Source of the DNA: Candidatus Micrarchaeota archaeon
GTDB taxonomy: Archaea > Micrarchaeota > Micrarchaeia > Micrarchaeales > CABMGC01
Direction: 5' to 3'
Length of the DNA stretch: 64,000 bases
Assembly: GCA_021810455.1 (NCBI GenBank)
Contig: JAJZIU010000001.1
Coordinates: 4,613-68,612, forward strand
The translations under genes were made by a program, and so were the position numbers. Under the pieces are notes generated by a model. It searched no databases. It saw only the letters and a list, made by a program, of their open reading frames with translations, and had not been told where the DNA came from. This document shows, piece by piece, positions 1 through 64,000 of the stretch. Positions within the stretch are counted from its first letter, which is position 1. The number at the start of each line of letters is the position of its first letter.

Positions 1-193
1 AAAATGCGTGTATGTATTGTATCAAGTATCCCTCGGCCCACGTCATTGATGGAGGAAAAATCAAACCGAAAAGGAAACCTATTGCGGATATTTCAAATAA
101 TCCCATTCCGGTTTTTCTCAGTAGTGCCAATGAAAGAAAGAATCCTGGAAGTACTATTGATAATAGACCTATTATTATAGGAGCCAGAGACAT
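1..193 (-). CDS. Membrane protein, N-terminal fragment (gene runs off the left window edge)
   Basis: Manual minus-strand translation from ATG at 193-191 gives MSLAPIIIGLLSIVLPGFFLSLALLRKTGMGLFEISAIGFLFGLIFPPSMTWAEGYLIQYIHAF with no stop before position 1. An in-frame stop lies just upstream at 212-214. Two clear hydrophobic helices. Absent from the track because it is open-ended. Function unknown. Confidence 0.4.
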   Translation of the reverse strand, partial: MSLAPIIIGLLSIVLPGFFLSLALLRKTGMGLFEISAIGFLFGLIFPPSMTWAEGYLIQYIHAF

Positions 194-346
194 AAAACAC
201 CACAGAGTAGCTTATAATGGTTCAGATTATAACGTATGGTTGCACAAGCTTATTAAATCTTAGTAGGAGATTCATTTGCAAAGCTATCCGTATGCATTTT
301 ACAGAGAAGTGTTACACATTAAGAAGACAAAACTTCTGGTGAATCA

Positions 347-1450
347 TTGAAAAATAAAGTAGTGATTATAGGAGCAGGCACTGCTGGACTTATTGCTGCA
401 AAGCGTATCTCTAGATTTGGAATATCAACAATTGTTTATGACCAGAAAAAAGTACCCGGAACTCCAAACAGAGCGTCAGGTATACTTTCAATAAAAGGAC
501 TTGATGCTTTAGAAATAGGATATAAAAAAGCAGTAACAAACACACTGTATGGAGCAAGAATCCATACTGGGAAAGAAACTCTTGAGATAATTGCTAATAA
601 GCCAAAAGCTCACGTGCTTGACAGAAAAGTACTTAACGAAATATGCATGTATGAAGCAATTGACAATGGTGCAATTGTAAACACCGGAGTAAGAGCGGAT
701 CACGATATTGTTGGAGATTATGACATCTTAGTAGGTGCGGATGGAGCGGTGTCTTCAGTTGCAATGCATTTTAATATGGGTAGCATAAAGCGGTATGTAA
801 ATACTTACAAGGCAGAATTTGAAGTGAACGTTGATGATGCAAAAAGTGTGGATATAATTTTTAACAGCAGGATTGCAAATGGATTGTTTGGCTGGATGTG
901 TCCAAATTCAAAAGAGGTTTTGGAGGTAGGCATCGGAACTATAGGAGGAAATAGTAAACGTGCATTCGATATGTTTGTTAAAGACAAAAGGGTTTCGGAT
1001 GTTATAGGAAGAGGCAAGGTAATAGCAGAGGGAGCAAGCATGATACCCCTATCTTTAAGGGAAAAAATAGTAAACGGTGAAAAAAAAGTGATGCTCGTTG
1101 GAGACGCTGCAGGGCAGGTCAAGCCTTCCACAGGAGGGGGTATTATTTTTGGGGGAAACGCTGCGATTATTTTAGCAGATGTGATAAAGAAACATTTTGA
1201 ATCTGGAATGCCGTTGTATGAATATTCAAGAATTTACTCGAGTAGATATGGTTTGGATACAAGGATACACAACACAGTAAGTGCGATGTATTCTAAGTTA
1301 GATAAAGTAGGATTCAGTATGGCAATAAAAGTGGTAAAATTGCTTGGAATTGAAAAATTCCTTGCGAAATATGGTGACATGGATATGCCGAGTAATTCTA
1401 TAGGTATGTTGTTTTCAGAGGTATGGCCACATGGAAATAAAACATGGTGA
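347..1450 (+). CDS. Geranylgeranyl reductase family FAD-dependent oxidoreductase (archaeal lipid saturation)
   Basis: 367-aa ORF. N-terminal FAD Rossmann motif VVIIGAGTAGLIAAKR and C-terminal LVGDAAGQVKPSTGGGI are typical of geranylgeranyl reductases. TTG start preceded by GGTGA at 338-342. Confidence 0.8.
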   Translation: MKNKVVIIGAGTAGLIAAKRISRFGISTIVYDQKKVPGTPNRASGILSIKGLDALEIGYKKAVTNTLYGARIHTGKETLEIIANKPKAHVLDRKVLNEICMYEAIDNGAIVNTGVRADHDIVGDYDILVGADGAVSSVAMHFNMGSIKRYVNTYKAEFEVNVDDAKSVDIIFNSRIANGLFGWMCPNSKEVLEVGIGTIGGNSKRAFDMFVKDKRVSDVIGRGKVIAEGASMIPLSLREKIVNGEKKVMLVGDAAGQVKPSTGGGIIFGGNAAIILADVIKKHFESGMPLYEYSRIYSSRYGLDTRIHNTVSAMYSKLDKVGFSMAIKVVKLLGIEKFLAKYGDMDMPSNSIGMLFSEVWPHGNKTW

Positions 1451-1709
1451 AAATAGGTTTTATTTAGAAACACCACACGGAGATGCGGAGTTGCTTTATA
1501 AGATGGAGGAAAAGGTAATGGTTATGTATCACACATTTGTTCCAGAAGAGGAAAGAGGCAAGGGACTTGCAGAGGTTTTGACAAGAGAGGCTTTTACATT
1601 TGCAATAAAAAACGGATTCCTAGTAAAACCAGCTTGCACTTACGTACTTCATTTTGTAAAGACTCATGAAGAATTTAGGAAACATTCCACTTTCACAAAT
1701 TTTGAATAG
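1431..1709 (+). CDS. Small single-domain GNAT-like N-acetyltransferase (YjdJ / Acetyltransf_CG type)
   Basis: 92-aa ORF overlapping the upstream gene by 20 nt. HTFVPEEERGKGLAEVLTREAF...KPACTYV matches the short GCN5-related acetyltransferase pattern (HT-V-P..RG-G......P-C-y). Confidence 0.65.
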   Translation: MEIKHGENRFYLETPHGDAELLYKMEEKVMVMYHTFVPEEERGKGLAEVLTREAFTFAIKNGFLVKPACTYVLHFVKTHEEFRKHSTFTNFE

Positions 1710-1750
1710 GTTTTAATCTGCACTTTAAAAAAATACTCGGTTTTTGGGAT

Positions 1751-3028
1751 TTGTTTTGGTTAAGCGTAGGGGGAATGGTAGGCGTAGCCATACTTACTTT
1801 TGCATCATCAACTTATCAGTATGCAGGTTCATCGTCTATTTTTTCATGGATATTGGCAGGTGTGTTTTCCATATTTATGGCACTGATTTATGCCGAAATG
1901 GTAACTGCTTTTCCAAGCTCGGGTGCTATAGTAACATTTCCTTACGAAGCGTTTGGGAAAAATCGCATTTCTAGATATTTGGCATTTCTTGAAGGAACAG
2001 GATATTACATAGGAACTCTTTTTGGAATAGTGATATCTGCAATAATACTAGGTAGTTACATAAGTCCGGTTTTTGCAACTGGAACATTTGGTTCATTTGT
2101 GATAGCAGAAGTTTCTTTGATATTCGCAGGTGTAATAAACCTCCTTGGAGCTAAGATAACAAGCAGGGTGAATCTTCTTATGAGCCTTGTTTTCATGGTT
2201 ATTTTTGCTTTGGTCATAATTCTTGGTTTCCACAACGGAAGCATAATGAATATGGTACCGTTCTTCGGAGGTAGTTCAGGTATAAGCGGTATATTATACG
2301 CCGTACCGATAGCTATATTGGCATATGGCTCGTGGACTGCAGTGATAACAGTTCCCGAAGAAACAAAGGATATGAAAAGTATGCCTAAGGCAATAATATA
2401 CTCTTTGCTTGTTGTAACAGTGCTTTATTCGCTCTTAGTGATGGCAACGTACATGAACCTTAACCAAAAACAACTGGAAAATACTTTTTATTACTACCCT
2501 GTACTGGGTCTTGTAACACTATTGGGTAATCACTTTCTGTTATTAGCTTTTCAGTTCGCAGCATTGCTTGCCATAGTAGCCGTAATGATTGTTATGATAA
2601 TGTCTAATGCGAGGATCCTGATGGCTCTTGGAAAACTGAAATTCGTTCCTAAAAATGTTGGTGTACTTAACAACAAGTCCATACCGGTATATGCAACATT
2701 ATTGTCTTTGTTCATACCGATGGTGCTTTCAGCGCTTCCATCATACTATTATCAGTATGTTATAATAGGTGCAATAATAGGTACAGGATTGCCACGCGTA
2801 ATAGACATAGCATCTTATATAAAACTAAGAAGAAGTCAGGGATACAGCCCGAGATACAGAGTCAAGTATGGGATGTTAGTTGCATTGATCGCATTTTTCG
2901 GACTTGCAATATCAGAATTATCATTGGGTATAAACGACCTTGAGTGGTCGTTAGTTGCATTAGCAGTGATGACACTTGTGTTTCTGATTATAGAAAAATA
3001 TCATAAAAAGTCAACTTCAACAATCTGA
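1751..3028 (+). CDS. APC-superfamily amino acid/polyamine permease
   Basis: 425-aa ORF with about 11-12 hydrophobic helices. The TM1-like segment SVGGMVGVAILTF...YAG and the overall layout are typical of APC transporters. Only a TTG start is available. The open frame continues upstream (KKILGFWDL) to a stop at 1703-1705 without any ATG or GTG. Confidence 0.75.
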   Translation: MFWLSVGGMVGVAILTFASSTYQYAGSSSIFSWILAGVFSIFMALIYAEMVTAFPSSGAIVTFPYEAFGKNRISRYLAFLEGTGYYIGTLFGIVISAIILGSYISPVFATGTFGSFVIAEVSLIFAGVINLLGAKITSRVNLLMSLVFMVIFALVIILGFHNGSIMNMVPFFGGSSGISGILYAVPIAILAYGSWTAVITVPEETKDMKSMPKAIIYSLLVVTVLYSLLVMATYMNLNQKQLENTFYYYPVLGLVTLLGNHFLLLAFQFAALLAIVAVMIVMIMSNARILMALGKLKFVPKNVGVLNNKSIPVYATLLSLFIPMVLSALPSYYYQYVIIGAIIGTGLPRVIDIASYIKLRRSQGYSPRYRVKYGMLVALIAFFGLAISELSLGINDLEWSLVALAVMTLVFLIIEKYHKKSTSTI

Positions 3029-3387
3029 CCATCGGTTAAATGCAGTGAGTCTCTAAGACAAATACCAGAGATGAGTTCTATCTCTTCCTTATGCGATGAT
3101 CTGTTAGGCATAAGTGCAGCACATTTGTTCCCATAAAATGATACTTTGTATGAAAGTACATCACCTAGAATCTTGCCGTTATGCTCGAAACCGTTTATGG
3201 CTATTGATTTTGAATCGTCAATGTTATTTAGTTTTTTTATTTCCGAACTATTTAATTTTATGTTCAGTGTGCCAGGATACGGAGTTATGCCAAGTTTATC
3301 TTTGAATTGAATCTTATAGCCATCTAACATAACATAGTAAGCACCCTCTTTATTTCCCGAAACAACTGTGCCTTTTATTTTTTGCAT
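3001..3387 (-). CDS. ribK: CTP-dependent riboflavin kinase (archaeal RibK, MJ0056 type)
   Basis: 128 aa. GTVVSGNKEGAYYV...LGITPYPGTLNIKL matches the archaeal beta-barrel riboflavin kinase signature. Size is right for the family (~130 aa). Confidence 0.75.
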   Translation of the reverse strand: MQKIKGTVVSGNKEGAYYVMLDGYKIQFKDKLGITPYPGTLNIKLNSSEIKKLNNIDDSKSIAINGFEHNGKILGDVLSYKVSFYGNKCAALMPNRSSHKEEIELISGICLRDSLHLTDGQIVEVDFL

Positions 3388-3405
3388 TTTATCACATTTC
3401 TATAT

Positions 3406-3491
3406 TGCGCCAGCCGGGATTTGAACCCGGGCAGCGAGCTTTTTCCGTTGAAATGGGAAGCTCGAATCCTACCAGGCTAGATTACTGGCGC
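3406..3491 (-). tRNA. tRNA-Gly(CCC) with a 13-nt intron at the canonical 37/38 site
   Basis: The minus-strand read folds by hand as GCGCCAG-TA-ATCT-AGCCTGGTA-GGAT-T-CGAGC-[TTCCCA|tttcaacggaaaa|A]-GCTCG-CTGC-CCGGG-TTCAAAT-CCCGG-CTGGCGC-A. All four stems pair. The T-arm and acceptor resemble archaeal tRNA-Gly. No encoded CCA. The 5' end lies 8 nt after the stop of the upstream ORF. Confidence 0.75.
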
Positions 3492-3499
3492 TTGTTCGT

Positions 3500-4009
3500 T
3501 TAAGATACGCCATCCTTTTTTAGAAGTTTCTTGCCGAGCTCCTCCCTATTTTGCATATCTTTGAGCACCTTATCGTAATCCTCTTTGTTTAATACTTTAC
3601 TTAGTATGTAATTTGAGTAAGTGACAGATATCTGGGTTATGTCTAATAGTATAGACTGCAGATCACTATGCTTTAACACGTACTCCTTTTCCGGTTTTAA
3701 TATTTCTACACCGGCAGGTATGAACGTGAATGCGAGATTTATTAATGATGCAAGATTTTTAGCAAGTATAGTTACCACAGCGTTTGTAGAATACAAATTG
3801 TCTACTTTTATTGGTTCATCTATGCTTCCAAAACAGTATACAACTCCGTTGCTTTTCAGCAATCTGTTATTTATTAGATCTGTCATCAACGGTTGCAGAT
3901 CATCTTTGTTTTCACTCTGCATATCAAAATACATTTTTGCAAGCAGACCGCCCTGCGAGATGGTTTTATCAGTGAGTTCTTCTACCTGAGATTTTGGCAT
4001 CTTATTCAC
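3500..4009 (-). CDS. Hypothetical protein
   Basis: 169-aa ORF overlapping the hisS 3' end by 8 nt (probably co-transcribed). Balanced composition. No family recognised by eye. Confidence 0.55.
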   Translation of the reverse strand: MNKMPKSQVEELTDKTISQGGLLAKMYFDMQSENKDDLQPLMTDLINNRLLKSNGVVYCFGSIDEPIKVDNLYSTNAVVTILAKNLASLINLAFTFIPAGVEILKPEKEYVLKHSDLQSILLDITQISVTYSNYILSKVLNKEDYDKVLKDMQNREELGKKLLKKDGVS

Positions 4010-5279
4010 CTTTTATAATACTTAAAGCTTCTTCGACAGTTGCCATTCTTTCCTCTCCACTATACATATTCCTTATCTTTACCATATTTTGTTCCATTTC
4101 CTGTTTGCCTATTATGATAGTGTAGGTCACACCTAGGCTGCTAGAGTGCTCTAATTGCTTAGAAAGATTTCTTTTTGTTACTTCGAAATCAACGTACACC
4201 CCAGATGCCCTTATCCTATTTGCTACAGTCATAGCGTACTTCATGTTTTCTTCGTTTATGTATGTCACATATACATCAGCATATGTTTTCTGTTTATCGC
4301 TTTGGTATAGTAGGTTGAATATTCTGCCGATGCCAAGAGACATACCAACAGCAGGAGTCTCCTTTTTAGAGTATATGCCTATGAGGTTATCGTATCTTCC
4401 CCCGCCGCCAAGAGATGGGAGTCTCTTTTCCCCTTCGTAAGCTACGAACTCACATACGGTGCTCGTGTAATAGTCAAGGCCTCTCGCAAGAGACAGATCA
4501 AGTTGTATGGTACCATTCAGATTGTATACAGACAGTAAATCTAGAATCTTGTTTATTCTGTCGAGTTCGGGTTTTGTATCAGGGATGTTTGTGTTCAGTT
4601 TTGATAAGATCTCTGCATTCGAAGATTTTTCGAGTATGAAGTTTATAATTTTCTCAGAATTTTGTTGGTCTATTTCATTTGACTTCATTTCTTCTATTAC
4701 ACCAGACACGCCTATTTTGTCAAGCTTGTCTATCGACCTTATTGCCTTTTGATGTTTTTCTCCAGGTATCTTGAAAAATGCGAGCAAGGCATCGAGTAGT
4801 ATCCTGCTGTTTATTCTTATTACATATTGTACCAGGCCCAATTTTTCAATAGCCATAGCCGCGGTGGCTATGACTTCTGCATCACTTATCGGCTCGTTGC
4901 TGCCTATTATATCGACATCCGCCTGCATGAACTCACGATACCTAAGTCTTTGTGGTTCATCTTTTCTCCAAGCATTTCCTATGTAATAGCGTTTGAATGG
5001 TAGGCGAATATCCTTGTTCATAGATACATATCTTGCTAGAGGAACGGTAAAATCATATCTCAAACCTTCTTCTCCGCCTTCGATTACGTAGAGTTCTTTT
5101 GTAGATTCTTCACCGTACGCTTTTGCGCTTAAGGTTTCCATATTTTCTATGCTTGGAGTCTCTATCGGATAAAATCCGAAACGCTTGAAGATGTCTTCAG
5201 TGGTGGCGATAAGACTCTTTAAGAAAATCGTCTCGCTAGGGCCATAGTCTCTAGTTCCTCGAGGCGTTGCTATTGTCAT
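4002..5279 (-). CDS. hisS: Histidyl-tRNA synthetase
   Basis: 425 aa. N-terminal PRGTRDY, a class II motif 2-like WRKDEPQRLRYREFMQADVD, and GGGGRYDNLI near motif 3. Confidence 0.92.
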   Translation of the reverse strand: MTIATPRGTRDYGPSETIFLKSLIATTEDIFKRFGFYPIETPSIENMETLSAKAYGEESTKELYVIEGGEEGLRYDFTVPLARYVSMNKDIRLPFKRYYIGNAWRKDEPQRLRYREFMQADVDIIGSNEPISDAEVIATAAMAIEKLGLVQYVIRINSRILLDALLAFFKIPGEKHQKAIRSIDKLDKIGVSGVIEEMKSNEIDQQNSEKIINFILEKSSNAEILSKLNTNIPDTKPELDRINKILDLLSVYNLNGTIQLDLSLARGLDYYTSTVCEFVAYEGEKRLPSLGGGGRYDNLIGIYSKKETPAVGMSLGIGRIFNLLYQSDKQKTYADVYVTYINEENMKYAMTVANRIRASGVYVDFEVTKRNLSKQLEHSSSLGVTYTIIIGKQEMEQNMVKIRNMYSGEERMATVEEALSIIKGE

Positions 5280-5288
5280 TTAACCAGA

Positions 5289-5603
5289 TTACAGATTTTG
5301 GTTAAGCCACTTCTTAAAGCTCTCTTTTGGAACTGCGCCTACGGAAGTTGCCCTAACCTTGCCGTGATCAAAAAGGAGAGCGGTAGGTATGCTCATTATG
5401 TTGTATTTTGATGCGGTTTGAGGATTGTCATCAGTGTTCATCTTCGCGAATTTGGCTTTTCCTTCCAGTTCCTTTGAAACTTCATCCACTATAGGACTGA
5501 ATATTCTGCATGGACCACACCATGGGGCCCAGAAGTCGACCACGACAGGTACCTTGGAGTTTATTACTTCCTGTTCAAAGTTTGAGTCTGTGAGTTCCAT
5601 CAT
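5289..5603 (-). CDS. trxA: Thioredoxin
   Basis: WCGPC active site inside a thioredoxin-length fold (VVVDFWAPWCGPCRIFSPIV...). The track ORF extends to 5651. MMELTDSNF (5603/5600) gives the usual ~104-aa length. Confidence 0.9.
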   Translation of the reverse strand: MMELTDSNFEQEVINSKVPVVVDFWAPWCGPCRIFSPIVDEVSKELEGKAKFAKMNTDDNPQTASKYNIMSIPTALLFDHGKVRATSVGAVPKESFKKWLNQNL

Positions 5604-5660
5604 ATAAATCACAGAGTAATTTAAAGCGTCCAGTTTTAATAACTTTTCCACAAGTCGATA

Positions 5661-5674
5661 AAGATTTATATAAT
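5661..5674 (+). promoter_or_regulatory. BRE/TATA-like promoter element (AAAGATTTATATAA)
   Basis: Purine-rich BRE-like AAAG followed by TTTATATA. The same (A)GATTTA(A/T)ATA core recurs at 20766-20780 (tuf) and 40351-40360 (acidic mini-ORF). The predicted TSS ~22-27 nt downstream coincides with box C of the candidate sRNA. Confidence 0.45.
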
Positions 5675-5694
5675 TGCATTGAGATTCCTTATGA

Positions 5695-5745
5695 GTGATG
5701 AGACATTGCCTCTGACTTGCGTATGATGAGGATCTTTAGTACTGA
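5695..5745 (+). ncRNA. Candidate C/D box guide sRNA (in the leader of the histone-fold gene)
   Basis: C GTGATGA 5695-5701; 10-nt spacer gacattgcct; D' CTGA 5712-5715; 7 nt; C' ATGATGA 5723-5729; 12-nt spacer ggatctttagta; D CTGA 5742-5745. Box order is complete and spacing near-canonical. Only ~2 bp of terminal stem. No target could be checked because no rRNA is in the window. Confidence 0.55.
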
Positions 5746-5749
5746 TTCG

Positions 5750-5971
5750 ATGGCCAGAATACCCAGTTCTTATATAAAAAAGATGCTCAGGGAAAGTTTT
5801 GGAGTTAATATAACAGAGGAAGGTGCAGAGGAAGTTGCAAAAATTCTCGAGGATAAAGCCAGGGAGATTTCAGAATATGCAGTTTTCAATGCTAAGAAGG
5901 AAAGTAGACTGAAAGTAACACGTGAAGATATTCTGGATTACATAATAAAGGGTTCTGATGGAAACTCTTGA
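5750..5971 (+). CDS. Archaeal histone-fold protein (HMf/NF-YB-like)
   Basis: MARIPSSYIKKMLRESFGVNITEEGAEEVAKILEDKAREISEYAVFNAKKESRLKVTREDILDYI follows the helix-strand-helix pattern of archaeal histones (MA.lP.a.i.ri....g..ris.eA...la..le......A...A...gRKTv...Di). The track start at 5717 (TTG) would translate through the candidate sRNA boxes, so ATG 5750 is preferred. Confidence 0.65.
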   Translation: MARIPSSYIKKMLRESFGVNITEEGAEEVAKILEDKAREISEYAVFNAKKESRLKVTREDILDYIIKGSDGNS

Positions 5972-6527
5972 AGTATATAAGTGTGGTGTAAGATACAAAA
6001 CAGCATTGCATAAACATGCAGATAAGGATGAATACTATTTTTGCACGTGTGAAAAAACCGCAAAAGGTATACTCATTACTGAATTTGATGAAAAAGGAGA
6101 GCCGATAAATCAAGTGTATACAAAATATGGAGATCCGGAGTCTATTTTGAAAAGATATGTTTTATCTTATTGCACCGTACATAGTATTTTGGTCAAGGAA
6201 ACTCCGAGTTGCGAAAAAGTAAGATTGAAAGTTTTATGTACAAATTGCAACAGAAACGAGGTTTACAGGGAACTTGATCTGGTAGATATAAGCCTGGTGG
6301 GGGAAATCCCTGTAGTACCAATTTTTAGATGTGGATCTTGTGGTAAAAGGTATTATTCACTTAGTGATACGTATCTTAAAAAACTTGTTGATGAGAATAG
6401 AGGCCTATTTGAAAATGATGAAATAAAAATGAGGGAAGATAACGAAAAACTTTTCATAAATACGTTAAATGACAATATAATAAGAATCTTCGCTTCCAAG
6501 AAGATTAGCAGAATCAGTGTGAAGTGA
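5958..6527 (+). CDS. Hypothetical protein with zinc-ribbon-like Cys pairs
   Basis: 189-aa ORF overlapping the histone gene by 14 nt. CTNCNRNE...RCGSCGKRY suggests a C4 zinc ribbon. No family recognised. Confidence 0.5.
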   Translation: METLEVYKCGVRYKTALHKHADKDEYYFCTCEKTAKGILITEFDEKGEPINQVYTKYGDPESILKRYVLSYCTVHSILVKETPSCEKVRLKVLCTNCNRNEVYRELDLVDISLVGEIPVVPIFRCGSCGKRYYSLSDTYLKKLVDENRGLFENDEIKMREDNEKLFINTLNDNIIRIFASKKISRISVK

Positions 6528-6537
6528 TTTTTTGGTA

Positions 6538-6777
6538 ATGAGCATATCAGAATTGTATGGTAAGACGATAATATCAAATGATGGAAAGATACTCGGCAAA
6601 GTAAAAGGAGTTATGTTGAATCTGGAAGAAGGCGAAGTATCGCACCTCTTAGTTACTGACATGGAACAGCTAATGAGAAGCAACAACCCTCGGAAAGATA
6701 TTCAAAAAAATAGTGTCGCTTACAGTAGGGTTAGAAAAGTTTCTGAAACCATTGTAGTCGGAATTGGTACGGAATGA
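6538..6777 (+). CDS. PRC-barrel domain protein
   Basis: MSISELYGKTIISNDGKILGKVKGVMLNLEEGEVSHLLV matches the PRC-barrel pattern (l.Gk.V....G..lG.v.dv..d...g.v..lvv). ATG at 6538 preferred over the track's TTG at 6532. Confidence 0.6.
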   Translation: MSISELYGKTIISNDGKILGKVKGVMLNLEEGEVSHLLVTDMEQLMRSNNPRKDIQKNSVAYSRVRKVSETIVVGIGTE

Positions 6778-6912
6778 TTACTTTGTAGATACCTCTTTAG
6801 CAAGTGAGGATCTTTTTTTTGCAAGTACACGATATCCGCAGTAAGGACATCTTGTTGAATTCTTTTCCGGAACCTTTATCTCCTTTTTACAATGTGCACA
6901 CATGTAGCCCAT
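6778..6912 (-). CDS. rpoP: DNA-directed RNA polymerase subunit P (Rpo12/RpoP); not in the ORF track (<60 aa)
   Basis: Manual translation gives MGYMCAHCKKEIKVPEKNSTRCPYCGYRVLAKKRSSLAKEVSTK (44 aa). The CxxC...RCPYCGYRvL zinc ribbon is the RpoP signature. It sits at the distal end of the exosome superoperon, where rpoP is classically found. Confidence 0.75.
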   Translation of the reverse strand: MGYMCAHCKKEIKVPEKNSTRCPYCGYRVLAKKRSSLAKEVSTK

Positions 6913-6916
6913 ATTA

Positions 6917-7288
6917 TCACTTCTTCAATGTAGTTTTTAACCATTTTGCAAACTCCTTATGAAGTGCAGAGTTGCTTGTGTCGATTACCCTTATGTTCAT
7001 AGTAGCTTTGTACTGTTCATCATTAAGAGTAAGTATGGGATTGTATTTATCCTCCTTGGCAAAATGTACTTCGAGCCAGTGGATCTTCCCTCTGAGATAA
7101 TCTTTTACTATGTCATCAGTCATTGGAAGTGATGAAAAACTAAACAGTATACCGTTGCACCAATAAAGAGGCATTGTTCCTGCAGGCGTAACACGTTCTC
7201 TAAGCAGATCATCCTTGTCCATAGAAACAGCTTCATGAACAACAAGTTCTTCCGCAGGAGAATACGTTATTCTTACCATTTTAAACAC
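6917..7288 (-). CDS. Hypothetical protein inserted between L37Ae and rpoP
   Basis: 123-aa ORF, same strand and tightly packed within the superoperon. No family recognised by eye, and it does not look like the Brix/Imp4 protein usually found nearby. Confidence 0.5.
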   Translation of the reverse strand: MFKMVRITYSPAEELVVHEAVSMDKDDLLRERVTPAGTMPLYWCNGILFSFSSLPMTDDIVKDYLRGKIHWLEVHFAKEDKYNPILTLNDEQYKATMNIRVIDTSNSALHKEFAKWLKTTLKK

Positions 7289-7319
7289 TTAGATAGTATG
7301 AGTATAGCATATTATTATA

Positions 7320-7553
7320 TTATGCTCTTCCGCCAAGTATCCTCGCTACGCTCTCTCCGGCAGAAGTTTTGAGCGAGTACGCACCACCGGCAAATGTTGC
7401 GTTGCAATATTTGCAGTGCCATATTCCAGTGCTAACCCTTCTTACAGAATTCTTTCCGCAAAGATCACACTTGTACTTTGTGTTCTTCTGCGCTATTATT
7501 GTACGTTCCCTTTTGCGAAGATTAACTCCATACCTTATACTCTTGTTTGCCAA
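7320..7553 (-). CDS. rpl37ae: Ribosomal protein eL43 (L37Ae)
   Basis: 77 aa. RYGVNLRKR...YKCDLCGK..VRRVSTGIWHCKYCNATFAGGAY is the eL43 zinc-ribbon signature. Confidence 0.92.
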   Translation of the reverse strand: MANKSIRYGVNLRKRERTIIAQKNTKYKCDLCGKNSVRRVSTGIWHCKYCNATFAGGAYSLKTSAGESVARILGGRA

Positions 7554-8336
7554 TCAATCACCTATAGCATGCTTTATACTACTTCTTAGTTCTGCTGATT
7601 TATTAAATGTCATGTCTATCATCTGGTCTAGTTCCTTTGGTGTGAAGGATCCCCCTAGTCCCTTTTGCATGGCCCGTATATACTTTTCATCATTTGCTAT
7701 TGTTAATCTGACATTTGAAAATGCCTCTTCGTTTCCATCAGGATCCAATAGTATGTGGCCTGCAACCTTTGCGAACGTGCATGATGTTGAGATGGCATTT
7801 ATTTTAAGTTTGCCCATGTTTTCTCTTACAACCTTCTCGTCTTCAAAGCGTGGCATCTTTGAAGTTGACAATGCAGCGATAGCCGCCAGCGTGCCAGCAT
7901 CAAATATATTGCCATCGTAATTTACAGCGTATATGTCTATGTAAGCATTCCACACCTTCTCTTCGTTTATGTAAAGGCTCTTGGTGTCAACAACGTTTGC
8001 CGCCCTTATACCACGATCAATTACACGGGATATCTCTATAGCTTCGGGAGTTGGTGGGCCTGGCTCATATTTATCTGATGCCATAGGGGATAATTCAGCT
8101 GATGTAATTATACTGCCTTCTTCGGGTTTATCTTTGAGTGGAGTTCCAACATCCACCTTAACTCCAGCTATTACAGTGGTATTACCCAAAGTTACTTCTG
8201 CAGATCCTTCCGCATTTGGCATATTTCCTGTTTTGATAGTTATGTTTCTGTATGTGAACGGACTCCTGCTATCGTCTCTCAGTCCATTTTTTAGCCTTTC
8301 GCGTATGTATTCTTCAGTTATTATTTTTGTATACAT
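7554..8336 (-). CDS. rrp42: Exosome complex component Rrp42 (RNase PH-like, non-catalytic)
   Basis: 260 aa. RNase PH fold pattern (R.DGR...e.R...i..g....a.GSA.v..G.T.V...V). Positioned directly after rrp41 with a 1-nt overlap, as in the canonical superoperon. Confidence 0.85.
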   Translation of the reverse strand: MYTKIITEEYIRERLKNGLRDDSRSPFTYRNITIKTGNMPNAEGSAEVTLGNTTVIAGVKVDVGTPLKDKPEEGSIITSAELSPMASDKYEPGPPTPEAIEISRVIDRGIRAANVVDTKSLYINEEKVWNAYIDIYAVNYDGNIFDAGTLAAIAALSTSKMPRFEDEKVVRENMGKLKINAISTSCTFAKVAGHILLDPDGNEEAFSNVRLTIANDEKYIRAMQKGLGGSFTPKELDQMIDMTFNKSAELRSSIKHAIGD

Positions 8337-9073
8337 TATAAGTACCTCTCTTCTATTTTTTCGTATGGCTTCTTCAGAGCGTCTATCTGCAACTGTGAGA
8401 TGTAACTGCCCGAGTTTATTATCATATTTAAAGCTGTGTCAAACTCATCCTTAGTAAGGTTGCCGTCCATCTGAAGAAGTGATACTTCTTTTTTTCTAGG
8501 ACATATTGCAACAGGTACATCGGCATCTGAATAATTGTCTTCTATCTTGTTAAGATCCAGGATTACCGTATCACCAACCTTGCCTGCAGAAACGGCATAA
8601 GGCAAATCGCGCATGGGTATGCCAGACGCGGCCAAAGCCACTGCAGCACAGGTTATTCCTGCAGCCCTCGTTCCACCATCACTTTGCATGACTTCTATAT
8701 ATATGTCTATTTCACTTCCAGGAAACTTATTCAGAAGTATGACATTTTCAAAAACCTCAGCAGTAACTTTTGAGATTTCGATTGCGCGCCTGTTCATGCC
8801 TGGTTTCCCGTGTTCTTCTACAGAAGAGAAAGGAGCCATAGTGTATCTACACTTTATAACTGCTTTCTCAGGATCTGAAGTGTGTTTTGGCAAAGCTTCC
8901 TTTGGCCCATAAACAGCAGCAAATATTTTATTTGCACCCCATTCTATGTACGCAGATCCAGCAGCATTCCTTATAGGATTTGCAACTATGCTTATAGGTC
9001 TTAGTTGATCCGCAGTCCTTCCGTCAATTCTTTTTCCATCAATCATTAATTCTACTTTGTCCATCTTCCTCAC
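8336..9073 (-). CDS. rrp41: Exosome complex exonuclease Rrp41 (RNase PH)
   Basis: 245 aa. RIDGRTADQLRPI....AAGSAYIEWGANKIFAAVYGP and MQSDGGTRAAGITCAAVALAASGIPMRD are RNase PH signatures. Confidence 0.9.
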   Translation of the reverse strand: MRKMDKVELMIDGKRIDGRTADQLRPISIVANPIRNAAGSAYIEWGANKIFAAVYGPKEALPKHTSDPEKAVIKCRYTMAPFSSVEEHGKPGMNRRAIEISKVTAEVFENVILLNKFPGSEIDIYIEVMQSDGGTRAAGITCAAVALAASGIPMRDLPYAVSAGKVGDTVILDLNKIEDNYSDADVPVAICPRKKEVSLLQMDGNLTKDEFDTALNMIINSGSYISQLQIDALKKPYEKIEERYL

Positions 9074-9672
9074 TGTGTTTTTTCTTTGAGCATCGATCCG
9101 ACTCTTTCCGTTAGTCCAGATATGTGAGCTTCTTCCTGTATTTTCACAAGTGCTTCTAGCACAAGATCAATTCTTCCGCCTTTTACCCATATGAGACCGT
9201 TCATTCCAACTTCTATACTTGATTTTGTGGCATCACTTATCTGATTGATCATCGTGTTTCCTTTTCCAAGTATTCTTGGAATCTTTGAAGGCTTTATATA
9301 AACCACTTTTCCACCCCCAAGCCTTCTTGCTCGGGCGAGAACCGCCATGCCAGTCTTATCAACATCTTTGACTATTGCTTCTACAATGTCACCGTTTGCC
9401 ATTATATCCTCGGTATATTTTGATATTATGATGCCTTTGTAGGGCGCCTGCAGATTTACTGTGTACGTATTGAGCTTTGCTTCGTCTATAATCCCTATCA
9501 CTTTCTCCCCTGGACGTGGATACCAAAGACCCTCTAGAGAAATAAGTGTCCCTTTTTCATCATCAAACACGCCCATAACAGTAGAACAGGTTTTCCCGTC
9601 TTCTATAATGCTTCCTTCCATTCTTAGTGGTCTGTCCGAGATTATTTCTCCCGGAACAACAATTTTTCGCAT
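9070..9672 (-). CDS. rrp4: Exosome RNA-binding subunit Rrp4 (S1 + KH), compact version
   Basis: 200 aa. N-terminal VVPGEII, an S1-like middle and a KH motif IPRILGKGNTMINQI...GMNGLIWV. Overlaps rrp41 by 4 nt. Shorter than my expectation for Rrp4 (>220 aa, from memory). Confidence 0.82.
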   Translation of the reverse strand: MRKIVVPGEIISDRPLRMEGSIIEDGKTCSTVMGVFDDEKGTLISLEGLWYPRPGEKVIGIIDEAKLNTYTVNLQAPYKGIIISKYTEDIMANGDIVEAIVKDVDKTGMAVLARARRLGGGKVVYIKPSKIPRILGKGNTMINQISDATKSSIEVGMNGLIWVKGGRIDLVLEALVKIQEEAHISGLTERVGSMLKEKTQ

Positions 9673-9676
9673 AATG

Positions 9677-10360
9677 TTACACCATTTCTTTGACTATTGC
9701 TTCGCCCTTCGTAAGATTGTTTATCTTTTCGAAAAATTCAATCTTTAAGCCCGCTGGAAACTCCAGCTTAACTTTCAGAGAGCCGTTAGAAAGCCATTCT
9801 TCAGACTTCAGACCGTACTGCTTAAGCATTCCATAACACCTGTTCGCATACTGCGCAGGTATTTCTGCTTCAAGCTTCTCTGTTGTGAACTTTAAGGGTA
9901 GTATCATATTTATCTTCTTGATTATTAGCTCTGTCTGTTCAGAAGCGCTCTTGAAAGGATCTATTTGGACCTTCGCTTCTGTCAATGCATTCTCTATTCT
10001 TTGTACAGTGTGAGGTGCGTTGGTCCTTGGATCTATGGAGTTCCTAGCTATTATTTCCACTATTTGCTTTCTTTTTTCAATTACAAGCTTGTTTCTTTGT
10101 TCAGTAGTTATAGGAACTTCACCATGTTTGAGTATGATTTCAGCTATTTTGACTATATCGGTTGTATTAAAAACTTTCTTTATTTTATCCTGACTGTGCC
10201 TTTCCCCCTTGTTTACATCTTTGAAGATTTCTTCGGATTGAAGAGCGGCCATAGGGTCCTTTCTTTTTCCAGTAATGTAATCGTATGCTAGATCTGAATC
10301 AACGAGTATCTCGAATGTTTCTCCACCATGAGAGTATTTTGCTATTACCGTCTTTGACAT
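9677..10360 (-). CDS. SBDS-family ribosome maturation protein
   Basis: MSKTVIAKYSHGGETFEILVDSDLAYDY... is the FYSH-domain N-terminus of archaeal SBDS. The track start at 10438 would overlap psmA by 53 nt, so ATG 10360 is preferred. Confidence 0.85.
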   Translation of the reverse strand: MSKTVIAKYSHGGETFEILVDSDLAYDYITGKRKDPMAALQSEEIFKDVNKGERHSQDKIKKVFNTTDIVKIAEIILKHGEVPITTEQRNKLVIEKRKQIVEIIARNSIDPRTNAPHTVQRIENALTEAKVQIDPFKSASEQTELIIKKINMILPLKFTTEKLEAEIPAQYANRCYGMLKQYGLKSEEWLSNGSLKVKLEFPAGLKIEFFEKINNLTKGEAIVKEMV

Positions 10361-10385
10361 AAAAACCAACAGATGAGGGGCGCTG

Positions 10386-11081
10386 TCATAAGAATTTAAG
10401 CAGCTCCTCCTGCTCCATAAGATGGTAGTCTTCACCATCTCTTATGTAACCTATATCCAAATTTTGTACGCTGAGCTTTTCTTCACCTATTTTTCTCAGA
10501 ATCTTTACACCAAGCGTTATTGCTTCTTCTGTATCAAGATTATCTTTGTACTCTTTAACAAGAATGTCTGTTGCGGTTTTCTTTCCAACGCCTATGGCAT
10601 CAGCTTTGTATCCTAGGAATGAAGCACCTGGTTCTATCTCGAACAGTTTGGGGCCGTTATCCATTCCTCCAAGAAGGAGAGATACTGCATACGGCCTGAG
10701 ACCACCATACTGTGTAGCTTGCATCATGTAAGAAGAAATTTCGCTTGACAGTGACTCTATCGACTTCGTATCTTCATAAACAAGTTTGTGATTTTGAGCT
10801 CTTGATCTAGCTACATCAACTATGTGCAACCCATCGGCAACCATACCGCTATAGGTAGCAGCTATGTGAGCATCAACCCTAAACACCTTTTGTATTGTTG
10901 AAGGTATTGCGAGGGGTTCTGTGACGTTTTTGTGCGCTATAAACACTACACTGTCTCTTGTTATCATTCCTATTGAAGTAGCACCTTTTCTCACTGCTTC
11001 CTTTGCGTATTCTACCTGAAAGAGCCTTCCGTCAGGGTTAAACATTACGCCCCTATCATATGCTTGAACATTGGGATACAT
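10386..11081 (-). CDS. psmA: Proteasome subunit alpha
   Basis: 231 aa. YDRGVMFNPDGRLFQVEYAKEAVRKGATSIGM is the alpha-subunit N-terminal signature. Confidence 0.92.
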   Translation of the reverse strand: MYPNVQAYDRGVMFNPDGRLFQVEYAKEAVRKGATSIGMITRDSVVFIAHKNVTEPLAIPSTIQKVFRVDAHIAATYSGMVADGLHIVDVARSRAQNHKLVYEDTKSIESLSSEISSYMMQATQYGGLRPYAVSLLLGGMDNGPKLFEIEPGASFLGYKADAIGVGKKTATDILVKEYKDNLDTEEAITLGVKILRKIGEEKLSVQNLDIGYIRDGEDYHLMEQEELLKFL

Positions 11082-11293
11082 ACATACACCATATTTGAGT
11101 AGTTAGATGGTAGTATATTGCAAGCAAAGTTTATAAAAGAGTGCCAATGGTTATTCAATTACGCGCCAAGAGCTTGCGAGTTACATGCCACGAGCCAATA
11201 TCATATTACTGGTTTAGATTTTTGTAGCTGGTACTCACATTGTGTGCCAAATAGTTATTAAGACTGAAGGGTTAATTCTATAGGTGCGGTTTT

Positions 11294-12082
11294 ATGGAAT
11301 CAACATCCACTAATAGTGCACCTAACTTTGTACATCCGTCAATACTAAAAGTCGTAGAACAAAAGAAAAGAATACGTGAAAAGCTGTCAGGAATAAAGCA
11401 TAAGGTAGGCGTATTCAGCGCAAAGGGAGGTGTTGGCAAGACAACAACTTCAGTTAACATAGCTTTTACCCTTAGCAGTATGGGTTATAAAGTTGGCTTG
11501 CTTGATGCTGACATAGATTGCCCAAACGTATGCATGTTCCTTGGAATAAATGATGTCATCGATATGGAATATCCGTTAGTGCCCATTGAAAAGGACGGTG
11601 TTAAGGTACTATCAACAGCGATGTATGTGGATGATAATAAAAAACCAATAATATGGAGAGGGCCTATGATAGGAAAGATGGTAAGCGAATTTCTCGAAAA
11701 CTCGGAGTGGGGGGAATTAGACTATTTAATAATAGACATGCCACCAAACACAAGCGATGCGCCATTGTCGATAATACAACTTTTGGATCTTGATGGATTT
11801 ATCTTGGTTACAACCCCACAGCACATATCGGCAGTTAACACAATAAGATCCGGAATGATGGCAAGAAGGCTTGGGGTTGCAGTTCTCGGAGTTATTGAGA
11901 ATATGTCTGGAGATAAGCCCGTTGGAGGAGAAGAAGTTTCCAAAAGCTTAGGATGTGAGCTGTTAGGTACTATTAAGACCAGGACGGAGATCGGAGAGTT
12001 TAGTGACAGAGGAGTGGTTCCGGTTTTAGAAGATCATAGTATAAGAGATAATTATGCAAATATTGTGAAGAGGTTATTCTGA
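11294..12082 (+). CDS. Mrp/NBP35-family P-loop ATPase (Fe-S cluster carrier / ParA-like)
   Basis: 262 aa. Deviant Walker A VFSAKGGVGKTTTSVN, then DADIDCPN and LIIDMPP. The stop overlaps the cdc6 ATG by 1 nt (TGATG). Confidence 0.85.
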   Translation: MESTSTNSAPNFVHPSILKVVEQKKRIREKLSGIKHKVGVFSAKGGVGKTTTSVNIAFTLSSMGYKVGLLDADIDCPNVCMFLGINDVIDMEYPLVPIEKDGVKVLSTAMYVDDNKKPIIWRGPMIGKMVSEFLENSEWGELDYLIIDMPPNTSDAPLSIIQLLDLDGFILVTTPQHISAVNTIRSGMMARRLGVAVLGVIENMSGDKPVGGEEVSKSLGCELLGTIKTRTEIGEFSDRGVVPVLEDHSIRDNYANIVKRLF

Positions 12083-13293
12083 TGGAAGGGCATTTTGACG
12101 AGCTATTCAAGGAATCTCACATTTTTGCAAATAGAGAAGTTTTATCTCCGCATTACATACCACAGCGCCTGCTTTTTAGAGATAAACAAATATCAGAGAT
12201 TGAAAAAGCGCTGACACCCTCACTAAGAGGAGAGCGTGGCAGGAACGTTTTCGTATACGGGAAGACAGGTACTGGAAAAACATCCTGTGTTAGATGGGTT
12301 ATAGAACGAGTTAAGGAACTGCCGATAATAAAGGCAAGAATCTCTTATGTGAACTGCAGAATCTACAACTCGAGATACAGAGTTCTCAATAAAATAGCAA
12401 GCGACCACATGCCGATTTATGCAAAACGTGGATATGGAGTCATTGACATTTATGAAAAGATGGTGAGCTGGATAGAGGAAGATGGTAAGATACTGATAGT
12501 CGTGCTTGACGAAGTGGACATAGTAAGGGATCTTGACGATCTTATTTACACTCTGACAAGAGCAAATAGTGATATTAAATCAGGAGGAATAACAATTATC
12601 GGAGTTTCTAATAAGGTTAATTTTAAGGAGATTCTTGATCCGAGAAGTTTGTCCACGCTTTATGAGAATGAATTGGTTTTTCCTCCTTACAATTCACCAG
12701 AACTTGCATCGATATTGAAAGAGAGAATAGGAGAAGGATTCAAGAAGGGAGTTATAGACGACGCCGCAGCAAATCTTGCTGCGGCTATAGCTGCCAAGGA
12801 AAGTGGCGATGCAAGACTTGCTTTGAAGATAATATCCAAGGCTGGAGAGATAGTAGAGGAAGGAAACAGAAATCACGTGAGTATTAATGATGTTGAAGAA
12901 GCCGCAAAGTATGCTGAAGAAGAAGTTGCTTATGAATTGATAAACACTCTTCCTGAAAACCAGAAGCTGGTGGTTTATGCTCTCGCAATAATGTCTTTGC
13001 AAGGCAGCAAATACAAGAGACTTGACGAGGGAAGCGATAGTTACATGTTGAGTGGAGAGATATATAACAGATATTGTTCTGTTGCAGAATCCCTACATAG
13101 AGAAGTGAAAAGTTCAAGACTGTACAGAAAGTTCATATCGGATTTGGAAATGCAGGGCATAGTTACTTCTTATGAATCTGGAAAGGGGATAAGAGGCCAT
13201 ACAAAACTGATAAAACTGATTTATAGACCAGACAAAGTAAAAGATATTATAGAGAAGGGGCTTGCGAAAGAAAGTGAAGCTGAGACAACTTAA
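12082..13293 (+). CDS. cdc6: Orc1/Cdc6 replication initiator
   Basis: 403 aa. LSPHYIPQRLLFRDKQI, Walker A YGKTGTGKTS, Walker B VVLDEVD, sensor GDARLALKI, and a C-terminal winged helix. Confidence 0.92.
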   Translation: MEGHFDELFKESHIFANREVLSPHYIPQRLLFRDKQISEIEKALTPSLRGERGRNVFVYGKTGTGKTSCVRWVIERVKELPIIKARISYVNCRIYNSRYRVLNKIASDHMPIYAKRGYGVIDIYEKMVSWIEEDGKILIVVLDEVDIVRDLDDLIYTLTRANSDIKSGGITIIGVSNKVNFKEILDPRSLSTLYENELVFPPYNSPELASILKERIGEGFKKGVIDDAAANLAAAIAAKESGDARLALKIISKAGEIVEEGNRNHVSINDVEEAAKYAEEEVAYELINTLPENQKLVVYALAIMSLQGSKYKRLDEGSDSYMLSGEIYNRYCSVAESLHREVKSSRLYRKFISDLEMQGIVTSYESGKGIRGHTKLIKLIYRPDKVKDIIEKGLAKESEAETT

Positions 13294-13302
13294 GGTGCAG
13301 AT

Positions 13303-14484
13303 ATGAAGATTGCTATAATATCAGATATGCACATAGGTTACGAACGATTTAGAAGTGATGCTTACGCACAGGCTTCTGAGGCGCTTGTCTCTGCTTCAAA
13401 AGTTTCAGACGCCATAATAATACCTGGGGATATTTTTGATTTTAGACATCCAAAACCAGACGTTATAGCAGAGGCGATGGGACTTTTTAGAGAATTACCT
13501 GTGGAAAATTTGAGTGCGCGTGTTGTTGAGTACGATGGTTTGAGGAAAACCTATACTAAACTACCGATCATAGCAATACCAGGAACCCATGAAAGACGGG
13601 CCGATGGAGATACGGATCCTGTTGACTTGCTAACCCTTGCAGGACTTGTTGTTAATGTTAACCAAGGGAGAGCAATAATAGAAAAGGATGGAGAAAGAGT
13701 TGCCATCTATGGGGTGGGAGGAGTTGCAGAAGAAAGATTCAGGGAGACTCTGAACAGACTTAACCCGACACCACTTGATGGCTTATTCAATATATTCATG
13801 TTTCATCAATCGGTTTATGAATTGTTACCTTTTAGCAATGATTTTGTCCGTATTGAAGAACTTCCGAAAGGCTTTGACCTATACGTTGATGGGCACATAC
13901 ACAATAAGGTAGAAATGAAATGTCATGGTAAAGATTTTTTAATACCTGGAAGCACTGTCCTAACACAACTTAAAGATGCAGAGCAAGAAGGTAAAGGTTT
14001 TTTTGTTTATGATACAGGAAGATTTACCCATTCGTTCGAAGAAATAAAATCAAGGAAGTTCTTTAATGTGAAATTAAAAATAGACGGTAAGGAACCTAAT
14101 GAGATAAACGAGACAATGGAAAACGAAATTGTTAGGATTAAAGATCTCGAAAAGAATCCCATAATAAGATTTGAACTTAGTGGGGATTTAAAGCAGGGAT
14201 TCAAGAATATAGACATCGAATCAAGGCCCCATAAAGATGATAAAGAGATTATAGTCGAGGTATCAAAATCCAGATTGAATAACGGAGCCCAGAAAGATGT
14301 TGAGGTACAGGAAGGAATTTCAAACAACATATCAATAAGGGATTTCGGCATGAGTGTATTTATTTCAAAACTCAAGGATAGTGGTTATGCGCTATCCGAT
14401 CCAATTTCCTTGTTTGATATACTTAGCTCTGAAGACAAAAAGGAGAACGTACTGCGCAAGGCTGTTGATTCAGTCTTAGACTAA
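13303..14484 (+). CDS. Mre11/SbcD-family metallophosphoesterase (no adjacent Rad50)
   Basis: 393 aa. Phosphoesterase motifs start at the N-terminus: SDMHIG (I), GDIFD (II), GTHE in place of GNHD (III), FMFHQ (IV), GHIHN (V). This architecture fits Mre11 rather than PolD-DP1. Confidence 0.6.
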   Translation: MKIAIISDMHIGYERFRSDAYAQASEALVSASKVSDAIIIPGDIFDFRHPKPDVIAEAMGLFRELPVENLSARVVEYDGLRKTYTKLPIIAIPGTHERRADGDTDPVDLLTLAGLVVNVNQGRAIIEKDGERVAIYGVGGVAEERFRETLNRLNPTPLDGLFNIFMFHQSVYELLPFSNDFVRIEELPKGFDLYVDGHIHNKVEMKCHGKDFLIPGSTVLTQLKDAEQEGKGFFVYDTGRFTHSFEEIKSRKFFNVKLKIDGKEPNEINETMENEIVRIKDLEKNPIIRFELSGDLKQGFKNIDIESRPHKDDKEIIVEVSKSRLNNGAQKDVEVQEGISNNISIRDFGMSVFISKLKDSGYALSDPISLFDILSSEDKKENVLRKAVDSVLD

Positions 14485-15864
14485 AGACACTATTTTTCTT
14501 TTATACATATGATACTTTAGGAGTGCCTCGAGTGATGAGGCAGCAGCTGTTGGCGAATCGTAAACAGGAAGACCAGCACTTTCCATCATTATCTTATGCA
14601 TTTGAGTGTAAGATGTCCCAATGCTTATAACTATCATTGGTTTTTTTATTGATTCCTTCATACGGATAAGCTGTGATGCGACTTTAGAATCTGCTCCAGG
14701 AGTTTGAAATAGCACTATAACTATAACCATATCTATGTTTTCATCCTCAGATATTGCAGCGAGGGCGCTGCCGTATCTTTTGTCGTCAGCATCTCCGGCG
14801 AGATCGAGAGGGTTCCTGAGATTTACAAGTGGTGGCATTGATTTCTTGAGTTTGTTTATAGTTTGATTTCCGAGTTTTGCAAGTTTCAAATTAGGAGATA
14901 AAGAAATGGCATCTGCAGTGAGTACACCGGCACCACCACCATTTGTAACTATTGCGATTCTGTTTCCGCTAGGTTCTGGTTCTGAGTCTAGGATCTTTGC
15001 GTAGTATAGAAGTTCACTTATATCGTTTGCTATAGTGAACCCGAATTGTCTGAACAATGCCTCATGAGTTTCGTAGTCTCCAGCCAGTGTTGCGGTGTGA
15101 GAATGTGCTGCTTCTATACCGGCAGAAGTTCGACCTGCCTTAAGCACTACTACCGGTTTTATTTTTGTCACTTTCTTTGCTATGTCTATAAATCCTTTTC
15201 CATCACTTATACCTTCGATATAAGCAACTATTACATTAGTGTCCTTATCGTTCATTAGATAGTTTAGTATGTCAATCTCGTTGACATGAGCAGCATTTCC
15301 ATAAGATATGAACTTTGAAAGACCAAACCCTTCTCCAGATATCATGTCTAGTATCGTGCTGCCTACAGCGCCGCTTTGTGCCATAAAACTAACGCCGCCT
15401 ATTTGAGGTCTGCTTAATTTGTATGTAGGTAGGAAAAGCGTATCTATCCTTGATCTGGGATCCATAACACCAAGGCAGTTTGGTCCAAGAGTTGGCATAT
15501 TATACTTTGTCGCTATTTCAGCGAGTTGATCTTGCAGTTCTTTGTTGCCAACTTCAGCAAATCCACCACTCACCACCACAGTAGATTTGACACCCGCTTT
15601 ACCACACTCTTCTAGTACCGATGGCACTATTTGAGCTGGAACTGCTATCACTGCCAGATCTATTGAATCTTTTATTTTTGAAATGCTGGAGTAAGATTGT
15701 AGTCCCATCACCGTGTCGGCATTTTTGTTTACGGGATATAATCTTCCAGAGTATCCTGCATTTATGTAGTTTTGTAGTATGATGTGACCAACTTTTTCAG
15801 GATCCCGTGATGCGCCTATTATGGCCACGCTTCTAGGGTTTAACATACGTGTAAGATCTTTCAT
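14476..15864 (-). CDS. acdA: ADP-forming acetyl-CoA synthetase, alpha subunit
   Basis: 462 aa. CoA-binding SVAIIGASRDPEKVGH, then GPNCLGV, and a phosphohistidine segment AAHSHTATLAG. The 3' end overlaps the convergent Mre11-like gene by 9 nt. Confidence 0.85.
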   Translation of the reverse strand: MKDLTRMLNPRSVAIIGASRDPEKVGHIILQNYINAGYSGRLYPVNKNADTVMGLQSYSSISKIKDSIDLAVIAVPAQIVPSVLEECGKAGVKSTVVVSGGFAEVGNKELQDQLAEIATKYNMPTLGPNCLGVMDPRSRIDTLFLPTYKLSRPQIGGVSFMAQSGAVGSTILDMISGEGFGLSKFISYGNAAHVNEIDILNYLMNDKDTNVIVAYIEGISDGKGFIDIAKKVTKIKPVVVLKAGRTSAGIEAAHSHTATLAGDYETHEALFRQFGFTIANDISELLYYAKILDSEPEPSGNRIAIVTNGGGAGVLTADAISLSPNLKLAKLGNQTINKLKKSMPPLVNLRNPLDLAGDADDKRYGSALAAISEDENIDMVIVIVLFQTPGADSKVASQLIRMKESIKKPMIVISIGTSYTQMHKIMMESAGLPVYDSPTAAASSLEALLKYHMYKRKIVSLV

Positions 15865-16475
15865 TGTATCATCCTTATATCAACTACATCGTAGTCTTTT
15901 TCTCTTATTATTATAGGGTTGAGATCAAGTTCTGTGAGTTTTTTATCAGAGGCAAACATTTTGGAAGTTTTTATTAAAAGTTCGGTTATCATCTTTGTTG
16001 AAGAACCGTTGTGTGTTATGACGTTTTTTGATTTCAACTGGTCCACCATGCTCAATGCATCATAATCGCTTATAGGCACTATACGCAGTGCGACATCTTT
16101 GAAAGTTTCTACATATATCCCTCCAAGCCCGATCATAAGCACCTTTCCGAATTGCTTGTCTACGCGTGCCCCTATTATTATTTCTATTCCAGAATTCGCC
16201 ATTTTCTGTGCGATTATCTTGTATGGTTTTAATTGCTTGCCCTTAGTTTCAAGATAATCGAATGCCTTACTTATTTCATCGCTTTTCAAATTCAGTTTTA
16301 CCAATCCGGCCTTGGTCTTGTGAAGAGCCTTTTCGCTTAGCAGTTTTAGCACTATGGCATCCTTGCCTGCAAAGTCGAGCGCTTCTTTTCGTGTAGATAC
16401 GTACTTGCTTTCGATGCTCTTTATTCCGTATTTTTTTAACGTGGATTTTGCTTGCATATAGTCTACTAGGATCAA
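15861..16475 (-). CDS. acdB: ADP-forming acetyl-CoA synthetase, beta subunit (ATP-grasp)
   Basis: 204 aa. ATP-grasp_5-like pattern (YGI......v.s..ea...a......VvlKl.s....HKt..GlV.L.l). 4-nt overlap with acdA. Confidence 0.78.
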   Translation of the reverse strand: MILVDYMQAKSTLKKYGIKSIESKYVSTRKEALDFAGKDAIVLKLLSEKALHKTKAGLVKLNLKSDEISKAFDYLETKGKQLKPYKIIAQKMANSGIEIIIGARVDKQFGKVLMIGLGGIYVETFKDVALRIVPISDYDALSMVDQLKSKNVITHNGSSTKMITELLIKTSKMFASDKKLTELDLNPIIIREKDYDVVDIRMIQ

Positions 16476-17191
16476 AACACCTTGCTTAAAACATTGAAGT
16501 AATATAACAAAAATACCACCACTATAACTATTATCATTGCTACGATTATGCCGTTTTTTTTGTTATTGTGAGATGGAACGTAAGGTATCGTTTGTTGTGT
16601 GGGTGTCTGTGTGGAAGGTTGCGGCGTTTGTGTTGTTGCAGTTGGTTGTTGATTCGGTTGTTGTTGCTGCATAGGTATCGATTGTGGAGTCGCTGATGGA
16701 GGTTGTTGAATGTTAGGTTTTACAGCTTGCGGTTGTGTAGCCGTTTTAGAACTTAGAAAACCTTTTTCAGTGAGCATTATCTCTGCGCCACCATTTTTAA
16801 GTTCGTAAACTATGTATCCTTGTTTTGTCAGTTTATACAATCTCATCGCAAGATCTTTTGGACGCAGATTAAGTGTATTCTGGAGTTCTGCAGGAATGCG
16901 TTTTCCTCCAGAAAGTTGTTTTAGTATGCCTTCGTCAAGATCGTCGAATGCTTCGGAGGACTTTGCATCTGCCTCGGATATGAGAGACTTGCCAGAATCA
17001 GTTACTGTTATCGTGTTTGGACCAGGATAATATGCAGTGAATTCTATTAATCCTTTTTGCTTGAGAGAACCAGCTATGTTTGATGCATCGAATATGCTGG
17101 AATTGAGTGCGCTCCCCAACTTTTCAAGTTGTGTGTTTGTTGTTATTTTTGTTAGAGCGGCCAGATCCATGAACGTTATCTCTTCTGCCAT
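16472..17191 (-). CDS. Tail-anchored protein: winged-helix-like halves, Q/P/T-rich linker, C-terminal TM helix
   Basis: 239-aa ORF overlapping acdB by 4 nt. Soluble N-terminal ~150 aa, low-complexity TQPQAVKPNIQQPPSATPQSIPMQQQQPNQQPTATTQTPQPSTQTPTQQ, and a terminal hydrophobic IIVAMIIVIVVVFLLYYF. Confidence 0.55.
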   Translation of the reverse strand: MAEEITFMDLAALTKITTNTQLEKLGSALNSSIFDASNIAGSLKQKGLIEFTAYYPGPNTITVTDSGKSLISEADAKSSEAFDDLDEGILKQLSGGKRIPAELQNTLNLRPKDLAMRLYKLTKQGYIVYELKNGGAEIMLTEKGFLSSKTATQPQAVKPNIQQPPSATPQSIPMQQQQPNQQPTATTQTPQPSTQTPTQQTIPYVPSHNNKKNGIIVAMIIVIVVVFLLYYFNVLSKVF

Positions 17192-17289
17192 TTAATCGAA
17201 TTATACCACAACAAGAATAACTAAAAACATTTCAGGAGAATCTAGCGTAACAAATATAATTATTGATTTTGATTTATGAGAGTGTGACC

Positions 17290-18147
17290 ATGTTTAGAAA
17301 ATCACAAAGTGCAATGGAATACTTGATGACTTATGGATGGTCCATACTAATAATTGCCGTAGTTCTCGGAGCACTTTCGTTTCTCGGTGTTTTCAATCCC
17401 GTAACGTTTGCACCAAAGGCGGCACCTGGTAGCTGTCAGGTGATAAAAAACGTACAGCTGGGAGTAAGCAATCTTGAAGGAAGTTGCAACAATCAGGTGC
17501 CGCAGTACGTTGCGCAGTTCAACGGACAAACAGGCTACATAAACCTTGGATTAGATAAATTTGATTATCAGGACATTACAGTATGCACATGGTTTAAATC
17601 TGGAGCTTACACTAGTGCAGATCAGAGAGTTGTAACGTCCGGAAGTGAAAATACCCATCTGTGGATGTTATCCATTACGGCAGGAGGATGCCCGGATAGT
17701 AATACGGTTTGTATGGTTATGTCGAATACCAGCACAACAGCAGCGACAGTTATGTCAGATAATCCTGTTAATAATAACGAATGGTATTTTGCTTGCGGGG
17801 TATCGCAACCTGAATCGTTATACATAAACGGAGTTTTGCAGACTTCTTCGGTTACTGAAGGGTGGAGCTTTTTGTCTGGATCTAACATAGGATCGAAGGG
17901 AGGTACAAGTTATTTCTATAATGGGACATTGGCAAACGTGCAGATATACAATACCACTCTTACTTCATCTTCAGTAAAAACACTTTATCATGAAGGCATA
18001 GGAGGTGCACCAATAGATCTTCAGAATCTTGTAGGTTGGTATCCGTTAAATGGAAACGGTAACGATTACTCTGGAAATGGTAATGAGGGGACCCCTGCAA
18101 ACGTAGATTTCATAAGCAATTGGTATAATGGCTACACACAGCCATGA
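17290..18147 (+). CDS. Type IV pilin-like protein (class III signal peptide) with LamG/ConA-like lectin domain
   Basis: MFRKSQSAMEYLMTYGWSILIIAVVLGAL is a class III (prepilin-type) signal. AQFNGQTGYINLG...ITVCTWFKSG...NEWYFACGV...LANVQIYNTTL fits LamG_3 jelly-roll motifs. ATG 17290 preferred over the track start at 17263. Confidence 0.7.
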   Translation: MFRKSQSAMEYLMTYGWSILIIAVVLGALSFLGVFNPVTFAPKAAPGSCQVIKNVQLGVSNLEGSCNNQVPQYVAQFNGQTGYINLGLDKFDYQDITVCTWFKSGAYTSADQRVVTSGSENTHLWMLSITAGGCPDSNTVCMVMSNTSTTAATVMSDNPVNNNEWYFACGVSQPESLYINGVLQTSSVTEGWSFLSGSNIGSKGGTSYFYNGTLANVQIYNTTLTSSSVKTLYHEGIGGAPIDLQNLVGWYPLNGNGNDYSGNGNEGTPANVDFISNWYNGYTQP

Positions 18148-18193
18148 CGGGTCATGCTTTTATTTGTTTCTTCTTAAGTACCTATGTGATACT

Positions 18194-19438
18194 TTGGAAC
18201 TTAGATTTTTAGGAGGAGCTGGAGAGGTAGGAAGATCTGCGATTTTGTTAAAAGATGAAGTAAATATACTGATGGACTACGGAATAAAACTCGAGGGGAA
18301 GGCACAATTCCCTCTGTTGCCAAAGAAGGTCGATGCGCTTGTTTTAAGTCATGCACATTTAGATCACAGTGGATACGCACCTGCATTATATAAGAGAGGT
18401 ATGCCGATGGCTTTTGGCACCGAGCCTACATACAAATTAGCTGAACTCCTCATTGAAGATTCAATAAAGGTTAATATGAAAAAACATGAAAGGCTCGGTT
18501 TTGGGAAAAAGGATATGAGAACTTTCTTAAACAGCTACTCGATGAGATCTTATGGAGAAGGGATAGATTTTAGAGAGCACACAATTACACTACATAATGC
18601 AGGCCATATTGCTGGAAGTGCAATAACGCTTATTGAGAATAAGGAAGGTAGAAGAGTTGCTTACACAGGGGATTTTAAATTATCTAAACAGACCTTACAT
18701 CACGGAGCCGAGATTATAGATTGTGATGTACTAATAACTGAATCAACATATGCAACAAGAGAACATCCGGACAGAGACGCATTAATAGCACAGTTCATAA
18801 ACAACATAAAAGAGGTTACTGAAAACGGAGGGACGGCACTCATCCCAGTGTTTGCAGTTGGAAGAGCCCAGGAGGTTCTAGCAATACTAAACAAGCATGG
18901 ATTGATGGATCACACGTACATAGACGGCATGGCGCTAAAAGCCACCAACATAGTCATGTCAACACCAGAATTTTTGAATAATCCGAAACTGCTTTCAGAT
19001 GCAGTTTCAAAAGCTCAAAAAATCACAAAAGCCAATGACAGAGGGAGGGCACTCTATGGAGGCAGTATAATAGTGACAACGGCAGGAATGCTGAGTGGTG
19101 GACCCGTTCTAGATTATATAACTAAGTTGAATAACAAATCAATGATATTCTTAACGGGATATCAAGCAGAGAATACTAACGGAAGGAGGCTTTTAGAAAA
19201 CAAACCACTCATAATAGACGATAAAAGCATTTTCATAAAGACGCCTTTCGCTTTTTATGATCTTTCAGCGCACGCGGGACAGGAAGATTTACATGATTAT
19301 GTTAAAAGAGCAAATCCAGAAACAGTTGTTTGCGTTCACGGAGACGAAGAAAGTACAAGTGCGTTTAAGGAATGGCTTCAGGGAGAAGGATACGAAGCTT
19401 ATGCCCCGAAGATGGGAGAAGAAATTACAATAAAATAA
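18194..19438 (+). CDS. Beta-CASP metallo-beta-lactamase RNase (aCPSF2/RNase J-like, no KH domains)
   Basis: LSHAHLDHSG (MBL motif 2), TESTYATREHP, SAHAGQEDL and VHGDEE. Homologs usually start just before the (M)ELRFLGGAGEVGRS equivalent, so TTG 18194 is preferred. The track ATG at 18128 overlaps the pilin gene by 20 nt and cannot be excluded. Confidence 0.8.
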   Translation: MELRFLGGAGEVGRSAILLKDEVNILMDYGIKLEGKAQFPLLPKKVDALVLSHAHLDHSGYAPALYKRGMPMAFGTEPTYKLAELLIEDSIKVNMKKHERLGFGKKDMRTFLNSYSMRSYGEGIDFREHTITLHNAGHIAGSAITLIENKEGRRVAYTGDFKLSKQTLHHGAEIIDCDVLITESTYATREHPDRDALIAQFINNIKEVTENGGTALIPVFAVGRAQEVLAILNKHGLMDHTYIDGMALKATNIVMSTPEFLNNPKLLSDAVSKAQKITKANDRGRALYGGSIIVTTAGMLSGGPVLDYITKLNNKSMIFLTGYQAENTNGRRLLENKPLIIDDKSIFIKTPFAFYDLSAHAGQEDLHDYVKRANPETVVCVHGDEESTSAFKEWLQGEGYEAYAPKMGEEITIK

Positions 19439-19807
19439 TTACTCTTCGTAATTTTCTTCTTCGCCTTCGCTGTATTCAGATTCCTCTTTAGAGGATTTCT
19501 TTGGAGCGCCCTCTCCTTTTTCAATTACTTCTATCTTCCCATATTTGCCAGTTGAAAGTTGAGGAGTTCCCCTAAATTCTCCAACATAACCATTGGTTAC
19601 CTTTACCTTATCACCAACGTTGATGTTGTATATATCATTACCCCAAAGAGATATTGCTATAGTGCCTGTGTCGTCCTTTAAAACAGCATTAGCAACATTA
19701 AGTCGTTTCCCGTACTTGGTTATTACTTCCTTTGGTTCTCCTTTCTCTGAGACTACTGCTTCGAGCTCAACATTTGATGAGCCTGCCTTTAAATCGCTTA
19801 TGTTCAT
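19439..19807 (-). CDS. OB-fold single-stranded DNA-binding protein (short RPA/SSB type) with acidic tail
   Basis: 122 aa. Single OB pattern (V.LEAVV.EKGEPKEV.....RLNVANAVLKDDTGTIAISLWGNDI..I.VGDKVKVTNGYV.EFRG..QLS) plus C-terminal EESEYSEGEEENYEE. Abuts the convergent RNase gene with 0-nt spacing. Confidence 0.72.
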   Translation of the reverse strand: MNISDLKAGSSNVELEAVVSEKGEPKEVITKYGKRLNVANAVLKDDTGTIAISLWGNDIYNINVGDKVKVTNGYVGEFRGTPQLSTGKYGKIEVIEKGEGAPKKSSKEESEYSEGEEENYEE

Positions 19808-19848
19808 AAAAACACCGAATTCATAGATTATGGACAGGAGAAGATATA

Positions 19849-20199
19849 TTAAGCTTTCTTAGTGTTTATTTTGTGTTTAGCGCCATATGCTTCATCTGCA
19901 TAATCGAGCAATGATTGAATGGTGCCAGACACCTTTATAGTGTAAAAACCCACGGATTCGCCTTCAAATTCCTTTAAGAATGAAAGACCCAATATGAGCT
20001 TGTCTTCAGTACCCCTATTTACCCGCATTATGAATACGTTCCCATCATACTGCTTTGTTACTCTTGGATTTGATTCGTATAAGTAACTCTCTCCAAGAAA
20101 CGTAGAAAGAATGCCAAGCATCTGTCTATGCTTTGAAATAACGTCTATGCTCCTTGACGACTCTATTAGAACGTATCGAGATTTTCTTTTGAGTATCAC
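19849..20199 (-). CDS. RNase P protein component Pop5 (Rpp14)
   Basis: 116 aa. LKRKSRYVLIE at the N-terminus and IKVSGTIQS near the C-terminus match Pop5 (K.RYl.fe ... SGTIk). 4-nt overlap with the upstream Rpp30-like gene. Confidence 0.7.
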   Translation of the reverse strand: MILKRKSRYVLIESSRSIDVISKHRQMLGILSTFLGESYLYESNPRVTKQYDGNVFIMRVNRGTEDKLILGLSFLKEFEGESVGFYTIKVSGTIQSLLDYADEAYGAKHKINTKKA

Positions 20200-20690
20200 A
20201 GAATGTCACCTAGTTTTGACACCATTTTTTTGGCGTATGCATCTCCGGCCCCCAAAAATCTTGCAATGCTCATTAATTGATAATAAGAAAGTAGGAATTC
20301 TCTGTTGTGTGCCATTGTTACAATAAGCACATCGGCGCCGGAGCGCATGGAAAACGCCAGCAGTCTTTTTGCACGATATATGTTCCTTGCTCTGGACGTA
20401 TAGTCTGATATCAGGGTGTTTGTTGAAATCAAGATAGGTTTCCCGTACGATGAAGCATCTTCTATAACCCTCTTCTCTAGTTCGTTGTCTTTTATTATGA
20501 CTCCTACAGCCCTGCCTTTTATTGCTTTTGAGAGTTCGCTAGGATTGCTGCTCTCAACTATCATCGTTTTGTTTGCATCGTATCTGTCACCAAGAATTAC
20601 ATCCTTTCCGAATTCATACACCTTTTCGTATCCTAATCTTTTCGAAAAGGATTTATCAACATCAAAGAATGCCAGATCAAAATAGTGCAT
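20196..20690 (-). CDS. RNase P protein component Rpp30-like (shortened)
   Basis: 164 aa. Starts MHYFDLAFF (Rpp30 typically begins M.fyDl.v) and lies immediately upstream of pop5, the canonical pairing. Shorter than my recollection of archaeal Rpp30 (>200 aa), so this call leans heavily on context. Confidence 0.55.
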   Translation of the reverse strand: MHYFDLAFFDVDKSFSKRLGYEKVYEFGKDVILGDRYDANKTMIVESSNPSELSKAIKGRAVGVIIKDNELEKRVIEDASSYGKPILISTNTLISDYTSRARNIYRAKRLLAFSMRSGADVLIVTMAHNREFLLSYYQLMSIARFLGAGDAYAKKMVSKLGDIL

Positions 20691-20765
20691 CGTATCAATA
20701 TTGCTTATATTAAAAGATTTATATACGGAGTACTGAATTTTTGCTGTAGACGTTAGCCTCTTCGC

Positions 20766-20780
20766 AAAGATTTAAATATA
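20766..20780 (+). promoter_or_regulatory. BRE/TATA-like promoter for tuf-rps10 (AAAGATTTAAATATA)
   Basis: Same core as at 5661-5674 and 40351-40360. Lies ~85 nt upstream of the tuf ATG, which carries AAGGTGA (20854-20860) 4 nt upstream as a Shine-Dalgarno-like site. Confidence 0.45.
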
Positions 20781-20864
20781 TTATTAGAGCATATTAGAGA
20801 GTGTAATACAGAGGAGTCCGGTTAGCGCAAATGCGCTTTATTATATACTACTTAAGGTGAACTA

Positions 20865-22130
20865 ATGGCAGAAAAACAACACATGAATTTGATCTTTATA
20901 GGACATATAGACCACGGCAAGTCGACAACAGTAGGCAGATTGTTATACGATACAAAAGCAATATCGGAACAGGACATGAAGAAAATGAAGGAAGAAGTTG
21001 CAAAGTACAACAGACCTTCATTCGAATTTGCCTTCGTTATGGACCAGCTTAAAGAGGAGAGAGAAAGAGGAATAACAATCGACATAATGCACAGAGACTT
21101 TCAAACTCCGAAATACTACTTCACAATAATAGACGCCCCTGGGCACAGAGACTTCGTAAAAAACATGATAACAGGAGCAAGCCAAGCAGATGCCGCAGTG
21201 TTAGTCGTATCATGCGTTGACGGTGTACAATCACAGACCAGAGAGCACGCATACTTGGCTAAGGTTCTAGGAATAAATCAACTGATAGTAGGATTGAACA
21301 AGATAGATGCAGCCAATTATGACAAGGCAAAGTATGAAGACGCAAAATCCAAAGTAAGCGATCTTTTGAAAACAGTAGGATATGATGTTAGCAAGATGCT
21401 GTTCGTACCTTATTCTGCACTTGAAGGGATAAATGTAAGCGAAAAATCGGACAAACTTTCATGGTACAACGGACCTACACTTCTTGCTGCACTTGACATG
21501 TTTGTAGTGCCTCAGAAGCCTGTTGACAAACCGTTAAGACTCCCAATACAGGACGTTTATAGCATTGCAGGTTTTGGTACAGTTCCAGTTGGAAGAGTAG
21601 AAACAGGAGTAATGAAACCTGGTGATCAGGTAGTGGTTATGCCTGGTGGCGCAAAGACAGAAATAAAGAGCATAGAGATGCACCATCAGCAATTACAACA
21701 GGCAGAACCAGGAGACAATGTTGGATTCAATGTCAAGAACATAGATAAGAAAGATATCAAAAGAGGAGACGTTATAGGACCTGTTACAAGCCCTCCGACA
21801 GTAGCTCAAGAGTTTACTGCACAGATAGTTGTAATAAATCACCCCACAGCAATAGCCCCAGGATACACACCAGTGTTCCACATACACACAGCGCAGATAG
21901 CGGCTACAATAACAGAGATAGTGGAAAAGAAGGACCCTAAGACAGGGCAAACAGTACAAAAGAATCCTGAATTCATAAAGAATGGAGATGTAGCAATAGT
22001 AAGGATTAAACCTTCAAAACCAATAGTTGTTGAGAAGTACGGAGACTTTCCACACCTTGGAAGATTTGCAATAAGGGATATGGGACAAACAGTAGCTGCA
22101 GGAGTAGTTCTTGATGTAACAAAGAAGTGA
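20865..22130 (+). CDS. tuf: Translation elongation factor EF-1 alpha
   Basis: 421 aa. [22 protein letters not shown] (G1), DAPGHRDF (G3), NKID (G4). Confidence 0.97.
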
Positions 22131-22134
22131 ATCG

Positions 22135-22440
22135 ATGCCTTCGGCTAGAATAAAGCTTATAAGTAGGAGCAAAACAGACGCCAGAGATATTGCAAAGCAG
22201 ATATCCGAGATAGCAAAAGGTGCTGGTATAAAGTATAAAGGGCCAGTACCACTACCTACAAAAAGGCTTAAAATCTCTACAAGAAAGACCCCATGTGGAG
22301 ACGGATCACATACTTTTGAGCATTGGGAAATGAGAATCCACAAATGGCTTGTCGAGATAGATGGGACGGAACAGGCATTGAGGCAGGTTATGAGGATTCC
22401 TGTGCCTGACACAGTGCAAATAGAAATGACTCTGGGATAA
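22135..22440 (+). CDS. rps10: Ribosomal protein uS10
   Basis: 101 aa. ARIKL.S......D....I.EIAKGAGIKYKGPVPLPTKRL...TRK.PCGDGS.TFEHWEMRIHKWLVEI. Canonical position after tuf. Confidence 0.92.
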   Translation: MPSARIKLISRSKTDARDIAKQISEIAKGAGIKYKGPVPLPTKRLKISTRKTPCGDGSHTFEHWEMRIHKWLVEIDGTEQALRQVMRIPVPDTVQIEMTLG

Positions 22441-22483
22441 GATTAGGTTAGGCTAACTTGATGGCAACTTTGGAGTCCAGTGC

Positions 22484-23632
22484 TTACGTGGATCCTGAGG
22501 AAGCTATGTCTTCGTATAACGAAGTTAGTTCTTCCACACTCTTTATAGAAACCCATTCGTTTGCCGTGTGTTCATTTCCACCAGTTGGACCTATTGTCAT
22601 TATAGGTATACCTAATGAAGCCAGCGCATTATCATCAGCAACAGATCTGCCATAATTTATCTGAAATTTGCCAAATTTTGTTGTAATGAGTTTTAACACG
22701 CGTTTTACCACATGGTTGTTCGGATCAACAATGTATGGTCTCATGTATGGCGTTTCTCGTTCCAGTTCGATTACAGTAGTCTTTGTGTTTTTATTCAATA
22801 CGCCATTTGAATATAACTTTTCCAAGTATTTTTCCACTCTTTTCTTTGTTTCTATTGCCTTTTCAGGAGTTACGAGCTGCATATCCATTTGAAGGAGTGT
22901 GCTTTCCGGTAAAGACAAGCTTGTCGCGGACCCTTCTATTTTATTTATAAATATGGTCTCGTTTCCCAGTTTTGTATGTTTCTTGTACTCAAATTTTGAC
23001 ATGTTTGTAACAATCTTTGCAGCTTCATCTATTGCGTTTATGCCTTTTTCAGGACTGGTAGCCGCATGGGAAGATGCTCCTTTTACATTGATAGCCATAA
23101 CAACCCTACCCCTTCTTCCTAGAGTGATGGTGTCTGGACCTCCAGAGTGTTCTTGAGAATCTCCGGCCTCTGCAGAGACTATCAATGACACATTATTGAA
23201 CCAGGGTTTTTCTGCGGTTATTGCCTTCCATACTCCTGCAGAGATGTTTTCTTCGTCTACGCAGAAAAGTAACTTTATGTTGTTCTTTCCGAATTTGCTT
23301 AAGGATGACAGTACTGCAGCTATTCCACCCTTCATATCTGATGCCCCAAGACCGTACAATCTGTCTCCAACAATCACAGGGTTTATGGGATTTGTTTTCC
23401 AAGATCCGTAAGCAGGGACGGTATCCATATGGCCGTAGAATAGTATTGCTTTGCCAGTTTTGCCCTTTTCTGCAAACAGATTGAACCGATTTTTAGATAG
23501 GTATTGCCTTTTAGTCTTGAAGCCATTTTCCGTAAGATAAGAATCGATATATTCTCCAAGATTTGATTCTTCTGGAAATTGGGATTTTATTGTTATAAGT
23601 TTTTTTAATATCTCAACAGTTTCATTATGCAT
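22484..23632 (-). CDS. M20-family metallopeptidase (ArgE/DapE/acetylornithine deacetylase-like)
   Basis: 382 aa. ILFYGHMDTVP, GASDMKGG and LFCVDEENISAGV (metal ligands H, D, E-E) are typical of M20. Confidence 0.78.
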   Translation of the reverse strand: MHNETVEILKKLITIKSQFPEESNLGEYIDSYLTENGFKTKRQYLSKNRFNLFAEKGKTGKAILFYGHMDTVPAYGSWKTNPINPVIVGDRLYGLGASDMKGGIAAVLSSLSKFGKNNIKLLFCVDEENISAGVWKAITAEKPWFNNVSLIVSAEAGDSQEHSGGPDTITLGRRGRVVMAINVKGASSHAATSPEKGINAIDEAAKIVTNMSKFEYKKHTKLGNETIFINKIEGSATSLSLPESTLLQMDMQLVTPEKAIETKKRVEKYLEKLYSNGVLNKNTKTTVIELERETPYMRPYIVDPNNHVVKRVLKLITTKFGKFQINYGRSVADDNALASLGIPIMTIGPTGGNEHTANEWVSIKSVEELTSLYEDIASSGST

Positions 23633-23648
23633 TGATACACTTAGAAAA

Positions 23649-24890
23649 TTATTTTCTCAGTTCACCTGCGAGGTAGTTGATGATTACACTAGGCGGTAGT
23701 TTTTCACTGTTCCTCATCGCAGTCTGTATTGCTTGTGTGTTGTTGCTTTTTATATAATTTTCGTTTATGTTTGCAACTCTTGTAGCATCTTCCACAAAAC
23801 CCTCTTCGAGCAATCCAGTGTAAGAATACCTAACCAGAGTGCTTATCACATTCGACATGTTTGTATTGTTTATTTGCGTAGATGTGCTGCTTTTAGCAGT
23901 TTGGCTTATATCATCGAATGTTCCATTAAACGGTACAGGGATGCTCTCGACGCCGTTTTTTGCTATAAAGTATGTAAGGCCTATTACAAAAGCGTTTAAT
24001 GTTTGCATAGAACTGATCGTTATGGGAGTATCAGGAACCCTCAACTCTAGGACAAATTCAGATTCATTATTAACAAAATCAGGTCTTGGTCTTGCAAACC
24101 AGTAGATTTGGTGCGGTTCTAAAGACCTGAAAGGATAGTAGGAGTATGTGCTTCCATCCTCATTTGTTCTGATTTTGGTTAATTCTTCCCAATTAGCATC
24201 GAGCATCCCATTGCGTAGCCTTTCTTTTACCACTCTTGAAATCGAACGGAGGGTTTCGAAGTATTCTTCGTATGAATTTAGTTGTGGAGACTCTAGCATG
24301 CTTGATGGGAATCTTTCTAATAATTTAGAGTATCTAATTATTCTGCTGCTTTGATATCCTGTTTCCCTAACTTCCCCATCATGATATGTGTAAGGAGAAC
24401 TCGAACTTATTGCAAGTAGGACAGGATTTAGGTTTCTAAGCGTATTGTATATTTCAAAGCCTAACTGCTGATCACCAACACCTATTATTATTTGGTGGCC
24501 GTTTATGTCAAGGAAGGATTTTGCACATCTTTCAGATAATGAAGTGGTCCTATACCTTATTGGTTCTATAAAAGATACATCTTCGAATATTACCCCGCCA
24601 CCATATAACTGGCCATTTTCTTGCCTGGTGATGTTTGACAGTTGTTCTACAGAGCGCCTTAGCCTATGATTAAGCTCTTCAACATTAGCGGCCATCGATA
24701 CTTTTGATTCTATTGCGTGAATGGTGTTTACTTCGGGAGATAAATCTAAACGGTTTCTCCTGCAAGAATTGGCAGCAAGTACTTTAGAAGCTTGAACTCC
24801 GCGAATACCGAATTCTGTTTCATTGCTGATGCTAACTACCGCTCTTTTAGGTGTTGCTGTTCTAGTAGCGATGCTTGTGGATATAGCCAT
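23649..24890 (-). CDS. Carboxylate-amine ligase, glutamate-cysteine ligase family 2 (GCS2/YbdK)-like
   Basis: ETEFGI near the N-terminus, GHQIIIGV, and YWFARPRPDF...SEFVLELRVPDTPITISSMQTLNAFVIGL resemble GCS2 motifs (E.E; H.H.g; W.dvRP....tvE.Rv.D........a...a...gL). ATG 24890 preferred over the track TTG at 24899. Confidence 0.5.
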   Translation of the reverse strand: MAISTSIATRTATPKRAVVSISNETEFGIRGVQASKVLAANSCRRNRLDLSPEVNTIHAIESKVSMAANVEELNHRLRRSVEQLSNITRQENGQLYGGGVIFEDVSFIEPIRYRTTSLSERCAKSFLDINGHQIIIGVGDQQLGFEIYNTLRNLNPVLLAISSSSPYTYHDGEVRETGYQSSRIIRYSKLLERFPSSMLESPQLNSYEEYFETLRSISRVVKERLRNGMLDANWEELTKIRTNEDGSTYSYYPFRSLEPHQIYWFARPRPDFVNNESEFVLELRVPDTPITISSMQTLNAFVIGLTYFIAKNGVESIPVPFNGTFDDISQTAKSSTSTQINNTNMSNVISTLVRYSYTGLLEEGFVEDATRVANINENYIKSNNTQAIQTAMRNSEKLPPSVIINYLAGELRK

Positions 24891-25016
24891 TAATCTCAAC
24901 TTTGTGATTCGTATCTATTATATGATTATTTTACTATATATACTTTATGTTATTCTATTAACATGTTTGTTACTAATTTGAAAAAACTATATAAATGTTT
25001 ACTGTAATAAAAAAAT

Positions 25017-25697
25017 ATGGCTAGTGTAGCACAGGTAGTCGCAAGAATAATAGAGAACAGACCGTTTCTTGAAGAGGCTATTGCAAGCGAGATAGTTAAT
25101 TATGCGTATCTTGCAGACATGCTGAAACCAGAAGTAGAGGCAGAGTTGAATCGTGAAGTTAAAAGGGCAGCCATAGTCATGGCTCTGAGAAGGCTATCCG
25201 AAGGCATGAAGAAGGGTTTTGAAGGAATTGGGACGGTGTTCTTTAACGAATCGGATATAACAGCTAAATCAGGGATTTTTGAGCTTACGATTGAAAGAAA
25301 CCAGGATACGCTGAAAAAGGTATCGAAACTTTATGACATTGTTGATTTTTCCAAAGGGGATTTTTTAACGGTTACGCAGGGTTTGTATGAAATAACAATA
25401 TTGTCAAATGAAAAGTACAGGAAAAGTATAGAAGAGTTGTTCGGATCTAAAGAAAAATTCAGAGTAATTGACAAATTAGCTTCAATAACGGTTAGAATAC
25501 CGGAACATGCAGTAAGTGAAATAGGGAATTTTTATGTATTGACTAAGGCACTTAGTTGGAATAATATAAGCATAGTTGAACTTGTTTCAACATTTACAGA
25601 GATGACTTTTATAATAAGAGAACGCGATACAGGTCATGCTTTTGAAGCTGTAAAGAACCTTGTTGAAAGGAGTTCAAAGTCAGGCTTGAGACTATAG
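25017..25697 (+). CDS. Conserved archaeal hypothetical protein, possible ACT-domain protein
   Basis: 226 aa. The N-terminus IIENRPFLEEAIASEIVNYAYLADMLKPEVEAEL......AIVMALRRL resembles an archaeal family often annotated as ACT-domain-containing. TATA-like TATATAAAT lies ~25 nt upstream, suggesting a leaderless transcript. Confidence 0.5.
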   Translation: MASVAQVVARIIENRPFLEEAIASEIVNYAYLADMLKPEVEAELNREVKRAAIVMALRRLSEGMKKGFEGIGTVFFNESDITAKSGIFELTIERNQDTLKKVSKLYDIVDFSKGDFLTVTQGLYEITILSNEKYRKSIEELFGSKEKFRVIDKLASITVRIPEHAVSEIGNFYVLTKALSWNNISIVELVSTFTEMTFIIRERDTGHAFEAVKNLVERSSKSGLRL

Positions 25698-25766
25698 GAA
25701 TAAAAACTAAAAATCTCGACAGGTTATTAAGTTATACTTAATAATATTAATATAAGAAATGATTTT

Positions 25767-26237
25767 GTGGAGCTTAACGAAGCGTCGCTTATAGAAAGGG
25801 AACTGACAGTAAGGAACCTTAGACTCAGTAGAGAAGTGTTAGAGACAAGACGGTCTGCGATAAGATGGCTCGCGCTGTCTTTGGGCATAATAAATCCCGG
25901 AGAGTCAAGACTTGGTTCTCTAGCGGTTTTGGATGCGCTGGTTTATTTTCAATTTGCTGTCAAGAAAGATCCAAACGTTAGGGAAATGATAGATTATATA
26001 AATGCAAATTGGGAAACAATTAATGAAAAAACCTTAAGGTATCATTTGTTAAGAATGAAAAAGATGGGTATAGTAGAAAACAATCAAAGCAAGTTTTATT
26101 TTAAACCGCCGCAGGTAGGAGATAGATTTGATGCATACGCTTGGTCTTCTGAATTGTTCGGGGCATTTTATAGCGGTGTTGCAGTTAAACTTGCTGACGT
26201 AATAAACAATCTGAAGAATAGAGATGTGGTTAGATGA
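25767..26237 (+). CDS. Winged-helix (wHTH) putative transcriptional regulator
   Basis: 156 aa with a GTG start. ...TLRYHLLRMKKMGIVENNQSKFYF is a recognition-helix/wing pattern. 4-nt overlap with the downstream surface-protein gene. Confidence 0.5.
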   Translation: MELNEASLIERELTVRNLRLSREVLETRRSAIRWLALSLGIINPGESRLGSLAVLDALVYFQFAVKKDPNVREMIDYINANWETINEKTLRYHLLRMKKMGIVENNQSKFYFKPPQVGDRFDAYAWSSELFGAFYSGVAVKLADVINNLKNRDVVR

Positions 26238-27847
26238 AAAAGTTGGAAATGTATTTATGGATAGTGTTTATAGCGGCGATAGCAGTAGCCGTGGTGTATT
26301 CAAGATTTATTTATAAACCCGAAGTTATGATGAGTTTGAGATTTACTTCTACTCCGAGCAACATTTTTGTATACCAAAATGTTGTTCTTCCAATAAATGT
26401 TTCAAACATTGGATCTATTCAAATAATAAACATGAGCGTGGGTATCTTCGTAAATAACACTTTGTCTGGAATTTACCATGTTTCCCTACCTAGGAACACA
26501 AGCGCGACGCTTAACTTTTCTTATACCCCCAAGTTGCCAGGTAAATATAATGTAACGGTCATGGCTGACCCAAACAATCTTTATAATTTAGGAAATAGAA
26601 AAAGTGCGAGTGACACATTTATACTCGTAGCAAATCCCGTAGAAACTCCTGCAGCTTATTCGTTGCTACCTGACGGACCAATAGTTTCAAGATCAATGGT
26701 AATGACAAACTTAGGATATGTTGCCTCTTCTTATCTTCTGAATAATTATAGCATGACACAATTGGGTTTATCTAATATAAGTGTGGCAAATTCGCTATTT
26801 TATCCGCTACTAAATCTTACAACACCGTATTTAAGCGATGTAGCAGTTGCAAGTGCAAGGTACAATAATGCTAGTGCTCTTTCCCTTTGGATTAGTGGAT
26901 ATCTTAAACCAAACATAGTAGATGTTGCTGCTGAAGGAAAGGGAATAAACTTCACAAACGAGAGTGTTGGGGGAAAAAGTGTATCTGTTATGCAACTTGA
27001 TTCTAATACTACGCTTTGTAGTTGGTATGATGGAGGCTGGATTAAGAATTTCGTATATAGAGGGCCATTATCGTGTTTATCAGTACTTAACAGGACAATT
27101 GTGCAGAATAAATCACAATCCAATCCGTTGGCAGATAAACTCAATCAATTATCACAAGGAGTTGTAGAGAACTTCAGCTATGCATACGGTGGAAATTATA
27201 TTATCGGAAAGATGTTAGTTGTTAATAGTTCGGTTATGTTTGCCTCTTTGCAAAATTTTGGTATAGATAACAATAGACTGTGCAGTGGCCCCATAACAAA
27301 CATAAATAACGCAAGCTATTGCAGCTATTATGTTTTTCCTTTGTCTGGAATGATAGGTAATTTTTCACTGATAAAAACACTCGCATTTACCAAAGAGTAT
27401 AATTCCAGCGTGGTGGCTTTGGTTAATACTTCGGATGTATTAAATCAGGTAGCCTACAATATTGGTGCACTTAATCAATTTAACATAACCGGACCGTATT
27501 TGAATTTCTCATCTGGAATAAGCAATATTTGTAAATTTGGAGGAGGATTTGAATGCTCTTCTGCTAAGTTGATAAATAACAGCGTGATGTTCACATTAGT
27601 CAACAAAAATAACGAAAGTGTGGTATTGAATAGTGTAGGGTGTATAGTTCAGAATGCAACGTATTATACCAATTTGACATCTGTTGTAGAGGTAGGTAAG
27701 TCTGTGAATGTCACTTCTGGTTGTGGGGATTTGTTTTCTTCATCTAATCCAAACAGTTACGTTGCAAGTATATATCTGAAATTTGGATTGAATTACACTA
27801 TTGGAGGAGCGCATAGATTCGCAAACGGTAACGTTTTGATCGTTTAG
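26234..27847 (+). CDS. Membrane-anchored extracellular glycoprotein with CARDB-like domain
   Basis: 537 aa. N-terminal anchor LWIVFIAAIAVAVVY. The segment VVLPINVSNIGSIQI...LNFSYTPKLPGKYNVTVMADPNN fits the CARDB pattern. Roughly 30 N-x-S/T sequons by eye. Confidence 0.6.
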   Translation: MKKLEMYLWIVFIAAIAVAVVYSRFIYKPEVMMSLRFTSTPSNIFVYQNVVLPINVSNIGSIQIINMSVGIFVNNTLSGIYHVSLPRNTSATLNFSYTPKLPGKYNVTVMADPNNLYNLGNRKSASDTFILVANPVETPAAYSLLPDGPIVSRSMVMTNLGYVASSYLLNNYSMTQLGLSNISVANSLFYPLLNLTTPYLSDVAVASARYNNASALSLWISGYLKPNIVDVAAEGKGINFTNESVGGKSVSVMQLDSNTTLCSWYDGGWIKNFVYRGPLSCLSVLNRTIVQNKSQSNPLADKLNQLSQGVVENFSYAYGGNYIIGKMLVVNSSVMFASLQNFGIDNNRLCSGPITNINNASYCSYYVFPLSGMIGNFSLIKTLAFTKEYNSSVVALVNTSDVLNQVAYNIGALNQFNITGPYLNFSSGISNICKFGGGFECSSAKLINNSVMFTLVNKNNESVVLNSVGCIVQNATYYTNLTSVVEVGKSVNVTSGCGDLFSSSNPNSYVASIYLKFGLNYTIGGAHRFANGNVLIV

Positions 27848-27854
27848 AATTTCC

Positions 27855-30584
27855 ATGGATCCTTATTCCTTATTTATAGCCAGATTCGGTAGATTTACAG
27901 AGGTACAAGAGATGGCTTTTGAAGCCATAAAAAAAGGTAGCAACTGTGTAATAACAGCACCTACAGGAAGTGGCAAAACAGACGCTGCATTGTTACCAAT
28001 GCTTGATCTTATATCGAAATCCGCATATGATAATAACATTTTAGTGCTTTATATAACACCCTTGAAAGCACTTAACAGAGATTTAATAAAGAGAGTGACC
28101 TGGCTGTGTAATGAATTGGGAGTAAGCGTAGGGGTCAGACATGGTGATACGAGTGTTGTTGAGAGAAAACACCAGGCAGAACACCCTCCACAATTGTTAA
28201 TAACCACACCAGAGAGTCTTCAAAATTTATTTTTATCCCCAAGACTCAGAAACTCTTTAAAGAAACTCAAAGGAGTTATAGTAGATGAGGTTCATGAGTT
28301 ATATTACAACAAAAGGGGCGCACAGCTTTCAGTTGCTTTGTCAAGAGTTACAAAAATTTCGGGCGAATTCCAACGTGTTTGCATAAGTGCAACGGTTGGT
28401 GATGTTGAGACGATTTCTGAGTTTATGTTTGGAAAAAGAGATTACACTGTTGTGAGGTCTTCAAAGGGTAAAAAATTTGATATTAATATAGAGATGCCGG
28501 AAAAACCACTTAGGAAGCACGACGAGATAATAGAGGCTTTTGGATTAGATGACCCATCTCTTGCAAGAATGGAGAGGATATCTGAAATTGTAAAAGATTC
28601 TGAAGCGACTTTGGTTTTTACAAACACAAGACAAGCCGCAGAATCTCTTGGCAGTAAGCTGATTTACTTTGATAAGGTGGAGCATTTTGGTCCAGTGGGC
28701 ATACACCATAGCTCTATTGAAAAAACAGAAAGGATAGAGACTGAAGAGAAACTAAAGGAGGGGAAATTGAAGTGTATTGTTTCTACAAGTTCATTGGAGC
28801 TCGGAATAGATATAGGAATGATAAATCAAGTTATACAATACGGATCCCCGAGGCAGGCAACGCGTTTATTACAGAGGATAGGTAGAGGGGGACATAGAGA
28901 AGGTGCCACGTCAATAGGCACAATTTTAGTTTCTGGTGTTATGGATGCTTTAGAATCTATTGCGATAGTAGCTTCTGCAAGAGATGCGCGTTTAGAAAGA
29001 CAGGATATGGAAAGGTGTGCAATTGATGTTATGTTGAACCAGATATGTTCCATTGCATTGGAATACAGAGAGATAAGTATTGATGAAATGTACGCAGTGT
29101 TTAAAGGTGCTTCTGCATTTTCCGATTTGCAGCTGGAGCTTTTCGAATCTGTAGTAAAATTTGCAGAAGAAGAAAAACTCATTACCACAAGAGATAAGAT
29201 AAGGATAAGTAGTAGGGCAAGAGATTATTTTTACAATAATATAAGTGTGATACCTGATTCGCCGAAATTTTACGTGAAGGATATATTAAGAAATAAGGTC
29301 GTGTCGCTTCTTGATGAAAAGTTTGTTTTTAGCTACATAGATGAGGGCTCTGTTTTCATAACGCGTGGAATGCCGTGGAAAGTGGTGAGTATTGAAGAGG
29401 ACACTGTTTTTGTTGAACCGAGTTTAGACCTAAGTGCGGCCATACCGGATTGGGAAGGAGAGGACATACCAGTGTCTTACGAAATTGCAAATAGGGTTGC
29501 TAGACTTTTCGAAGAAGTACCAGCAGATGCAAGGCTTGATAAAAACTCTGAAAGAGAAATAAGTTTGTTTATTAAAAAACAATTAGAATCATTTATACCT
29601 TCAACAAATACGATAGCTGTCGAGATTCTTGATGAATATGTAATAATCCATTCCTTATTAGGAAAGTTGGCAAACGAGTTTTTAGGCAGAGCGATAATGA
29701 GAATTATCGGTTCTAGAGACATATTCATGAGAGCTACACCGTATGCGATTATGATTGATTACGGATCTTCAATAAAAGCTCCAGATATTAAAAAGGCGTT
29801 TGATGTCTTACAGGTTTCAAAACTTGATGCTTCAGTTGTTGAGGATACAGAGCTGTTCAGATACAAATTTGTACAGATATCTAAATTGCTAGGCATTATT
29901 GATAAAAAAGCCAAAGTAACAAAAAACGTTGCAAACAAGTTGGTAAGATTTTATAGAGATTCGATAGTATACAGGGAGACTCTCAGAGATTTGGAAAAGA
30001 ACAACATAGATGTAGAAAGAGTTAGGGGGCTTTTTAACGAAATAAGAGCAGGTAGAGTAAAGATAATATATAGGAATCAAATATCCGCGCTTTCTGAGGA
30101 ACTGATTAAAAGTACTATGAAATACAGGGAACTTTTGTCTTCCGCCCTACCTGGCAATGAAGTCGTTGAGCAATTCGAGATTAAGTTTAGGGGAAGAAAT
30201 GTTTTGTTATTATGCACCTATTGTGGATTTGAATTTAATTATGAAATAAAGATAGGGAAGGATGGATTAATAAGATGCCCAAGATGTGGAAGTTCAATGT
30301 TGGTTAGATCGAAGGATGTCGCAAGAGATGTGATTAAAAGAAGTTTGTTAAAATCAAAATTGACTGTAGATGATAGAAAAATCAAGATAGAACTTTTGAA
30401 AGAAGCAGGAATGGTATCAGAATATGGAGATAGAGCTCTGATAACATTATTAACTTATGGGGTTGGAGTCAACACTGCTGCAAGAGTTCTCAGGCTAGTT
30501 AGAACAGATTATTCGAGATTTATAAAAGATATAATAGAAGCACAGAAAACTTTTGTAAAAAACAGCAAGTTTTGGAAAAAATAG
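27855..30584 (+). CDS. lhr: Lhr-type DEAD/DEAH-box superfamily 2 helicase (paralog 1, C-terminal zinc ribbon)
   Basis: 909 aa. APTGSGKT (I), VDEVHE (II), TSSLELGIDIG, QRIGRGGHR (VI), and the long Lhr-core-type C-terminal extension. CTYCGFEF...RCPRCGS zinc ribbon near the C-terminus. Confidence 0.86.
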   Translation: MDPYSLFIARFGRFTEVQEMAFEAIKKGSNCVITAPTGSGKTDAALLPMLDLISKSAYDNNILVLYITPLKALNRDLIKRVTWLCNELGVSVGVRHGDTSVVERKHQAEHPPQLLITTPESLQNLFLSPRLRNSLKKLKGVIVDEVHELYYNKRGAQLSVALSRVTKISGEFQRVCISATVGDVETISEFMFGKRDYTVVRSSKGKKFDINIEMPEKPLRKHDEIIEAFGLDDPSLARMERISEIVKDSEATLVFTNTRQAAESLGSKLIYFDKVEHFGPVGIHHSSIEKTERIETEEKLKEGKLKCIVSTSSLELGIDIGMINQVIQYGSPRQATRLLQRIGRGGHREGATSIGTILVSGVMDALESIAIVASARDARLERQDMERCAIDVMLNQICSIALEYREISIDEMYAVFKGASAFSDLQLELFESVVKFAEEEKLITTRDKIRISSRARDYFYNNISVIPDSPKFYVKDILRNKVVSLLDEKFVFSYIDEGSVFITRGMPWKVVSIEEDTVFVEPSLDLSAAIPDWEGEDIPVSYEIANRVARLFEEVPADARLDKNSEREISLFIKKQLESFIPSTNTIAVEILDEYVIIHSLLGKLANEFLGRAIMRIIGSRDIFMRATPYAIMIDYGSSIKAPDIKKAFDVLQVSKLDASVVEDTELFRYKFVQISKLLGIIDKKAKVTKNVANKLVRFYRDSIVYRETLRDLEKNNIDVERVRGLFNEIRAGRVKIIYRNQISALSEELIKSTMKYRELLSSALPGNEVVEQFEIKFRGRNVLLLCTYCGFEFNYEIKIGKDGLIRCPRCGSSMLVRSKDVARDVIKRSLLKSKLTVDDRKIKIELLKEAGMVSEYGDRALITLLTYGVGVNTAARVLRLVRTDYSRFIKDIIEAQKTFVKNSKFWKK

Positions 30585-30593
30585 TCACAGCAT

Positions 30594-32996
30594 TCAATAG
30601 ATGAGTTTTGCGTCTGCTATTTTTGATCCGGAATCAAGTTTCATTAGTCTTACTCCGCTTGTTGCCCTGCCCGTCTCCCTTATGGAACTTACAGGTATGG
30701 TTATACTTATTCCCCTGTTGTTTATAAGCAATAGATGCGGTTCGTCGGACAAAGAAAGTGCCTTAGAAACGTTTCCTGTTTTCTGGTTTGTCCTAAGATT
30801 TGCTATGCCCTTTCCGCCTCTTTTTTGAGTTCTATATTTGTTTATAGGAGTTACCTTACCATAACCATTTTCAGTTACTGTCATTAGTTTGGTGCTGTCA
30901 TCTACAGCGAGTATGTTTCTAGGTACATCGTCCTTTAACCTTATGCCACGAACTCCCATTGCAGTCCTTCCGATAAATCTTAAATCATTATCATTAAACT
31001 TTATTGCTTTGCCTTTAGCTGTAGCGATAACTAAATATTTTTTATCTCTGTAGGAGACAACGTCGACTATTTCGTCTCCTTGAGCCAACGTTATTGCACG
31101 TACACCTGAAGAACGAGGTTTTGAGAATAGATCTGCGCGTACTTTTTTAACTAATCCTTTGCGAGTTAAGAACACAAGATTTGAATTTTCAAATCCTTTT
31201 ATATCCAACAAACCTATTATCTTTTCGTCAGTTATGTTTAGCAGGTTCACTATCGCTTTTCCTTCGGAATATCTGCTACTTTCAGGTACGTTGTATGCTT
31301 TTAGCCAGTAAACCCTCCCTTTGTTTGAAATAGAAAGGACGTAGTCTTTGTTATTACAGGCTATTACTTGGTTTACATAATCTCCGTCTTTGAGGTTTAT
31401 TGATATTACACCTTTTCCGCCGCGGGCTTGTTCTTTGTAGATTGTTGTTGCCATTCTCTTTACGTATCCTTCCTTGGTTAATATCAAAGTGACTGGCTCG
31501 TCACTTATCATATCTTCATCTTTTATCATGAATGCGCTTTCATCCTCTGATTTAATTATTTCTGTTTTTCGTGGTTTGCTATAAAGTTTTTTAATTTCTT
31601 CAGTTTCAGAGCGTATTATGCCTTTTATCTTTTCAGGATCAGAAATTACACCGGAGTAGTATTCTATTTTCCTTCCAAGTTCGTCACTTTCTATTTTTAA
31701 TGTGTCGCTTTCTAAATGAGTGAGTCTGGAAAGTTTCATATCGAGTATAGCGTCTGCTTGTTTTATTGTAAGGCTATGTGTGGTTATTAGCTTTTCGCGT
31801 GCGTCTTTGACTTCCTTACTGGCTTTTATATCACGTATTATATCGTCTATTTTTTCGATTGCTATCAGTAATCCTTGCACGATATGTTGTCTTTCGGTTG
31901 CCATGTTTAGTTCGTACTTACTTCTTCGGAGTATTACGTCTTTTCTATGCTCAACAAATACTGAAATCATTTGCAAAATATTAAGATTTCTAAGGCTTTT
32001 TCCAACAACTGCAAGGTTTATTATAGGCAGTGTGTTCTCTAACTGAGTATGTTTGTATAGTTGATTCAATATCTGGTCTGGGTCAAAATTTTCTTTAAGA
32101 TCTATGACTATGCGTATGCCGCCCTTATCGCTTTCGTCTCGGAGATCTTTTATTCCATTTATTCTTTTGTCTTTTACAAGAATTGCGATGGCTTGCACTA
32201 TTGATGCCTTGTTGGTGTTGTATGGTACTTCAGTTATCACTATTCTATTTTCGGAGCTTGTATCTGCTTTTGCTCTGACGCGAATCTGACCCCTGCCGTG
32301 TCTATAGCCATCATATGCGCTTTGTGACATTATTGCTATACCGCCTGTGGGAAAATCAGGTCCTTTAACTATTTCAAGAAGATCGTCTGCAGTAGTAACA
32401 GCGGATTCCAGGTATTTTATTATTGCATCACACACTTCAGACAGGTTGTGTGGGGGCATACTTGTCGCTACTCCAACAGCTATACCCGAAGATCCATTTA
32501 CAAGAAGGTTTGGTATTTTTGAAGGGAGTATAAGAGGCTCTTCCTCAGTGTTATCAAAATTTGGTATAAAATCAGCGGTGCCTTTATCAAGATCTTCCAA
32601 CATCTCCTCTGCAATTTTAGTAAGTCTGACTTCAGTGTATCTCTGTGCAGCAGGAGGATCTCCGTCTATTGAACCAAAATTCCCCTGACCTTCCACTAAA
32701 GTGTGATGCATAGAGAATCCTTGAGCCATACGAACCATTGCATCGTAAACGGCAGTATCTCCGTGTGGATGGTATTTTCCTATTGTTTCTCCAACTATTC
32801 TCGCGCTTTTTTTTGTCGGCTGATTGTGTAAATTTTTAAGATTATACATGGCGTAAAGTATCCTTCTTTGTACTGGTTTTAGGCCATCGCGAGCATCAGG
32901 TATAGCCCTTCCGATTATTACGCTCATTGCGTAATCCACGTAGCTAGCCTGAAGTTCTTCGTCAATCGGAGTTATTATCTGCTTTTCCATTTGCAA
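30594..32996 (-). CDS. gyrA: DNA gyrase subunit A
   Basis: 800 aa. [29 protein letters not shown], active-site region [15 protein letters not shown], and C-terminal beta-pinwheel repeats. Confidence 0.96.
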
Positions 32997-32999
32997 ACC

Positions 33000-34907
33000 T
33001 CATATGTCTAATGATTTTACTTCTTCCGCATGTTCTTGCAAAAATTTTCTTCTTTTTTGTACGTCCATGCCCATTAGAATCGTAAATAATTCGTCGGTGT
33101 GCATAGCATCGGTTATTGATACTTTTTTAAGTATCCTATTTTTAGGATCCATTGTAGTTTCCCATAGTTGCTCGGGATTCATTTCTCCTAAACCTTTGTA
33201 TCGTTGTACTTCTGCTTTTCCACCAAGTTCTTTCAGTTTCGCATCTAGTTCCTGATCGCTGTAACAGTAGGAAACATCTTTTCCTTTAGAAACTTTGTAT
33301 AGGGGGGGTTGTGCCATGTACACATAGCCGTCTTCTATTATTTTGCGCATGTACCTGTAAATAAAAGTTAGTAGAAGTGTGCGTATATGACTTCCGTCAA
33401 CATCCGCATCAGTCATGAGTATTATTTTTTTATATCGTATATTTTCTGAGTTGAACGATTCATTTATCCCAGTTCCAAAGGCCGTTATTAGTGCCTTGAT
33501 TTCAGCATTATCGAAGATTTTCTCTACGTTTGCTTTTTCTACGTTTAATATCTTGCCTCTTAATGGAAGGATTGCTTGTATGTTTTTGTCTCTTCCATCT
33601 TTTCCAGAGCCACCTGCGCTCTGTCCTTCTACTATGAAGAGCTCCGTTTCATCAGGATTATTTGATATACAATCTGCCAATTTTCCAGGAAGTACAGTGC
33701 CTTCGAATAAACTCTTTTTTCTTGCAAGCTCTCTAGCCTTGCGAGAACTTTCACGCGCGTTTGCAGCTGTTTCTGCCTTTTCTATTATTGCTTTGGCATC
33801 TGAAGGGTGCTCCTCGAGATAGCGAGATATATGAGAATATATCTCGGTTTCTACAATCGTCTTTATTTGCGCGTTACCGAGTTTGCCTTTTGTCTGTCCT
33901 TCAAATTCGGGGTTTTGCATCAATACACTAAGTACTGCGGTAAGTCCTTCCCTGACATCTTCGCCGGTTATTTTTGTTTCAGCTTTTCCGGATTTGTTTT
34001 TTGATATGTAATTTAGTACTGCTCGAGTCAGGCCAGTGTGGAACCCAACCACGTGGGTTCCGCCTTCCACAGTTCGTATGTTATTTACAAAGGATTCAAT
34101 TTTCTCGTCGTATGTACTATTATATTGTAGGGCGTACTCTATGCTTACCTGCCCTTCTTGTATTTTGGAACGTATTATATTTGTCAATGTAGTTTTTCCG
34201 TTGTTCATATAGCGTATAAAGTCGGTTATGCCTTCTTTGGATGAGTATGTTTCGTCTTCTGGAGACTCAAATCTCTCATCTTTTAGAGTTATGTTTATCC
34301 CAGGGTTTAAAAAACTCGTATATCTAAGCCTGTCTTTAAGAGTTGTTGAATCGAAAGTAGTAGTTTGGAATATCTCTTTATCAGGTTTGAATTCCGTAGT
34401 GGTTCCGGTTTCTTTAGTGTCACCAAGTTGTTGCAGAGGAGATGTTGGAACTCCTTTGCTAAAACCCATTCTGTAAATATGTCCGTCCTTTTTTACAGTT
34501 ACGTTTGTGTATTCAGATAATGCATTAACCACAGTAAGCCCAACGCCGTGCAGTCCTCCGGACACCTTGTAAGCATCGCTAGAGAATTTACCGCCTTTGT
34601 GCAGGGTGGTCATTATTACTTCGAGTGCACTTTTATTGAATTTTGGCATGATGTCTACAGGTATGCCACGACCGTCATCAATCACTTCGGCAACATTGAC
34701 ATCATTATCCATGAATAATCGTATTTTAATGTTTTTACAGTATCCGGACATTGCTTCGTCTACTGCATTGTCTATCACTTCGTAGAGAAGGTGAAGCACT
34801 CCGCTAGGGCCAGTAGAACCTATATACATTGCTGGTCTTTTACGTATTCCTTGCGGACCTTCGAGAACAATAATTTTAGATGCGTTGTAGTCGTCACTTT
34901 CTGCCAT
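33000..34907 (-). CDS. gyrB: DNA gyrase subunit B
   Basis: LEGPQGIRKRPAMYIGST, GLHGVG, EGQSAGGS, PLRGKILNV and DADVDGSHI. ATG at 34907 (MAESDDY...) preferred over the track start at 34964. Confidence 0.96.
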   Translation of the reverse strand: MAESDDYNASKIIVLEGPQGIRKRPAMYIGSTGPSGVLHLLYEVIDNAVDEAMSGYCKNIKIRLFMDNDVNVAEVIDDGRGIPVDIMPKFNKSALEVIMTTLHKGGKFSSDAYKVSGGLHGVGLTVVNALSEYTNVTVKKDGHIYRMGFSKGVPTSPLQQLGDTKETGTTTEFKPDKEIFQTTTFDSTTLKDRLRYTSFLNPGINITLKDERFESPEDETYSSKEGITDFIRYMNNGKTTLTNIIRSKIQEGQVSIEYALQYNSTYDEKIESFVNNIRTVEGGTHVVGFHTGLTRAVLNYISKNKSGKAETKITGEDVREGLTAVLSVLMQNPEFEGQTKGKLGNAQIKTIVETEIYSHISRYLEEHPSDAKAIIEKAETAANARESSRKARELARKKSLFEGTVLPGKLADCISNNPDETELFIVEGQSAGGSGKDGRDKNIQAILPLRGKILNVEKANVEKIFDNAEIKALITAFGTGINESFNSENIRYKKIILMTDADVDGSHIRTLLLTFIYRYMRKIIEDGYVYMAQPPLYKVSKGKDVSYCYSDQELDAKLKELGGKAEVQRYKGLGEMNPEQLWETTMDPKNRILKKVSITDAMHTDELFTILMGMDVQKRRKFLQEHAEEVKSLDI

Positions 34908-34975
34908 GAAAAACAACGCAAATATATCTGATTTTAAGACTATAAACCTTCTCTGCATATGCATATTGTGAGGTT

Positions 34976-36331
34976 ATGGCAAGGGAAAATGTGAAAAAAT
35001 CAAAATCTAAAAAGGTTATTGTGATAGGGGCTGCGGGTAGGGATTTTCATAACTTTAATGTGCTGTTTAGAAACAATAAAGAATACGATGTTGTTGCATT
35101 CACAGCAAATCAGATCCCATACATCACGAATAGAGATTATCCTGAAATCCTTGCTGGGAAAAGTTATAAGAAAGGTATACACATATACGACGAATCAGAA
35201 CTTTCGGGACTCATTAGAAAGTTTAATGTAGACATATCTGTGATGTCGTATAGTGATCTTCCTTTTAACCAGGTAATGCATATTGCGAGTTTGGTTAATG
35301 CTGCTGGTTCAGATTTTTGGCTTGTTGCGCCAAACAAGACCATGATAAAATCGAGTAAGCCAGTTATTGCAGTTTGTGCAGTAAGAACAGGATGCGGCAA
35401 AAGTCAGGTGTCTAGATATATATCAAAACTTCTGAGGGAGAAAGGCTTCAGGGTTGTCATCATAAGACATCCAATGCCCTATGGCGTTCTGAAAAAACAG
35501 GCAGTTCAGAAGTTTTCAGAACTTAAAGACCTAGATAAATACAATACAACTATTGAAGAAAGAGAAGATTACGAACCTCATTTGAAGAACGGGTTTGTGG
35601 TTTATGCAGGAGTAGATTACGGTAAAATTCTTAAAAAAGCAGAAAAGGAAGCAGACATTATAATATGGGACGGCGGAAACAATGACGCACCTTTTATTAA
35701 ACCAGAATTAATGATAACGGTCGTAGATCCTTTGCGCGCAGGCAACGAACTTAATTATTATCCCGGAGAGACTGTAGCGATGATGGCAGATGTTCTTTTA
35801 GTAAATAAGGTAAATTCTGCTAACAAAGCCGATGTTGAACGAGTTGTATCCAATCTGAAAGGAATAAACAACGAAGGCAGAATATTTTATGCAGACTCTG
35901 TGGTTACTGTTGATAATGGCTCTGAAATAAAGGGGAAAAGAGTGTGTGTAGTTGAAGATGGTCCAACAATAACGCACGGGGGTATGCTTTTCGGCGCAGG
36001 AAGTGTTGCGGTTAAAAAATACGGTGCCAAAAGTGTTGTTGAGGCTAAAAAATATGCAGTAGGAGAAATAAAGAAGACATTTGAAAGGTATGAAAAGCTC
36101 AGGTATGAATTGCCAGCAGTAGGTTATAGCAATAGGGAGATTTCTGATTTGCAGAGGACAATAAATAAGATGCCTTGTGATGTTGTCGTTTCAGCTACAC
36201 CAACAGATTTGAAAAGGTTAATTAATGTGAACAAACCAGTATTACAAGTTAATTATGAACTACAACCTATAGGGAGAGGTTTTGACAAAGAAATAGAGAG
36301 ATTTTTAAGATCTTTGAACAGGGGTCCGTAA
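34976..36331 (+). CDS. COG2403-type predicted GTPase / cyclic 2,3-diphosphoglycerate synthetase-like protein
   Basis: 451 aa. KVIVIGAAGRDFHNFN at the N-terminus, a P-loop-like CAVRTGCGKSQVS, and the size fit my memory of this family. Function not established from sequence alone. The last 10 nt overlap tRNA-Lys. Confidence 0.5.
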   Translation: MARENVKKSKSKKVIVIGAAGRDFHNFNVLFRNNKEYDVVAFTANQIPYITNRDYPEILAGKSYKKGIHIYDESELSGLIRKFNVDISVMSYSDLPFNQVMHIASLVNAAGSDFWLVAPNKTMIKSSKPVIAVCAVRTGCGKSQVSRYISKLLREKGFRVVIIRHPMPYGVLKKQAVQKFSELKDLDKYNTTIEEREDYEPHLKNGFVVYAGVDYGKILKKAEKEADIIIWDGGNNDAPFIKPELMITVVDPLRAGNELNYYPGETVAMMADVLLVNKVNSANKADVERVVSNLKGINNEGRIFYADSVVTVDNGSEIKGKRVCVVEDGPTITHGGMLFGAGSVAVKKYGAKSVVEAKKYAVGEIKKTFERYEKLRYELPAVGYSNREISDLQRTINKMPCDVVVSATPTDLKRLINVNKPVLQVNYELQPIGRGFDKEIERFLRSLNRGP

Positions 36332-36396
36332 CTCAGATTGGTCAGAGTGGCTGGCTCTTAACCAGCAGGTCGTGGGTTCAAATCCCACCGGGCCCG
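36322..36396 (+). tRNA. tRNA-Lys(CUU)
   Basis: Hand fold: GGGTCCG-TA-ACTC-AGATTGGTCA-GAGT-G-GCTGG-CTCTTAA-CCAGC-AGGTC-GTGGG-TTCAAAT-CCCAC-CGGGCCC-G, 75 nt with all stems paired. Followed by the T-rich TTTATGTTTTTATT. The 5' end overlaps the upstream CDS stop codon. Confidence 0.9.
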
Positions 36397-36465
36397 TTTA
36401 TGTTTTTATTGTTCTGGATTAGGAAGGTATTTATATTTGAAATGACGTAATATATGTACTCCTAA

Positions 36466-37182
36466 TTGTTGGCGATCCTTGTGAAAACTAAAAAAACAAA
36501 TAAACACCGTGTTTTGCGTAATAATACTAAAAAGAGCGTTAAAAAGAATAGAACCTCAAGAGTAGTGATCAGAAACACCGATACCGTTCGTTCAAAACGA
36601 GTGAAAACACAAAACGCAACAGTTAAAAAGGGGTTAACAAAACCGAAGATGTCAAAAGCTGGCAAAACGTTTCAGAATGGAGAGATAGATGCAGTAAGTA
36701 AAGAAATTGCAAGAAGCACGATAGATAATCACGCTTTTTCAGATTATATAGCAAAAAACATTGGTAGCAGAGCTAACGATGTTCTTTCGGAACTATGTAA
36801 CAATTCACAGATAGATGACGTTCTTGCTGAAAAACTAAGTCTTAAGATAAACGAAACGAGAAGAATATTGAATCTACTTAACGGATACGGGATCGTTAGG
36901 TATGAGGTTAATAAGGATAAAAAAGGATGGCTGACATTTAGGTGGTATATAGACGGTTCTTCTCTAACCGAGTTCAGCAAACAAGTAATAGAAAAGGCCA
37001 GCGAACACAAAGAAACGCTGCCTTCAGACTGTAATGATTTTTTCATGTGCCAAGAATGTTATAAAAAACAAAAGATCATATTCCCATTTGATGTTGCTTA
37101 CGAAACTAATTTTAAATGTGAATGCGGAGAGAGTTTAAAAATGCTAACAAGAGCGGAAGCTGAAGCTGAATTTATACACTAA
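36466..37182 (+). CDS. tfe: Transcription factor E (TFE alpha) with a possible ~60-aa Lys/Arg-rich N-terminal extension
   Basis: The core from ~M62 (36649) has a winged helix (LSLKINETRRILNLLNGYGIVRY...KGWLTFRWYID) and a zinc ribbon (FFMCQEC....FKCECGESL), typical of TFE. The open frame continues upstream to TTG 36466 / GTG 36481 and encodes a K/R/T/N-rich sequence. Confidence 0.8.
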   Translation: MLAILVKTKKTNKHRVLRNNTKKSVKKNRTSRVVIRNTDTVRSKRVKTQNATVKKGLTKPKMSKAGKTFQNGEIDAVSKEIARSTIDNHAFSDYIAKNIGSRANDVLSELCNNSQIDDVLAEKLSLKINETRRILNLLNGYGIVRYEVNKDKKGWLTFRWYIDGSSLTEFSKQVIEKASEHKETLPSDCNDFFMCQECYKKQKIIFPFDVAYETNFKCECGESLKMLTRAEAEAEFIH

Positions 37183-37257
37183 AGCGAGGTAGGGTAGCAC
37201 GGAGTGCCCGCCGGGCTCATAACCCGGAGAACGGTGGTTCAAATCCACCCCTCGCTA
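37183..37257 (+). tRNA. Initiator tRNA-Met (CAU)
   Basis: AGCGAGG-TA-GGGT...GCCC-G-CCGGG-CTCATAA-CCCGG-...-GGTGG-TTCAAAT-CCACC-CCTCGCT-A. The A1:U72 pair and three G:C pairs closing the anticodon stem are initiator hallmarks in archaea. Starts on the nucleotide after the tfe stop codon. Confidence 0.88.
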
Positions 37258-37368
37258 ACCCTTTATTTCCACTATTTTTTAAAGTTATTTTTCAAAAATA
37301 TGAATTAATTTTAATTTAATATAGTACTATATATAATATATAACACACGAATAGTGGAAATGAACCCT
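37257..37368. repeat. 12-bp perfect inverted repeat flanking ~73 bp of near-pure A/T, bracketed by AACCCT direct repeats
   Basis: IR-L ATTTCCACTATT 37265-37276; IR-R AATAGTGGAAAT 37350-37361 (exact reverse complement). The interior has about 9 G/C in 73 nt by hand count. AACCCT occurs at 37257-37262 and 37363-37368. Confidence 0.6.
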
Positions 37369-37379
37369 CTGTTGGTCTT

Positions 37380-37823
37380 ATGGAAGATGATATTAGTATT
37401 ATATTTTCAAAATTTTCCGAAGAGAAAAAAACAGGAGAACTATTGCCTCTTCCGATAGATTTTTATTCAAGATACGGTAATAATACAAACGACGAATCTC
37501 GTGAAAACAAGAACAAAACCATATCCGCACTAAAAGCAAAAAGAATGCAAAAAATACTCGTGTACCTTGCTTATGGAAGGCCGCTGCCACAGCAGGTACC
37601 TGAAGAGGAAAAACACATTTATCAGGAAATCAAAAAACTAATATCCCAAAAAACAAAAGAAGACACAAAAAAACTAAAAATCCTGATAAAGATCCCAGAA
37701 ATAATAACCCCAGAAGGACAGAAGATAGGGCCTTATGAAAAAAACCAAATAATAGAAACAAGTAATAATAGCAATGTGGAATATATACTAAAGAATAAAA
37801 TCGGAGAAATTATAGAACAGTGA
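37380..37823 (+). CDS. GINS subunit-like protein (Gins51/Gins15-like, compact)
   Basis: 147 aa. N-terminal ELLPLPIDFYSRY...KRMQKILVYLA...VPEEEKHIYQEI resembles the GINS A-domain. C-terminal LKILIKIPEIITPEGQKIGPYEKNQIIETSN..VEYILKNKIGEII resembles the B-domain (v.vl.diP.f.g.dg..yGP...gd.........a..l...g.ae.I). Called by eye only. Confidence 0.5.
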   Translation: MEDDISIIFSKFSEEKKTGELLPLPIDFYSRYGNNTNDESRENKNKTISALKAKRMQKILVYLAYGRPLPQQVPEEEKHIYQEIKKLISQKTKEDTKKLKILIKIPEIITPEGQKIGPYEKNQIIETSNNSNVEYILKNKIGEIIEQ

Positions 37824-37828
37824 TAAAC

Positions 37829-38110
37829 ATGAAAATAGCAAAAGAGATAAACACATACTGTCCATATTGTAATGCGCACACTTTACATGTTGTAAAGATG
37901 GTATCTAAGACTAAGCAGCGCGGTTTGGGGAAAGCAACACGAAGGCACGAACGAGCAATCAAGGGATACGTGGGTAGCGTAGAACTTAAAATCCATCCAA
38001 AAAAACTTGGTAAAAAACAAAAAGTCATACTCACATGTAAAAAATGTAATAAGCAAATCGAAAAGACTTTGGGGAAGAGGACAAAGAAGAAGATAGAAAT
38101 AAAGCGATAA
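37829..38110 (+). CDS. rpl44e: Ribosomal protein eL42 (L44e)
   Basis: TYCPYCNAHTLHVV...GYVGS...LTCKKCNK matches the eL42 zinc-ribbon layout. ATG 37829 preferred over the track GTG at 37820. Confidence 0.88.
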   Translation: MKIAKEINTYCPYCNAHTLHVVKMVSKTKQRGLGKATRRHERAIKGYVGSVELKIHPKKLGKKQKVILTCKKCNKQIEKTLGKRTKKKIEIKR

Positions 38111-38111
38111 A

Positions 38112-38864
38112 ATGATTATACAAAAAGAACTCCCTTCTACGGGGGAGTTAGTATTGGTTAAAATAACCAAAATCATGCAACACGGGGCATACTGTACCTT
38201 GGTAGAATATAATATTGACGCCTACCTTCCAATATCTGAGGTTTCTACTGGTTGGATAAAAAACATCCACGAATTTATAAAAGAGGGGCAGAGCGCAGTA
38301 GCTAAGGTAATAGCTGTAGACAAGCCAAAAAAATCAATAGACGTTTCGTTAAAAAAAGCAACACTGAAGGAAAGAACCGTAAAGATGAATGATTACAACA
38401 CAGAAAAAAGATCAGAAAAACTATTCGAACAGGCTCTTACCGATTCAAAATTGGAAACCCAGAAAGAAAAAATCATAAACGAAATCTCAGAACACACCAG
38501 GACATACACCGAACTCATATTCGGTATATCCGAAAACAAGAACTACGCTGACTTTATAAAAAACGAGAAGCTCAAGGAAGCCCTTTTGGATATAGTTTCT
38601 AAAAACATAAAACCAAAAAGATACATAGTTTCGTATATCATGGAGCTTAGATCCGCCAGCGCAAAAAGCGGAATAGATATGATTAAAAAAATACTCGCCG
38701 AAATTTCAAGTACCGGAACTGAAATACTATACCTCGGCGCCCCTAAATATAAACTAACTTCCGAAGATTCTAGCTATCCAAAAGCCGAATCTAAGATAAA
38801 GGAAACACAAAAAATACTTGAGAAGTATTCAAAACAGATAGAGTTTTCAATAAAAGGCGCATAA
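38112..38864 (+). CDS. eif2a: Translation initiation factor aIF2 alpha
   Basis: 250 aa. N-terminal S1 domain LPSTGELVLVKITKIMQHGAYCTLVEYN.IDAYLPISEVSTGWIKNI..FIKEGQ..VAKVI.VD. Canonical position after L44e. Confidence 0.9.
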   Translation: MIIQKELPSTGELVLVKITKIMQHGAYCTLVEYNIDAYLPISEVSTGWIKNIHEFIKEGQSAVAKVIAVDKPKKSIDVSLKKATLKERTVKMNDYNTEKRSEKLFEQALTDSKLETQKEKIINEISEHTRTYTELIFGISENKNYADFIKNEKLKEALLDIVSKNIKPKRYIVSYIMELRSASAKSGIDMIKKILAEISSTGTEILYLGAPKYKLTSEDSSYPKAESKIKETQKILEKYSKQIEFSIKGA

Positions 38865-38865
38865 C

Positions 38866-39639
38866 TTGAAAAACACCAAGATAATGTACGATAAAAAAGC
38901 AAAACTTAAAGAGCCCATACTACTGGTTGGGTTGCCTGGTATAGGTAATGTTGGAAACCTTGTAGTGGAACATATTCGAAGAGAACTGAATGCAAAGAAA
39001 TACGCGACGTTGAGATCCCCTCACTTTCCTCACCAAACAATAATGTTAAAGAATGGTAGCATGCGTTTAGTGAACAACCGATTCTACCACTGCAAAAACA
39101 AAAACGGCAAAAGCCTAATATTGCTCGTTGGAGATGCACAGGCTGGAGGACCAAAAGGTCAGTATATAGTAAATGATAGGATAGTTCGTTTTTTCAAAAA
39201 AATAGGCGGAAAGCAAGTATATACCATAGGAGGGTATAGTGCAGGGAACAACTATGTGCAAAATCCTCGTGTATTCGGTGTTTCCACAAGTAAAACAAAC
39301 AGAGAAAATCTATCTAAAAACGGAGTTATTTTTGGACAGGCGGCAGGATCTATTTGGGGCTCTGCAGGAATCATCCCTGTTTTTGCAAACGACTATGGGA
39401 TACCAAGCGCATGTATAATGGGGGAAACAGGAATGCTTGAGATTGATGCTAATGCAGCCAAAGCGGTTTTAGAATTGCTAAAAAACATATTAAACATAGA
39501 TATAAAACTGGATAATCTCGAACGCATTAAAAAGGAAACTGAAAAAATACTTAAAAATATAGAGGAAGCATCAAAAGAACAGGGAGATCAACAAACGCCA
39601 GGGTACAAGAGCAACGAAAATCTTTCTTACATCAGATAA
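38866..39639 (+). CDS. PAC2-family protein (proteasome assembly chaperone-like, COG1938)
   Basis: 257 aa. PILLVGLPGIGNVGNLVVEHI matches the PAC2 N-terminal motif, with a coiled C-terminal tail. The start could be TTG 38866 or ATG 38884. Confidence 0.72.
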   Translation: MKNTKIMYDKKAKLKEPILLVGLPGIGNVGNLVVEHIRRELNAKKYATLRSPHFPHQTIMLKNGSMRLVNNRFYHCKNKNGKSLILLVGDAQAGGPKGQYIVNDRIVRFFKKIGGKQVYTIGGYSAGNNYVQNPRVFGVSTSKTNRENLSKNGVIFGQAAGSIWGSAGIIPVFANDYGIPSACIMGETGMLEIDANAAKAVLELLKNILNIDIKLDNLERIKKETEKILKNIEEASKEQGDQQTPGYKSNENLSYIR

Positions 39640-40298
39640 GATAAGAAAACAACTACAAAAGAAAGCACCGCTCCAGCAACAGCGCAAAAAGCGTTTGATG
39701 TATACTTGTTACCAATTCCATTTTCCTCAAAGTATCCCGCAACAGAATCAATCAAATCTCCTACAAACCCTGAAACTACTGCTACTCCAACAAACACAAT
39801 ACTTTGCGATACATAAAAAGTGCAGATTCCTATAAACAAAGAACCGATAAACCCGAAAACGAGACCAGCAAAAGTAACTCCTCCTGAAACTCCAGGTTTC
39901 ACTTTTCTCATGGTAAGTAGCATGATTGGTTTTCCAAAAAGAACACCTAACTCACTAGAAAACTTATCCGCAGTAACTGCACATATACTTGAAACATATG
40001 CGATGACAATGGCCATACCTAAGACGCCATTTCCACCACTCAAATAATATAATATCGCCAAGATGAACGGTACAAATCCATTCGCAACTACATTTTTCCA
40101 TCCCCTACGTTCTTCATAAACTTTTATTTTCTTCTTTGTGCTTTTACCAATCATCGTAACTATTGCTGATAGAAACAGGAACAGAAGCAGCAAAGCTAGG
40201 AAAAACAAACCCAGGCGTCCTCCCGCGATCAAAACCGAAGCGCCTAATAGAAAAGCCAAAACAAGGCCTCTAAGGTCCAGGGTAAGAAATGTATTCAT
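39627..40298 (-). CDS. Integral membrane protein (DUF92/TMEM19-like)
   Basis: 223 aa with ~6-7 TM helices. Gly-rich helices (GVSGGVTFAGLVFGFIGSL, VSGFVGDLIDS) resemble DUF92. The 3' end overlaps the convergent PAC2 gene by 13 nt. Confidence 0.55.
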   Translation of the reverse strand: MNTFLTLDLRGLVLAFLLGASVLIAGGRLGLFFLALLLLFLFLSAIVTMIGKSTKKKIKVYEERRGWKNVVANGFVPFILAILYYLSGGNGVLGMAIVIAYVSSICAVTADKFSSELGVLFGKPIMLLTMRKVKPGVSGGVTFAGLVFGFIGSLFIGICTFYVSQSIVFVGVAVVSGFVGDLIDSVAGYFEENGIGNKYTSNAFCAVAGAVLSFVVVFLSYLM

Positions 40299-40350
40299 GC
40301 AATCATAACAAGAACAAGCTCTACACTGTCGTAAATTCTATTCCAAAATA

Positions 40351-40360
40351 GATTTAAATA
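40351..40360 (+). promoter_or_regulatory. TATA-like element (GATTTAAATA) upstream of the acidic mini-ORF
   Basis: Same core as the tuf and histone/sRNA promoters. Lies ~43 nt upstream of ATG 40403, leaving room for a short leader containing GAGGTG (40391-40396). Confidence 0.4.
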
Positions 40361-40402
40361 GTTTTCTAATAATAGGTATTTGCTTTGAAAGAGGTGTCTC
40401 GT

Positions 40403-40516
40403 ATGGCAAAGAAAGAACAAAAAGACGACGATGAAGAAGACGAAGAAGACGAAGAAGACTGGGACGAAGACGAAGAAGACGAAGACTGGGACGAAGACAT
40501 GGATGATGATGAATAA
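40403..40516 (+). CDS. 37-aa hyper-acidic mini-protein (not in ORF track)
   Basis: Manual translation gives MAKKEQKDDDEEDEEDEEDWDEDEEDEDWDEDMDDDE. ATG is preceded by GAGGTG 6 nt upstream and by a TATA-like box. The stop (40514-40516) directly abuts the stop of the convergent giant gene (40517). The antisense track ORFs here are Ser- or Leu/Arg-repeat artefacts. Confidence 0.5.
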   Translation: MAKKEQKDDDEEDEEDEEDWDEDEEDEDWDEDMDDDE

Positions 40517-43500
40517 TCATCCGTATTTTTTGCGGATTGCGTAAATTGCCAATACTGAGGCAAGCGCAATCGCTAAAATAACTACTCCTAAGTTTCCATA
40601 TCCTAACTCTGCTAGTCCTATGTCCACCCCTTCTTGGGTATAATTAGGGAACCATTGGTAATTGAGTACATTAAATGTAGTGTACGATTTCGAGGTTGGA
40701 TCTGCAGATGAAGACAACCACGCTTGACTGGCTTGTAATGGTTGTGGGGAAGGAGACCCGTAAAACCTTGCAATTATCGTGGCACTCCCTATCCCACAAG
40801 CGTATATGCTGTTGCTAAAGAAACCCATCGAATTTGTTGTTGTTGTACCTACTAGCCCAAGCTGTGATGTGCACGTCCCTGTACCGTTGCTAAATATCGG
40901 TTGGCAGAATCTCTGTTGGCCATTTTGTCCCGGAGAACATGTTTGTGGAATATTTTTGTTTCCATCATTACCGTATATATTACAATTAGTATCTACTGGT
41001 ACAAGCAACGAATTTGGGGGAGGATTGCATTCTCCAAGCGAATTGTAGGCTGTTGAGTATGTTATGGTATTTGCGTTATTTGTCTGCCCTAAATAAACAG
41101 GATTTGCCAAAACGCAATTGCTAGGTATCTGTGCTCCGCTTCCAACATCTCCAAAAGCGCAAAGCATTGCATTTTTTTCATTAGATGGGTTTTGAAGTGC
41201 ATTGTATCCTATATAATTGATATTTGTATCATAATACAGATATATTAGCCCGTTTCTGAGAGGATAAAATTTATTGTTTATTGGACTGTAATATCCAACA
41301 GTACCATTTATGAAAATTTTTGTATCGTTTGCGTTATTCGAATTGACTACCGGGGTTACCTGTAGTGATATGCTTGTTGTATTCGCTATATCCGTATCAA
41401 GCGGGGCGTATATTGCGTTGCCGAATCTATCTCTTAATACAAAAACAAGCCTCTGATAACCTAGGACATTGGCAACACTTCCTGCGCCGTATTTAAAACT
41501 TGAACTGTTTATATTAAAACTCATAGGATTGTTGTAAACAATCTGCTGGTACCAATCAAAAAGCTTCACGAATGTAGGCAATGCTGAATTAATGTTGAAT
41601 ACGTTTTGATAAGATATGCCTGTCCTGGTATTAGTCGCTATCTTTTGATTTCCAACAAGAGCATACGCGGGTCCATTATAAGGGCCGTAAGGCAAAGAAG
41701 ATATTGTTTGATAACTCAAAGGCCCTAATTGGGTATTAAAGACAGTATTTATTATGTTGTACTCTAAAAGATCGGTTGCATTAAGCACCACTTGGTTATT
41801 CGTTGTTGGTCCTGTGGTAGCATTTACGTAAATGCTACCAAACTGCTTGTCTCCCTGAATATTCATTATCATCTGTGGATTTATGTAAGAACCTAGGTCA
41901 GACATGTTCGGAACATAATAATTACTTCCTTGGGGCCCGCTAAACTGAAGATAAATTCCACCCCCTTCAACATTTGCAGAAAGTGAGTTGGATCTTGCAT
42001 TTATTATTCCATAAGAAAAAATCTCGCTTGAACTTGAACTGGAATGACTTGATGGTGGGTTACTACACGATGCACCCTGCTGTATTGGTACCCCCGTGCC
42101 TGAAAATTGCCAATTCTGACTGGTTGAGTATGTGTATTTGTACGGTACCAACACATAACCTATAATATTGCTAGTCATGCTTACCGGGGAGGTAACCACC
42201 GAAGTTCCTGGAGGTATTGAAACAGACGTTCCCGTTATGCCACCAAGTTCCGAATTTGTAGGAGGTGTAAACCCTGAAAAACAACTCGAGTATGAACTCG
42301 AATTCAAAGAACCAGATTGCAAACTATTTATACACGTTTGATTGTAACTCTGCGATTGCTGTGACTGTGGACTTCCTCCTCCTCCAGTGAACGCAGATCC
42401 GAATAAATTCTGATATGATAATATTCTACCCGATCCCGTACTCTCCAAATACTTGAAAGGATCCGCAACCGTGTATATCGGTGCTGCAAGCTGATCTAAA
42501 TAAGAACTAGGTTTGCACGAGTTAGAATTCACTCCGGTATCTACAAAACATGAGAATAAACCTATTCCATCCAACAATCTTGTGTAATTTTCAATGCTTA
42601 CTTTTGCAAACAGAAGTTCTCCGTAGTCATTGGCAACAGTCTGGCAGTTAAGAAAACAGCCATTGTTGATGTGCTGCTGCGATGGGAATAAGAAGTCAGC
42701 AGTATAGTTATAATTTACTGAAAAACTGGACTGAGCTTCTCGTGGCACGCCACAACCTATGCCTATTCCAAAAGGCAGATTGAAGCAAGCTATGGCTTGA
42801 ACATTCGGTCCTAGTGACAAATAGCTCGATTTCAAGTTGTTTGGATTATAATCGCACGATTCTGAAGAACAAAAAGAAACATAGTTGCTATTATGTCCAC
42901 TTTCTAACACGTTTGCAGATAATACCCACCCATAAGGTGGATATGTATCATTAGGATAGAAACCAGGAGTGGCTGTTGTATAATACGTTGAAGTTGGTTG
43001 CCCCCCTGCACCAACACACTTATACTGGTATGTAGGAGCCTCTCCAGTTCTTGCACTAGTAACTCCCAAAGCACTGCCTGGACATGTTGATGAAATCTGT
43101 GGAGAACAGCCAACCGCAGCATTGCAATTAGGAACTACTCCACATTTAGATACTTGTGGTGTATTACATGTTGCCGCTCGCTGTGAATACATGTCGTTGA
43201 ACTTCGTAGGGTTAAATGGCACATTGGTTCCAGAAGAATTTATGACTCTAAGTAATAACGTATTGAAAAAGACACCTTGTCCTGAAATCCCGGGCACTGG
43301 CCCCGGAGTGCCAACGTACCCTCCCCAATTGTCTAAAACATACAAATATCCATTAACATCCTGAATACCTATTGGGTGGTGAAATGCTTGCGTATCAAAT
43401 GCAAGACCTTGATACTTCTGCGTTTGTACTGCTGATAGTGCAGACTTAATCCAACCTGGTGTAATACCATATAATCCGCCATTCTCCAAATACGTCGCAA

Positions 43501-46060
43501 TATTAAGATTCGCCAAGGTTGTTGATACACTCTCACCAGGAATAATTCCTGGAGACGCGGTGGTGTTCGAAACAGGCAAATTAGCATTATAATCAAAAGT
43601 AAGATCGATACTGTCTTCTAAGGCAAGCGAATTCCCGCTATAAACCTCTATGCTGCCATAAGATGGGCTTGCTAAATAAATCTGTTGTCCGCTTGGTGAA
43701 ACTGTAATCTCCTGGAATTGTTTATCTATTGTATTTGTAGTCACTGCTGGTGAACCTGTCAAGATGCCAGTTATCTCAACCAATGAGGGATGTGTTGATT
43801 GTATAGGGCCTCTGTTAGTTTGGATTGATGTCGTGGTACTACCAACAATGAAAACATCCCCATTATTATCTACTGATATATTGAATGGTGTAAACCCTTG
43901 CAATTGCGAAAAACCATTCAAGTCAGATTGGGAAATCAAATAACTATAACCGTTTTCACTATTTGCCACAAGCCCCCAATAGTTACTCCATGCGGTATTC
44001 CATTGCGAAGTGCAGCTGCTTTCAGATGCAGGATTGCAACTCACTTGTTGGATTGCTGATGTGGGTGTCTGTGGATTTGTAAAAGACCCTTTAGGTATGG
44101 CTCTTAAAACATTAAGTTGATATGCTCCAGATGTCCCAGTAAGTACGAATATGTAGTCATTGGGCATAACTGCCACGGATAGTGGACTCGGTAATGCGGA
44201 AGGCGGTCCAGATATTATACCACAGTTTGGACTACCTTCGGTACACCAAGGTAGACCGTTCTGCCCTTGGAGACAATTATTGTACTGTTTGCCATTGTAC
44301 GTATAAAGTCCTATTCCACCATCCATTGCTCCAGAGTAGGTTGTGGGCATGTATTGACAGTATGCCCCTACAAACTCGTTTACTGCTGGATCATCAAATG
44401 TCTGCCAATAACAAAACTTCTTACCCTGGACAACACCTGGGCAATTCTGATAGTTACTTCCAAAATATTGGATATAATCTTGTGCCCACTGCATTTCGCA
44501 TAACGGATTAAATTCCCAATTTGAAGCTCCTGTGGAGCAACTAGAAGGATTATAATTTGGTACTACTGGGTTTTGGTCATTCTGCAATAAGCCACAAGGA
44601 CATTTTCCACTTCCACCATATGTTGCTCCAGGATAGAAACCACTTTCAGCATTAGCTATAGAAACTATTATTTCCAATTCCGTTCCTGTAAAACCGGCTT
44701 GTTGCGCACATGCTACAACTTGTGAAAACTGCATCTTATAATGTGGAGAATTTTGGAAGTTTTGGTCAGGACAAGTTGCGGTTTGACTTGAACTAGTCTG
44801 TGCCTGTCCTGTTTGACTTGTGGTTGTTGTAACGATTCCTAGGCGACCTCCAACTCCTCTTACTGGTTGTGTTACTGCGCTTCCTAAGTTATTAAGAATA
44901 GTGCCTATTTGTGCAAGTGTATCTTCCTTTCCATTAAATGCACAAAGAAGACTGTCGAGACTTAAAACTACCTGGCCACTACTCTGGCAAGTTAAAAGAC
45001 TACCGCTATAATTTACAAACAAAATACCTGGTATGTCTACACTGAATGGATCAACTATTGATGGAGTATAATAATTCCAAGGGCTGAATACGTCATACTG
45101 CAAGTTACTTATCTGTGGAACCATGGTGGATAAAGACCCTGGTACGCCTATACTATATCCATAAGTAAGATATGGTAACGCTGGGGTATCAAACTGTGAC
45201 ATTATCGGATTCCCATTGTTATCCACTCCTGTAACTACGTTGAAAGGTATGTAACTATTTGCTATACTTCTCAATGTGGTCGTTTCACCGTAATTATACG
45301 TATACTGGCAACCATTCTCATCGTATGTTAGATCCTGCTCATTTATCTGTTTCGACTGTGGCAACCGTGCATTAGCTCCTTCAAAATTTGCAAAAGTTGC
45401 ACTCCAAGTCCATATATCATTCTGCGCGAAAGAAGGAACGCCGTTGAATATGTACGTGTTCGTTGCAAATCCGTTAGACAATTCCCCATCTACCATCGGT
45501 GTATAAGCTATATTCTTGACTTCTGCATTACCCGGATTGCCAACTTGCAGTGGGCCTACTGATGCCTGAGCGAGAGAAGATTGAGACCAGGTTACTGTGG
45601 TCACGAGTGTCAACTGACTCACAAGTGAACCCTGTGTGTTAAGACACGGCGCACCCGCAACGAACGGCACAATCCCGCTATAAAACAACACGTTAGATGT
45701 TGGGTCTGATGGCACATTTTCACATGTAAGAAACTTCAAGGCCTCCTGTTGATTTTGATTAGCAACTTGTAATACTGGGGATTCCTTGTAAATCTGTCCT
45801 TCTGGAGTTGAACTTTCCGAAGATGAAAAAACACCCGAATAGCTTGTAGTAAACGGAACCGTTATGGTGCTCGAAGCACTTCCGGAAGAAGGTTGTTGAA
45901 ATACAACATTATTAAATCCTGAATTTGATGGCGTTTCAAAAGATGCGTTGTAAAAATGCGATGTTAATAAAATCCCAAGTGCAAAAAATACAAGAGAAAG
46001 TACTAGTAAACATGAAAATAGAAAAGGCCATGCCTGGTCTTTTTTATCCTTAGCAACCAT
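40517..46060 (-). CDS. Giant (1,847 aa) Cys-rich surface protein with N- and C-terminal hydrophobic anchors, an SLT/lysozyme-like segment and NHL-like repeats
   Basis: Uninterrupted 5.5-kb ORF. N-terminal WPFLFSCLLVLSLVFFALGILL and C-terminal VVILAIALASVLAIYAIRKKYG. IANAESGF...CGLLQ lies at residues ~468-493. Blades include PIGIQDVNGYLYVLDNWGG. The composition is S/T/N/G-rich with few charged residues, many Cys and many N-x-S/T sequons. Confidence 0.85.
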   Translation of the reverse strand: MVAKDKKDQAWPFLFSCLLVLSLVFFALGILLTSHFYNASFETPSNSGFNNVVFQQPSSGSASSTITVPFTTSYSGVFSSSESSTPEGQIYKESPVLQVANQNQQEALKFLTCENVPSDPTSNVLFYSGIVPFVAGAPCLNTQGSLVSQLTLVTTVTWSQSSLAQASVGPLQVGNPGNAEVKNIAYTPMVDGELSNGFATNTYIFNGVPSFAQNDIWTWSATFANFEGANARLPQSKQINEQDLTYDENGCQYTYNYGETTTLRSIANSYIPFNVVTGVDNNGNPIMSQFDTPALPYLTYGYSIGVPGSLSTMVPQISNLQYDVFSPWNYYTPSIVDPFSVDIPGILFVNYSGSLLTCQSSGQVVLSLDSLLCAFNGKEDTLAQIGTILNNLGSAVTQPVRGVGGRLGIVTTTTSQTGQAQTSSSQTATCPDQNFQNSPHYKMQFSQVVACAQQAGFTGTELEIIVSIANAESGFYPGATYGGSGKCPCGLLQNDQNPVVPNYNPSSCSTGASNWEFNPLCEMQWAQDYIQYFGSNYQNCPGVVQGKKFCYWQTFDDPAVNEFVGAYCQYMPTTYSGAMDGGIGLYTYNGKQYNNCLQGQNGLPWCTEGSPNCGIISGPPSALPSPLSVAVMPNDYIFVLTGTSGAYQLNVLRAIPKGSFTNPQTPTSAIQQVSCNPASESSCTSQWNTAWSNYWGLVANSENGYSYLISQSDLNGFSQLQGFTPFNISVDNNGDVFIVGSTTTSIQTNRGPIQSTHPSLVEITGILTGSPAVTTNTIDKQFQEITVSPSGQQIYLASPSYGSIEVYSGNSLALEDSIDLTFDYNANLPVSNTTASPGIIPGESVSTTLANLNIATYLENGGLYGITPGWIKSALSAVQTQKYQGLAFDTQAFHHPIGIQDVNGYLYVLDNWGGYVGTPGPVPGISGQGVFFNTLLLRVINSSGTNVPFNPTKFNDMYSQRAATCNTPQVSKCGVVPNCNAAVGCSPQISSTCPGSALGVTSARTGEAPTYQYKCVGAGGQPTSTYYTTATPGFYPNDTYPPYGWVLSANVLESGHNSNYVSFCSSESCDYNPNNLKSSYLSLGPNVQAIACFNLPFGIGIGCGVPREAQSSFSVNYNYTADFLFPSQQHINNGCFLNCQTVANDYGELLFAKVSIENYTRLLDGIGLFSCFVDTGVNSNSCKPSSYLDQLAAPIYTVADPFKYLESTGSGRILSYQNLFGSAFTGGGGSPQSQQSQSYNQTCINSLQSGSLNSSSYSSCFSGFTPPTNSELGGITGTSVSIPPGTSVVTSPVSMTSNIIGYVLVPYKYTYSTSQNWQFSGTGVPIQQGASCSNPPSSHSSSSSSEIFSYGIINARSNSLSANVEGGGIYLQFSGPQGSNYYVPNMSDLGSYINPQMIMNIQGDKQFGSIYVNATTGPTTNNQVVLNATDLLEYNIINTVFNTQLGPLSYQTISSLPYGPYNGPAYALVGNQKIATNTRTGISYQNVFNINSALPTFVKLFDWYQQIVYNNPMSFNINSSSFKYGAGSVANVLGYQRLVFVLRDRFGNAIYAPLDTDIANTTSISLQVTPVVNSNNANDTKIFINGTVGYYSPINNKFYPLRNGLIYLYYDTNINYIGYNALQNPSNEKNAMLCAFGDVGSGAQIPSNCVLANPVYLGQTNNANTITYSTAYNSLGECNPPPNSLLVPVDTNCNIYGNDGNKNIPQTCSPGQNGQQRFCQPIFSNGTGTCTSQLGLVGTTTTNSMGFFSNSIYACGIGSATIIARFYGSPSPQPLQASQAWLSSSADPTSKSYTTFNVLNYQWFPNYTQEGVDIGLAELGYGNLGVVILAIALASVLAIYAIRKKYG

Positions 46061-46110
46061 ATATCAAGTACTATCTACATTGATATTTATACCTTGTCTT
46101 GGCATCGATT

Positions 46111-47598
46111 TTACATGATGTATATAGAGAAGCGCCTTATCGCTCGTTTACCAAAAATGTAGAACCTATTGCTATTCTTTTTAACATCTTTTATCAAGGG
46201 TTTATATCTGGCCTTTTCTTCGGGACTAAGTTTACCCTCCTTCACAATTGTTTGCTTTTTGCCTTCGACTATCTGCGTCTCTGTTTTACTTATTATGTCC
46301 TTCTTTACCATGCTGTACCATTCGTCAAGAGTATTTCCATGCGCCTTGATCATTCTTATGAAATCCCTCATTTCTATCTTTCTCTTCTTTCCTGTTCTAT
46401 CTTCTTCAGCTGCTGGTATTAATGCTGCTTTATCACAAATCTCTTCTATATCTGCCTGTGAGAAACCCATCGATGCTCTGGCCAGTCTGCCAAAATTCAT
46501 TCTCCCCAAAGGCATTTTCCTTGTGTTGTATATGAAAGCATGTTTTCTTGTTTTATAATCTGGAGGAGGCACATATATCGATTCTCCAAAACGTTTGCTT
46601 CTCTTAAGTGCAGGATCAATATCCCACGGTTGGTTTGTAGCACCTATTACAAATATGCCTTCAGGATTCTTCTCTATGCCATCCATTTCTTGCAAGAACT
46701 GGTTAACTGCCATTCTCATATAACTCTGCTGTTCTCCACCTCCCTCTCTTTTCATACCTAACGCATCTATCTCGTCAAAAAATATTATTACTGGGGTATT
46801 TTTCCTTGCCTGTTCGAATATGGCATGCATATTCTTTTCAGTATTTCCTGCATACATATCCACAATTTCATTAATCCTTGCAATCATAACGTTTGATCCA
46901 GTTTCTCCACCTATTGCATTTACCAGATATGTTTTTCCATTTCCAGGAGGCCCGTAAAAAATAACTCCCAATCCCAATTTTTTCCCGTACGCTTTCAACA
47001 GTTCTGGTTTTCTTATAGCCAGTATTATATTTTCATAGATGAGCTTCTTCTCCCTTTCCATTCCCACTACGTCTTTGAAAGTGATGTTTGACTTATGCCA
47101 TCTGACTTTTTTTAACTGTCCCTCCTCAACAACAGTTTCAGAAGATCCTCCCACCTTGGTTTTTTCTGATTTCTCTTCAATATCCTGCTTACCTAGTTTT
47201 GGCATAAGTTGTTCAAGTCTGGCCTTTGCCTGTTCATAATTGGGATTTCTGCTAAGAGCCTTTTCATACCATTCCTTCGCTCCTACATAATCATGCTGAT
47301 ATTCCGATATTATACCCATAACGTACGGTGCATCGTGGCTATTCGGTTCCATGTCCATAACTTTCTCTGCGTCTCTGGTAGCTTCGGTATACTTATTAAC
47401 TATGGCATAAGCTAATGCTCTGTTGAAATACGCACTGCCGTAATTGGGGTCTTCTTTTATTGCTTCAGAATAAAACTCGATGGCATCTTCGAATCTGTTT
47501 TCTTCAAAAGCTTTCCCCGCTTTAACATAGGCTTCCTTAGCTGCAGGATTCTGGGTATCCTTTCTCTCCTCCTTCTGTTCCTGCTCGGAAGCTTCCAT
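46111..47598 (-). CDS. TPR-repeat AAA+ ATPase (classic-clade AAA with an N-terminal TPR domain)
   Basis: 495 aa. About three TPR repeats (FEDAIEFYSEAIKEDPNYGSAYFNRALAY..., AKEWYEKALSRNPNY). Walker A GPPGNGKT, Walker B IIFFDEID, and second region of homology ATNQPWDIDPALKRSKRFGE. Confidence 0.85.
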   Translation of the reverse strand: MEASEQEQKEERKDTQNPAAKEAYVKAGKAFEENRFEDAIEFYSEAIKEDPNYGSAYFNRALAYAIVNKYTEATRDAEKVMDMEPNSHDAPYVMGIISEYQHDYVGAKEWYEKALSRNPNYEQAKARLEQLMPKLGKQDIEEKSEKTKVGGSSETVVEEGQLKKVRWHKSNITFKDVVGMEREKKLIYENIILAIRKPELLKAYGKKLGLGVIFYGPPGNGKTYLVNAIGGETGSNVMIARINEIVDMYAGNTEKNMHAIFEQARKNTPVIIFFDEIDALGMKREGGGEQQSYMRMAVNQFLQEMDGIEKNPEGIFVIGATNQPWDIDPALKRSKRFGESIYVPPPDYKTRKHAFIYNTRKMPLGRMNFGRLARASMGFSQADIEEICDKAALIPAAEEDRTGKKRKIEMRDFIRMIKAHGNTLDEWYSMVKKDIISKTETQIVEGKKQTIVKEGKLSPEEKARYKPLIKDVKKNSNRFYIFGKRAIRRFSIYIM

Positions 47599-47651
47599 CT
47601 GATAACCACACTATTATTAAAATAGGTTATATTTATATGTTGTGCGAGAGG

Positions 47652-48065
47652 CTAACCAAGTCTATCTAATGTAACGTTAAGTTCTTTATCAACAAGCACT
47701 ATGTACTCGTTCTCCCTAGGCACATTATTCAATTTATACGATTTAAACAAAGCAAGAAGAGCAGAAGCTTCATCATACAATCCCATCAGGTCCCTGCTTT
47801 TAATTTTAAATGACCCGTTTAACTGGCTTATAACTAGTTTACTGTCAGAGAAAAGCTCTAAGTCGTTTCCAACACCAAATTTTTCTCTAGCATCTTTCAG
47901 TGCCGCTATCACCGCTATGTACTCTGCAGCATTATTGGTTCTTTCACCATTGTAAAAACTGCTTTTTGTTAAGAGGTTGTGTTTAGAATCATAAATCCTA
48001 AAACCCGATGCACTCTTGCCTGGATTGCCTCTCGCTGCTCCATCTGTATAAATATAAAGATCCAT
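47652..48065 (-). CDS. rnhA: Ribonuclease HI (type 1 RNase H)
   Basis: 137 aa. IYTDGAARGNPGKSASGF (first catalytic Asp), NNAAEYIAVIAAL (Glu) and FSDSKLVISQL (Asp). Confidence 0.85.
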   Translation of the reverse strand: MDLYIYTDGAARGNPGKSASGFRIYDSKHNLLTKSSFYNGERTNNAAEYIAVIAALKDAREKFGVGNDLELFSDSKLVISQLNGSFKIKSRDLMGLYDEASALLALFKSYKLNNVPRENEYIVLVDKELNVTLDRLG

Positions 48066-48113
48066 GATACGGTGTTTGTATACAAACTAATATTACTTTC
48101 TATCGCTTTAAGG

Positions 48114-48857
48114 TTACAGATTTCTAAGATCTCCTATAACTCCAAAATCAAGCGTCTCTCCCTCTCCAATACAAAATGCCCGCATCTTATCTGCATCAGC
48201 TAATTTTCTAAATACAGGTGCCATCTTACTTATATCTTCAAAATTAACACTTACTCCATCTGCAAAATAATTCATTGCAGGAAGCACCAGCAGTTTCCTA
48301 CCATCTTTTAAATCACCATACAAAAAACACTTCAGCTTCTCAAACTTTCCGATACCGTTCGGTACTGATATTGCGGGATGTACGTGTCCCATTATCAGAA
48401 GCTCTCCACCCTTACTCATAGGCGCTTCCTCTCCGTGAAAAAACAAAAAATCATCTATTAGGGTTTCCTGCCGATGCACCGTAATTTTCAACGGTTCTTT
48501 AAGCCTATCTATAAAATTGTCATGGTTTCCTTTAATCAAAGTAATCTCTTTTACTCCAAGATCTCCTTTAAGATATTCTACAAATTCTCTAAATTCATTA
48601 AACTCTTCAACATGCACTTTTGAAAATTCGTTTTTTATATCCCCATCAACTATTATCCGTTTTGCACCTGTAATCTCTTCTGCAATCTTCAAAGTATCTT
48701 TTATCTTTTTTAAATTTACTTTTGGCAAGAACGTGCCATTATCTGCCATAACCCCCTCATATCCCAGGTGCAGATCGGTGCAAACTATTGCTGAAAGGGA
48801 CCTGATTCTAATTACCGGAAGGCCGTCTAATATTTCTACGTTTTTGCTTAATTTCAT
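48114..48857 (-). CDS. MPE/SbcD-related archaeal metallophosphoesterase (Lhr-associated type)
   Basis: CTDLHLGYE, VDGDIKNEF, IKGNHDNF, FFHGEE and GHVHP are calcineurin-like phosphoesterase motifs. Any plausible start (ATG 48857 or 48872) overlaps the upstream lhr 3' end (48808) by at least 50 nt. Confidence 0.75.
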   Translation of the reverse strand: MKLSKNVEILDGLPVIRIRSLSAIVCTDLHLGYEGVMADNGTFLPKVNLKKIKDTLKIAEEITGAKRIIVDGDIKNEFSKVHVEEFNEFREFVEYLKGDLGVKEITLIKGNHDNFIDRLKEPLKITVHRQETLIDDFLFFHGEEAPMSKGGELLIMGHVHPAISVPNGIGKFEKLKCFLYGDLKDGRKLLVLPAMNYFADGVSVNFEDISKMAPVFRKLADADKMRAFCIGEGETLDFGVIGDLRNL

Positions 48858-51513
48858 TCTTAGATACACCAATCTTCGAAAGTACTCTTTTATGCAATTC
48901 CCTTATGTGCTTCCTTCTATCCTTCATCATTATAACATCTGCTTCCCCAAAAGTTATCACACCGTGGGAAAATGGCGAAGGCAATTTCGTCTCTATTATT
49001 CTATAACTCAAATTCCCGGATATTAATCCCTCTATTATTTCCTTCGCTCGAGGCAGATCCATAACATCCTCAAATATCTCACGATACGTTTCTTTCAGTA
49101 CCGGGAAATCTTCTCCTAATTCCTCCACTGATTTCAACAAAAGCGCAGAGTTAACCTGCTGTTTTCTAACACTTATCTTCCTGCCTTTATAATTCCTAAG
49201 TACCATAAAACTTCTTGCTGCACAGTATCTAAATCTCCTTCTCATCATCTCCGTCCTTCTTATATTCGTTTTCAGCAAGTTTTCTACGTCAATGCCTTTC
49301 AACATGCCTATTGCCTTAGATACATCATTCTTACCTATTTTTGTATTCTCATCTGTAAATAACGCGAATCCGTTGTCATTTATGTTTATTCCAATATCTA
49401 CATCATACATTTCTGCCAACACTATTGCAAATATCCTTGATAAAGCATCATTCACTCTTCTCCCGTAAAGACTATGAAATACAACGATATTCTTCCCGTC
49501 GTTGTCATCTTCTGTTGTCTCTATCAGCACTAACTTATCTGTTGGCACATATCCTGCAAAAAGCAACTGTTCTGCAAAATAGTTGAATACAGAAGTCTTT
49601 GAGTTTTGATCCATCGGCATGGCATCAAGCACCTTCCTACATTCCGCATCAGGCGTGAGCGTTCCCTTTACAATCTTTTTTATAACTTCTTGATTTTTAT
49701 TTATCGAATGTCCCATCGCTGTAGACAACAAACTCCTGAATTTTCCAATGTTTATTGCAAGCTCATAAGTCAATGGCAACTGTTCCGAAAACCAGGGAGG
49801 TATGGTGGGGATTTCTCCAGCAGCATCGCTAACATAACACTTCATAATCCTAGCGTATTCGAATCTGTACGGTTTTCCTCCAAGCACAAAAATATCACCT
49901 GGTTTAAGCCTGGCAAGAAATTCCTCCTCTATACTGCCTATCCACTTGCTATCTTTTGTCAAAACATCTATTGAAACCTCATCAGGTATTGTTCCCAAAT
50001 TCAAATAATATATTAATCTAGCAAACTTGCCTCTTTTTCCAAATGCACGTTCGTTTTCATCATACCAAATCTTACCATATACCCTTCTGCTTTCCAAACC
50101 AACATACAATCCCGAAAGATACTTTATCAGAAGATCAAAATCATGAACACTTAAGTTTCTGTAAGCATAGGCTCTTCTAACCAGTTCAAGTGCATCTTCA
50201 ACTTTCCATTTCTTCTCTAAAGACATTCCTACTATGTGTTGTGCAAGTACATCCATCGCATTTGCCGGGGTCGAAAACGAATCAAGATGTCTTTTTATCG
50301 CAGAATCAAGCATTACCGCACATTCTACTAAATCATCTCTATTCGTAACTATCACCTCGCCTCTTGCAACGTCATTAAATCTGTGTCCGCTTCTTCCAAT
50401 TCTTTGCACTGCCCTGGCAACACTTTTTGGAGAACCTAGCTGTACAACATTATCTATCGAACCTATATCTAATCCAAGCTCAAGGCTCGTGGAAGACACG
50501 GCGCACTTCAATTTGCCTTTTTTTAGCATCTCTTCTACTTCTAACCTCGTTTCCCTAGAGAGTGAACCATGGTGTGCCGCTATCGCTTGCTCGTCATATC
50601 CGAATCTTTTTGATAAATTGTATACGACACGTTCGGTCCCGCTTCGTGTATTTGTAAAAACAAGAGTTGTTTTGTTCTTCTTTATTATGTCATTTATTAT
50701 TTTGTATATTGAATTTTCTATCTTTTCATCCCTTGCGTTTATTATATCCTTTACTGGGCAGATAACTTCAAAATCCAACTTCTTCTCCCATGTAGCATCC
50801 ACCACGTGGCAGTCTCTTTCCTTACCGTCTCTGTAACCTACTAAGAATCTTGCTGCTTCATCCAACGGATGCAATGTCGCACCCATACCCACTCTGATAA
50901 GCTCTTTACCTACAAGATCGACTAATCTCTCTATAGAAAGTGAGAGATGAACACCTCTCTTATTGTTTGCGAGTTCGTGAAGTTCGTCTATTACAACATA
51001 CTTCACATTCTTCATATTCTCCGCAAATTTTGGAGAATTCAATATTATGGCAAGACTCTCCGGTGTTGTTACCAATATGTTTGGAGGATGTGCAAGCTGT
51101 CTCTGTCTCTCAGAGGGTTTAGTATCTCCTGTCCTTATGCCTACTGTTATCTTTTTTATATCTATACTTATGCCCGAATAAATATCCTCTAAGGGTTCCG
51201 TCAAGTTTTTAAAAACATCATTGTTAAGGGCTCTTAACGGAGAAACATAGATGCAATATATTTTTTCTTCGAGTTTTCCTTCAAGAGACATGTTCATAAG
51301 GTCGCTAAGTATCGACATGAATGCTGAAAATGTTTTGCCACTTCCTGTAGGTGCTGTTATCAATATGCTCTTGCCTTCTTTAACGAGTTTAAAAGAGTAC
51401 AACTGCGGAGGTGTCGGATTTACATACTTTTTTTCAAACCAAACCCTGATAAATTGGTTAAGTGAACCGAGACTCTCTTCTCTACTGAAAGGGGCTTTGC
51501 AACTAACTATCAA
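48808..51513 (-). CDS. lhr: Lhr-type DEAD/DEAH-box superfamily 2 helicase (paralog 2, MPE-linked)
   Basis: 901 aa. APTGSGKT, IDELHE, SSTSLELGLDIG, QRIGRSGHR and the Lhr-core-like C-terminal domain. TTG start. No C-terminal zinc ribbon, unlike paralog 1. Confidence 0.86.
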   Translation of the reverse strand: MIVSCKAPFSREESLGSLNQFIRVWFEKKYVNPTPPQLYSFKLVKEGKSILITAPTGSGKTFSAFMSILSDLMNMSLEGKLEEKIYCIYVSPLRALNNDVFKNLTEPLEDIYSGISIDIKKITVGIRTGDTKPSERQRQLAHPPNILVTTPESLAIILNSPKFAENMKNVKYVVIDELHELANNKRGVHLSLSIERLVDLVGKELIRVGMGATLHPLDEAARFLVGYRDGKERDCHVVDATWEKKLDFEVICPVKDIINARDEKIENSIYKIINDIIKKNKTTLVFTNTRSGTERVVYNLSKRFGYDEQAIAAHHGSLSRETRLEVEEMLKKGKLKCAVSSTSLELGLDIGSIDNVVQLGSPKSVARAVQRIGRSGHRFNDVARGEVIVTNRDDLVECAVMLDSAIKRHLDSFSTPANAMDVLAQHIVGMSLEKKWKVEDALELVRRAYAYRNLSVHDFDLLIKYLSGLYVGLESRRVYGKIWYDENERAFGKRGKFARLIYYLNLGTIPDEVSIDVLTKDSKWIGSIEEEFLARLKPGDIFVLGGKPYRFEYARIMKCYVSDAAGEIPTIPPWFSEQLPLTYELAINIGKFRSLLSTAMGHSINKNQEVIKKIVKGTLTPDAECRKVLDAMPMDQNSKTSVFNYFAEQLLFAGYVPTDKLVLIETTEDDNDGKNIVVFHSLYGRRVNDALSRIFAIVLAEMYDVDIGININDNGFALFTDENTKIGKNDVSKAIGMLKGIDVENLLKTNIRRTEMMRRRFRYCAARSFMVLRNYKGRKISVRKQQVNSALLLKSVEELGEDFPVLKETYREIFEDVMDLPRAKEIIEGLISGNLSYRIIETKLPSPFSHGVITFGEADVIMMKDRRKHIRELHKRVLSKIGVSKNEIKQKRRNIRRPSGN

Positions 51514-51584
51514 CTGATCACCAAAAGCAGCATATGTATTTATATTATTATCTCTAAATAACTATCTCTTGGAGAGTGGGCTTA

Positions 51585-51797
51585 ATGGTCAAAAAGAAGA
51601 AAAGTTCGGACAAGTTAAAAGCTTTGATGAGAACACAGGAGCTTAATGAATTTCTTGAAAGAAGCACTATAGAAAGCGAAGCATTGCAGAATGTTGGTGA
51701 TGATCGGCCTTCTTACGAATCTCACGTGTTTGATTTACTCGAGAAGAGCAAAGGCACTGCAAAACAAAAAAAATCTGTGAAAGGTAAAAAACACTAA
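51585..51797 (+). CDS. Small basic hypothetical protein
   Basis: ~70-aa Lys-rich ORF (MVKKKKSSDKLKAL...KQKKSVKGKKH) in a short divergent/convergent gap, with GGAGAG upstream. No family recognised. Coding status uncertain. Confidence 0.3.
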   Translation: MVKKKKSSDKLKALMRTQELNEFLERSTIESEALQNVGDDRPSYESHVFDLLEKSKGTAKQKKSVKGKKH

Positions 51798-51798
51798 A

Positions 51799-53028
51799 TC
51801 ACAATACTCCAATTTCCTCATCTTTTCCTTCCTTTCTTTTTCCAGATTTTCCAACTGACAATCGTATTCCGTTTGGATCTCTTGTTATTGTTATGTCCAA
51901 ATCATCACTACCTAACATGTGTCTTAGTTCTTCGTATGTGTAAGATCCGATATCTTTTCCTTCTTCCCTTTCCTTCCCTTTAAGGACCTCAGCTCTTCTT
52001 TCTATAAGAAAGTCCCTCTTGATCTGTGTATAAGAAAGTTTTAGTTTCGGTTTCTCTGCTCCGTACGTGTCTTCTATGCCTAGCTCTATTGGTTTGTAAC
52101 CTTCGCTTTGATATATGAATGGCAAAACTGCTGAGAATTCAACCTTGATTGTGTTGGCAACCTTACCAACTCCTGACTTATCTCCAGCTATTACAAAATC
52201 TTCACTATTCAGGAAACCAACAAAAATGTTGCTTCCGGTCTCTTTGACTTTATCCTGTAGTAACTGTGATGCTAGTCTCAGGATTGTCACTCCGGATTTC
52301 ATACCGAATTTTCCTGCAAAACCAGCAAGACCTTCAACCCTCAATCTACCTATTTCATAACTACTATTTGTATTGCTTAGCGCCTTCTCAACAGCATCCG
52401 ATATCTTTTCCTCATTCGGCAAGTCTATCAAAGGATCAAATTTTTTACCCTTCTTTTTAAGAAATATTGTTACAAGACTTCTAAGTTCTCCAGGATCAAA
52501 TGGTTTCTTTATGTAATAATCCGCCCCGTACTTTATCCCCTTGAACCTATTCGAAGTTGCATCCATTGCGCTTACGATTATTACTACCGTATTGCTCATC
52601 TGTGAGTCCTTTTTTACAGTCTGACATATTTCCAACCCGTCAGCTCCGGGTAACATGAGATCTAAGACAACCAAATCTGGTTTTATCTGTTTTATTTTTC
52701 TTATGGCTTCTCCACCATCATATATCTGTTCTACATCGAATCCCTTACCTATAGATATCGCCATGAGATTGTTTATGTTTTTATCGTCTTCAACTATCAG
52801 TATCTTCCTCAATGACGGCCTATCTTGCAATACGTAATACGTAGGTATACCTCCGCTGCTCCTAGAAGCTATGGCGCTTGCTTTTTCAAGTTCTACGAGT
52901 CCCTTCTTCAGAGTATCTTCTGAGATTCCTTCTGTTGCTGCAAAACTTCGAAGTTCATTATATGTTATTTCTTGCCTTTCATTGATCACATAAATAATAT
53001 CCGCTTCAGCATCTTCTAGGGTTTTCAA
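51799..53028 (-). CDS. Response regulator: wHTH - CheY-like receiver - degenerate GGDEF-like domain
   Basis: 409 aa. Receiver: KILIVEDD, DLVVLDLMLPGADG (phospho-Asp ~D123), KKPF. Then FDPLIDLPNEEKI (compare DPLTGLPNR at the GGDEF start), FAGKFGMKSGVTIL (compare FKxiNDxyGHxxGDxvL), and GFLNSEDFVIAG (compare RxGGDEFxill). TTG start. Confidence 0.75.
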   Translation of the reverse strand: MKTLEDAEADIIYVINERQEITYNELRSFAATEGISEDTLKKGLVELEKASAIASRSSGGIPTYYVLQDRPSLRKILIVEDDKNINNLMAISIGKGFDVEQIYDGGEAIRKIKQIKPDLVVLDLMLPGADGLEICQTVKKDSQMSNTVVIIVSAMDATSNRFKGIKYGADYYIKKPFDPGELRSLVTIFLKKKGKKFDPLIDLPNEEKISDAVEKALSNTNSSYEIGRLRVEGLAGFAGKFGMKSGVTILRLASQLLQDKVKETGSNIFVGFLNSEDFVIAGDKSGVGKVANTIKVEFSAVLPFIYQSEGYKPIELGIEDTYGAEKPKLKLSYTQIKRDFLIERRAEVLKGKEREEGKDIGSYTYEELRHMLGSDDLDITITRDPNGIRLSVGKSGKRKEGKDEEIGVL

Positions 53029-53147
53029 ACAATCGCCTTAACCTAAATTTCACGTAAAGTATATTATTCCTTGCAAGCAACGCGTTACATGTCTTGCCTT
53101 TTCAAACTTCAGAAACTCTTTTTAAGGCTTTCGTAGTATGTGTACAC

Positions 53148-54191
53148 ATGGAATCCACTAATCCGCTTGGAACCACCACGTTTCAACAACCGCAGGTCCA
53201 ATCCACCATATCCAATAAGCCACGACCAAGGAGAAAGCATTCGAGACGTCATAATAAACTAAGGCTTCCTATTAAAAAAATTTCAATAGCTGTAATAATA
53301 ATTGCTGTAATTGCAATAGCCATAGCCGACTTTGCTGGTTCTAACGGTATTGTAAACATAACTTACAACAAAACCGTAATGCTGAATGTAAACGGCAGTA
53401 TAACATTTGCTGTTGGTGGAACCGGAAAAACTGTACTCTATCTTGCATCTTCGTATAACAACATTTCAACATTTTATATAAGCCAGTATCCGGTATTGGA
53501 AAATCCAGTGTATACATTCACACTTACTCCTGGAAATACTGAAAACATAAGTTCAACATTTTCACAAAACGCAGACGTTCAGATAAGGCTAATAAACAGC
53601 GGATCTAATTCTGCACAAGTGGAAATAACTAAGGTGCCCGAGGGATTCTCTATACGTCCTAGTTTGATAAACACACTCTCACAAAATGCAACATATCAAC
53701 CTACAACTACTGTACCATATGCTTCAACTTCAGCTTCAACAACAACTGTAAAGCCTATCAACACCTCTACAACGGTATTATCTGATGTAAATCTATCTAA
53801 CATAGGCAAACTTATGCAAAATTTCGGAGTATTATATCGTGCTGGAAGTTCCTGTACAGAACAATTGTACAATACCACACTGATTCAATACAAGGGTATT
53901 CAACCAAAAGGCCAATTCTCTTACTACAACATAAGTATGTCAACACCTACGAATGTGAAAATCACAATTTCTAAGTCTACAGGCAGCAACTATTTTGTAA
54001 ATTATACCGTGCAATTGCCACGCGCGCAATTTTCAACTCCCTCTGTAAGTGTTTTGTACGATTCTTCAAGCAACAGTGTGATGAGCACTGTGTTCGGAGG
54101 CGCTTATCAGGGTCTTAATTATACGGCACTGAATCAGGAATACCAATTCCAAAGTGGCATAAGCAATGCATGTGCAGCTTATGTGACATAA
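53148..54191 (+). CDS. Membrane-anchored extracellular S/T-rich protein
   Basis: ATG 53148 (MESTNPLG...). Basic cytoplasmic stretch KPRPRRKHSRRHNKLRLPIKK, a single TM ISIAVIIIAVIAIAIADFAG, then a ~270-aa S/T/N-rich ectodomain with N-x-S/T sequons. Lies between the response regulator and kinase genes. Confidence 0.55.
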   Translation: MESTNPLGTTTFQQPQVQSTISNKPRPRRKHSRRHNKLRLPIKKISIAVIIIAVIAIAIADFAGSNGIVNITYNKTVMLNVNGSITFAVGGTGKTVLYLASSYNNISTFYISQYPVLENPVYTFTLTPGNTENISSTFSQNADVQIRLINSGSNSAQVEITKVPEGFSIRPSLINTLSQNATYQPTTTVPYASTSASTTTVKPINTSTTVLSDVNLSNIGKLMQNFGVLYRAGSSCTEQLYNTTLIQYKGIQPKGQFSYYNISMSTPTNVKITISKSTGSNYFVNYTVQLPRAQFSTPSVSVLYDSSSNSVMSTVFGGAYQGLNYTALNQEYQFQSGISNACAAYVT

Positions 54192-56429
54192 TCATTCCTG
54201 CTTCTTTTTCTGTTTACCGTATATGGGGAGTGTGAACCAGAATGTACTTCCTTTCCCTGGTTCAGACACGACTCCCATCCTCCCTCCATGGAGATTCACA
54301 ACCTCTTTAGCTATTGACAAACCAAGTCCTGTACCCTGCCCCTCCTGTCTGGTAAGGCCTCTTTTCGGTAATTGATAAAACTTTTTAAAAAGTTTTGATT
54401 TATCTTCCTTACTTATTCCTATTCCTGTATCTTGTACTTCAAACCTGATATTCTTTCCCTTCCTAACCACATTAACTCCGATACTTCCTTCGTCGGTGAA
54501 TTTTAATGCGTTTCCTATAAGGTTTACGAACACCTGAATCAGTCTATTCGGATCCGCTTCTATCTCTGGCACATTATATCCAACATTAAAATAGAACCGC
54601 AAATTTTTGTTTGCTGCAACCTCCGCTAATGATTTTATGCTAGGATTTTCACCAAGCATCTTAAAATCTACTTTTTGCATGTCAAGTTTTATTTTTCCAG
54701 ATGACAATTTTGCCACATCCAATATCTGGCCTATCAACTGCATTAATCTTTCAGATTCATCTATTATTATCTGCACCGTTTTCTTCTGATCTTGTGTTAT
54801 GTCTCCAAATTCTCCTCCAATCAGGAGTTTTGAGAAACCTATGATATTTGTTATCGGAGTTTTAAGATCGTGTGATATATTATATATAAATTGGGTCTTC
54901 AAGTCGCTTTCTTCCTTTAGTTTCTCAAGCTGTCGCATAGATTCCTCAAATTCACTCTGCAATCTTTCTATCTCTCTTTTTGAAGCTAGCTCTGTGCAAA
55001 CAAATAAAAATTCTACAGATGCTTCTCGGTTTTTTGTTGCCATTACGCTTCCATTGAAAGGCATCGGTTCTTCCCCGCTTTTCTTTGAAAAATTAAGAAA
55101 AACATCTGTAACGAATCCATTTACTTTTGCAAGTTTTATCGCATTTCCCACTCTCAATTGGCTTTCTTTATCTGAGCACAACATCGATATGGGCATACTA
55201 TTTGAATCCTCTGCTTTGTAACCCAAACGTCTTTCAAAACCAGGATTTACTGATTTTATATATCCTGATTCATCAACAGTTATCAATGTGTCACTTGACA
55301 ATTTCATAATTGTCGAAATTGCACCTTCAACTTCGGTTATCCTGCTTTCAATGTCTCTAGAAACTATTACCGAGAAGCCTTCGACATCCTTGTAGAAAAG
55401 GCCTTTTGCATCAACAAACATGTTGTTTCCTATGTTTATTTTAAGCGGCAGAGATGCCTGTTCATTCATATTACTGAGTTGTTGTTCATCCAATCCTTGA
55501 ACAAATTCCACCAATTTTCTACCTATTAACGCATCTTTCTCTATGCGCAGTACACGGTCTGCATTATCACTAACCCATCCTATGTTTGTATCATTGCTTA
55601 TACGCATGAAAACATCTTCATCGCTCCTTTCCAAAAAACTATACATTCCCTCAAGCCATTTGAGCCTGGTTATATCTAGCAAAGAGATGTGTGATAATCT
55701 GTCGTTTATTTTGTTCGAAGAAAACAGAAATACGCCTTTGTCATCCCTGGACTTTACCTCAATTCTCATATTCTTTGAAAAAGAAGCAGAAGGATCCTGT
55801 CCCAATTCTATAAACTTTGTTATTCCTTGCCCGACCACCTCCTCGGATATCTTATCCAACATATTTATTGCGTTTTTGTTAGCCTTGACTATAACTCCGG
55901 AACCATCAATGACAAGTTGCGGCACGTAATTTCCAAATGAAGCATCAAAGTACTTTGCTAGCCCTAGACTCTTGTCACGCTCATAGCTTGCGAGTATCCT
56001 ATAACTTAACGAATTCAAAGCTAAAGAAATATGATCTACTATTTTCTCACTGAATGCATCTTCTCGTTTTGATAAAAGCGTAATTATCCCGAAAGATCTC
56101 CTTTCTGCACTAAGAGGAAGCAACAAACTGCTTTTATATCCGCTGTTATGGTACTCGATTAGCTCTTTGAAAGCCGAATATCCACTAAGCCTGTTATCCA
56201 GATACGGTTTTTCATTATTTAAAACAAAATCCTCTGCCGCACTGGCTTTTACACCCGGTCTCATATCTTTAACAATGGCCCTATCTGCGCCTAACTCTAA
56301 TCTGAGTCTATCTCCAAGTTTGTTCAGGAAGTTGCCGAAATCTGTTGCTTCCCTGCTCATGTTTAATATTTCATTGACGAATACGTCCCAAGATGTTGAC
56401 GCCATAGCAAACAATAAAGAATTAGGCAT
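54192..56429 (-). CDS. Soluble sensor histidine kinase (GAF/PAS-like sensory region + HisKA + HATPase_c)
   Basis: 745 aa. H-box FIYNISHDLKTPITNIIGF, N-box VNLIGNALKFT and G-boxes QDTGIGI / GTGLGLSIAKEVV. No obvious TM helix. The N-terminal ~480 aa has a PAS/GAF-like length and pattern. Confidence 0.86.
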   Translation of the reverse strand: MPNSLLFAMASTSWDVFVNEILNMSREATDFGNFLNKLGDRLRLELGADRAIVKDMRPGVKASAAEDFVLNNEKPYLDNRLSGYSAFKELIEYHNSGYKSSLLLPLSAERRSFGIITLLSKREDAFSEKIVDHISLALNSLSYRILASYERDKSLGLAKYFDASFGNYVPQLVIDGSGVIVKANKNAINMLDKISEEVVGQGITKFIELGQDPSASFSKNMRIEVKSRDDKGVFLFSSNKINDRLSHISLLDITRLKWLEGMYSFLERSDEDVFMRISNDTNIGWVSDNADRVLRIEKDALIGRKLVEFVQGLDEQQLSNMNEQASLPLKINIGNNMFVDAKGLFYKDVEGFSVIVSRDIESRITEVEGAISTIMKLSSDTLITVDESGYIKSVNPGFERRLGYKAEDSNSMPISMLCSDKESQLRVGNAIKLAKVNGFVTDVFLNFSKKSGEEPMPFNGSVMATKNREASVEFLFVCTELASKREIERLQSEFEESMRQLEKLKEESDLKTQFIYNISHDLKTPITNIIGFSKLLIGGEFGDITQDQKKTVQIIIDESERLMQLIGQILDVAKLSSGKIKLDMQKVDFKMLGENPSIKSLAEVAANKNLRFYFNVGYNVPEIEADPNRLIQVFVNLIGNALKFTDEGSIGVNVVRKGKNIRFEVQDTGIGISKEDKSKLFKKFYQLPKRGLTRQEGQGTGLGLSIAKEVVNLHGGRMGVVSEPGKGSTFWFTLPIYGKQKKKQE

Positions 56430-56462
56430 GTATTATATAAATCACATCCACGAGTGCGCTTT

Positions 56463-57122
56463 ATGACAATAAAAGAAATATCTGAAGGAGTGTTCAAGAT
56501 AGATGGAAGAATAGCTACCGCAAATTTTGTTAAAGGACAAAAGGTATACGACGAAGACCTGCGCAAGGTAAACGGTGTAGAATACAGGCTATGGAATCCT
56601 TACAGGAGTAAGTTAGCTGCAGCATTCTTGAAAGGAATGAAGACAATGAGGATAGCAAAAGGATCTAGCGTTCTTTATCTCGGAGCTGCTACTGGAACTA
56701 CGTGTAGCCACATAAGCGACATAGTTGGGGATACGGGGGTTGTATACTGTGTAGAAAATTCAGAGAGAAGCATGCGCGACCTACTCTCAATCTGCGACTC
56801 TAGGAAAAATATGATGCCTATCTTCTCTGATGCAAGAAATACAAAAGAGTATGGTCCGGAGGTTGGTGTTGTTGATGTACTGTATCAGGATGTTTCTGCA
56901 AGAGATCAAGCCTCCATACTCGTTGACAACTCACAGTTCTTAAAAGAAAAGGGATATGCTTACGTAGCCATAAAATCACAGAGTATAAGTGTTTCTAAAA
57001 ATCCAAGCATAGTTTACAAAGAGTTTCTTAAACAAGTGTCTACTGTTTTCAAAACCGTAGAATCCATAGACATAAGGCCGTTCGATCAAAAACACTTGTT
57101 TGTGGTTCTACAAAAATTATAA
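56463..57122 (+). CDS. flpA: Fibrillarin (C/D box sRNP rRNA/tRNA 2'-O-methyltransferase)
   Basis: YRLWNPYRSKLAAAFLKG, VLYLGAATGTTCSHISDIVG and DVLYQDV are fibrillarin signatures. TATA-like TTATATAAAT lies ~25 nt upstream of ATG 56463. No nop5 gene is adjacent. Confidence 0.92.
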   Translation: MTIKEISEGVFKIDGRIATANFVKGQKVYDEDLRKVNGVEYRLWNPYRSKLAAAFLKGMKTMRIAKGSSVLYLGAATGTTCSHISDIVGDTGVVYCVENSERSMRDLLSICDSRKNMMPIFSDARNTKEYGPEVGVVDVLYQDVSARDQASILVDNSQFLKEKGYAYVAIKSQSISVSKNPSIVYKEFLKQVSTVFKTVESIDIRPFDQKHLFVVLQKL

Positions 57123-57183
57123 GGATGCATATATGCCTAAAAACTTCTGAAAGGAATATAAAAACACACTTGCATGTCTAATC

Positions 57184-57966
57184 ATGGACTATCTTAAATA
57201 CACGTCCTCTCTTGATAAAAACATGATTAAAACCCAATGCGCCTATTGTGGTTCATATGTTTTATCCTATTCTGAAGAAGCATTCTGTCATTTCTGCGAG
57301 GGGCACGTATCAAAAACAGAATCAAATAACGATCAAACATATCAAAGTATCCTTTCTATACGCAACCTGATCTCTACGAAGCACACATCTGAAGCGATAT
57401 CCGCTGCCGATTCCCTATCTATCAAGCAAACTTCGCCGCGTGTACTCTTCGGTCTGGCAAACATCTATCGCACGCTTTCCAATCATATTTACTTTGATAC
57501 TAACTACAATCTTGATGGATTCATGTACAAAAATTCTGACAACATATATCTATCACTTGATCTCATATCAAAATCTAAGGAAATGTTCTACAAGCACATA
57601 AAACTGTCTGTAGAAACCGATCCCATATCAACATTCACCCTATTCATAAGTAATCTTAAACTGGAACGTATGATTTATGCAAAAAAACTACTAGAAAAAC
57701 TTGTCAATATGCCCGGACTTATATCGAACTACGCCATAATGGCTTACTCTGCAGAAAATAAACTTAAACAAGCTGATATCAGCGCACTTAAAATGATTGA
57801 TTCCAGTACTAACTCGTTATATTACCTGTCAAAATGTCTAATAAACATGAACAAACGCGAAGAAGCAGAAAAAATTCTCGAAAGGTTAACAACCACTATC
57901 GACATGCCCGATGCTTTTTATCTTTTACTCAAACTGCGGCGTCTCAAGGACGAAACGAAGATTTAG
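57184..57966 (+). CDS. Hypothetical protein, N-terminal zinc ribbon plus helical (TPR-like) body
   Basis: 260 aa. QCAYCGS....FCHFCEG C4 pattern, with the remainder predicted helical. The 3' end overlaps the convergent GH15 gene by 23 nt. Confidence 0.5.
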   Translation: MDYLKYTSSLDKNMIKTQCAYCGSYVLSYSEEAFCHFCEGHVSKTESNNDQTYQSILSIRNLISTKHTSEAISAADSLSIKQTSPRVLFGLANIYRTLSNHIYFDTNYNLDGFMYKNSDNIYLSLDLISKSKEMFYKHIKLSVETDPISTFTLFISNLKLERMIYAKKLLEKLVNMPGLISNYAIMAYSAENKLKQADISALKMIDSSTNSLYYLSKCLINMNKREEAEKILERLTTTIDMPDAFYLLLKLRRLKDETKI

Positions 57967-59716
57967 CCTTCGCATTGTTGTATGCTACTATCGCTTCAAC
58001 AAGACCAGCGTGTGAAAATAATTGAGGTACATTTCCTCTCGGTTCATTTGTTTTGCTATCTATGTGTTCTGGCAACAGGAGTAAATCGTTAGAATAACTT
58101 ATTATTTTATTTATTATACTTCTAGCTCTTTCTAGATTGCCCATCATGATGTGTACTCTTGCCAACCACGTATTTACTAAAACGAAAGGATTGGATACTT
58201 CTCCGTCAAAATCACTAACGTATCTGAGCAATAACCCATTTTTGGATACTAATCTGCTTTCAACAAGTCTAACTGTTTTTCTAAAAATTGGATTTTCAAC
58301 GCTTACAAAGTTATACAATGGCATGGTCAACAGTGTAGAATCTATTACATTCCCTCCATAATAATGAACAAATGTTCCTGTGTCCTCAGATACGCTATTA
58401 TCCAGTATGTCCTCCTTTATCTTATTGCTAGCCTCTCTCCACAAACTCTCTTTAGATCTGTAACCCATGCTCCCTGCAAGCATGCTTGCTCTGTCAAGTG
58501 CAACCCAGTTCATAAGTTTTGTATGCAAAACATGTCTCTTTTCATCTCTTTCTTCCCACATACTTATGCTTGGTTCCTTCCAAGATTTAATCACCCAATC
58601 CGAGATCGATTCTACTGCCCACCAATTCTCTTTTATGTAATCTGTATCCCTGCTCCTTGAAAAATAAACGTGCAGAGCGTTCATGAAGTCTCCTTCAGAA
58701 TCCATCTGCACCTGCAAATAAGCTGCATTACCAACTCTGACAGGCTTCGAGCTTCTGTATCCTGACAGCCAATCCAATGTTTCTTCGGCTCTGGGAGAAG
58801 TTCCATCTATTGAATAAAGCGGATGGTTAAAGCTCTTTGATGACGGATCTACCAAACTAAAAAGAAACGTTAGTATCTTGCGTGCTTTATATCCCATCCC
58901 AGCTTTTGCCAGTGCTTCAGCCGCATAAGCGGCATCACGCACCCACACATACCTGTAATCCCAATTCCTATCTCCACCCAGTATTTCAGGCAATGATGTC
59001 GTAGCTGCCGCTATAGCGCCTCCGGAAGGCGTGTAAGTTAATCCCAACATAGTTAAAAGAGACCTCTTATACGCCTTCGAAAATTCTTCAATCTTCTTCG
59101 CCTTCATCACCTGTTCTCTCCAATATCTTAGGGTTTTCTCCAAGGCATCGTATGGGTTGGCGTATACATACCCGACGTTGCTGAACAAGCCGTACCTGAG
59201 ATCTTTTGAATACATCAGAAACAGATATCCCTTTCCCGGTTCTACTACTGCCCTGGTATCACTTGTAAATCTGAAACTCCCTGATATCAAAAGCTCTATG
59301 CTTTCTTTAGAATTAGGATTTCTGAACACTCTTCCATTATTTTCTTCTTCGATTCCCGGATTCGTCAAACCATATTCAAATACAGGCTTAACATCTATGA
59401 CAAATGGGACTTCGGATTCGTATAATCTCACTATGGCAGGAATTCCTAATGGTAAAAAATCTGTAAGTTCGAGACTCCCTTCTTTTGATTCGAATCTGTT
59501 TTTTACTACCATACTGTCTTCTACATACTCTACACTATGTTCATAATCTGTCTTTGGTTTTACAGAAAAATAGCCGCTCTGATTACCGCCTATTATGCTT
59601 GAGAACACAGAAGCAGAATCAAATCTTGGACATGGAAACCAATCTACAACCCCTGATAGTTCTAAAGCAGAAGTTATTCCATTGGATAAGAACACCCTGC
59701 CTCTTTCGGATCTCAT
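57944..59716 (-). CDS. Glycoside hydrolase family 15 (glucoamylase/trehalase-like)
   Basis: 590 aa. N-terminal beta-sandwich start (LSNGITSALELSGVVDWFPCPRFDS) and (alpha/alpha)6 region motifs DYRYVWVRDAAYAA and WEERDE.. typical of archaeal GH15 enzymes. Confidence 0.82.
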   Translation of the reverse strand: MRSERGRVFLSNGITSALELSGVVDWFPCPRFDSASVFSSIIGGNQSGYFSVKPKTDYEHSVEYVEDSMVVKNRFESKEGSLELTDFLPLGIPAIVRLYESEVPFVIDVKPVFEYGLTNPGIEEENNGRVFRNPNSKESIELLISGSFRFTSDTRAVVEPGKGYLFLMYSKDLRYGLFSNVGYVYANPYDALEKTLRYWREQVMKAKKIEEFSKAYKRSLLTMLGLTYTPSGGAIAAATTSLPEILGGDRNWDYRYVWVRDAAYAAEALAKAGMGYKARKILTFLFSLVDPSSKSFNHPLYSIDGTSPRAEETLDWLSGYRSSKPVRVGNAAYLQVQMDSEGDFMNALHVYFSRSRDTDYIKENWWAVESISDWVIKSWKEPSISMWEERDEKRHVLHTKLMNWVALDRASMLAGSMGYRSKESLWREASNKIKEDILDNSVSEDTGTFVHYYGGNVIDSTLLTMPLYNFVSVENPIFRKTVRLVESRLVSKNGLLLRYVSDFDGEVSNPFVLVNTWLARVHIMMGNLERARSIINKIISYSNDLLLLPEHIDSKTNEPRGNVPQLFSHAGLVEAIVAYNNAKAKSSFRP

Positions 59717-59719
59717 TAA

Positions 59720-61174
59720 TTATCCCTTAACTACAACAACAGGTACATTTCTTGATACCATGCTTGCTATACCTGCGCTGTCTACTACCTCAACCACTTC
59801 GTCGACATTCTTATACGCCCACTCTGCTTCTTCACTCACAAGTTTCCTGGACCTTATTCTTATCTCTACTCCCTTTTTCTTTAATGTTTCAAAGGTACGC
59901 GATGCAGGTATCTCTCTTATTGCTTGATGTCTTGACATAACTCTTCCAGAACCATGGCAAGCAGACCCGAACGTTTCCTCCAGTGCATTCTGTTCTCCAG
60001 CAAGAACATAACTCGCTGTACTCATGCTTCCAGGTATCAAAACTGGTTGGCCTATGTCTCTGTACTCTTTTGGTACGTCAGAACTTCCTTTCGGAAAAGC
60101 CCTAGTTGCACCCTTCCTATGTACAAATACGCTTCTCTTTCTGCCCTCTATTCTATGCTCTTCAAGTTTCACTATGTTGTGTGCCAAGTCATAAAGTATG
60201 TCCATACCAAGTGAGTCTGCGCTTTTGCCAAAAACATCTTCAAAACTTTTCCTTACCGCATAGGTTATCATCTGCCTGTTTGTGAAGGCATAGTTTACTG
60301 CGCACTTCATTGCTCTGAGATACGCTTTCGCTTCTTTGCTGTCAACCGGAGCATAGCTGAGTTCAGGATCCGGCAGCTTAATTCCATGTTCTCTTCCATA
60401 CACTTCAAGAACTCTCAGATAATCACTGCAAATCTGATGTCCAAACCCTCTCGATCCGGTGTGAATCATGATTACGGCTTGTCCTTTGCTTACTCCGTAC
60501 ACATCAGCTGCCTTATCATCGTAAATGTTGCTTACTTCTTGTATCTCTAAGAAATGATTTCCTGCACCAAGAGTTCCTAGTTCGTGCAAACCTCTTGCCT
60601 TGGCAAATTTACTAACATCTCTAAAATCCGCACCATCCATCATTCCGTTCTCTTCTATTTTTTCAGAATCAGTGCTAAATCCAAATCCTTTGTCAATCAC
60701 GTGTTCAACTCCGTATGTGGCTACCTTCTCAAGGTCTTTATCATCAAAACCTAAATTTTTCCTACTGCCAACTCCACTTGGCACATTCCTGAATAGAGCA
60801 TCTGAAAGTTCACTTATCTTGCCTCGTATATCTTTTCCATCAAGATTTGTCTTTATTATCCGTATTCCGCAGTTTATATCAAAACCGCATATACCTGGAG
60901 ATATTATCCCTTCTTCAGCATCAAAGGCAACAACTCCGCCTACTGGAAATCCATAGCCTTCATGTCCGTCTGGCATCACCAAAACGTTGCCTACAATTCC
61001 TGGAAGTGCAGCCGTATTCACTGCCTGCTGTAATGTTCTATCCTGCTTCATCTTCAAAAGCATATCTTCCTTTGCGAATATGTCGACATTTGTGTTCATT
61101 GTTTGATAGTCTTCCTTTTCTATTCTAAACTTAACTTCTGATATTTTTCTGGTCTTTATTTCGGTTTTTTCCAT
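59720..61174 (-). CDS. rtcB: RNA-splicing ligase RtcB
   Basis: 484 aa. MPDGHEGYGFPVGGV, GFDINCGIR, GAGNHFLEIQ, HTGSRGFGHQ and HGSGR. Confidence 0.96.
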   Translation of the reverse strand: MEKTEIKTRKISEVKFRIEKEDYQTMNTNVDIFAKEDMLLKMKQDRTLQQAVNTAALPGIVGNVLVMPDGHEGYGFPVGGVVAFDAEEGIISPGICGFDINCGIRIIKTNLDGKDIRGKISELSDALFRNVPSGVGSRKNLGFDDKDLEKVATYGVEHVIDKGFGFSTDSEKIEENGMMDGADFRDVSKFAKARGLHELGTLGAGNHFLEIQEVSNIYDDKAADVYGVSKGQAVIMIHTGSRGFGHQICSDYLRVLEVYGREHGIKLPDPELSYAPVDSKEAKAYLRAMKCAVNYAFTNRQMITYAVRKSFEDVFGKSADSLGMDILYDLAHNIVKLEEHRIEGRKRSVFVHRKGATRAFPKGSSDVPKEYRDIGQPVLIPGSMSTASYVLAGEQNALEETFGSACHGSGRVMSRHQAIREIPASRTFETLKKKGVEIRIRSRKLVSEEAEWAYKNVDEVVEVVDSAGIASMVSRNVPVVVVKG

Positions 61175-61294
61175 ATAGCTACCTTCTAGTCCTTTTATAC
61201 GTATATTATCCCTTTACTCTCAGGGAAAGTATTATATATGAGTTAACGTCAAACTGTATATACTTATATATGTGCTTGATATTTACTAGATGTC

Positions 61295-61394
61295 GCAGGG
61301 ATGGCAGAGCTTGGTCAAATGCGGCAGACTCAAGATCTGTTGGCTTAGGCCTACGAGAGTTCAAAAATGCATTGGACACATCTCTCTCCCTGCA
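61295..61394 (+). tRNA. tRNA-Leu(CAA), class II, with a ~15-nt insertion (non-canonical intron) in the T-loop
   Basis: GCAGGGA-TG-GCA-GAGCTTGGTCAAA-TGC-G-GCAGA-CTCAAGA-TCTGT-[TGGCTTAGGCCTAC variable arm]-GAGAG-TTCAAA[aatgcattggacaca]T-CTCTC-TCCCTGC-A. Removing 15 nt restores a canonical TTCAAAT loop and an 85-nt class II tRNA. The exact junction is ambiguous within the A-run. Confidence 0.75.
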
Positions 61395-61418
61395 CATCTA
61401 CTTATAAGGTGTTGTACT

Positions 61419-62144
61419 ATGGCCAAGAAAATAAACAAGACTGTAAAAAAGAATCCTGCAAAAGCAAAGAACAAGTTTGTAGAAAAACTGAAAGGTTCAA
61501 AAATAAAGGACAAGGTGCTGTTCGACGTGCCTCATTATCCTCAAACTGAGGAGTTCACGAGCTCTGCTGCTTGCGCAATGATGGTGCTAAAGTACATAAA
61601 CCCCGATTTTAAGTTCAAAAAAGAGAACGAGTATGGCATTTGGCAGGAAGCAGTCAATGGTAGCGTATGGCATGGATCAAAGTACGGGCTGGCCTTTGCT
61701 TTGGCAAAAAGAGGTGCGAAGGTAGGCATAATGAGCAATACTAAGGATGAAGGTTACGACAAGAAGATAGCAGTATACGAAAATGTTAATCTGGATACTC
61801 TATCTGCTTCATTCAACGAGATAAAACAGAAAGCCTCAAACGCAAACGTTCACGAAGAACACTGGCAGGTTTCAATAAATACTATAAAGAAAGCCTTGTC
61901 ATCGAACTGCATTCCAATAGTTTTGATAAATGCAAACGTAATAAATCCATATCTTGATCCTTCACCACACTGGGTAGTGGTTAAGGGTTATGACAAGGAT
62001 GCATTCTATATAAACGATCCATATTCTGACAGCACAATAACAATAGATCCTGACGCATTTAAAACGGCTTTAGGATTTGAATCAGACATGCATATGGTGT
62101 ATGCTGATTCAAAACACTTTCTGGAACTGAAACAGAAACAGTAA
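61419..62144 (+). CDS. Peptidase C39-like (papain-fold cysteine peptidase) with basic N-terminal tail
   Basis: ATG 61419 is preceded by TAAGGTG. The track start at 61290 lies inside tRNA-Leu. TSSAACAMMVL (candidate Cys) and PHWVVVKGYD...INDP (His/Asp) resemble the Peptidase_C39_2 layout. N-terminal MAKKINKTVKKNPAKAKNK. Confidence 0.55.
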   Translation: MAKKINKTVKKNPAKAKNKFVEKLKGSKIKDKVLFDVPHYPQTEEFTSSAACAMMVLKYINPDFKFKKENEYGIWQEAVNGSVWHGSKYGLAFALAKRGAKVGIMSNTKDEGYDKKIAVYENVNLDTLSASFNEIKQKASNANVHEEHWQVSINTIKKALSSNCIPIVLINANVINPYLDPSPHWVVVKGYDKDAFYINDPYSDSTITIDPDAFKTALGFESDMHMVYADSKHFLELKQKQ

Positions 62145-62182
62145 TCAAAGCTACTAATAAAGTATCCATTCTATTGGGTATT

Positions 62183-63049
62183 ATGCGTGAAAGATACGTT
62201 ATTGCATTAGGTGGAAATGCCATTTCTGATCATACGCTTCATAAGATATCCTATCTTATAGCTCTAGAAAATCGTAAAGGCAATGAGATCGTCATAACCC
62301 ATGGCAATGGTCCTCAGGTTGGCGAACTAGCATCTATTGAAAACAAGAACCTTGCAATACTGACTGCACAGACTCAGGCGGAAATAGGCCTAAACATCGA
62401 AACGTCGTTGATAAACGCCGATTCCAGTCTTGAAAATAGAGTCGCAGTTGTTCTAACGCGTGTCTACGTTGATAAAAATGACCCTGAATTTAGAAACCCT
62501 TCAAAACCTATAGGGCGATTCTATAATAGAAAACTAAAAGCAAATATTAAAAACAAAGAGATGGTTTTCAAAAACCTTATACATGGATATAGGCGGGTGG
62601 TGCCTTCTCCATATCCTCTTTCCATACCTGAATTATCCCTCATCGAAAATCTGCTCAAAAAAAGATACATAGTAATTGCATGCGGAGGTGGCGGAATACC
62701 TATTTTCAAATCTAATAATACTAAAATAATGGCAAATGCTGTGATAGATAAAGACGCCGTATCTTCACTCCTCGCTTCTGATTTGGACGCTGACAAATTC
62801 ATAATACTTACTAATGTGGATGGAGCATTCCTGAATTTCGGCAAGAAAAATCAAAAACACATAAGAACCATAAACTATTCCCAGTCTGATTATTATGTAT
62901 CTGAAAAACAGTTCGAGGAAGGAAGCATGTTGCCAAAAGTCAAAGCATGTATGTCGTTTGTCAAAAGAACTGGAAAACCAGCATCCATAGGGAGTATCAA
63001 CAAACCCGCAGACGCGTTCAGATACAAATCAACAGTGATAACTCCTTAG
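62183..63049 (+). CDS. arcC: Carbamate kinase
   Basis: YVIALGGNAI, ITHGNGPQVG, GYRRVVPSP.P and IACGGGGIP are amino-acid-kinase-family carbamate kinase signatures. ATG 62183 preferred over the track TTG at 62174. Confidence 0.85.
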   Translation: MRERYVIALGGNAISDHTLHKISYLIALENRKGNEIVITHGNGPQVGELASIENKNLAILTAQTQAEIGLNIETSLINADSSLENRVAVVLTRVYVDKNDPEFRNPSKPIGRFYNRKLKANIKNKEMVFKNLIHGYRRVVPSPYPLSIPELSLIENLLKKRYIVIACGGGGIPIFKSNNTKIMANAVIDKDAVSSLLASDLDADKFIILTNVDGAFLNFGKKNQKHIRTINYSQSDYYVSEKQFEEGSMLPKVKACMSFVKRTGKPASIGSINKPADAFRYKSTVITP

Positions 63050-63279
63050 CTCTCATTTATCTTTAATATAGCGTCAAGTAGTCCATGGGCATAAGATATG
63101 CAAGAGAACGCCGTGTATAAATCTCCCTTTTTAATGAAAGCTTTGCAATCACTTGCATACATCTCTGCAAGTTCGACAACTTTTTGTTGTCGTTTGTCTA
63201 TGCTACCAACCTTCTTAATATTATCATCGAAGATTCGCAAATCCTTCTCTATTCTACTAAGAACATCATCCATGATCAT
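63046..63279 (-). CDS. DUF357-family small archaeal protein
   Basis: 77 aa. AEMYASDCKAFIKKGDLYTAFSCISYAHGLLDAILK matches the DUF357 pattern (..Y..Da..f...gD...Al...sYa.GwLDA). 4-nt overlaps on both sides. Confidence 0.65.
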   Translation of the reverse strand: MIMDDVLSRIEKDLRIFDDNIKKVGSIDKRQQKVVELAEMYASDCKAFIKKGDLYTAFSCISYAHGLLDAILKINES

Positions 63280-64000
63280 TCTTCCATGTATGGTGCTAAA
63301 TAATAAGTTATCGAAGCGTCTCCTATGTTGTATTCTAATCTTAGCGGTTCGTTAGTCTTAAGTGCTATTGACATACTGTTTCCTTGAGGGCACGATTTTA
63401 CCATATTTTCAAGAAACTCAAGGTTGAAAGTAGATTCTGCAGTCTTACTTGCATCAACCTTTTTCATTATGTTACCATCTTCATCATGGAGTTCCTCGAG
63501 CTCTCCAGAATCTCCTCTTGCACTTACAGAGAACTGCCCTTTAGCTGCTTTAAATGATATATATGATGATATCAGACTTGCGTCTTTTATGATGTCCTTA
63601 AAAGGTTCCCCATTTATCTCTACTTTGGCATCAAATTCAACATTGGGTTCTTTCTCAACACTCTTCTTAACATCTATCAACTGGAGTTTGTACCTCCTTC
63701 TACTAGTCTGACCTATAAATTCGAGTGAAAGTTTGTTATCCAAATCTTTCATTACGAGTGTTTCTCCATCTCTGGTTCTCGAAAGTATCTTGTTAAGGTT
63801 GTCAAGATTTATTCCTACCGAAGTGTTCTTTTCAATTGTAAACTTTGAGAATGCTTTGTTCGGCATAAAGAACGATATCATGCTTATGCTGGAAGGATCC
63901 ATAGCCTTCAACCCTATACCCTCTTTTGATATAAGAAACAAGCCTTCGTCAACAAGACTGACTATGGCACCAACACAATCTCTCCAGTATTTTGCATTAT
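63276..64000 (-). CDS. pcn: DNA polymerase sliding clamp PCNA (5' end beyond the right window edge)
   Basis: GIGLKAMDPSSISMISFFMP..AF..F........GINLDNL.KIL.R is PCNA-typical. The frame stays open upstream of the track's internal TTG through position 64000 (...NAKYWRDCVGAIVSLVDEGLFLISKEG). Confidence 0.88.
   Translation of the reverse strand, partial: NAKYWRDCVGAIVSLVDEGLFLISKEGIGLKAMDPSSISMISFFMPNKAFSKFTIEKNTSVGINLDNLNKILSRTRDGETLVMKDLDNKLSLEFIGQTSRRRYKLQLIDVKKSVEKEPNVEFDAKVEINGEPFKDIIKDASLISSYISFKAAKGQFSVSARGDSGELEELHDEDGNIMKKVDASKTAESTFNLEFLENMVKSCPQGNSMSIALKTNEPLRLEYNIGDASITYYLAPYMEE

Follow-up and report, generated by a model that had tools for sequence, protein, structure and literature searches.

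A giant surface protein encoded on the minus strand of the window, the 64,000-nucleotide stretch of DNA analysed here, almost certainly contains a genuine lysozyme-like domain (aa ~430-613). It is best explained as a disulfide-rich, highly divergent member of the lysozyme superfamily that is closest to Pfam SLT_3 (PF18896). The initial annotation had placed a lysozyme or lytic-transglycosylase-type module in an archaeal surface protein, and this core claim is supported by HMM matches, conservation of the predicted catalytic Glu and the predicted fold. We infer catalysis, substrate and biological role as follows: judged from its sequence the domain is probably catalytically active, and we lean towards the full statement that it is a contact-dependent muralytic module aimed at bacteria, murein substrate included.

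Architecture of the giant protein

Ser, Gly, Asn and Thr make up 38% of the residues of the giant, which has 45 Cys and 19 N-x-S/T sequons. The exact 1847-aa protein is present on 21 contigs from several samples; its database label is 'hypothetical protein' and it has no precomputed Pfam domain. Only two Kyte-Doolittle windows exceed 1.8, one at each terminus, and the second is followed by a short basic tail, RKKYG. The protein is presumably exported through its N-terminal signal. The features are as follows, in window coordinates.

40517..46060, minus strand: giant surface-protein ORF, 1847 aa (ORF list and translation)
45950..46036, minus strand: N-terminal hydrophobic segment, aa 9-37, predicted signal peptide or signal anchor
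44849..45892, minus strand: conserved N-terminal ectodomain, aa ~57-404, which aligns to most family members
44774..44848, minus strand: Ser/Thr/Gln-rich linker, aa 405-429, by sequence inspection
44222..44773, minus strand: Cys-rich lysozyme-like domain, aa 430-613 (Pfam SLT_3, alignment A1, PDB profile, AF2 and Foldseek)
44330-44773, minus strand: conserved core of the lysozyme-like domain, aa 430-577
44642..44647, minus strand: E472-S473, predicted catalytic Glu (44645-44647) and the next Ser (44642-44644)
44582..44593, minus strand: G490-L-L-Q493, beta-hairpin motif (SLT motif II; GILQ in hen egg-white lysozyme, HEWL), which aligns to HEWL G54-I-L-Q57
44504..44509, minus strand: N518-P519, within the conserved [YF]-N-P-x-C-x-x-Q-W-A
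42311..44143, minus strand: repeat-rich middle region, aa ~640-1250, with weak beta-propeller (SBBP) similarity
42476..43564, minus strand: hypervariable cassette, aa ~833-1195, sharply bounded, between near-identical alleles
40529..40606, minus strand: C-terminal transmembrane anchor, aa 1819-1844, the second hydrophobic window

For the N-terminal ectodomain, modelling of aa 40-425 by AF2 on an alignment of 11 sequences reached a pLDDT of 34 and gave no usable fold. For the middle region, the SBBP match (E=0.19) is a weak assignment in the giant, and homologs reach E=5e-4, with 20.3 bits where the cut-off is 20.5. A plus-strand ORF of 109 aa (44182..44511) overlaps the lysozyme-like region; it runs antisense to the conserved coding frame and was taken as spurious.

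The cassette stands out in the comparison of the alleles P0001 and P0008, whose identity falls to 71% in aa 801-1000 and 52% in aa 1001-1200 and is 96-100% in every other block of 100-220 residues. The divergence extends over ~360 aa and includes indels, which makes the cassette a poor fit to mutagenesis by a diversity-generating retroelement. Such an element was rejected as the cause, given that the neighbouring RVT_3 match is an RNase HI protein and no reverse transcriptase.

Evidence for the lysozyme-like domain

The minus-strand translation of 44336-44743 reproduces exactly the residues 440-575 in which the motif was originally noticed, and E472-S473 is followed by G490-L-L-Q493 with 16 residues between S473 and G490. 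The motif therefore stands, but the span was drawn too short, since the full domain is wider (about aa 430-613). It holds 12 of the 45 Cys of the giant. Alignment A1 comprises 27 homologous domains spanning 29-53% identity, and in it E472 is conserved in 26 members, S473 in all 27, G490 in 26, Q493 in 23, N518 in 25 and P519 in all 27. Conservation of E472 across homologs, which the initial annotation had proposed as a check, is thus borne out; the Glu is missing only from an extra tandem duplicate domain in P0009/P0010. Compared with canonical lysozymes the domain has large insertions (A1), and it carries a conserved C-terminal extension (W552, Y567-C-x-Y-M-P572). SLT domains are defined by motifs I (E-S), II (G-L-M-Q) and III (A-Y-N-x-G). 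The domain has the first two, both of them conserved in the family, and only approximates motif III with F517-N518-P519, of which N518-P519 is possibly the counterpart of AYNxG.

The Pfam SLT_3 model matches the domain over model positions 3-48 with E=5.6e-4 and 20.8 bits (16.1 bits for the full-length giant). The gathering threshold is 27 bits, which the giant's own copy does not reach, and its membership holds only by transitive homology. The homologs P0009 (48.6 bits), P0010 (48.1 bits) and P0011 (33.9 bits) match the whole 89-position model, and 13 of the 27 family members match at E<0.01 (best E 4.4e-14). The giant's locus is chromosomal and syntenic with that of its ortholog P0011, itself a giant with an SLT_3 domain above threshold. 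SLT (PF01464) gives E=0.14 and 12.1 bits, below its threshold of 21.3 bits, and reaches E<0.01 in four of the 27 members. An SLT-type match was therefore found, weak in the giant's copy and above threshold in homologs. The proposed assignment to family 1 lytic transglycosylases keeps its motifs, E-S and G-L-L-Q, but not its family, given that SLT_3 is nearest. The Pfam scan returned no PF00062 (Lys) match to the domain, a PHROGs search gave no match, and NCBIfam yielded one weak match only (VirB1, E=0.002, in a single member).

Searched against the PDB, the family profile matched C-type lysozymes with E=2.6e-4 over ~60 residues. E472-S473 lies opposite HEWL Glu35-Ser36, with E472 aligned to Glu35, and GLLQ opposite GI(L/F)Q. 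The P0009 domain alone had no PDB match. The AF2 model of the domain (pLDDT 79, pTM 0.73, with pLDDT >90 at model residues 11-60 and 81-110) has a helix at model residues 39-53 (DSSP) that ends at E52-S53, and beta bridges that flank GLLQ. By Foldseek the model is lysozyme-like, as the proposed fold predicted. The top PDB matches (prob 0.9-0.99) are GH124, HEWL, i-type lysozymes, MltC, Slt and phiKZ gp144, the best being a GH124 cellulase, with alpha-lactalbumins also among the matches; those in BFVD are phage SLT/tail lysozymes (prob up to 1.0). All top matches are lysozyme-superfamily folds, at modest E-values (1e-3 to 1e-1; best 1e-2 in the PDB and 1.5e-3 in BFVD). The modelled domain thus has what marks the lysozyme superfamily, an alpha+beta fold with a Glu at the C-terminal end of a helix plus a small beta-hairpin, and the Glu is conserved.

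A genome-contig search with the giant as query found no relative. Metagenome and viral scans with the closer alignment A3 gave no confirmed relative, and hence there is no sign of viral origin. Word-index searches with the domain or A1 were insensitive, missing even the family's own members, and are no evidence of absence. Recent horizontal transfer of the domain was rejected, as its GC content (41.1%) gives no compositional signal against the window mean of 38.7 ± 2.3%.

Known families and systems

Like SLT_3, the giant's family, P0011, P0009 and P0010 included, has a helix-Glu-Ser motif and a G-[LIV]-x-Q hairpin, whereas the giant's domain has long insertions, 12 cysteines and a C-terminal extension outside the model. 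SLT_3, which Pfam names 'Lysozyme like domain' and places in the lysozyme-like clan, is also matched by hen lysozyme itself. We found no paper mentioning PF18896 in the literature, which suggests that the SLT_3 family is itself uncharacterised. Of the sequences in the PDB, the family profile matches best the C-type lysozymes (GH22; for example those of hen egg white and canine milk), with which the family shares the block GF-G-x-L-x-x-x-V-x-x-A-x-x-E-S-x-F-N...G-I-L-Q. Both these lysozymes and the giant's domain are disulfide-rich and secreted (predicted for the giant), and the TM-score normalised to HEWL is ~0.5. However, the cysteine pattern differs, the C-terminal half is unrelated in sequence, and the HEWL Asp52 position is Pro488 in the giant, with Asp in that column in 3 of 27 members. 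The domain therefore lacks the pair of carboxylates (Glu35 plus Asp52) and the Lys HMM match that mark GH22. With GH23 (Slt70, MltC, phage tail lysozymes and goose-type lysozymes) it shares the single catalytic Glu-Ser and the GLMQ-like motif II, but motif III reads [YF]-N-P in the giant's family rather than A-Y-N-x-G.

The initial annotation called a glycan-strand-cleaving module in an archaeon unexpected, which overstates the case. Large extracellular murein-transglycosylase proteins are on record for DPANN archaea, Micrarchaeota among them (PMC8204110, PMC5864196, PMC9723730): fam00969 of Castelle et al. 2021 in Woese- and Pacearchaeota (PMC8204110), the 'lytic murein transglycosylase' of Chen et al. 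2018 in three Micrarchaeota genomes (PMC5864196), and GH23 in Woesearchaeota by Vigneron et al. 2022 (PMC9723730). Like the giant, these proteins are of great length (up to ~3,000 aa), are predicted to be extracellular and carry a lysozyme/LT-type module, and the role proposed for both is to bind and degrade bacterial walls. The giant fits the description of fam00969 (DPANN, 1847 aa, terminal anchors, lysozyme-like domain), a likeness of description that does not in itself imply homology. They were found as GH23/SLT by standard annotation, whereas the giant is a 'hypothetical protein', and in the giant's family the module is a cassette that may be absent, and that is exchanged or combined with NlpC/P60, M23, Amidase_6 or SLT. 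Hence, the giant is an unannotated new case of the DPANN extracellular lytic-transglycosylase giants already known.

Killing of bacteria by archaeal peptidoglycan hydrolases has been demonstrated by experiment (M23 enzymes of Halogranum salarium; Strock et al. 2025; PMC12352652). Those enzymes and the giant are both archaeal, secreted (predicted for the giant) murein-hydrolase homologs read as anti-bacterial weapons, but the former are small M23 + PG_binding_1 proteins of haloarchaea and the giant has no wall-binding domain. That survey demanded a catalytic and a recognised cell-wall-binding domain, a combination absent from the giant, so surveys of such design would miss it.

Substrate, rival readings and meaning

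In relatives, the slot directly after the domain is occupied by NlpC/P60 in P0023 (E=8e-16) and P0026, by a canonical SLT in P0027 (27.5 bits against a cut-off of 21.3), by M23 in P0038 (E=2e-5, below the gathering score) and by Amidase_6 in P0040 (E=4e-13). The pairing of a glycosidase with a stem-peptide hydrolase is standard architecture in bacterial and phage murein hydrolases, and phi29 gp13 and conjugation or tail lysins combine glycosidase and peptidase as the relatives do. The giant itself has no companion peptidase domain, and LysM, SH3 and PG_binding had no match in it or in the 20 relatives scanned. Many paralogs and orthologs of the giant are without the lysozyme-like domain, which is thus dispensable for the giant's core role.

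A contact-dependent attack on bacterial walls would place the domain in the outer third of the giant ectoprotein, held in the membrane by its C-terminal helix. Glu472, at a helix end, would be the general acid in the cleavage of a GlcNAc-type glycan at a beta-1,4 glycosidic bond, and the GLLQ hairpin together with the conserved N518/P519/W525/Y529 region would form the glycan groove. Because Pro488 takes the place of HEWL Asp52 and there is no second carboxylate, single-Glu chemistry, as in lytic transglycosylases or goose-type lysozymes, is more likely than the hen-lysozyme mechanism. The most likely substrate would be bacterial peptidoglycan. With this protein the cell, probably a DPANN Micrarchaeota archaeon of acid mine drainage, would breach or digest the walls of bacteria that it touches, either to gain nutrients or to compete with them, and the hypervariable middle cassette possibly provides target recognition. 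Among the three functions first suggested for the domain, attack on bacteria is thus favoured by the companion domains, and a non-catalytic binder is disfavoured by the conserved Glu. Against this reading stand the sub-threshold score of the giant's copy, the modest Foldseek E-values, the lack of a wall-binding module and a peptidase, the many homologs of the giant that have no such domain, and the known hosts and the cellulase match discussed below. Pseudomurein was rejected as a substrate: its beta-1,3-linked glycan resists lysozyme, and the polymer is known only from Methanobacteriales and Methanopyrales.

The domain could instead cut or grip glycans of an archaeal partner or host, such as chitobiose-containing S-layer N-glycans, the Thermoplasmatales glycocalyx or a shared biofilm matrix polysaccharide, and so aid episymbiont attachment and open a contact site. 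We consider this unlikely, with real arguments on its side. The organism is labelled Marsarchaeota, but its GyrA has its relatives among the Micrarchaeota, to which it most likely belongs. The known hosts of cultured Micrarchaeota are reported to be wall-less Thermoplasmatales or S-layered Sulfolobales and not bacteria (PMC8975820, PMC8784108). The GH124 cellulase as top structural match implies a fold that is not restricted to murein and can act on other beta-1,4 glycans. The absence of peptidoglycan-binding domains fits as well, and the hypervariable cassette suggests partner-specific recognition. However, the neighbouring slot is filled in relatives by NlpC/P60, M23, Amidase_6 or a second SLT. 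Characterised members of these families target the stem peptides or the glycan strands of murein, and a target other than murein would hardly account for four independent partners of this type. Moreover, we know of no archaeal glycan that is a lysozyme substrate. A more specific version, in which a lysozyme-fold enzyme with a new archaeal-glycan specificity and the cassette lets a DPANN episymbiont open the host envelope for a cell-cell bridge, is rather improbable; if true, it would be the first enzymatic 'can-opener' for archaeon-archaeon ectosymbiosis.

It is also quite improbable that the domain is catalytically dead and glycan-binding or structural, in the manner of alpha-lactalbumin or inactive SLT-like domains. 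Its strong divergence and sub-threshold Pfam score, the large insertions, the missing second GH22 carboxylate, the alpha-lactalbumins among the structural matches and the loss of Glu from the extra P0009/P0010 copy would all agree with this. Yet a Glu472 kept in all but one of 27 domains that are 29-53% identical, next to an invariant Ser473, is the pattern expected for catalysis and not for binding alone, and GH23 enzymes work with a single Glu. Remodelling of the producer's own envelope in growth or division, be it a glycosylated S-layer or an unrecognised glycan wall, is very improbable. The giant is predicted to be anchored in the membrane on the producer's own surface, and Micrarchaeota possess a glycosylated S-layer (bioRxiv 10.1101/2021.04.28.441871). 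But the domain is missing from many orthologs and paralogs, unlike a housekeeping envelope function, it is found far from the membrane in a protein anchored by its C-terminus, and a murein-like polymer is not known from these archaea. Finally, it is hardly credible that E-S...GLLQ arose by chance in a surface protein of low complexity. The bare pattern ES-x(10,25)-G-[LIVM]-[LIVMA]-Q occurs in 2.4% of shuffles of the giant and is alone only mildly unusual, and a single-sequence phmmer search of the PDB with aa 421-637 gave only one irrelevant match (E=0.76), but a real domain is the common verdict of conservation, HMM, profile and fold, which refute this reading.

If the domain is active on murein, acidophilic Micrarchaeota would join the archaea with weapons or feeding tools against bacteria, and such tools would be seen to hide in 'hypothetical' giants that escape standard annotation, as does this one, which lacks both a Pfam domain at threshold and a wall-binding module. 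The family offers a lysozyme-like scaffold that is compact, disulfide-rich and presumably stable in acid, and within one protein frame it offers a natural set of exchanged cassettes (NlpC/P60, M23, Amidase_6 and SLT). The position of an invariant lytic module next to a hypervariable cassette suggests a recognition system of the arms-race type, which could help to find what these uncultured cells touch.

Layout and conservation of the lysozyme-like domain

The stretch in which the initial annotation had reported a lytic-transglycosylase motif lies within one long ORF, which encodes a predicted surface protein (the giant). Minus-strand translation reproduces the claimed peptide, with E472-S473 and G490-L-L-Q493 separated by 16 residues. 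By itself, the motif is only suggestive of a domain, given that 2.4% of composition-preserving shuffles of the giant contain a match to the bare E-S...G-L-L-Q regular expression. Strong hydrophobicity is confined to two segments, aa 9-37 and aa 1819-1844, and RKKYG follows the second. This pattern suggests an ectoprotein with Sec export and C-terminal anchoring, a topology that would put the lysozyme-like domain in the third of the protein farthest from the membrane.

Predicted layout of the giant (all minus strand)
Window 40517..46060: the giant, one long ORF of 1847 aa
aa ~57-404: conserved N-terminal domain
aa 405-429: S/T-rich linker
aa 430-613: lysozyme-like domain, holding 12 of the 45 cysteines of the giant
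After the lysozyme-like domain: repeat-rich region with weak SBBP beta-propeller similarity
C-terminal end: conserved C-terminal region, then membrane anchor

Eight giants are homologous on both flanks of the domain but lack it, so that in these alignments it behaves as an optional cassette; its GC content is unremarkable. Elsewhere in the protein, comparison of the alleles P0001 and P0008, each from its own MAG, shows 52-71% identity at aa ~833-1195 (window 42476-43564, minus strand) versus 96-100% in all other blocks. This sharply delimited variable cassette of ~360 aa also contains indels and rearranged cysteines, and has the look of a recognition region that recombines or diversifies.

A Pfam scan matched the segment to SLT_3 (PF18896, 'Lysozyme like domain') at 20.8 bits, short of the gathering score of 27 bits. 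Searching with the full-length protein brought up 13 related giants, three of them with SLT_3 in their precomputed annotation; scanned directly, P0009, P0010 and P0011 scored 48.6, 48.1 and 33.9 bits at the equivalent position. In an exhaustive single-sequence phmmer search of aa 421-637 against 1.84 billion representatives, only 22 proteins had E<1e-3; the subfamily is rare. In the family alignment (A1; 27 domains, 29-53% identical to the query) the predicted catalytic E472 is kept in 26/27, S473 in 27/27, G490 in 26/27, Q493 in 23/27, N518 in 25/27 and P519 in 27/27, and five cysteines are near-invariant. The sole copy without the Glu is an extra N-terminal tandem duplicate in P0009/P0010. 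This first copy (aa 387-601 in P0009, aa 384-598 in P0010), in which the Glu is replaced (AEASS) and long insertions are present, looks degenerate and is probably binding-only.

The claimed lysozyme- or lytic-transglycosylase-like module is hence borne out by the SLT_3 match (E=5.6e-4), by SLT_3 matches in 13 of the 27 family members (best 4.4e-14) and by a lysozyme-like predicted fold. Its nearest family is SLT_3 and not family-1 SLT: the segment reaches only E=0.14 against PF01464 (SLT), which 4/27 members match.

Predicted fold and relation to characterised lysozymes

AlphaFold2 on A1 gave a model with a mean pLDDT of 79 and a pTM of 0.73 (pLDDT >90 at model residues 11-60 and 81-110), in which a helix ends C-terminally at E472-S473 and short beta bridges then surround GLLQ. 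Leading Foldseek matches in the PDB are lysozyme-superfamily folds only, namely GH124 cellulase (top), hen egg-white lysozyme (HEWL), alpha-lactalbumin, i-type lysozymes, MltC, Slt and phiKZ gp144 (prob 0.9-0.99, E-values 1e-2 to 0.3, HEWL-normalised TM-score ~0.5). Large insertions in the domain keep the E-values modest, but the match lists are uniform. Among viral models, the matches are phage SLT proteins, tail lysozymes and phi29-type morphogenesis hydrolases (prob up to 1.0, best E=1.5e-3). The modelled structure therefore agrees with the lysozyme-like reading.

When all PDB sequences were searched with the A1 profile, the best matches were C-type lysozymes (GH22; E=2.6e-4), with HEWL Glu35-Ser36 aligned on E472-S473 and G-I-L/F-Q on GLLQ. 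Direct comparison with HEWL by hhalign agrees (E=1.5e-4). The GH22 flavour belongs to the SLT_3 model as such: HEWL scores 23.7 bits against it (E=6.6e-5), higher than the domain of the giant, so that in sequence space the model lies between GH22 and GH23 (goose-type lysozymes and family-1 lytic transglycosylases). Our literature search found no paper naming PF18896. Since the equivalent of HEWL Asp52 is Pro488, and Asp occupies that column in only 3/27 domains, we infer that the domain works through a single Glu, as GH23 enzymes do, rather than by the mechanism of hen lysozyme.

Candidate target and companion modules

A hallmark of bacterial and phage murein hydrolases is that a module cleaving glycan strands is joined to one cleaving stem peptides or amides. 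We favour peptidoglycan as the probable target, mainly because relatives pair the domain with such partners.

Modules directly after the lysozyme-like domain in relatives
P0023, aa 689-802: NlpC/P60, E=8e-16
P0026, aa 574-666: NlpC/P60, E=3.7e-4, 20.9 bits, missing the cut-off of 23
P0027, aa 548-645: second, canonical SLT, 27.5 bits, cut-off 21.3
P0038, aa 614-678: M23, E=2e-5, narrowly missing the cut-off
P0040, aa 1110-1280: Amidase_6, E=4e-13

Proteins of the phi29 gp13 type are among the viral-model Foldseek matches. Counting against peptidoglycan, the giant itself has the glycosidase-type module alone, with no companion peptidase or amidase. Also against it, Pfam scans recognised no wall-binding domains (LysM, SH3, PG_binding) in the giant or the scanned relatives.

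Action on archaeal host glycans or biofilm matrix is conceivable but unlikely; in its favour, the Micrarchaeota hosts known so far are archaea, and the top PDB structural match is a cellulase. We consider it improbable that the domain is a non-catalytic binder, a reading opposed by the conserved Glu, and we give very little credence to remodelling of the producer's own envelope, given the patchy presence of the domain among giants. A chance E-S...GLLQ motif, hardly credible at all, is ruled out by the conservation, HMM, profile and fold evidence.

Locus, source organism and precedent

The giant locus is chromosomal, amid housekeeping genes, and is syntenic with that of P0011 (locus L085) across Lhr helicase, metallophosphatase, RNase HI, AAA/TPR ATPase, giant and a 37-aa acidic ORF. 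At the syntenic locus, the SLT_3 domain of the giant scores above threshold.

Other features of the window
3406-3491, minus: tRNA-Gly(TCC) gene, 86 nt; this length, versus 75 nt for the other two tRNAs, suggests an intron or extended structure
26234-27847, plus: CARDB-domain protein, 537 aa, another likely surface protein
27855-30584, plus: Lhr-type large helicase (DEAD / Helicase_C / WH_Lhr / DEAD_assoc)
30594-32996, minus: GyrA
33000-34964, minus: GyrB
40403-40516, plus: 37-aa hyper-acidic ORF (MAKKEQKDDDEEDEEDEEDWDEDEEDEDWDEDMDDDE), convergent to the giant gene and abutting its stop codon; kept at the equivalent site in L085 (17695-17808)
46111-47598, minus: TPR-AAA+ ATPase (SpoVK/Vps4-like), the next gene upstream of the giant and co-oriented with it; position kept in L085
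48808-51513, minus: second Lhr-type helicase of the same architecture, the two lying within 21 kb; followed by metallophosphatase, a pairing kept in L085
57944-59716, minus: GH15 glucoamylase/trehalase-like enzyme

NCBI names neighbouring proteins 'Candidatus Marsarchaeota archaeon'. Among GTDB species representatives, the relatives of GyrA are almost only Micrarchaeota MAGs (51-69% identity), among them Ca. Micrarchaeum sp. A_DKE, whose genome is complete, at 55%. The few 'Marsarchaeota' matches are all FK_Sedi_* bins from a single study, interleaved with Micrarchaeota matches, and the named homologs of the giant are likewise Micrarchaeota. From this one marker and the relatives of the giant, we assign the source with moderate confidence to a DPANN Micrarchaeota archaeon, the Marsarchaeota label being a probable deposit-level error.

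Such a module had been called unexpected in archaea, but comparable DPANN proteins are already published (PMC8204110, PMC5864196, PMC9723730). Woese- and Pacearchaeota have extracellular murein lytic-transglycosylase proteins of up to ~3,000 aa, which were interpreted as serving to bind or degrade bacterial walls in a paper that cites Rinke 2013 and Castelle 2015 for earlier observations (PMC8204110). A 'lytic murein transglycosylase' was reported in three Micrarchaeota genomes (PMC5864196), the 'vampiristic' Woesearchaeota hypothesis is based on GH23 genes (PMC9723730), and killing of bacteria by archaeal peptidoglycan hydrolases has been shown experimentally (PMC12352652). The lysozyme-like module of the initial annotation stands, its family, organism and degree of surprise are corrected, and catalysis, substrate and role are predicted. 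Given these described DPANN proteins and bacteria-killing archaeal hydrolases, the module of the giant, previously unannotated and unusually divergent, is yet no new category. What sets it apart from the described cases is its SLT_3/GH22-like flavour, a cysteine-rich scaffold from an acid environment, its behaviour as a cassette that is combined with any of four murein-type partners, and the hypervariable region next to it.

Follow-up and report, generated by a model that had tools for sequence, protein, structure and literature searches.

Signalling by c-di-GMP, like the GGDEF domain, is a hallmark of bacteria. Micrarchaeota are tiny symbiotic archaea with reduced genomes that depend on a host. 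The locus described here lies in a window of 64,000 nucleotides (the whole stretch of DNA analysed) and raises the question of what a GGDEF-like domain does in a response regulator of this lineage. An earlier note on this DNA had read the protein as a degenerate GGDEF homologue preceded by a winged helix at the N-terminus and a canonical receiver. All the strings and coordinates it quoted are found in the open reading frame of the regulator gene (Table 1), and the three-part reading is borne out by Pfam for the receiver and by hhalign and Foldseek for the GGDEF-like part.

Table 1. Features of the regulator gene, its product and its upstream neighbours, with positions in the window.
Feature	Position	Strand	Basis or remark
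Response-regulator gene	51799..53028	(-)	409 aa, TTG start, from ORF list
Winged helix, residues 1-72	52813..53028	(-)	AF2 topology, weak Pfam and PDB profile matches
Receiver (REC), residues 75-191	52456..52806	(-)	Pfam PF00072, E 5.3e-24
Basic linker KKKGKK, residues 191-196	52441..52458	(-)	94% column conservation, net charge ~+5
Degenerate GGDEF (diguanylate-cyclase-like palm), residues 197-365	51934..52440	(-)	hhalign, profile search, AF2, Foldseek
Former substrate/metal-binding segment RVEGLAGFAGKFGMKSGV, R230-V247	52288..52341	(-)	hhalign columns against DlDnFKayND-YGF-rGD consensus
NSEDF (N274-F278) at GG[DE]EF position	52195..52209	(-)	PDB-profile and hhalign alignments
Family-specific tail, residues 366-395	51844..51933	(-)	AF2 secondary structure; predicted boundary
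Shine-Dalgarno-like element GGCGATT	53031..53037	(-)	Sequence, before TTG start; putative function
Dyad-symmetric BRE/TATA-like promoter element TTGCAAGGAATAATATACTTTACGTG	53051..53076	(-)	22-48 nt 5' of start codon
Divergent ORF between kinase and regulator	53094..54191	(+)	Conserved; start uncertain, TTG 53094 or ATG 53148
Presumed cognate histidine kinase	54192..56429	(-)	745 aa, Pfam PAS-HisKA-HATPase_c

The 409-residue product consists of a winged helix (wHTH), a receiver, a degenerate GGDEF domain ending near residue 365 and a tail of about 30 residues, in that order. Its TTG start occupies the position of the ATG start in orthologues, downstream of a conserved GGCGAT(C/T) that is kept at the same place in most orthologous loci. 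The identical protein is found in public assemblies on nine contigs. Public annotation misses the GGDEF-derived domain almost everywhere and labels the protein 'response regulator', 'OmpR family' or 'CheY-like'. We rejected the CheY label carried by some orthologues, as a protein of 409 residues and three domains is not a stand-alone receiver of ~120-130 residues. The OmpR/PhoB-family label carried by many orthologues was likewise rejected for want of a Trans_reg_C match in Pfam; OmpR/PhoB-family models match the receiver only (residues ~74-200, 60-92 bits against cut-offs of 270-500).

The receiver scores 85 bits against PF00072 (cut-off 30.2) and possesses the full phosphorylation set. E80, D81, D123, S153, Y172 and K175 are present in 81 of 81 orthologues and D82 in 78 of them. 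The string DLVVLDLMLPGADG begins at D118, and the phospho-acceptor D123 is encoded at 52660-52662. The alpha4-beta5-alpha5 face is the best-conserved part of the whole protein (0.88-0.99 among 81 orthologues). Between REC alpha5 and FDPLIDLPNE, with which the GGDEF-like domain opens, there is only the basic linker, and the alignment with bacterial REC-GGDEF regulators runs unbroken across this junction.

The interval for which GGDEF similarity had been proposed, 52009-52440, encodes residues 197-340, with FDPLIDLPNEEKISDAVEKAL at residues 197-217, FAGKFGMKSGVTILRLASQLL at 237-257 and IFVGFLNSEDFVIAG at 268-282. Routine annotation misses the domain because single-sequence scans see the receiver only. 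Scanning the full-length protein and its C-terminal half with Pfam and NCBIfam found the receiver alone, PF00990 (gathering score 23.8 bits) gave no match with either query even at E<=10, and phmmer against the PDB returned receivers only, the two matching stretches of PleD being its two REC domains and not its GGDEF domain. Of the 120 best family clusters, only 4 have a precomputed PF00990 match, and at E<=1 the model matches 12 of the 17 sequences of alignment A4, two of them bacterial.

The PF00990 check suggested by the earlier note thus fails for the single sequence but succeeds for the family. A profile built from 12 family sequences retrieves GGDEF domains as its top matches in the PDB sequences (6eib, E=0.0021; DosC, 4zve, E=0.012), and in the same alignments NSEDF/NSDDF falls on GGEEF/GGDEF. 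Searched exhaustively against 1.84 billion proteins, this profile gives 719 matches at E<=0.001, with GGDEF proteins down to E 3.5e-11. Below the first ~20 family representatives the matches cover profile positions ~7-120, and all 36 of the 36 sampled non-family matches are PF00990 members. Alignment of the family with sampled GGDEF proteins by hhalign gives a probability of 99.0% (E 3.1e-18, 137 columns).

Structure prediction leads to the same fold. Confidence in the AF2 models is medium (pLDDT 71-76; loops 311-324 and the tail are low-confidence), and a model of the C-terminal part (pLDDT 75.7, pTM 0.72) contains the GGDEF palm, with its beta-alpha-alpha-beta-beta-alpha-beta core and the motif on a beta-hairpin. 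Foldseek places WspR and PleD, the two comparators named in the earlier note, together with DgcR as the best matches of the full-length model. For the C-terminal model the top matches are 6tts, 4zvg, 5euh, 3bre and 2wb4 (probability 1.0), and nearly all of the top 50 PDB matches are GGDEF domains (TM(target) 0.46-0.59, probability ~1.0). The C-terminal domain and the diguanylate-cyclase domain GGDEF are truly homologous; judged from the alignments, the resemblance is more than chance and visible to profile methods only. Membership in the PucR/CdaR-type GGDEF_2 group was rejected, with no such Pfam match at E<=10. We also considered a separate domain after residue 335, where MAFFT had placed an insertion of ~25 residues. 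The closest bacterial GGDEF domains terminate at ...GSxYxxDRR, and the equal spacing to the GSxY of these relatives suggests a normal GGDEF alpha4 followed by the 30-residue tail. The tail itself is predicted to form a short helix and a beta-hairpin, EELRHMLG..LDITITR..G(I/V)RLSVGK.

These features probably describe a lineage-typical Micrarchaeota regulator, a phospho-switch of the order wHTH-REC-dead GGDEF-tail, the output of which is most likely DNA binding by the N-terminal winged helix. D123 would be phosphorylated by the neighbouring PAS histidine kinase, and the highly conserved alpha4-beta5-alpha5 face would then drive dimerisation as in regulators of the OmpR/PhoB, PleD and WspR types. 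The dead GGDEF domain would neither make nor sense c-di-GMP; its retention would reflect a structural or regulatory function, perhaps in providing a second dimer interface or a surface to which a partner binds. Such surfaces might be formed by the C-terminal tail and by the invariant motifs ILRLxSQLLQD and LPFIYQSEGYKPIELGIED. The regulator may also control its own gene through the promoter with dyad symmetry that it shares with the divergent gene for the membrane protein.

The proposed output depends on the winged helix, for which AF2 predicts an H-E-H-H-E-E topology of the H1-S1-H2-H3-S2-W-S3 type (pLDDT 64-89). Pfam matches to Penicillinase_R, PaaX, HTH_20, MarR_2 and TrmB are weak and all lie under the curated cut-offs (19.5 against 22.6 bits for Penicillinase_R). 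The N-terminal profile likewise gives weak matches in the PDB to the winged helices of CodY, BlaI/MecI, Lrp, TFE and ArsR/SmtB (E 0.002-0.1; 0.002-0.05 for CodY and BlaI). Over all the searches the E-values for wHTH similarity range from 0.001 to 0.1. The wing, AIASRxSGGILTYYxLQ, is almost invariant among orthologues, and the putative recognition helix, with a net charge of -2, is only moderately conserved. The domain as a whole is acidic (mean net charge -6), which by its composition argues against DNA binding. An acidic domain with a conserved wing and a variable helix would also fit a role in protein-protein or intramolecular docking.

The most serious alternative, which we regard as doubtful, builds on this combination. 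The protein could be an adaptor that does not bind DNA, in which phosphorylation alters the contacts of the dead GGDEF domain, the tail and/or the acidic winged helix and no transcription step is involved. Such an adaptor is favoured by the weak matches of 8 of 23 N-terminal domains to the non-DNA-binding winged helix of MCM4 and by the family-specific invariant surface motifs and conserved tail of the dead domain. It also agrees with the proposal that most response regulators of archaea act on other proteins, and with the argument that archaeal two-component signalling operates chiefly through protein-protein interactions (PMC5847659). However, the best PDB matches of the N-terminal domain (CodY, BlaI/MecI, Lrp, ArsR) are winged helices that bind DNA, K/R at positions 41-42 and R56 are conserved, the regulator gene's own promoter contains an unusually conserved dyad, and no candidate partner is evident besides the neighbouring kinase and membrane ORF.

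The dyad, AAAG-N-ATATTAT-N-CTTT, was examined as a regulator-specific operator and proved to be a BRE/TATA-like sequence. In 78-80 orthologous loci the regulator gene is preceded by an element with the consensus gAaAAagaATATTATaCTTTC, the information content of which is 19 bits; the Fib and Lhr promoters reach ~12 bits. When both strands were scanned with its position weight matrix, the copy in front of the regulator gene was the top match within the window. Similar, weaker motifs occur at other intergenic promoter positions (5656, 19836 and 61221) and at a few intragenic sites; because of these, the element cannot be called an operator, and it could be no more than a bidirectional BRE/TATA promoter. 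For the regions in front of Metallophos, RNaseH and TPR260, de novo motif discovery picked up nothing but coding sequence belonging to the preceding genes.

The residues of the GGDEF-like domain indicate that it is not catalytic. The residue alignment of the earlier note is reproduced, with NSEDF on GG[DE]EF and FGMKSGV on YGHxxGD. Among 81 orthologues the motif reads NGDDF in 43, NSDDF in 13, DSDDF in 10, NSEDF and NADDF in 4 each and otherwise in 7; the first position lacks Gly in all 81, and the second is G, S or A. The metal-binding Asp, which had been guessed to be lost, is replaced at the start of beta1 by R230 (R in 60, K in 13 and others in 8 of 81). A235 stands in for the Lys of FK (A in 70 of 81), A238 for the guanine-binding Asn (A in 77) and V247 for the guanine-binding Asp (I, V, M or L in all 81). 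We take the equivalents in PleD to be D327 for the metal-binding Asp and N335 and D344 for the guanine-specifying Asn and Asp. The RxxD I-site, five residues upstream of the motif strand, is absent, with GSNI at positions 265-268, which vary within the family (G, K, E and others at 265; V, A, I or T at 268). Since the first Gly, the metal Asp, the guanine-binding residues and RxxD are missing across the 81 orthologues, the domain is, on sequence grounds, not a cyclase.

The acidic pair is retained, as the earlier note had seen: D277 and F278 of the D/E-D-F signature occur in 81 of 81 members of the main clade, and judged by sequence some residual metal or nucleotide binding may persist. A deeper clade, with the motifs GEGEF, GNGEF, GESSF, GDSFF and GENAF, has lost the acidic pair, which is therefore dispensable. 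Mean pairwise identity among 81 orthologues is 0.67 in the GGDEF-like core and 0.75 in the tail, against 0.77 in the receiver and 0.57 in the winged helix, which points to purifying selection on the dead domain.

Degenerate GGDEF domains often turn into receptors; PopA, PelD and SgmT bind c-di-GMP, and the GGDEF domain of GdpP binds ATP. In line with these precedents, the D/E-D-F signature of the main clade and the purifying selection could mark a receptor for a nucleotide or second messenger that integrates a small-molecule signal with phosphorylation. We consider this unlikely, and equally so the wider notion that the dead domain binds a nucleotide (second messenger, GTP or ATP) or keeps a non-canonical nucleotidyl-transferase activity. 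A receptor would have to do without an I-site, with Ala and Ile/Val/Met in place of the guanine-reading Asn and Asp, with Arg/Lys in place of the metal Asp and, in the deeper clade, without the acidic pair, and c-di-GMP enzymes are essentially unknown in archaea (PMC5847659). If the dead domain did bind a nucleotide, the sole two-component switch would combine phosphorylation with a nucleotide signal from metabolism or from the host, and could control the divergent surface glycoprotein gene, and hence host attachment.

The earlier note had left the choice between a non-cyclase and a cyclase of altered specificity; the first option stands on the residues lost in the 81 orthologues, and the second is very unlikely. 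An active nucleotidyl cyclase with altered specificity would be compatible with the retained palm fold, with the acidic pair of the main clade and with the closest bacterial relatives, which carry GGDDF and in some cases have weak Cas10 palm matches. Yet one of the two metal ligand positions is Arg or Lys in 73 of 81 orthologues, the invariant loss of the first Gly is joined by loss of the base-specifying residues and of the FK Lys, and the deeper clade contains motifs such as GESSF and GDSFF.

The neighbourhood of the gene supplies the remaining parts of the switch and bears on its origin. The presumed kinase has no hydrophobic segment in a hydropathy analysis, i.e. it is cytoplasmic. In 57 of 80 orthologous loci the kinase gene precedes that of the regulator on the same strand, and in about a quarter of the loci (n=80) the two are non-adjacent. 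The divergent ORF matched no Pfam family; it encodes a single TM helix and an ectodomain rich in Asn, Ser and Thr that carries 12 N-x-S/T sequons, and is found in 65 of 80 loci with ~30% identity. The conserved gene order is fibrillarin, soluble PAS histidine kinase, membrane glycoprotein-like ORF, response regulator and Lhr helicase. Some of the orthologous loci are on contigs of 0.66-0.85 Mb, and the GC content is even across the whole window. The regulator gene is genuinely archaeal and not a contamination, because its synteny with fibrillarin and Lhr helicase is conserved across independent MAGs. That bacterial contamination of archaeal bins (raised, and left open, for the Micrarchaeum GGDEF regulator in PMC5847659) or a chance resemblance to GGDEF, as failure of the single sequence in Pfam might suggest, should explain the locus is next to impossible, given this synteny in dozens of independent Micrarchaeota-type MAGs, the uniform GC content and the strong profile-level homology statistics.

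The protein is encoded in at least 168 species-level genomes, the best 80 of which are all Micrarchaeota-type MAGs. The family is widely distributed in the phylum and has existed long enough to split into clades, and wHTH-REC-dead GGDEF is the rule, not the exception, within Micrarchaeota. The earlier note had called the architecture unusual. This holds in that it is rare among archaea, the family being among the very few GGDEF-derived domains reported there (PMC5847659); it is overstated in that the family has been described before.

The earlier description comes from a census of signalling proteins in archaea (Galperin et al. 2018, J Bacteriol 200:e00681-17; PMC5847659), from which the fusion of REC with an inactivated GGDEF in Micrarchaeota is already known. 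It lists a 'WspR-like (REC + inactivated GGDEF)' regulator in Ca. Micrarchaeum acidiphilum ARMAN-1/-2, with the entries BK997_02000 for ARMAN-1 and UNLARM2_0239 for ARMAN-2 (both entered as 'REC-GGDEF'), as well as Mia14_0100 ('wHTH-REC-bGlyc'), and reports a single two-component system per Micrarchaeota genome. These regulators resemble ours in phylum, in being the sole regulator of the genome, in domain content and, from the locus tags 0098/0100, 0237/0239 and 01990/02000, in the spacing of kinase, one gene and regulator; Mia14_0100 shares the N-terminal wHTH. Their orthology with our regulator is presumed from this indirect link of phylum, gene spacing and domains; the 120 matches listed in a second homology search are all closer relatives from other MAGs and not ARMAN or Mia14. 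In contrast to our analysis, the census never stated the full wHTH-REC-dead GGDEF architecture, gave one family two labels and included no residue analysis, distribution or synteny.

Two archaeal regulators, LtrR of Methanococcoides burtonii and FilR1 of Methanosaeta harundinacea, also belong to two-component systems and combine an N-terminal (w)HTH with a receiver, and for them transcription has been shown or proposed as the output (PMC5847659). The likeness considered is one of architecture; neither has a GGDEF-derived domain, and FilR1 has a DUF1724 and a C-terminal REC.

Among bacterial proteins, WspR (3bre/3i5a), PleD (1w25/2v0n) and DgcR (6zxb) share the direct succession of REC and a GGDEF-fold domain and the phospho-acceptor chemistry. 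The closest REC-GGDEF relatives are an uncharacterised bacterial GGDDF subgroup (NPLTxLPGN...DLDNFKAYND...FVGHIGGDDF), for example NOZ06155.1 from Chloroflexota. Over REC and GGDEF the alignment with bacterial regulators is contiguous and nearly gap-free for ~260 residues at 24-28% identity. Unlike the archaeal family, the bacterial proteins keep DxD, N, D and GG(D/E)(E/D)F and are known or presumed cyclases; the archaeal family lacks the I-site and a long coiled-coil stalk and has gained the winged helix and the C-terminal tail. It appears as a relic, a bacterial-type REC-GGDEF regulator that lost catalysis, gained a winged helix and is now reportedly the only response regulator in several tiny Micrarchaeota genomes. 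The family is no evidence for c-di-GMP signalling in archaea; with one kinase and one regulator in the censused genomes, the system is a simple case in which to study signal sensing by a minimal archaeal symbiont.

Loss of catalysis with retention of the fold is familiar from PopA, PelD, LapD, CsrD and GdpP, all of which are bacterial and lack a winged helix. PopA and PelD bind c-di-GMP via the RxxD I-site that is absent in the Micrarchaeota family, and in LapD and CsrD the GGDEF domain is paired with EAL; the degenerate GGDEF domain of LapD (6pwk/3pjw) is among our Foldseek matches. What these proteins have in common with the archaeal regulator is a GGDEF fold that outlives its catalysis and is re-used as a regulatory module.

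All of the peptides that the earlier note had read as parts of a response regulator were found where it had placed them, within a single reading frame (table). In most orthologous loci, GGCGAT(C/T) lies 3-6 nt ahead of the start codon; it resembles a Shine-Dalgarno sequence specific to the lineage and favors TTG at 53028 as the genuine start.

Features of the regulator locus and other reading frames, in window or protein coordinates
Feature	Position	Strand	Description
Very long ORF	40517-46060	-	1847 aa, upstream of AAA+/TPR gene
Small convergent ORF	51576-51797	+	73 aa, Lys-rich; no Pfam family; stop codon 1 nt from that of the regulator
Regulator ORF	51799..53028	-	409 aa, TTG start
Segment for residues 197-340	52009-52440		
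NSEDF	52195-52209	-	regulator C-terminal half
DLVVLDLMLPGADG	regulator protein		receiver motif, contains acceptor D123
FDPLIDLPNE...	residues 197-217		regulator protein
FAGKFGMKSGVTILRLASQLL	residues 237-257		regulator protein
IFVGFLNSEDFVIAG	residues 268-282		regulator protein
GGCGAT(C/T)	53031-53037	-	
Promoter dyad	53051-53076	both	17 bp, AAAG-N-ATA-T-TAT-N-CTTT
Membrane ORF	53094..54191	+	between kinase and regulator; one TM helix, no Pfam family
Histidine kinase	54192..56429		PAS-HisKA-HATPase_c, no hydrophobic segment

Orthologues were aligned as 81 sequences, with full-length orthologues extracted from 80 genomes. Receiver residues E80, D81, D82, D123, S153, Y172 and K175 are kept in 78-81 of the 81, and α4-β5-α5 of the receiver is the regulator's most conserved stretch. 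Residues 1-72 have a winged-helix topology in the predicted model and give weak, consistent matches in Pfam (Penicillinase_R, HTH_20, MarR_2, TrmB) and the PDB (CodY, BlaI/MecI, Lrp, TFE, ArsR/SmtB; E 0.002-0.1). Against these matches stand the net acidic charge of the domain (mean -6) and a putative recognition helix of net charge -2 and moderate conservation, although the wing itself (AIASRxSGGILTYYxLQ) does not vary; this leaves DNA binding no more than plausible. The acidity would suit a non-DNA-binding adaptor, a reading that we consider unlikely but still worth weighing. The winged-helix matches favor DNA binding, and the promoter dyad is a weak lead towards a transcriptional role. The dyad is found 22-48 nt ahead of the start codon. 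Its conservation across 78 orthologous loci amounts to 19 bits, compared with about 12 bits at the promoters of fibrillarin and Lhr, and it is the window's best match to the motif on both strands. One possibility is an operator that overlaps the TATA box. Equally, the dyad could be a symmetric bidirectional BRE/TATA element serving both the regulator and the divergently transcribed membrane ORF, since weaker versions occur at other promoters in the window.

Pfam recognizes only the receiver (PF00072, E 5e-24). The C-terminal 218 residues gave no Pfam match even at E<=10, and NCBIfam and phmmer against the PDB returned nothing beyond the receiver. Searching for homologs of the C-terminal half gave 21 relatives, mostly unnamed; JGI annotates one as 'GGDEF domain-containing protein', and one comes from a Micrarchaeota MAG. 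When a 12-sequence profile of the family's C-terminal half (A2) was compared with PDB sequences, the top matches were GGDEF domains (6eib, E 0.0021; DosC, E 0.012), with the family's NSDDF falling on GGEEF/GGDEF. An exhaustive search of 1.84 billion representative proteins with this profile gave 719 at E<=0.001, some 20 of them family members of full length and the remainder covering profile positions ~7-120 only. All 36 partial matches sampled are PF00990 proteins, 20 of them also carrying a receiver, and hhalign joins the family to the sampled PF00990 proteins with 99.0% probability (E 3e-18, 137 columns). For the full-length predicted model (pLDDT 71), Foldseek ranks WspR (3bre, 3i5a), PleD and DgcR highest in the PDB. 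A C-terminal-only model (pLDDT 75.7, pTM 0.72) retrieves almost exclusively GGDEF domains, including DgcB, DosC, GcbC, SiaD, Thermotoga GGDEF, WspR, PleD and LapD (probability ~1.0, TM(target) 0.46-0.59). The agreement of profiles and predicted structures confirms the C-terminal domain as a GGDEF superfamily homolog, as the earlier note had proposed; the homology to PF00990 proteins emerges at the profile level, while the single sequence falls below the Pfam threshold. A precomputed PF00990 match accompanies only 4 of the 120 best family clusters. The labels that family members carry in public annotation say little or are wrong ('response regulator', 'DNA-binding response OmpR family regulator', 'CheY-like chemotaxis protein'); the regulator belongs to neither the OmpR family nor CheY.

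We mapped residues by their hhalign register on the bacterial consensus Y-DlDnFKayND-YGF-rGD...FvGHIGGDDF, with the canonical roles established by structural work on PleD and WspR. The metal-binding Asp is R230 (R/K in 73/81), the Lys of FK is A235 (Ala in 70/81), and the guanine-binding Asn and Asp are A238 (Ala in 77/81) and V247 (I/V/M/L in all 81). At the GGDEF position we find NGDDF (43 sequences), NSDDF (13), DSDDF (10), NSEDF (4), NADDF (4) and others (7), the first glycine being absent throughout. Residues 265-268, where the RxxD inhibitory site would be, vary across the family, and none of the 81 has RxxD there. Micrarchaeota MAGs also yield a deeper clade that shares this architecture and in which the GGDEF position reads GEGEF, GNGEF, GESSF, GDSFF or GENAF; motifs such as GESSF and GDSFF indicate that even the acidic pair is dispensable. 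Judged by sequence, the domain is dead, lacking every catalytic and I-site signature considered, and the earlier note's suggestion of a degenerate, probably non-cyclase GGDEF domain holds.

Even so, the domain is conserved. Mean pairwise identity among orthologues is 0.67 in the GGDEF core, 0.75 in the C-terminal tail, 0.77 in the receiver and 0.57 in the winged helix, and the motifs FDPLIDLPNE, ILRLxSQLLQD and LPFIYQSEGYKPIELGIED are invariant and particular to this domain. Such conservation might be expected of a nucleotide receptor, which the replaced guanine-binding residues and missing RxxD make improbable. An active cyclase of altered specificity could draw on the acidic pair kept in the main clade; with the metal-binding Asp replaced as well, we give it very little credence. 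Bacterial relatives end at a shared GSxY motif, just after which we place the domain boundary; the archaeal family extends ~30 residues further, modeled by AF2 as a short helix and β-hairpin (EELRHMLG..LDITITR..GxRLSVGK).

The window is archaeal DNA, with fibrillarin and Lhr-type helicase genes and a uniform GC content of 36-40%. The exact protein is present on 9 public contigs, and a copy at least 90% identical, named merely 'response regulator', occurs in a MAG labeled Marsarchaeota. Counting one genome per species, a relative is encoded in at least 168 species-level genomes. Micrarchaeota-type MAGs make up all of the best 80 (a few of them labeled Marsarchaeota or 'uncultured archaeon'), and their loci include contigs of 0.66-0.85 Mb. 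Some source MAGs bear the Marsarchaeota label though the regulator locus is Micrarchaeota-like. The conserved order is fibrillarin (opposite strand; 51/80 loci), histidine kinase (57/80), divergent membrane ORF (65/80), regulator, small convergent ORF (62/80) and Lhr (47/80), many absences being contig ends. Contamination, or a chance resemblance to GGDEF, is refuted by the hhalign homology, the distribution in 80 Micrarchaeota-type MAGs and the conserved synteny. Lacking a hydrophobic segment, the kinase is cytoplasmic. The membrane ORF has an Asn/Ser/Thr-rich ectodomain with 12 N-x-S/T N-glycosylation sequons, evolves fast (~30% identity across loci) and may either be targeted by the two-component system or act as its co-sensor. 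Two regulator loci (DAHXKV010000020.1, L034; DAHXKV010000049.1, L053; 67% and 65% identical to the query) occur in one MAG, reflecting either genuine paralogues or a bin that mixes two strains.

According to Galperin et al. 2018 (PMC5847659), regulators with GGDEF/EAL outputs are as a rule missing from archaeal genomes. That census describes a WspR-like regulator with an inactivated GGDEF in ARMAN-1/-2, for which it raises contamination as a possibility, and tabulates the single regulators of three Micrarchaeota genomes: ARMAN-1 BK997_02000 and ARMAN-2 UNLARM2_0239 as REC-GGDEF, with kinases at BK997_01990 and UNLARM2_0237, and Mia14_0100 as 'wHTH-REC-bGlyc', with a kinase at Mia14_0098. Comparing table entries, we assign these to the regulator's family from their matching phylum, kinase spacing and domains; Tables S2/S3 thus apparently hold one family under two labels. 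Our literature search found the family in no other paper. The architecture, which the earlier note called unusual, is so for Archaea overall, but it was already in the literature and is the norm within Micrarchaeota. Our analysis adds a unified three-domain architecture, a residue-level account of GGDEF inactivation, the authentically archaeal and widespread nature of the gene in Micrarchaeota, and its conserved neighborhood and promoter.

The regulator has an intact phospho-receiver, a GGDEF fold that is dead yet conserved and a predicted N-terminal winged helix, and a kinase is encoded nearby. We propose that the kinase phosphorylates D123 and that the α4-β5-α5 face mediates dimerization, as in OmpR/PhoB-, PleD- and WspR-type regulators. 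The GGDEF domain would serve as a structural or regulatory module, providing either another dimer interface or a surface that binds partners, with output via the winged helix.

The closest bacterial GGDEFs (P0042-P0171; consensus of their alignment, A3) are a subgroup of their own, marked by NPLTxLPGN, DLDNFKAYND and FVGHIGGDDF, having GGDDF instead of GGDEF and often fused to REC, CBS or EAL domains. Weak Cas10/Cmr2 palm2 matches occur in 4 of 36 proteins of this subgroup. In the simplest history, a bacterial-type REC-GGDEF unit would have been acquired, after which catalysis was lost and the winged helix and tail were added. The regulator's REC and GGDEF domains (residues 75-332) align contiguously and almost without gaps to bacterial REC-GGDEF regulators of the GGDDF subgroup, such as a Chloroflexota protein.

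Follow-up and report, generated by a model that had tools for sequence, protein, structure and literature searches.

A tRNA-Leu(CAA) gene with a probable 15-nucleotide T-loop intron next to rtcB in a Micrarchaeota archaeon

The window (the whole stretch of DNA analysed here, 64 kb with a GC content of 38.7%) carries, at 61295-61394 on the forward strand, a class II tRNA-Leu(CAA) gene with all stems intact and 15 surplus nucleotides in the T-loop, which is 22 nt long as against the normal 7. The gene reads GCAGGGA-UG-GCA..UGC-G-GCAGA CU CAA GA UCUGU-UGGCUUAGGCCUAC-GAGAG-UUCAAAAAUGCAUUGGACACAU-CUCUC-UCCCUGC-A. The acceptor stem is GCAGGGA/UCCCUGC with the discriminator A73, the D stem comprises 3 bp, the anticodon arm is GCAGA-CUCAAGA-UCUGU, and the T stem is GAGAG/CUCUC; the variable arm UGGCUUAGGCCUAC, A73, U33, G37 and stems that show compensatory change jointly identify a class II tRNA-Leu. 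The 5' exon (61295-61364, +; tRNA positions 1-58) contains the 5' strand of the acceptor, the D arm, the anticodon arm with the anticodon CAA (61331-61333, +), the long variable arm, the 5' strand of the T stem (GAGAG, 61355-61359, +) and the T-loop residues U54-A58. This assignment is based on the sequence, on the cloverleaf that ARAGORN returns after excision of the insert, and on compensatory changes among 48 sequences. The 3' exon (61380-61394, +) consists of A59 and U60, the T-stem 3' strand CUCUC, the acceptor 3' strand UCCCUGC and A73; the gene does not encode CCA. Between the exons lies the putative 15-nt intron, AAAUGCAUUGGACAC (61365-61379, +), at position 58/59, where its deletion restores the ARAGORN call, where the orthologues have their inserts, and where one insert-free orthologue (L042) reads TTCAAAT. 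Due to a run of A residues, the intron can equally be written as 61366-61380 at position 59/60, with an identical spliced product, so that the approximate placement at 61366-61380 in the first-pass annotation is a valid notation equivalent to ours.

The interrupted gene escapes standard tools. ARAGORN, run on the unedited 64-kb window, reports no tRNA at 61295-61394, and the Rfam tRNA model has no match there, whether the cutoff is the gathering score or is relaxed to E<=5. After deletion of the 15 nt, ARAGORN calls a tRNA-Leu(caa) of 85-86 nt, with the T-loop TTCAAAT and stems of 7/3/5/3/5 bp. The first-pass annotation had described a tRNA-Leu(CAA) with intact stems and a T-loop insert, had predicted that excision would yield TTCAAAT and an 85-nt tRNA, and had suggested ARAGORN as a check; the reading of the sequence and the two ARAGORN outcomes, undetected when intact and called once the 15 nt are removed, agree with this description. 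In a specificity scan, ARAGORN was run on every version of the 64-kb window that lacks a single segment of 8-45 nt, wherever this segment lies; tRNA-Leu(CAA) was regained by 69 of these deletion variants. The scan produced just two other new calls, a 'His' tRNA at 53595-53713 and a 'Ser' tRNA at 58658-58783, which we reject: each appears in one variant, has mismatched stems and lies within an ORF. The T-arm with the insert is identical in 4 independent assemblies (ENA ERZ27236985, ENA ERZ27237285, JGI 3300039716 and JGI 3300033990), and an assembly artefact is therefore ruled out. UUG accounts for 20% of the Leu codons in the ORFs of the window, so the decoder, tRNA-Leu(CAA), matters.

In the intact window, ARAGORN and the Rfam tRNA model agree on just three tRNAs, Gly at 3406-3491 (-), Lys at 36322-36396 and Met at 37183-37257. 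The tRNA-Gly gene has a 13-nt intron, UUUCAACGGAAAA, in the anticodon loop at 37/38, with a bulge-helix-loop (BHL) motif in which U32U33C34C35 pairs with GGAA next to the 3' bulge AA|A38 and an inner helix h' is lacking. Thus, the tRNA-Gly and tRNA-Leu(CAA) introns share the 4-bp helix and the 3' bulge and both lack h', but the Gly intron is in the canonical position and is found by standard tools. ARAGORN labels this gene Gly(tcc); the Rfam alignment gives the anticodon stem CGAGC/GCUCG, and the anticodon is more likely CCC. About 8.5 kb past the right end of the window, the extended locus L091, taken from a contig of the same organism (ena:ERZ27236985:k141_355596), contains at its positions 577-742 a tRNA-Ile(UAU) gene, whose anticodon loop is interrupted by an intron of 14 nt, and then a candidate tRNA-Val(CAC) at 659-742, which overlaps the last 7 nt of tRNA-Ile (GGGCCCA, in which GGGCCC is self-complementary). 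This candidate is called by ARAGORN only after deletion of about 12 nt from the D-loop (e.g., 671-682); its position 7 is mismatched (A7·C66), its D stem comprises 3 bp, and its T-loop, UCCGAUU, is odd. If it is real, interruptions affect 4 of the 6 tRNAs seen in roughly 84 kb of this genome. Two further observations concern other parts of the window. Weak, sub-threshold Rfam matches to C/D-box sRNA families at 5692-5746 (+) and 19342-19538 (-) (sR5, 26.8 bits, and snoR125, 27.2 bits; E about 0.04) might represent C/D sRNAs of the archaeal kind. The 365-aa ORF at 53094-54191 (+) has no Pfam match at E<=0.01, and other assemblies of the same organism have at this locus a 347-aa gene with no Pfam family on record.

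Divergently beside the tRNA-Leu(CAA) gene lies an intact rtcB (59720-61174, -), encoding an RtcB-type RNA 3'-phosphate/5'-OH ligase of 484 aa (Pfam PF01139 on an identical product). The gap between the rtcB start (61174) and the tRNA is exactly 120 nt, the distance given in the first-pass annotation. Upstream of the tRNA, at 61264-61271 (+), there is a TATA-like box, TTATATAT, which spans -31 to -24 relative to the tRNA 5' end. Across 49 upstream regions, positions -30 to -27 are A/T only, the stretch from -33 to -24 is TTTWWATA-like and strongly A/T, and an A-rich stretch at -37 to -35 precedes the box. This box, conserved at about -28, is an archaeal TATA element, and its distance from the tRNA is the expected one.

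On the other side of the tRNA lies a gene for a 241-aa Peptidase_C39_2-like protein (61419-62144, +), delineated by JGI gene calls, homologue alignment and a ribosome-binding site. The alternative 284-aa ORF that starts at 61290 is an over-extension through the whole tRNA, and the true start is the ATG at 61419: the gene is called as 241 aa in two JGI assemblies, a conserved GGTG ribosome-binding site precedes this ATG, and the homologues in 48 loci lie wholly downstream of the tRNA, with the alignment reaching residue 1 of the 241-aa form in nine. The earlier judgement that the 284-aa start is spurious thus holds, but the ATG at 61290 is 5 nt upstream of the tRNA rather than inside it, as had been stated. 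The C39-like gene starts about 25 nt past the 3' end of the tRNA (61395-61419), with no T-run terminator in between, and the same is observed in the orthologous loci. Given the short gap, the conserved GGTG and the missing T-run, the tRNA and the C39-like mRNA may be co-transcribed.

To place this locus in an evolutionary context, we compared it with 80 species-level genomes containing the best 80 relatives of rtcB, which share 59-70% identity and are almost all from MAGs titled Candidatus Micrarchaeota, Micrarchaeia, Micrarchaeales or Micrarchaeaceae. These relatives assign the window to an ARMAN-2-like member of Micrarchaeota, and hence to the ultrasmall acidophilic archaea that the first-pass annotation had mentioned. 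The orthologues of the tRNA gene were located by nhmmer and a pattern search. A divergent tRNA-Leu(CAA) gene is found beside rtcB in 50 of the 80 loci, and in 49 of these it lies 94-274 nt upstream of rtcB. The subclade closest to the window retains the order rtcB / tRNA-Leu(CAA) / C39-like gene. The other 30 loci, among them those with the more divergent relatives of rtcB, mostly lack a nearby tRNA-Leu(CAA), and four of them have a truncated copy at a contig end. The adjacency to rtcB is conserved synteny in a subclade, which by itself is no demonstration of functional coupling. Many contigs, from different assemblies, end in or at tRNA-Leu(CAA), namely in L003 (1-60), L004 (1-56) and L005 (1-37), as well as in L009, L015, L022, L034, L046 and L062, likely because co-occurring Micrarchaeota have near-identical exons with differing introns and flanks, which break the paths of the de Bruijn graph.

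Nearly all complete orthologues (48 of 49) have an insert of 11-21 nt at the identical site, and the position of the intron is unmoved across family- to order-level divergence. The one orthologue without an insert, L042, reads GTGAG-TTCAAAT-CTCTC, which is precisely the predicted spliced T-loop. Its variable arm, GGCCATAGGCC, is common to the intron-bearing loci L013, L041, L052 and L077, so L042 looks like a case of secondary, precise intron loss. Among contigs of JGI metagenomes, scanned for the exons of the window with 0-30 nt allowed in between, there are 5 matches, all with introns of 13-16 nt; none of the 5 is an intronless allele with the same exons. In L032 (3667-3769, -), an intron of 18 nt contains a tandem 3' splice element, UGAACAA followed by GAGCAA, and the segment comprising the helix and the bulge seems to have undergone a small duplication. 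In a T-loop-anchored deletion scan that covered 86 loci and 720 kb, every match other than tRNA-Leu(CAA) could be traced to a normal, uninterrupted tRNA and was dismissed as an artefact (tRNA-Lys in L047, tRNA-Val in L040, tRNA-Arg in L074, and tRNA-Gly in both L064 and L094).

The alignment of the 48 distinct intron-bearing sequences, including that from the window, reveals covariation in the acceptor stem (7:66, AU/GC 30/18), the D stem (12:23, GC/AU 34/14) and the T stem (50:64, AU/GC/GU 18/16/14; 49:65, GC/AU/GU 42/4/2), along with three compensatory pairs in the anticodon stem and compensatory changes in the variable stem. By this comparison, the exons behave like those of a working tRNA and are under purifying selection. 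The intron loop drifts in length and sequence throughout the family, with a 4-bp helix, an AA|A bulge and A57/A58 fixed.

These fixed elements coincide with the predicted splice motif. In the minimum-energy fold of the window's T-arm, GAGA (49-52) pairs with U60-C63, leaving the bulge A-C-A59, and G53-U54-U55-C56-A57-A58 pairs with UUGGAC, closing a 7-nt loop. The central splice helix is formed by G53 U54 U55 C56 (61359-61362, +) and the intron segment GGAC (61374-61377, +), and is delineated by this fold together with the pairing in the family. It is flanked by the 3-nt 3' bulge A-C-A59 (61378-61380, +), seen in the fold and conserved in the family as AA|A, and by the outer helix h, GAGA (61355-61358, +) with UCUC (61381-61384, +). 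The outer helix is the T stem slipped by two bases, as a result of which the 3' bulge comprises 3 nt. All features of the pairing proposed at first pass, UUCAA with UUGGA, a 7-nt loop and a bulge on the 3' side, are present in the fold, with an extra G53-C pair.

Among the 48 sequences, the G53-C56 helix is formed in every one (alignment columns 66-69 with 87-90). The intron-side bases are GAAC, GAGC, GGAC, GGGC or GAAU, and none of the 15 substitutions on this side breaks a pair: A and G replace each other across from U, and C and U do so across from G. The fifth pair, A57:U (columns 70 with 86), is formed in 41 of the 48 and the sixth, A58:U (columns 71 with 85), in 25; because the G53-C56 pairs are always kept and the outer two are not, the conserved helix is exactly 4 bp, the length of the central helix in a bulge-helix-bulge motif. 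In the window, A57 and A58 are both able to pair with intron U residues; the 5' cut site would then be hidden within a helix of 6 bp. Immediately 3' of the conserved 4-bp helix, all relatives have AA|A59 and the window has AC|A59. The central helix is thus well supported by the comparison of sequences. A cut-site rule that assumes a 4-bp helix and places the cut, in each strand, after the second nucleotide 3' of the helix predicts 5' cleavage after A58 (61364|61365) and 3' cleavage before A59 (61379|61380), which makes 58/59 a well-supported position for the intron.

The slipped register of the outer helix is probable. Its pairs are formed in 97.9% of the cells of the 48-sequence alignment, it is the minimum-energy structure in 29 of the 48 family T-arms, and the (GA)n/(UC)n sequence of the T stem permits it; four sequences with the T stem AGGAG can form only 3 slipped pairs. 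A strict hBHBh' motif is not found: only the 3' bulge forms, and only with the slipped T stem. The 5' cut site falls within a loop of 7-11 nt and there is no stable inner helix h', so that the motif is the relaxed hBH, or BHL, form rather than a strict bulge-helix-bulge. The outer helix, 3-nt bulge, 4-bp helix and loop of this relaxed form are all present in the window, as they are in the 29 T-arms. The relaxed character noted in the first-pass annotation is accordingly retained in its BHL form, but its 5-bp helix with a larger bulge gives way, on the family data, to the more regular combination of the 4-bp G53-C56:GGAC helix with a 3-nt bulge.

The main competing reading retains the same intron and the same product but assigns the outer helix to the T stem in its normal register (49-53:61-65) and the central helix to U54-A57 paired with UUGG/UGAA, with a 5-nt bulge and cleavage at 59/60. 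The normal T stem is 100% paired in the 48 sequences and includes two covarying pairs; in 18 of the 48 minimum-energy folds of the T-arms, positions 49-52 are in the normal register with a 5-nt bulge; and the published T-loop introns of ARMAN-2 are annotated at 59/60. RNAalifold, applied de novo to the 48-sequence alignment, likewise retains the normal T stem, in a structure that mis-pairs the D and variable regions, does not recover the intron helix and is thus uninformative on the splice motif. However, under this reading, the A57 pair is broken in 7 of the 48 sequences, leaving a 3-bp central helix in these, whereas the G53 pair is never broken and has only C or U as the partner. The 5-nt bulge exceeds the range of 1-4 nt quoted for relaxed motifs (PMC3239211). 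Furthermore, the first intron base is U in 16 species, so that a cut at 59/60 would make position 59 either A or U, whereas a cut at 58/59 leaves A59 invariant. We consider the 59/60 reading unlikely, albeit with a modest chance of being correct.

We searched for the enzyme that would make these cuts. Pfam identifies no endonuclease among ten ORFs of 365-451 aa, and neither PF01974 nor PF02778 occurs among the genes called in the 10 kb added to either end of the window. EndA is likewise not found by a motif search and tblastn in the window, in loci L001-L085 or in the extended loci L091, L092 and L094. The tblastn query, M. jannaschii EndA, matches PDB 1a79 at E 8e-111 and the ARMAN-2 EndA 4fz2 at 3e-34; its best match in the searched DNA, with E 0.65, falls within the C39-like gene and is due to chance. 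The presence of at least two BHL-type introns in the window (tRNA-Leu and tRNA-Gly) lends indirect support to the existence of a broad-specificity endonuclease in this genome. The association of relaxed-motif introns with broad-specificity enzymes in ultrasmall acidophilic archaea, to which the first-pass annotation referred, is in line with the cleavage of a 13-nt T-loop BHL intron by an ε2 enzyme (PMC3239211, PMC3488258).

Three other explanations bear on the function of the gene rather than on the position of the cuts. The first one is that rtcB and tRNA-Leu(CAA) form a functional unit, with shared bidirectional control and the supply of the ligase tied to its substrate, or that the intron is retained in evolution because it has a role of its own, possibly in blocking the tRNA 3' half as an integration site or in timing the modification of the T-loop; we give such scenarios only a slight chance. 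It is even less probable that the gene is a pseudogene inactivated by the 15-nt insertion, with UUG decoded by another tRNA-Leu. The failure of ARAGORN and the Rfam tRNA model to call the gene would fit this view, and tRNA-Leu(UAA) could, in principle, read UUG. However, an insert at one site in 48 of the 49 complete orthologues, purifying selection on the exons with compensatory changes, and the conservation of the pairing segment, the bulge and the promoter are not what decay would be expected to produce. Finally, that the insert remains in a mature tRNA with a 22-nt T-loop and an internal hairpin is barely credible, because such an insert would sequester G53-C56, on which the folding of the T-loop and its contact with the D-loop depend, because its length (11-21 nt) and loop sequence drift with only the splice-motif elements conserved, and because it has been exactly removed in one lineage (L042).

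Taken together, the comparative data make it very probable that this is a functional, expressed tRNA-Leu(CAA) gene of Micrarchaeota with a 15-nt T-loop intron of the archaeal endonuclease type that has a BHL motif and is cut at 58/59. The gene, the motif, the conservation of both, the promoter box and the presence of rtcB are directly seen in the sequences; that the precursor is cleaved, where precisely the cuts fall and which kind of endonuclease makes them are inferred. Under this scenario, the precursor would be transcribed from the conserved promoter, and the intron segment GGAC would pair with G53-U54-U55-C56 to form the central helix, sequestering G53-C56. The 3-nt 3' bulge A-C-A59 would be closed by the slipped T stem GAGA:UCUC, and the 5' cut site would be located in the loop, two nucleotides beyond the central helix. 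A broad-specificity splicing endonuclease, most likely of the ε2 type known from ARMAN-2, would then cut after A58 and before A59, and RtcB would join the resulting 2',3'-cyclic phosphate and 5'-OH ends. The T stem would resume its normal register, yielding the T-loop UUCAAAU, and the 85-nt tRNA would subsequently receive CCA.

The T-loop intron type is already documented biochemically in this phylum, and the value of the gene is mainly practical. Because ARAGORN and the Rfam tRNA model miss it, the UUG-decoding tRNA-Leu(CAA) seems to be absent, and the missed tRNA has let a gene caller stretch a protein ORF across it. The same error will recur in many Micrarchaeota MAGs in which this tRNA lies beside rtcB, and can distort estimates of completeness and codon capacity. 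In addition, the family of 48 sequences amounts to a natural mutagenesis series for a BHL substrate that could guide studies on the substrates of ε2 endonucleases.

The closest known system is that of ARMAN-2 (Candidatus Micrarchaeum acidiphilum), where pre-tRNA-Cys(GCA) contains a 13-nt intron at 59/60 with an hBH (BHL) motif (Fujishima et al. 2011, PMC3239211). The ε2 EndA of ARMAN-2 cleaves this T-loop BHL intron in vitro (PMC3239211), and the ARMAN-specific loop lysine of the enzyme is required for cleavage (PMC3239211; PMC3488258; Miyata et al. 2025, PMC12397907). In contrast, according to Hirata et al. 2012 (PMC3488258), the narrow-specificity α'2 enzyme of A. fulgidus has hardly any activity on the T-loop intron unless the ARMAN-specific loop is added to this enzyme. 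In the crystal structure of the ARMAN-2 endonuclease with RNA, as described in the supplement to PMC12397907, the bulges are A13-N14-A15 with the scissile bond after N14; the AA|A bulge of the tRNA-Leu family and its predicted cut position match this A-N-A bulge and its scissile bond. The tRNA-Leu(CAA) and ARMAN-2 tRNA-Cys introns come from the same phylum, are both short, and are both located in the T-loop within a relaxed hBH/BHL motif; the ARMAN-2 intron needs an endonuclease of broad specificity, as that of tRNA-Leu(CAA) presumably does. The differences are that the present gene encodes a class II tRNA, Leu(CAA), and that comparative data point to cuts at 58/59 and a slipped T stem. In ARMAN-2 pre-tRNA-Pro(GGG), the T-loop is interrupted twice, at 53/54 and 59/60 (PMC3239211), which makes it another case of T-loop interruption in Micrarchaeota; its two introns together form a strict hBHBh' motif, whereas tRNA-Leu(CAA) has a single intron with a BHL motif.

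Outside this phylum, the non-canonical tRNA introns of Crenarchaeota (Thermoproteales, Aeropyrum pernix) and Nanoarchaeota are cut by (αβ)2 endonucleases (PMC4090602; PMC3241643), and the known sites of archaeal tRNA introns include 53/54, 56/57 and 59/60 (PMC4090602). These introns resemble that of tRNA-Leu(CAA) in such positions and in their relaxed HBh'/hBH motifs, which co-occur with a broad-specificity enzyme, but belong to other phyla with a different enzyme architecture, and the split and permuted tRNAs of those archaea are not seen here. By the tests applied here, the tRNA-Leu(CAA) intron belongs to the relaxed BHL class already characterized in Micrarchaeota, and reveals no new mechanism.
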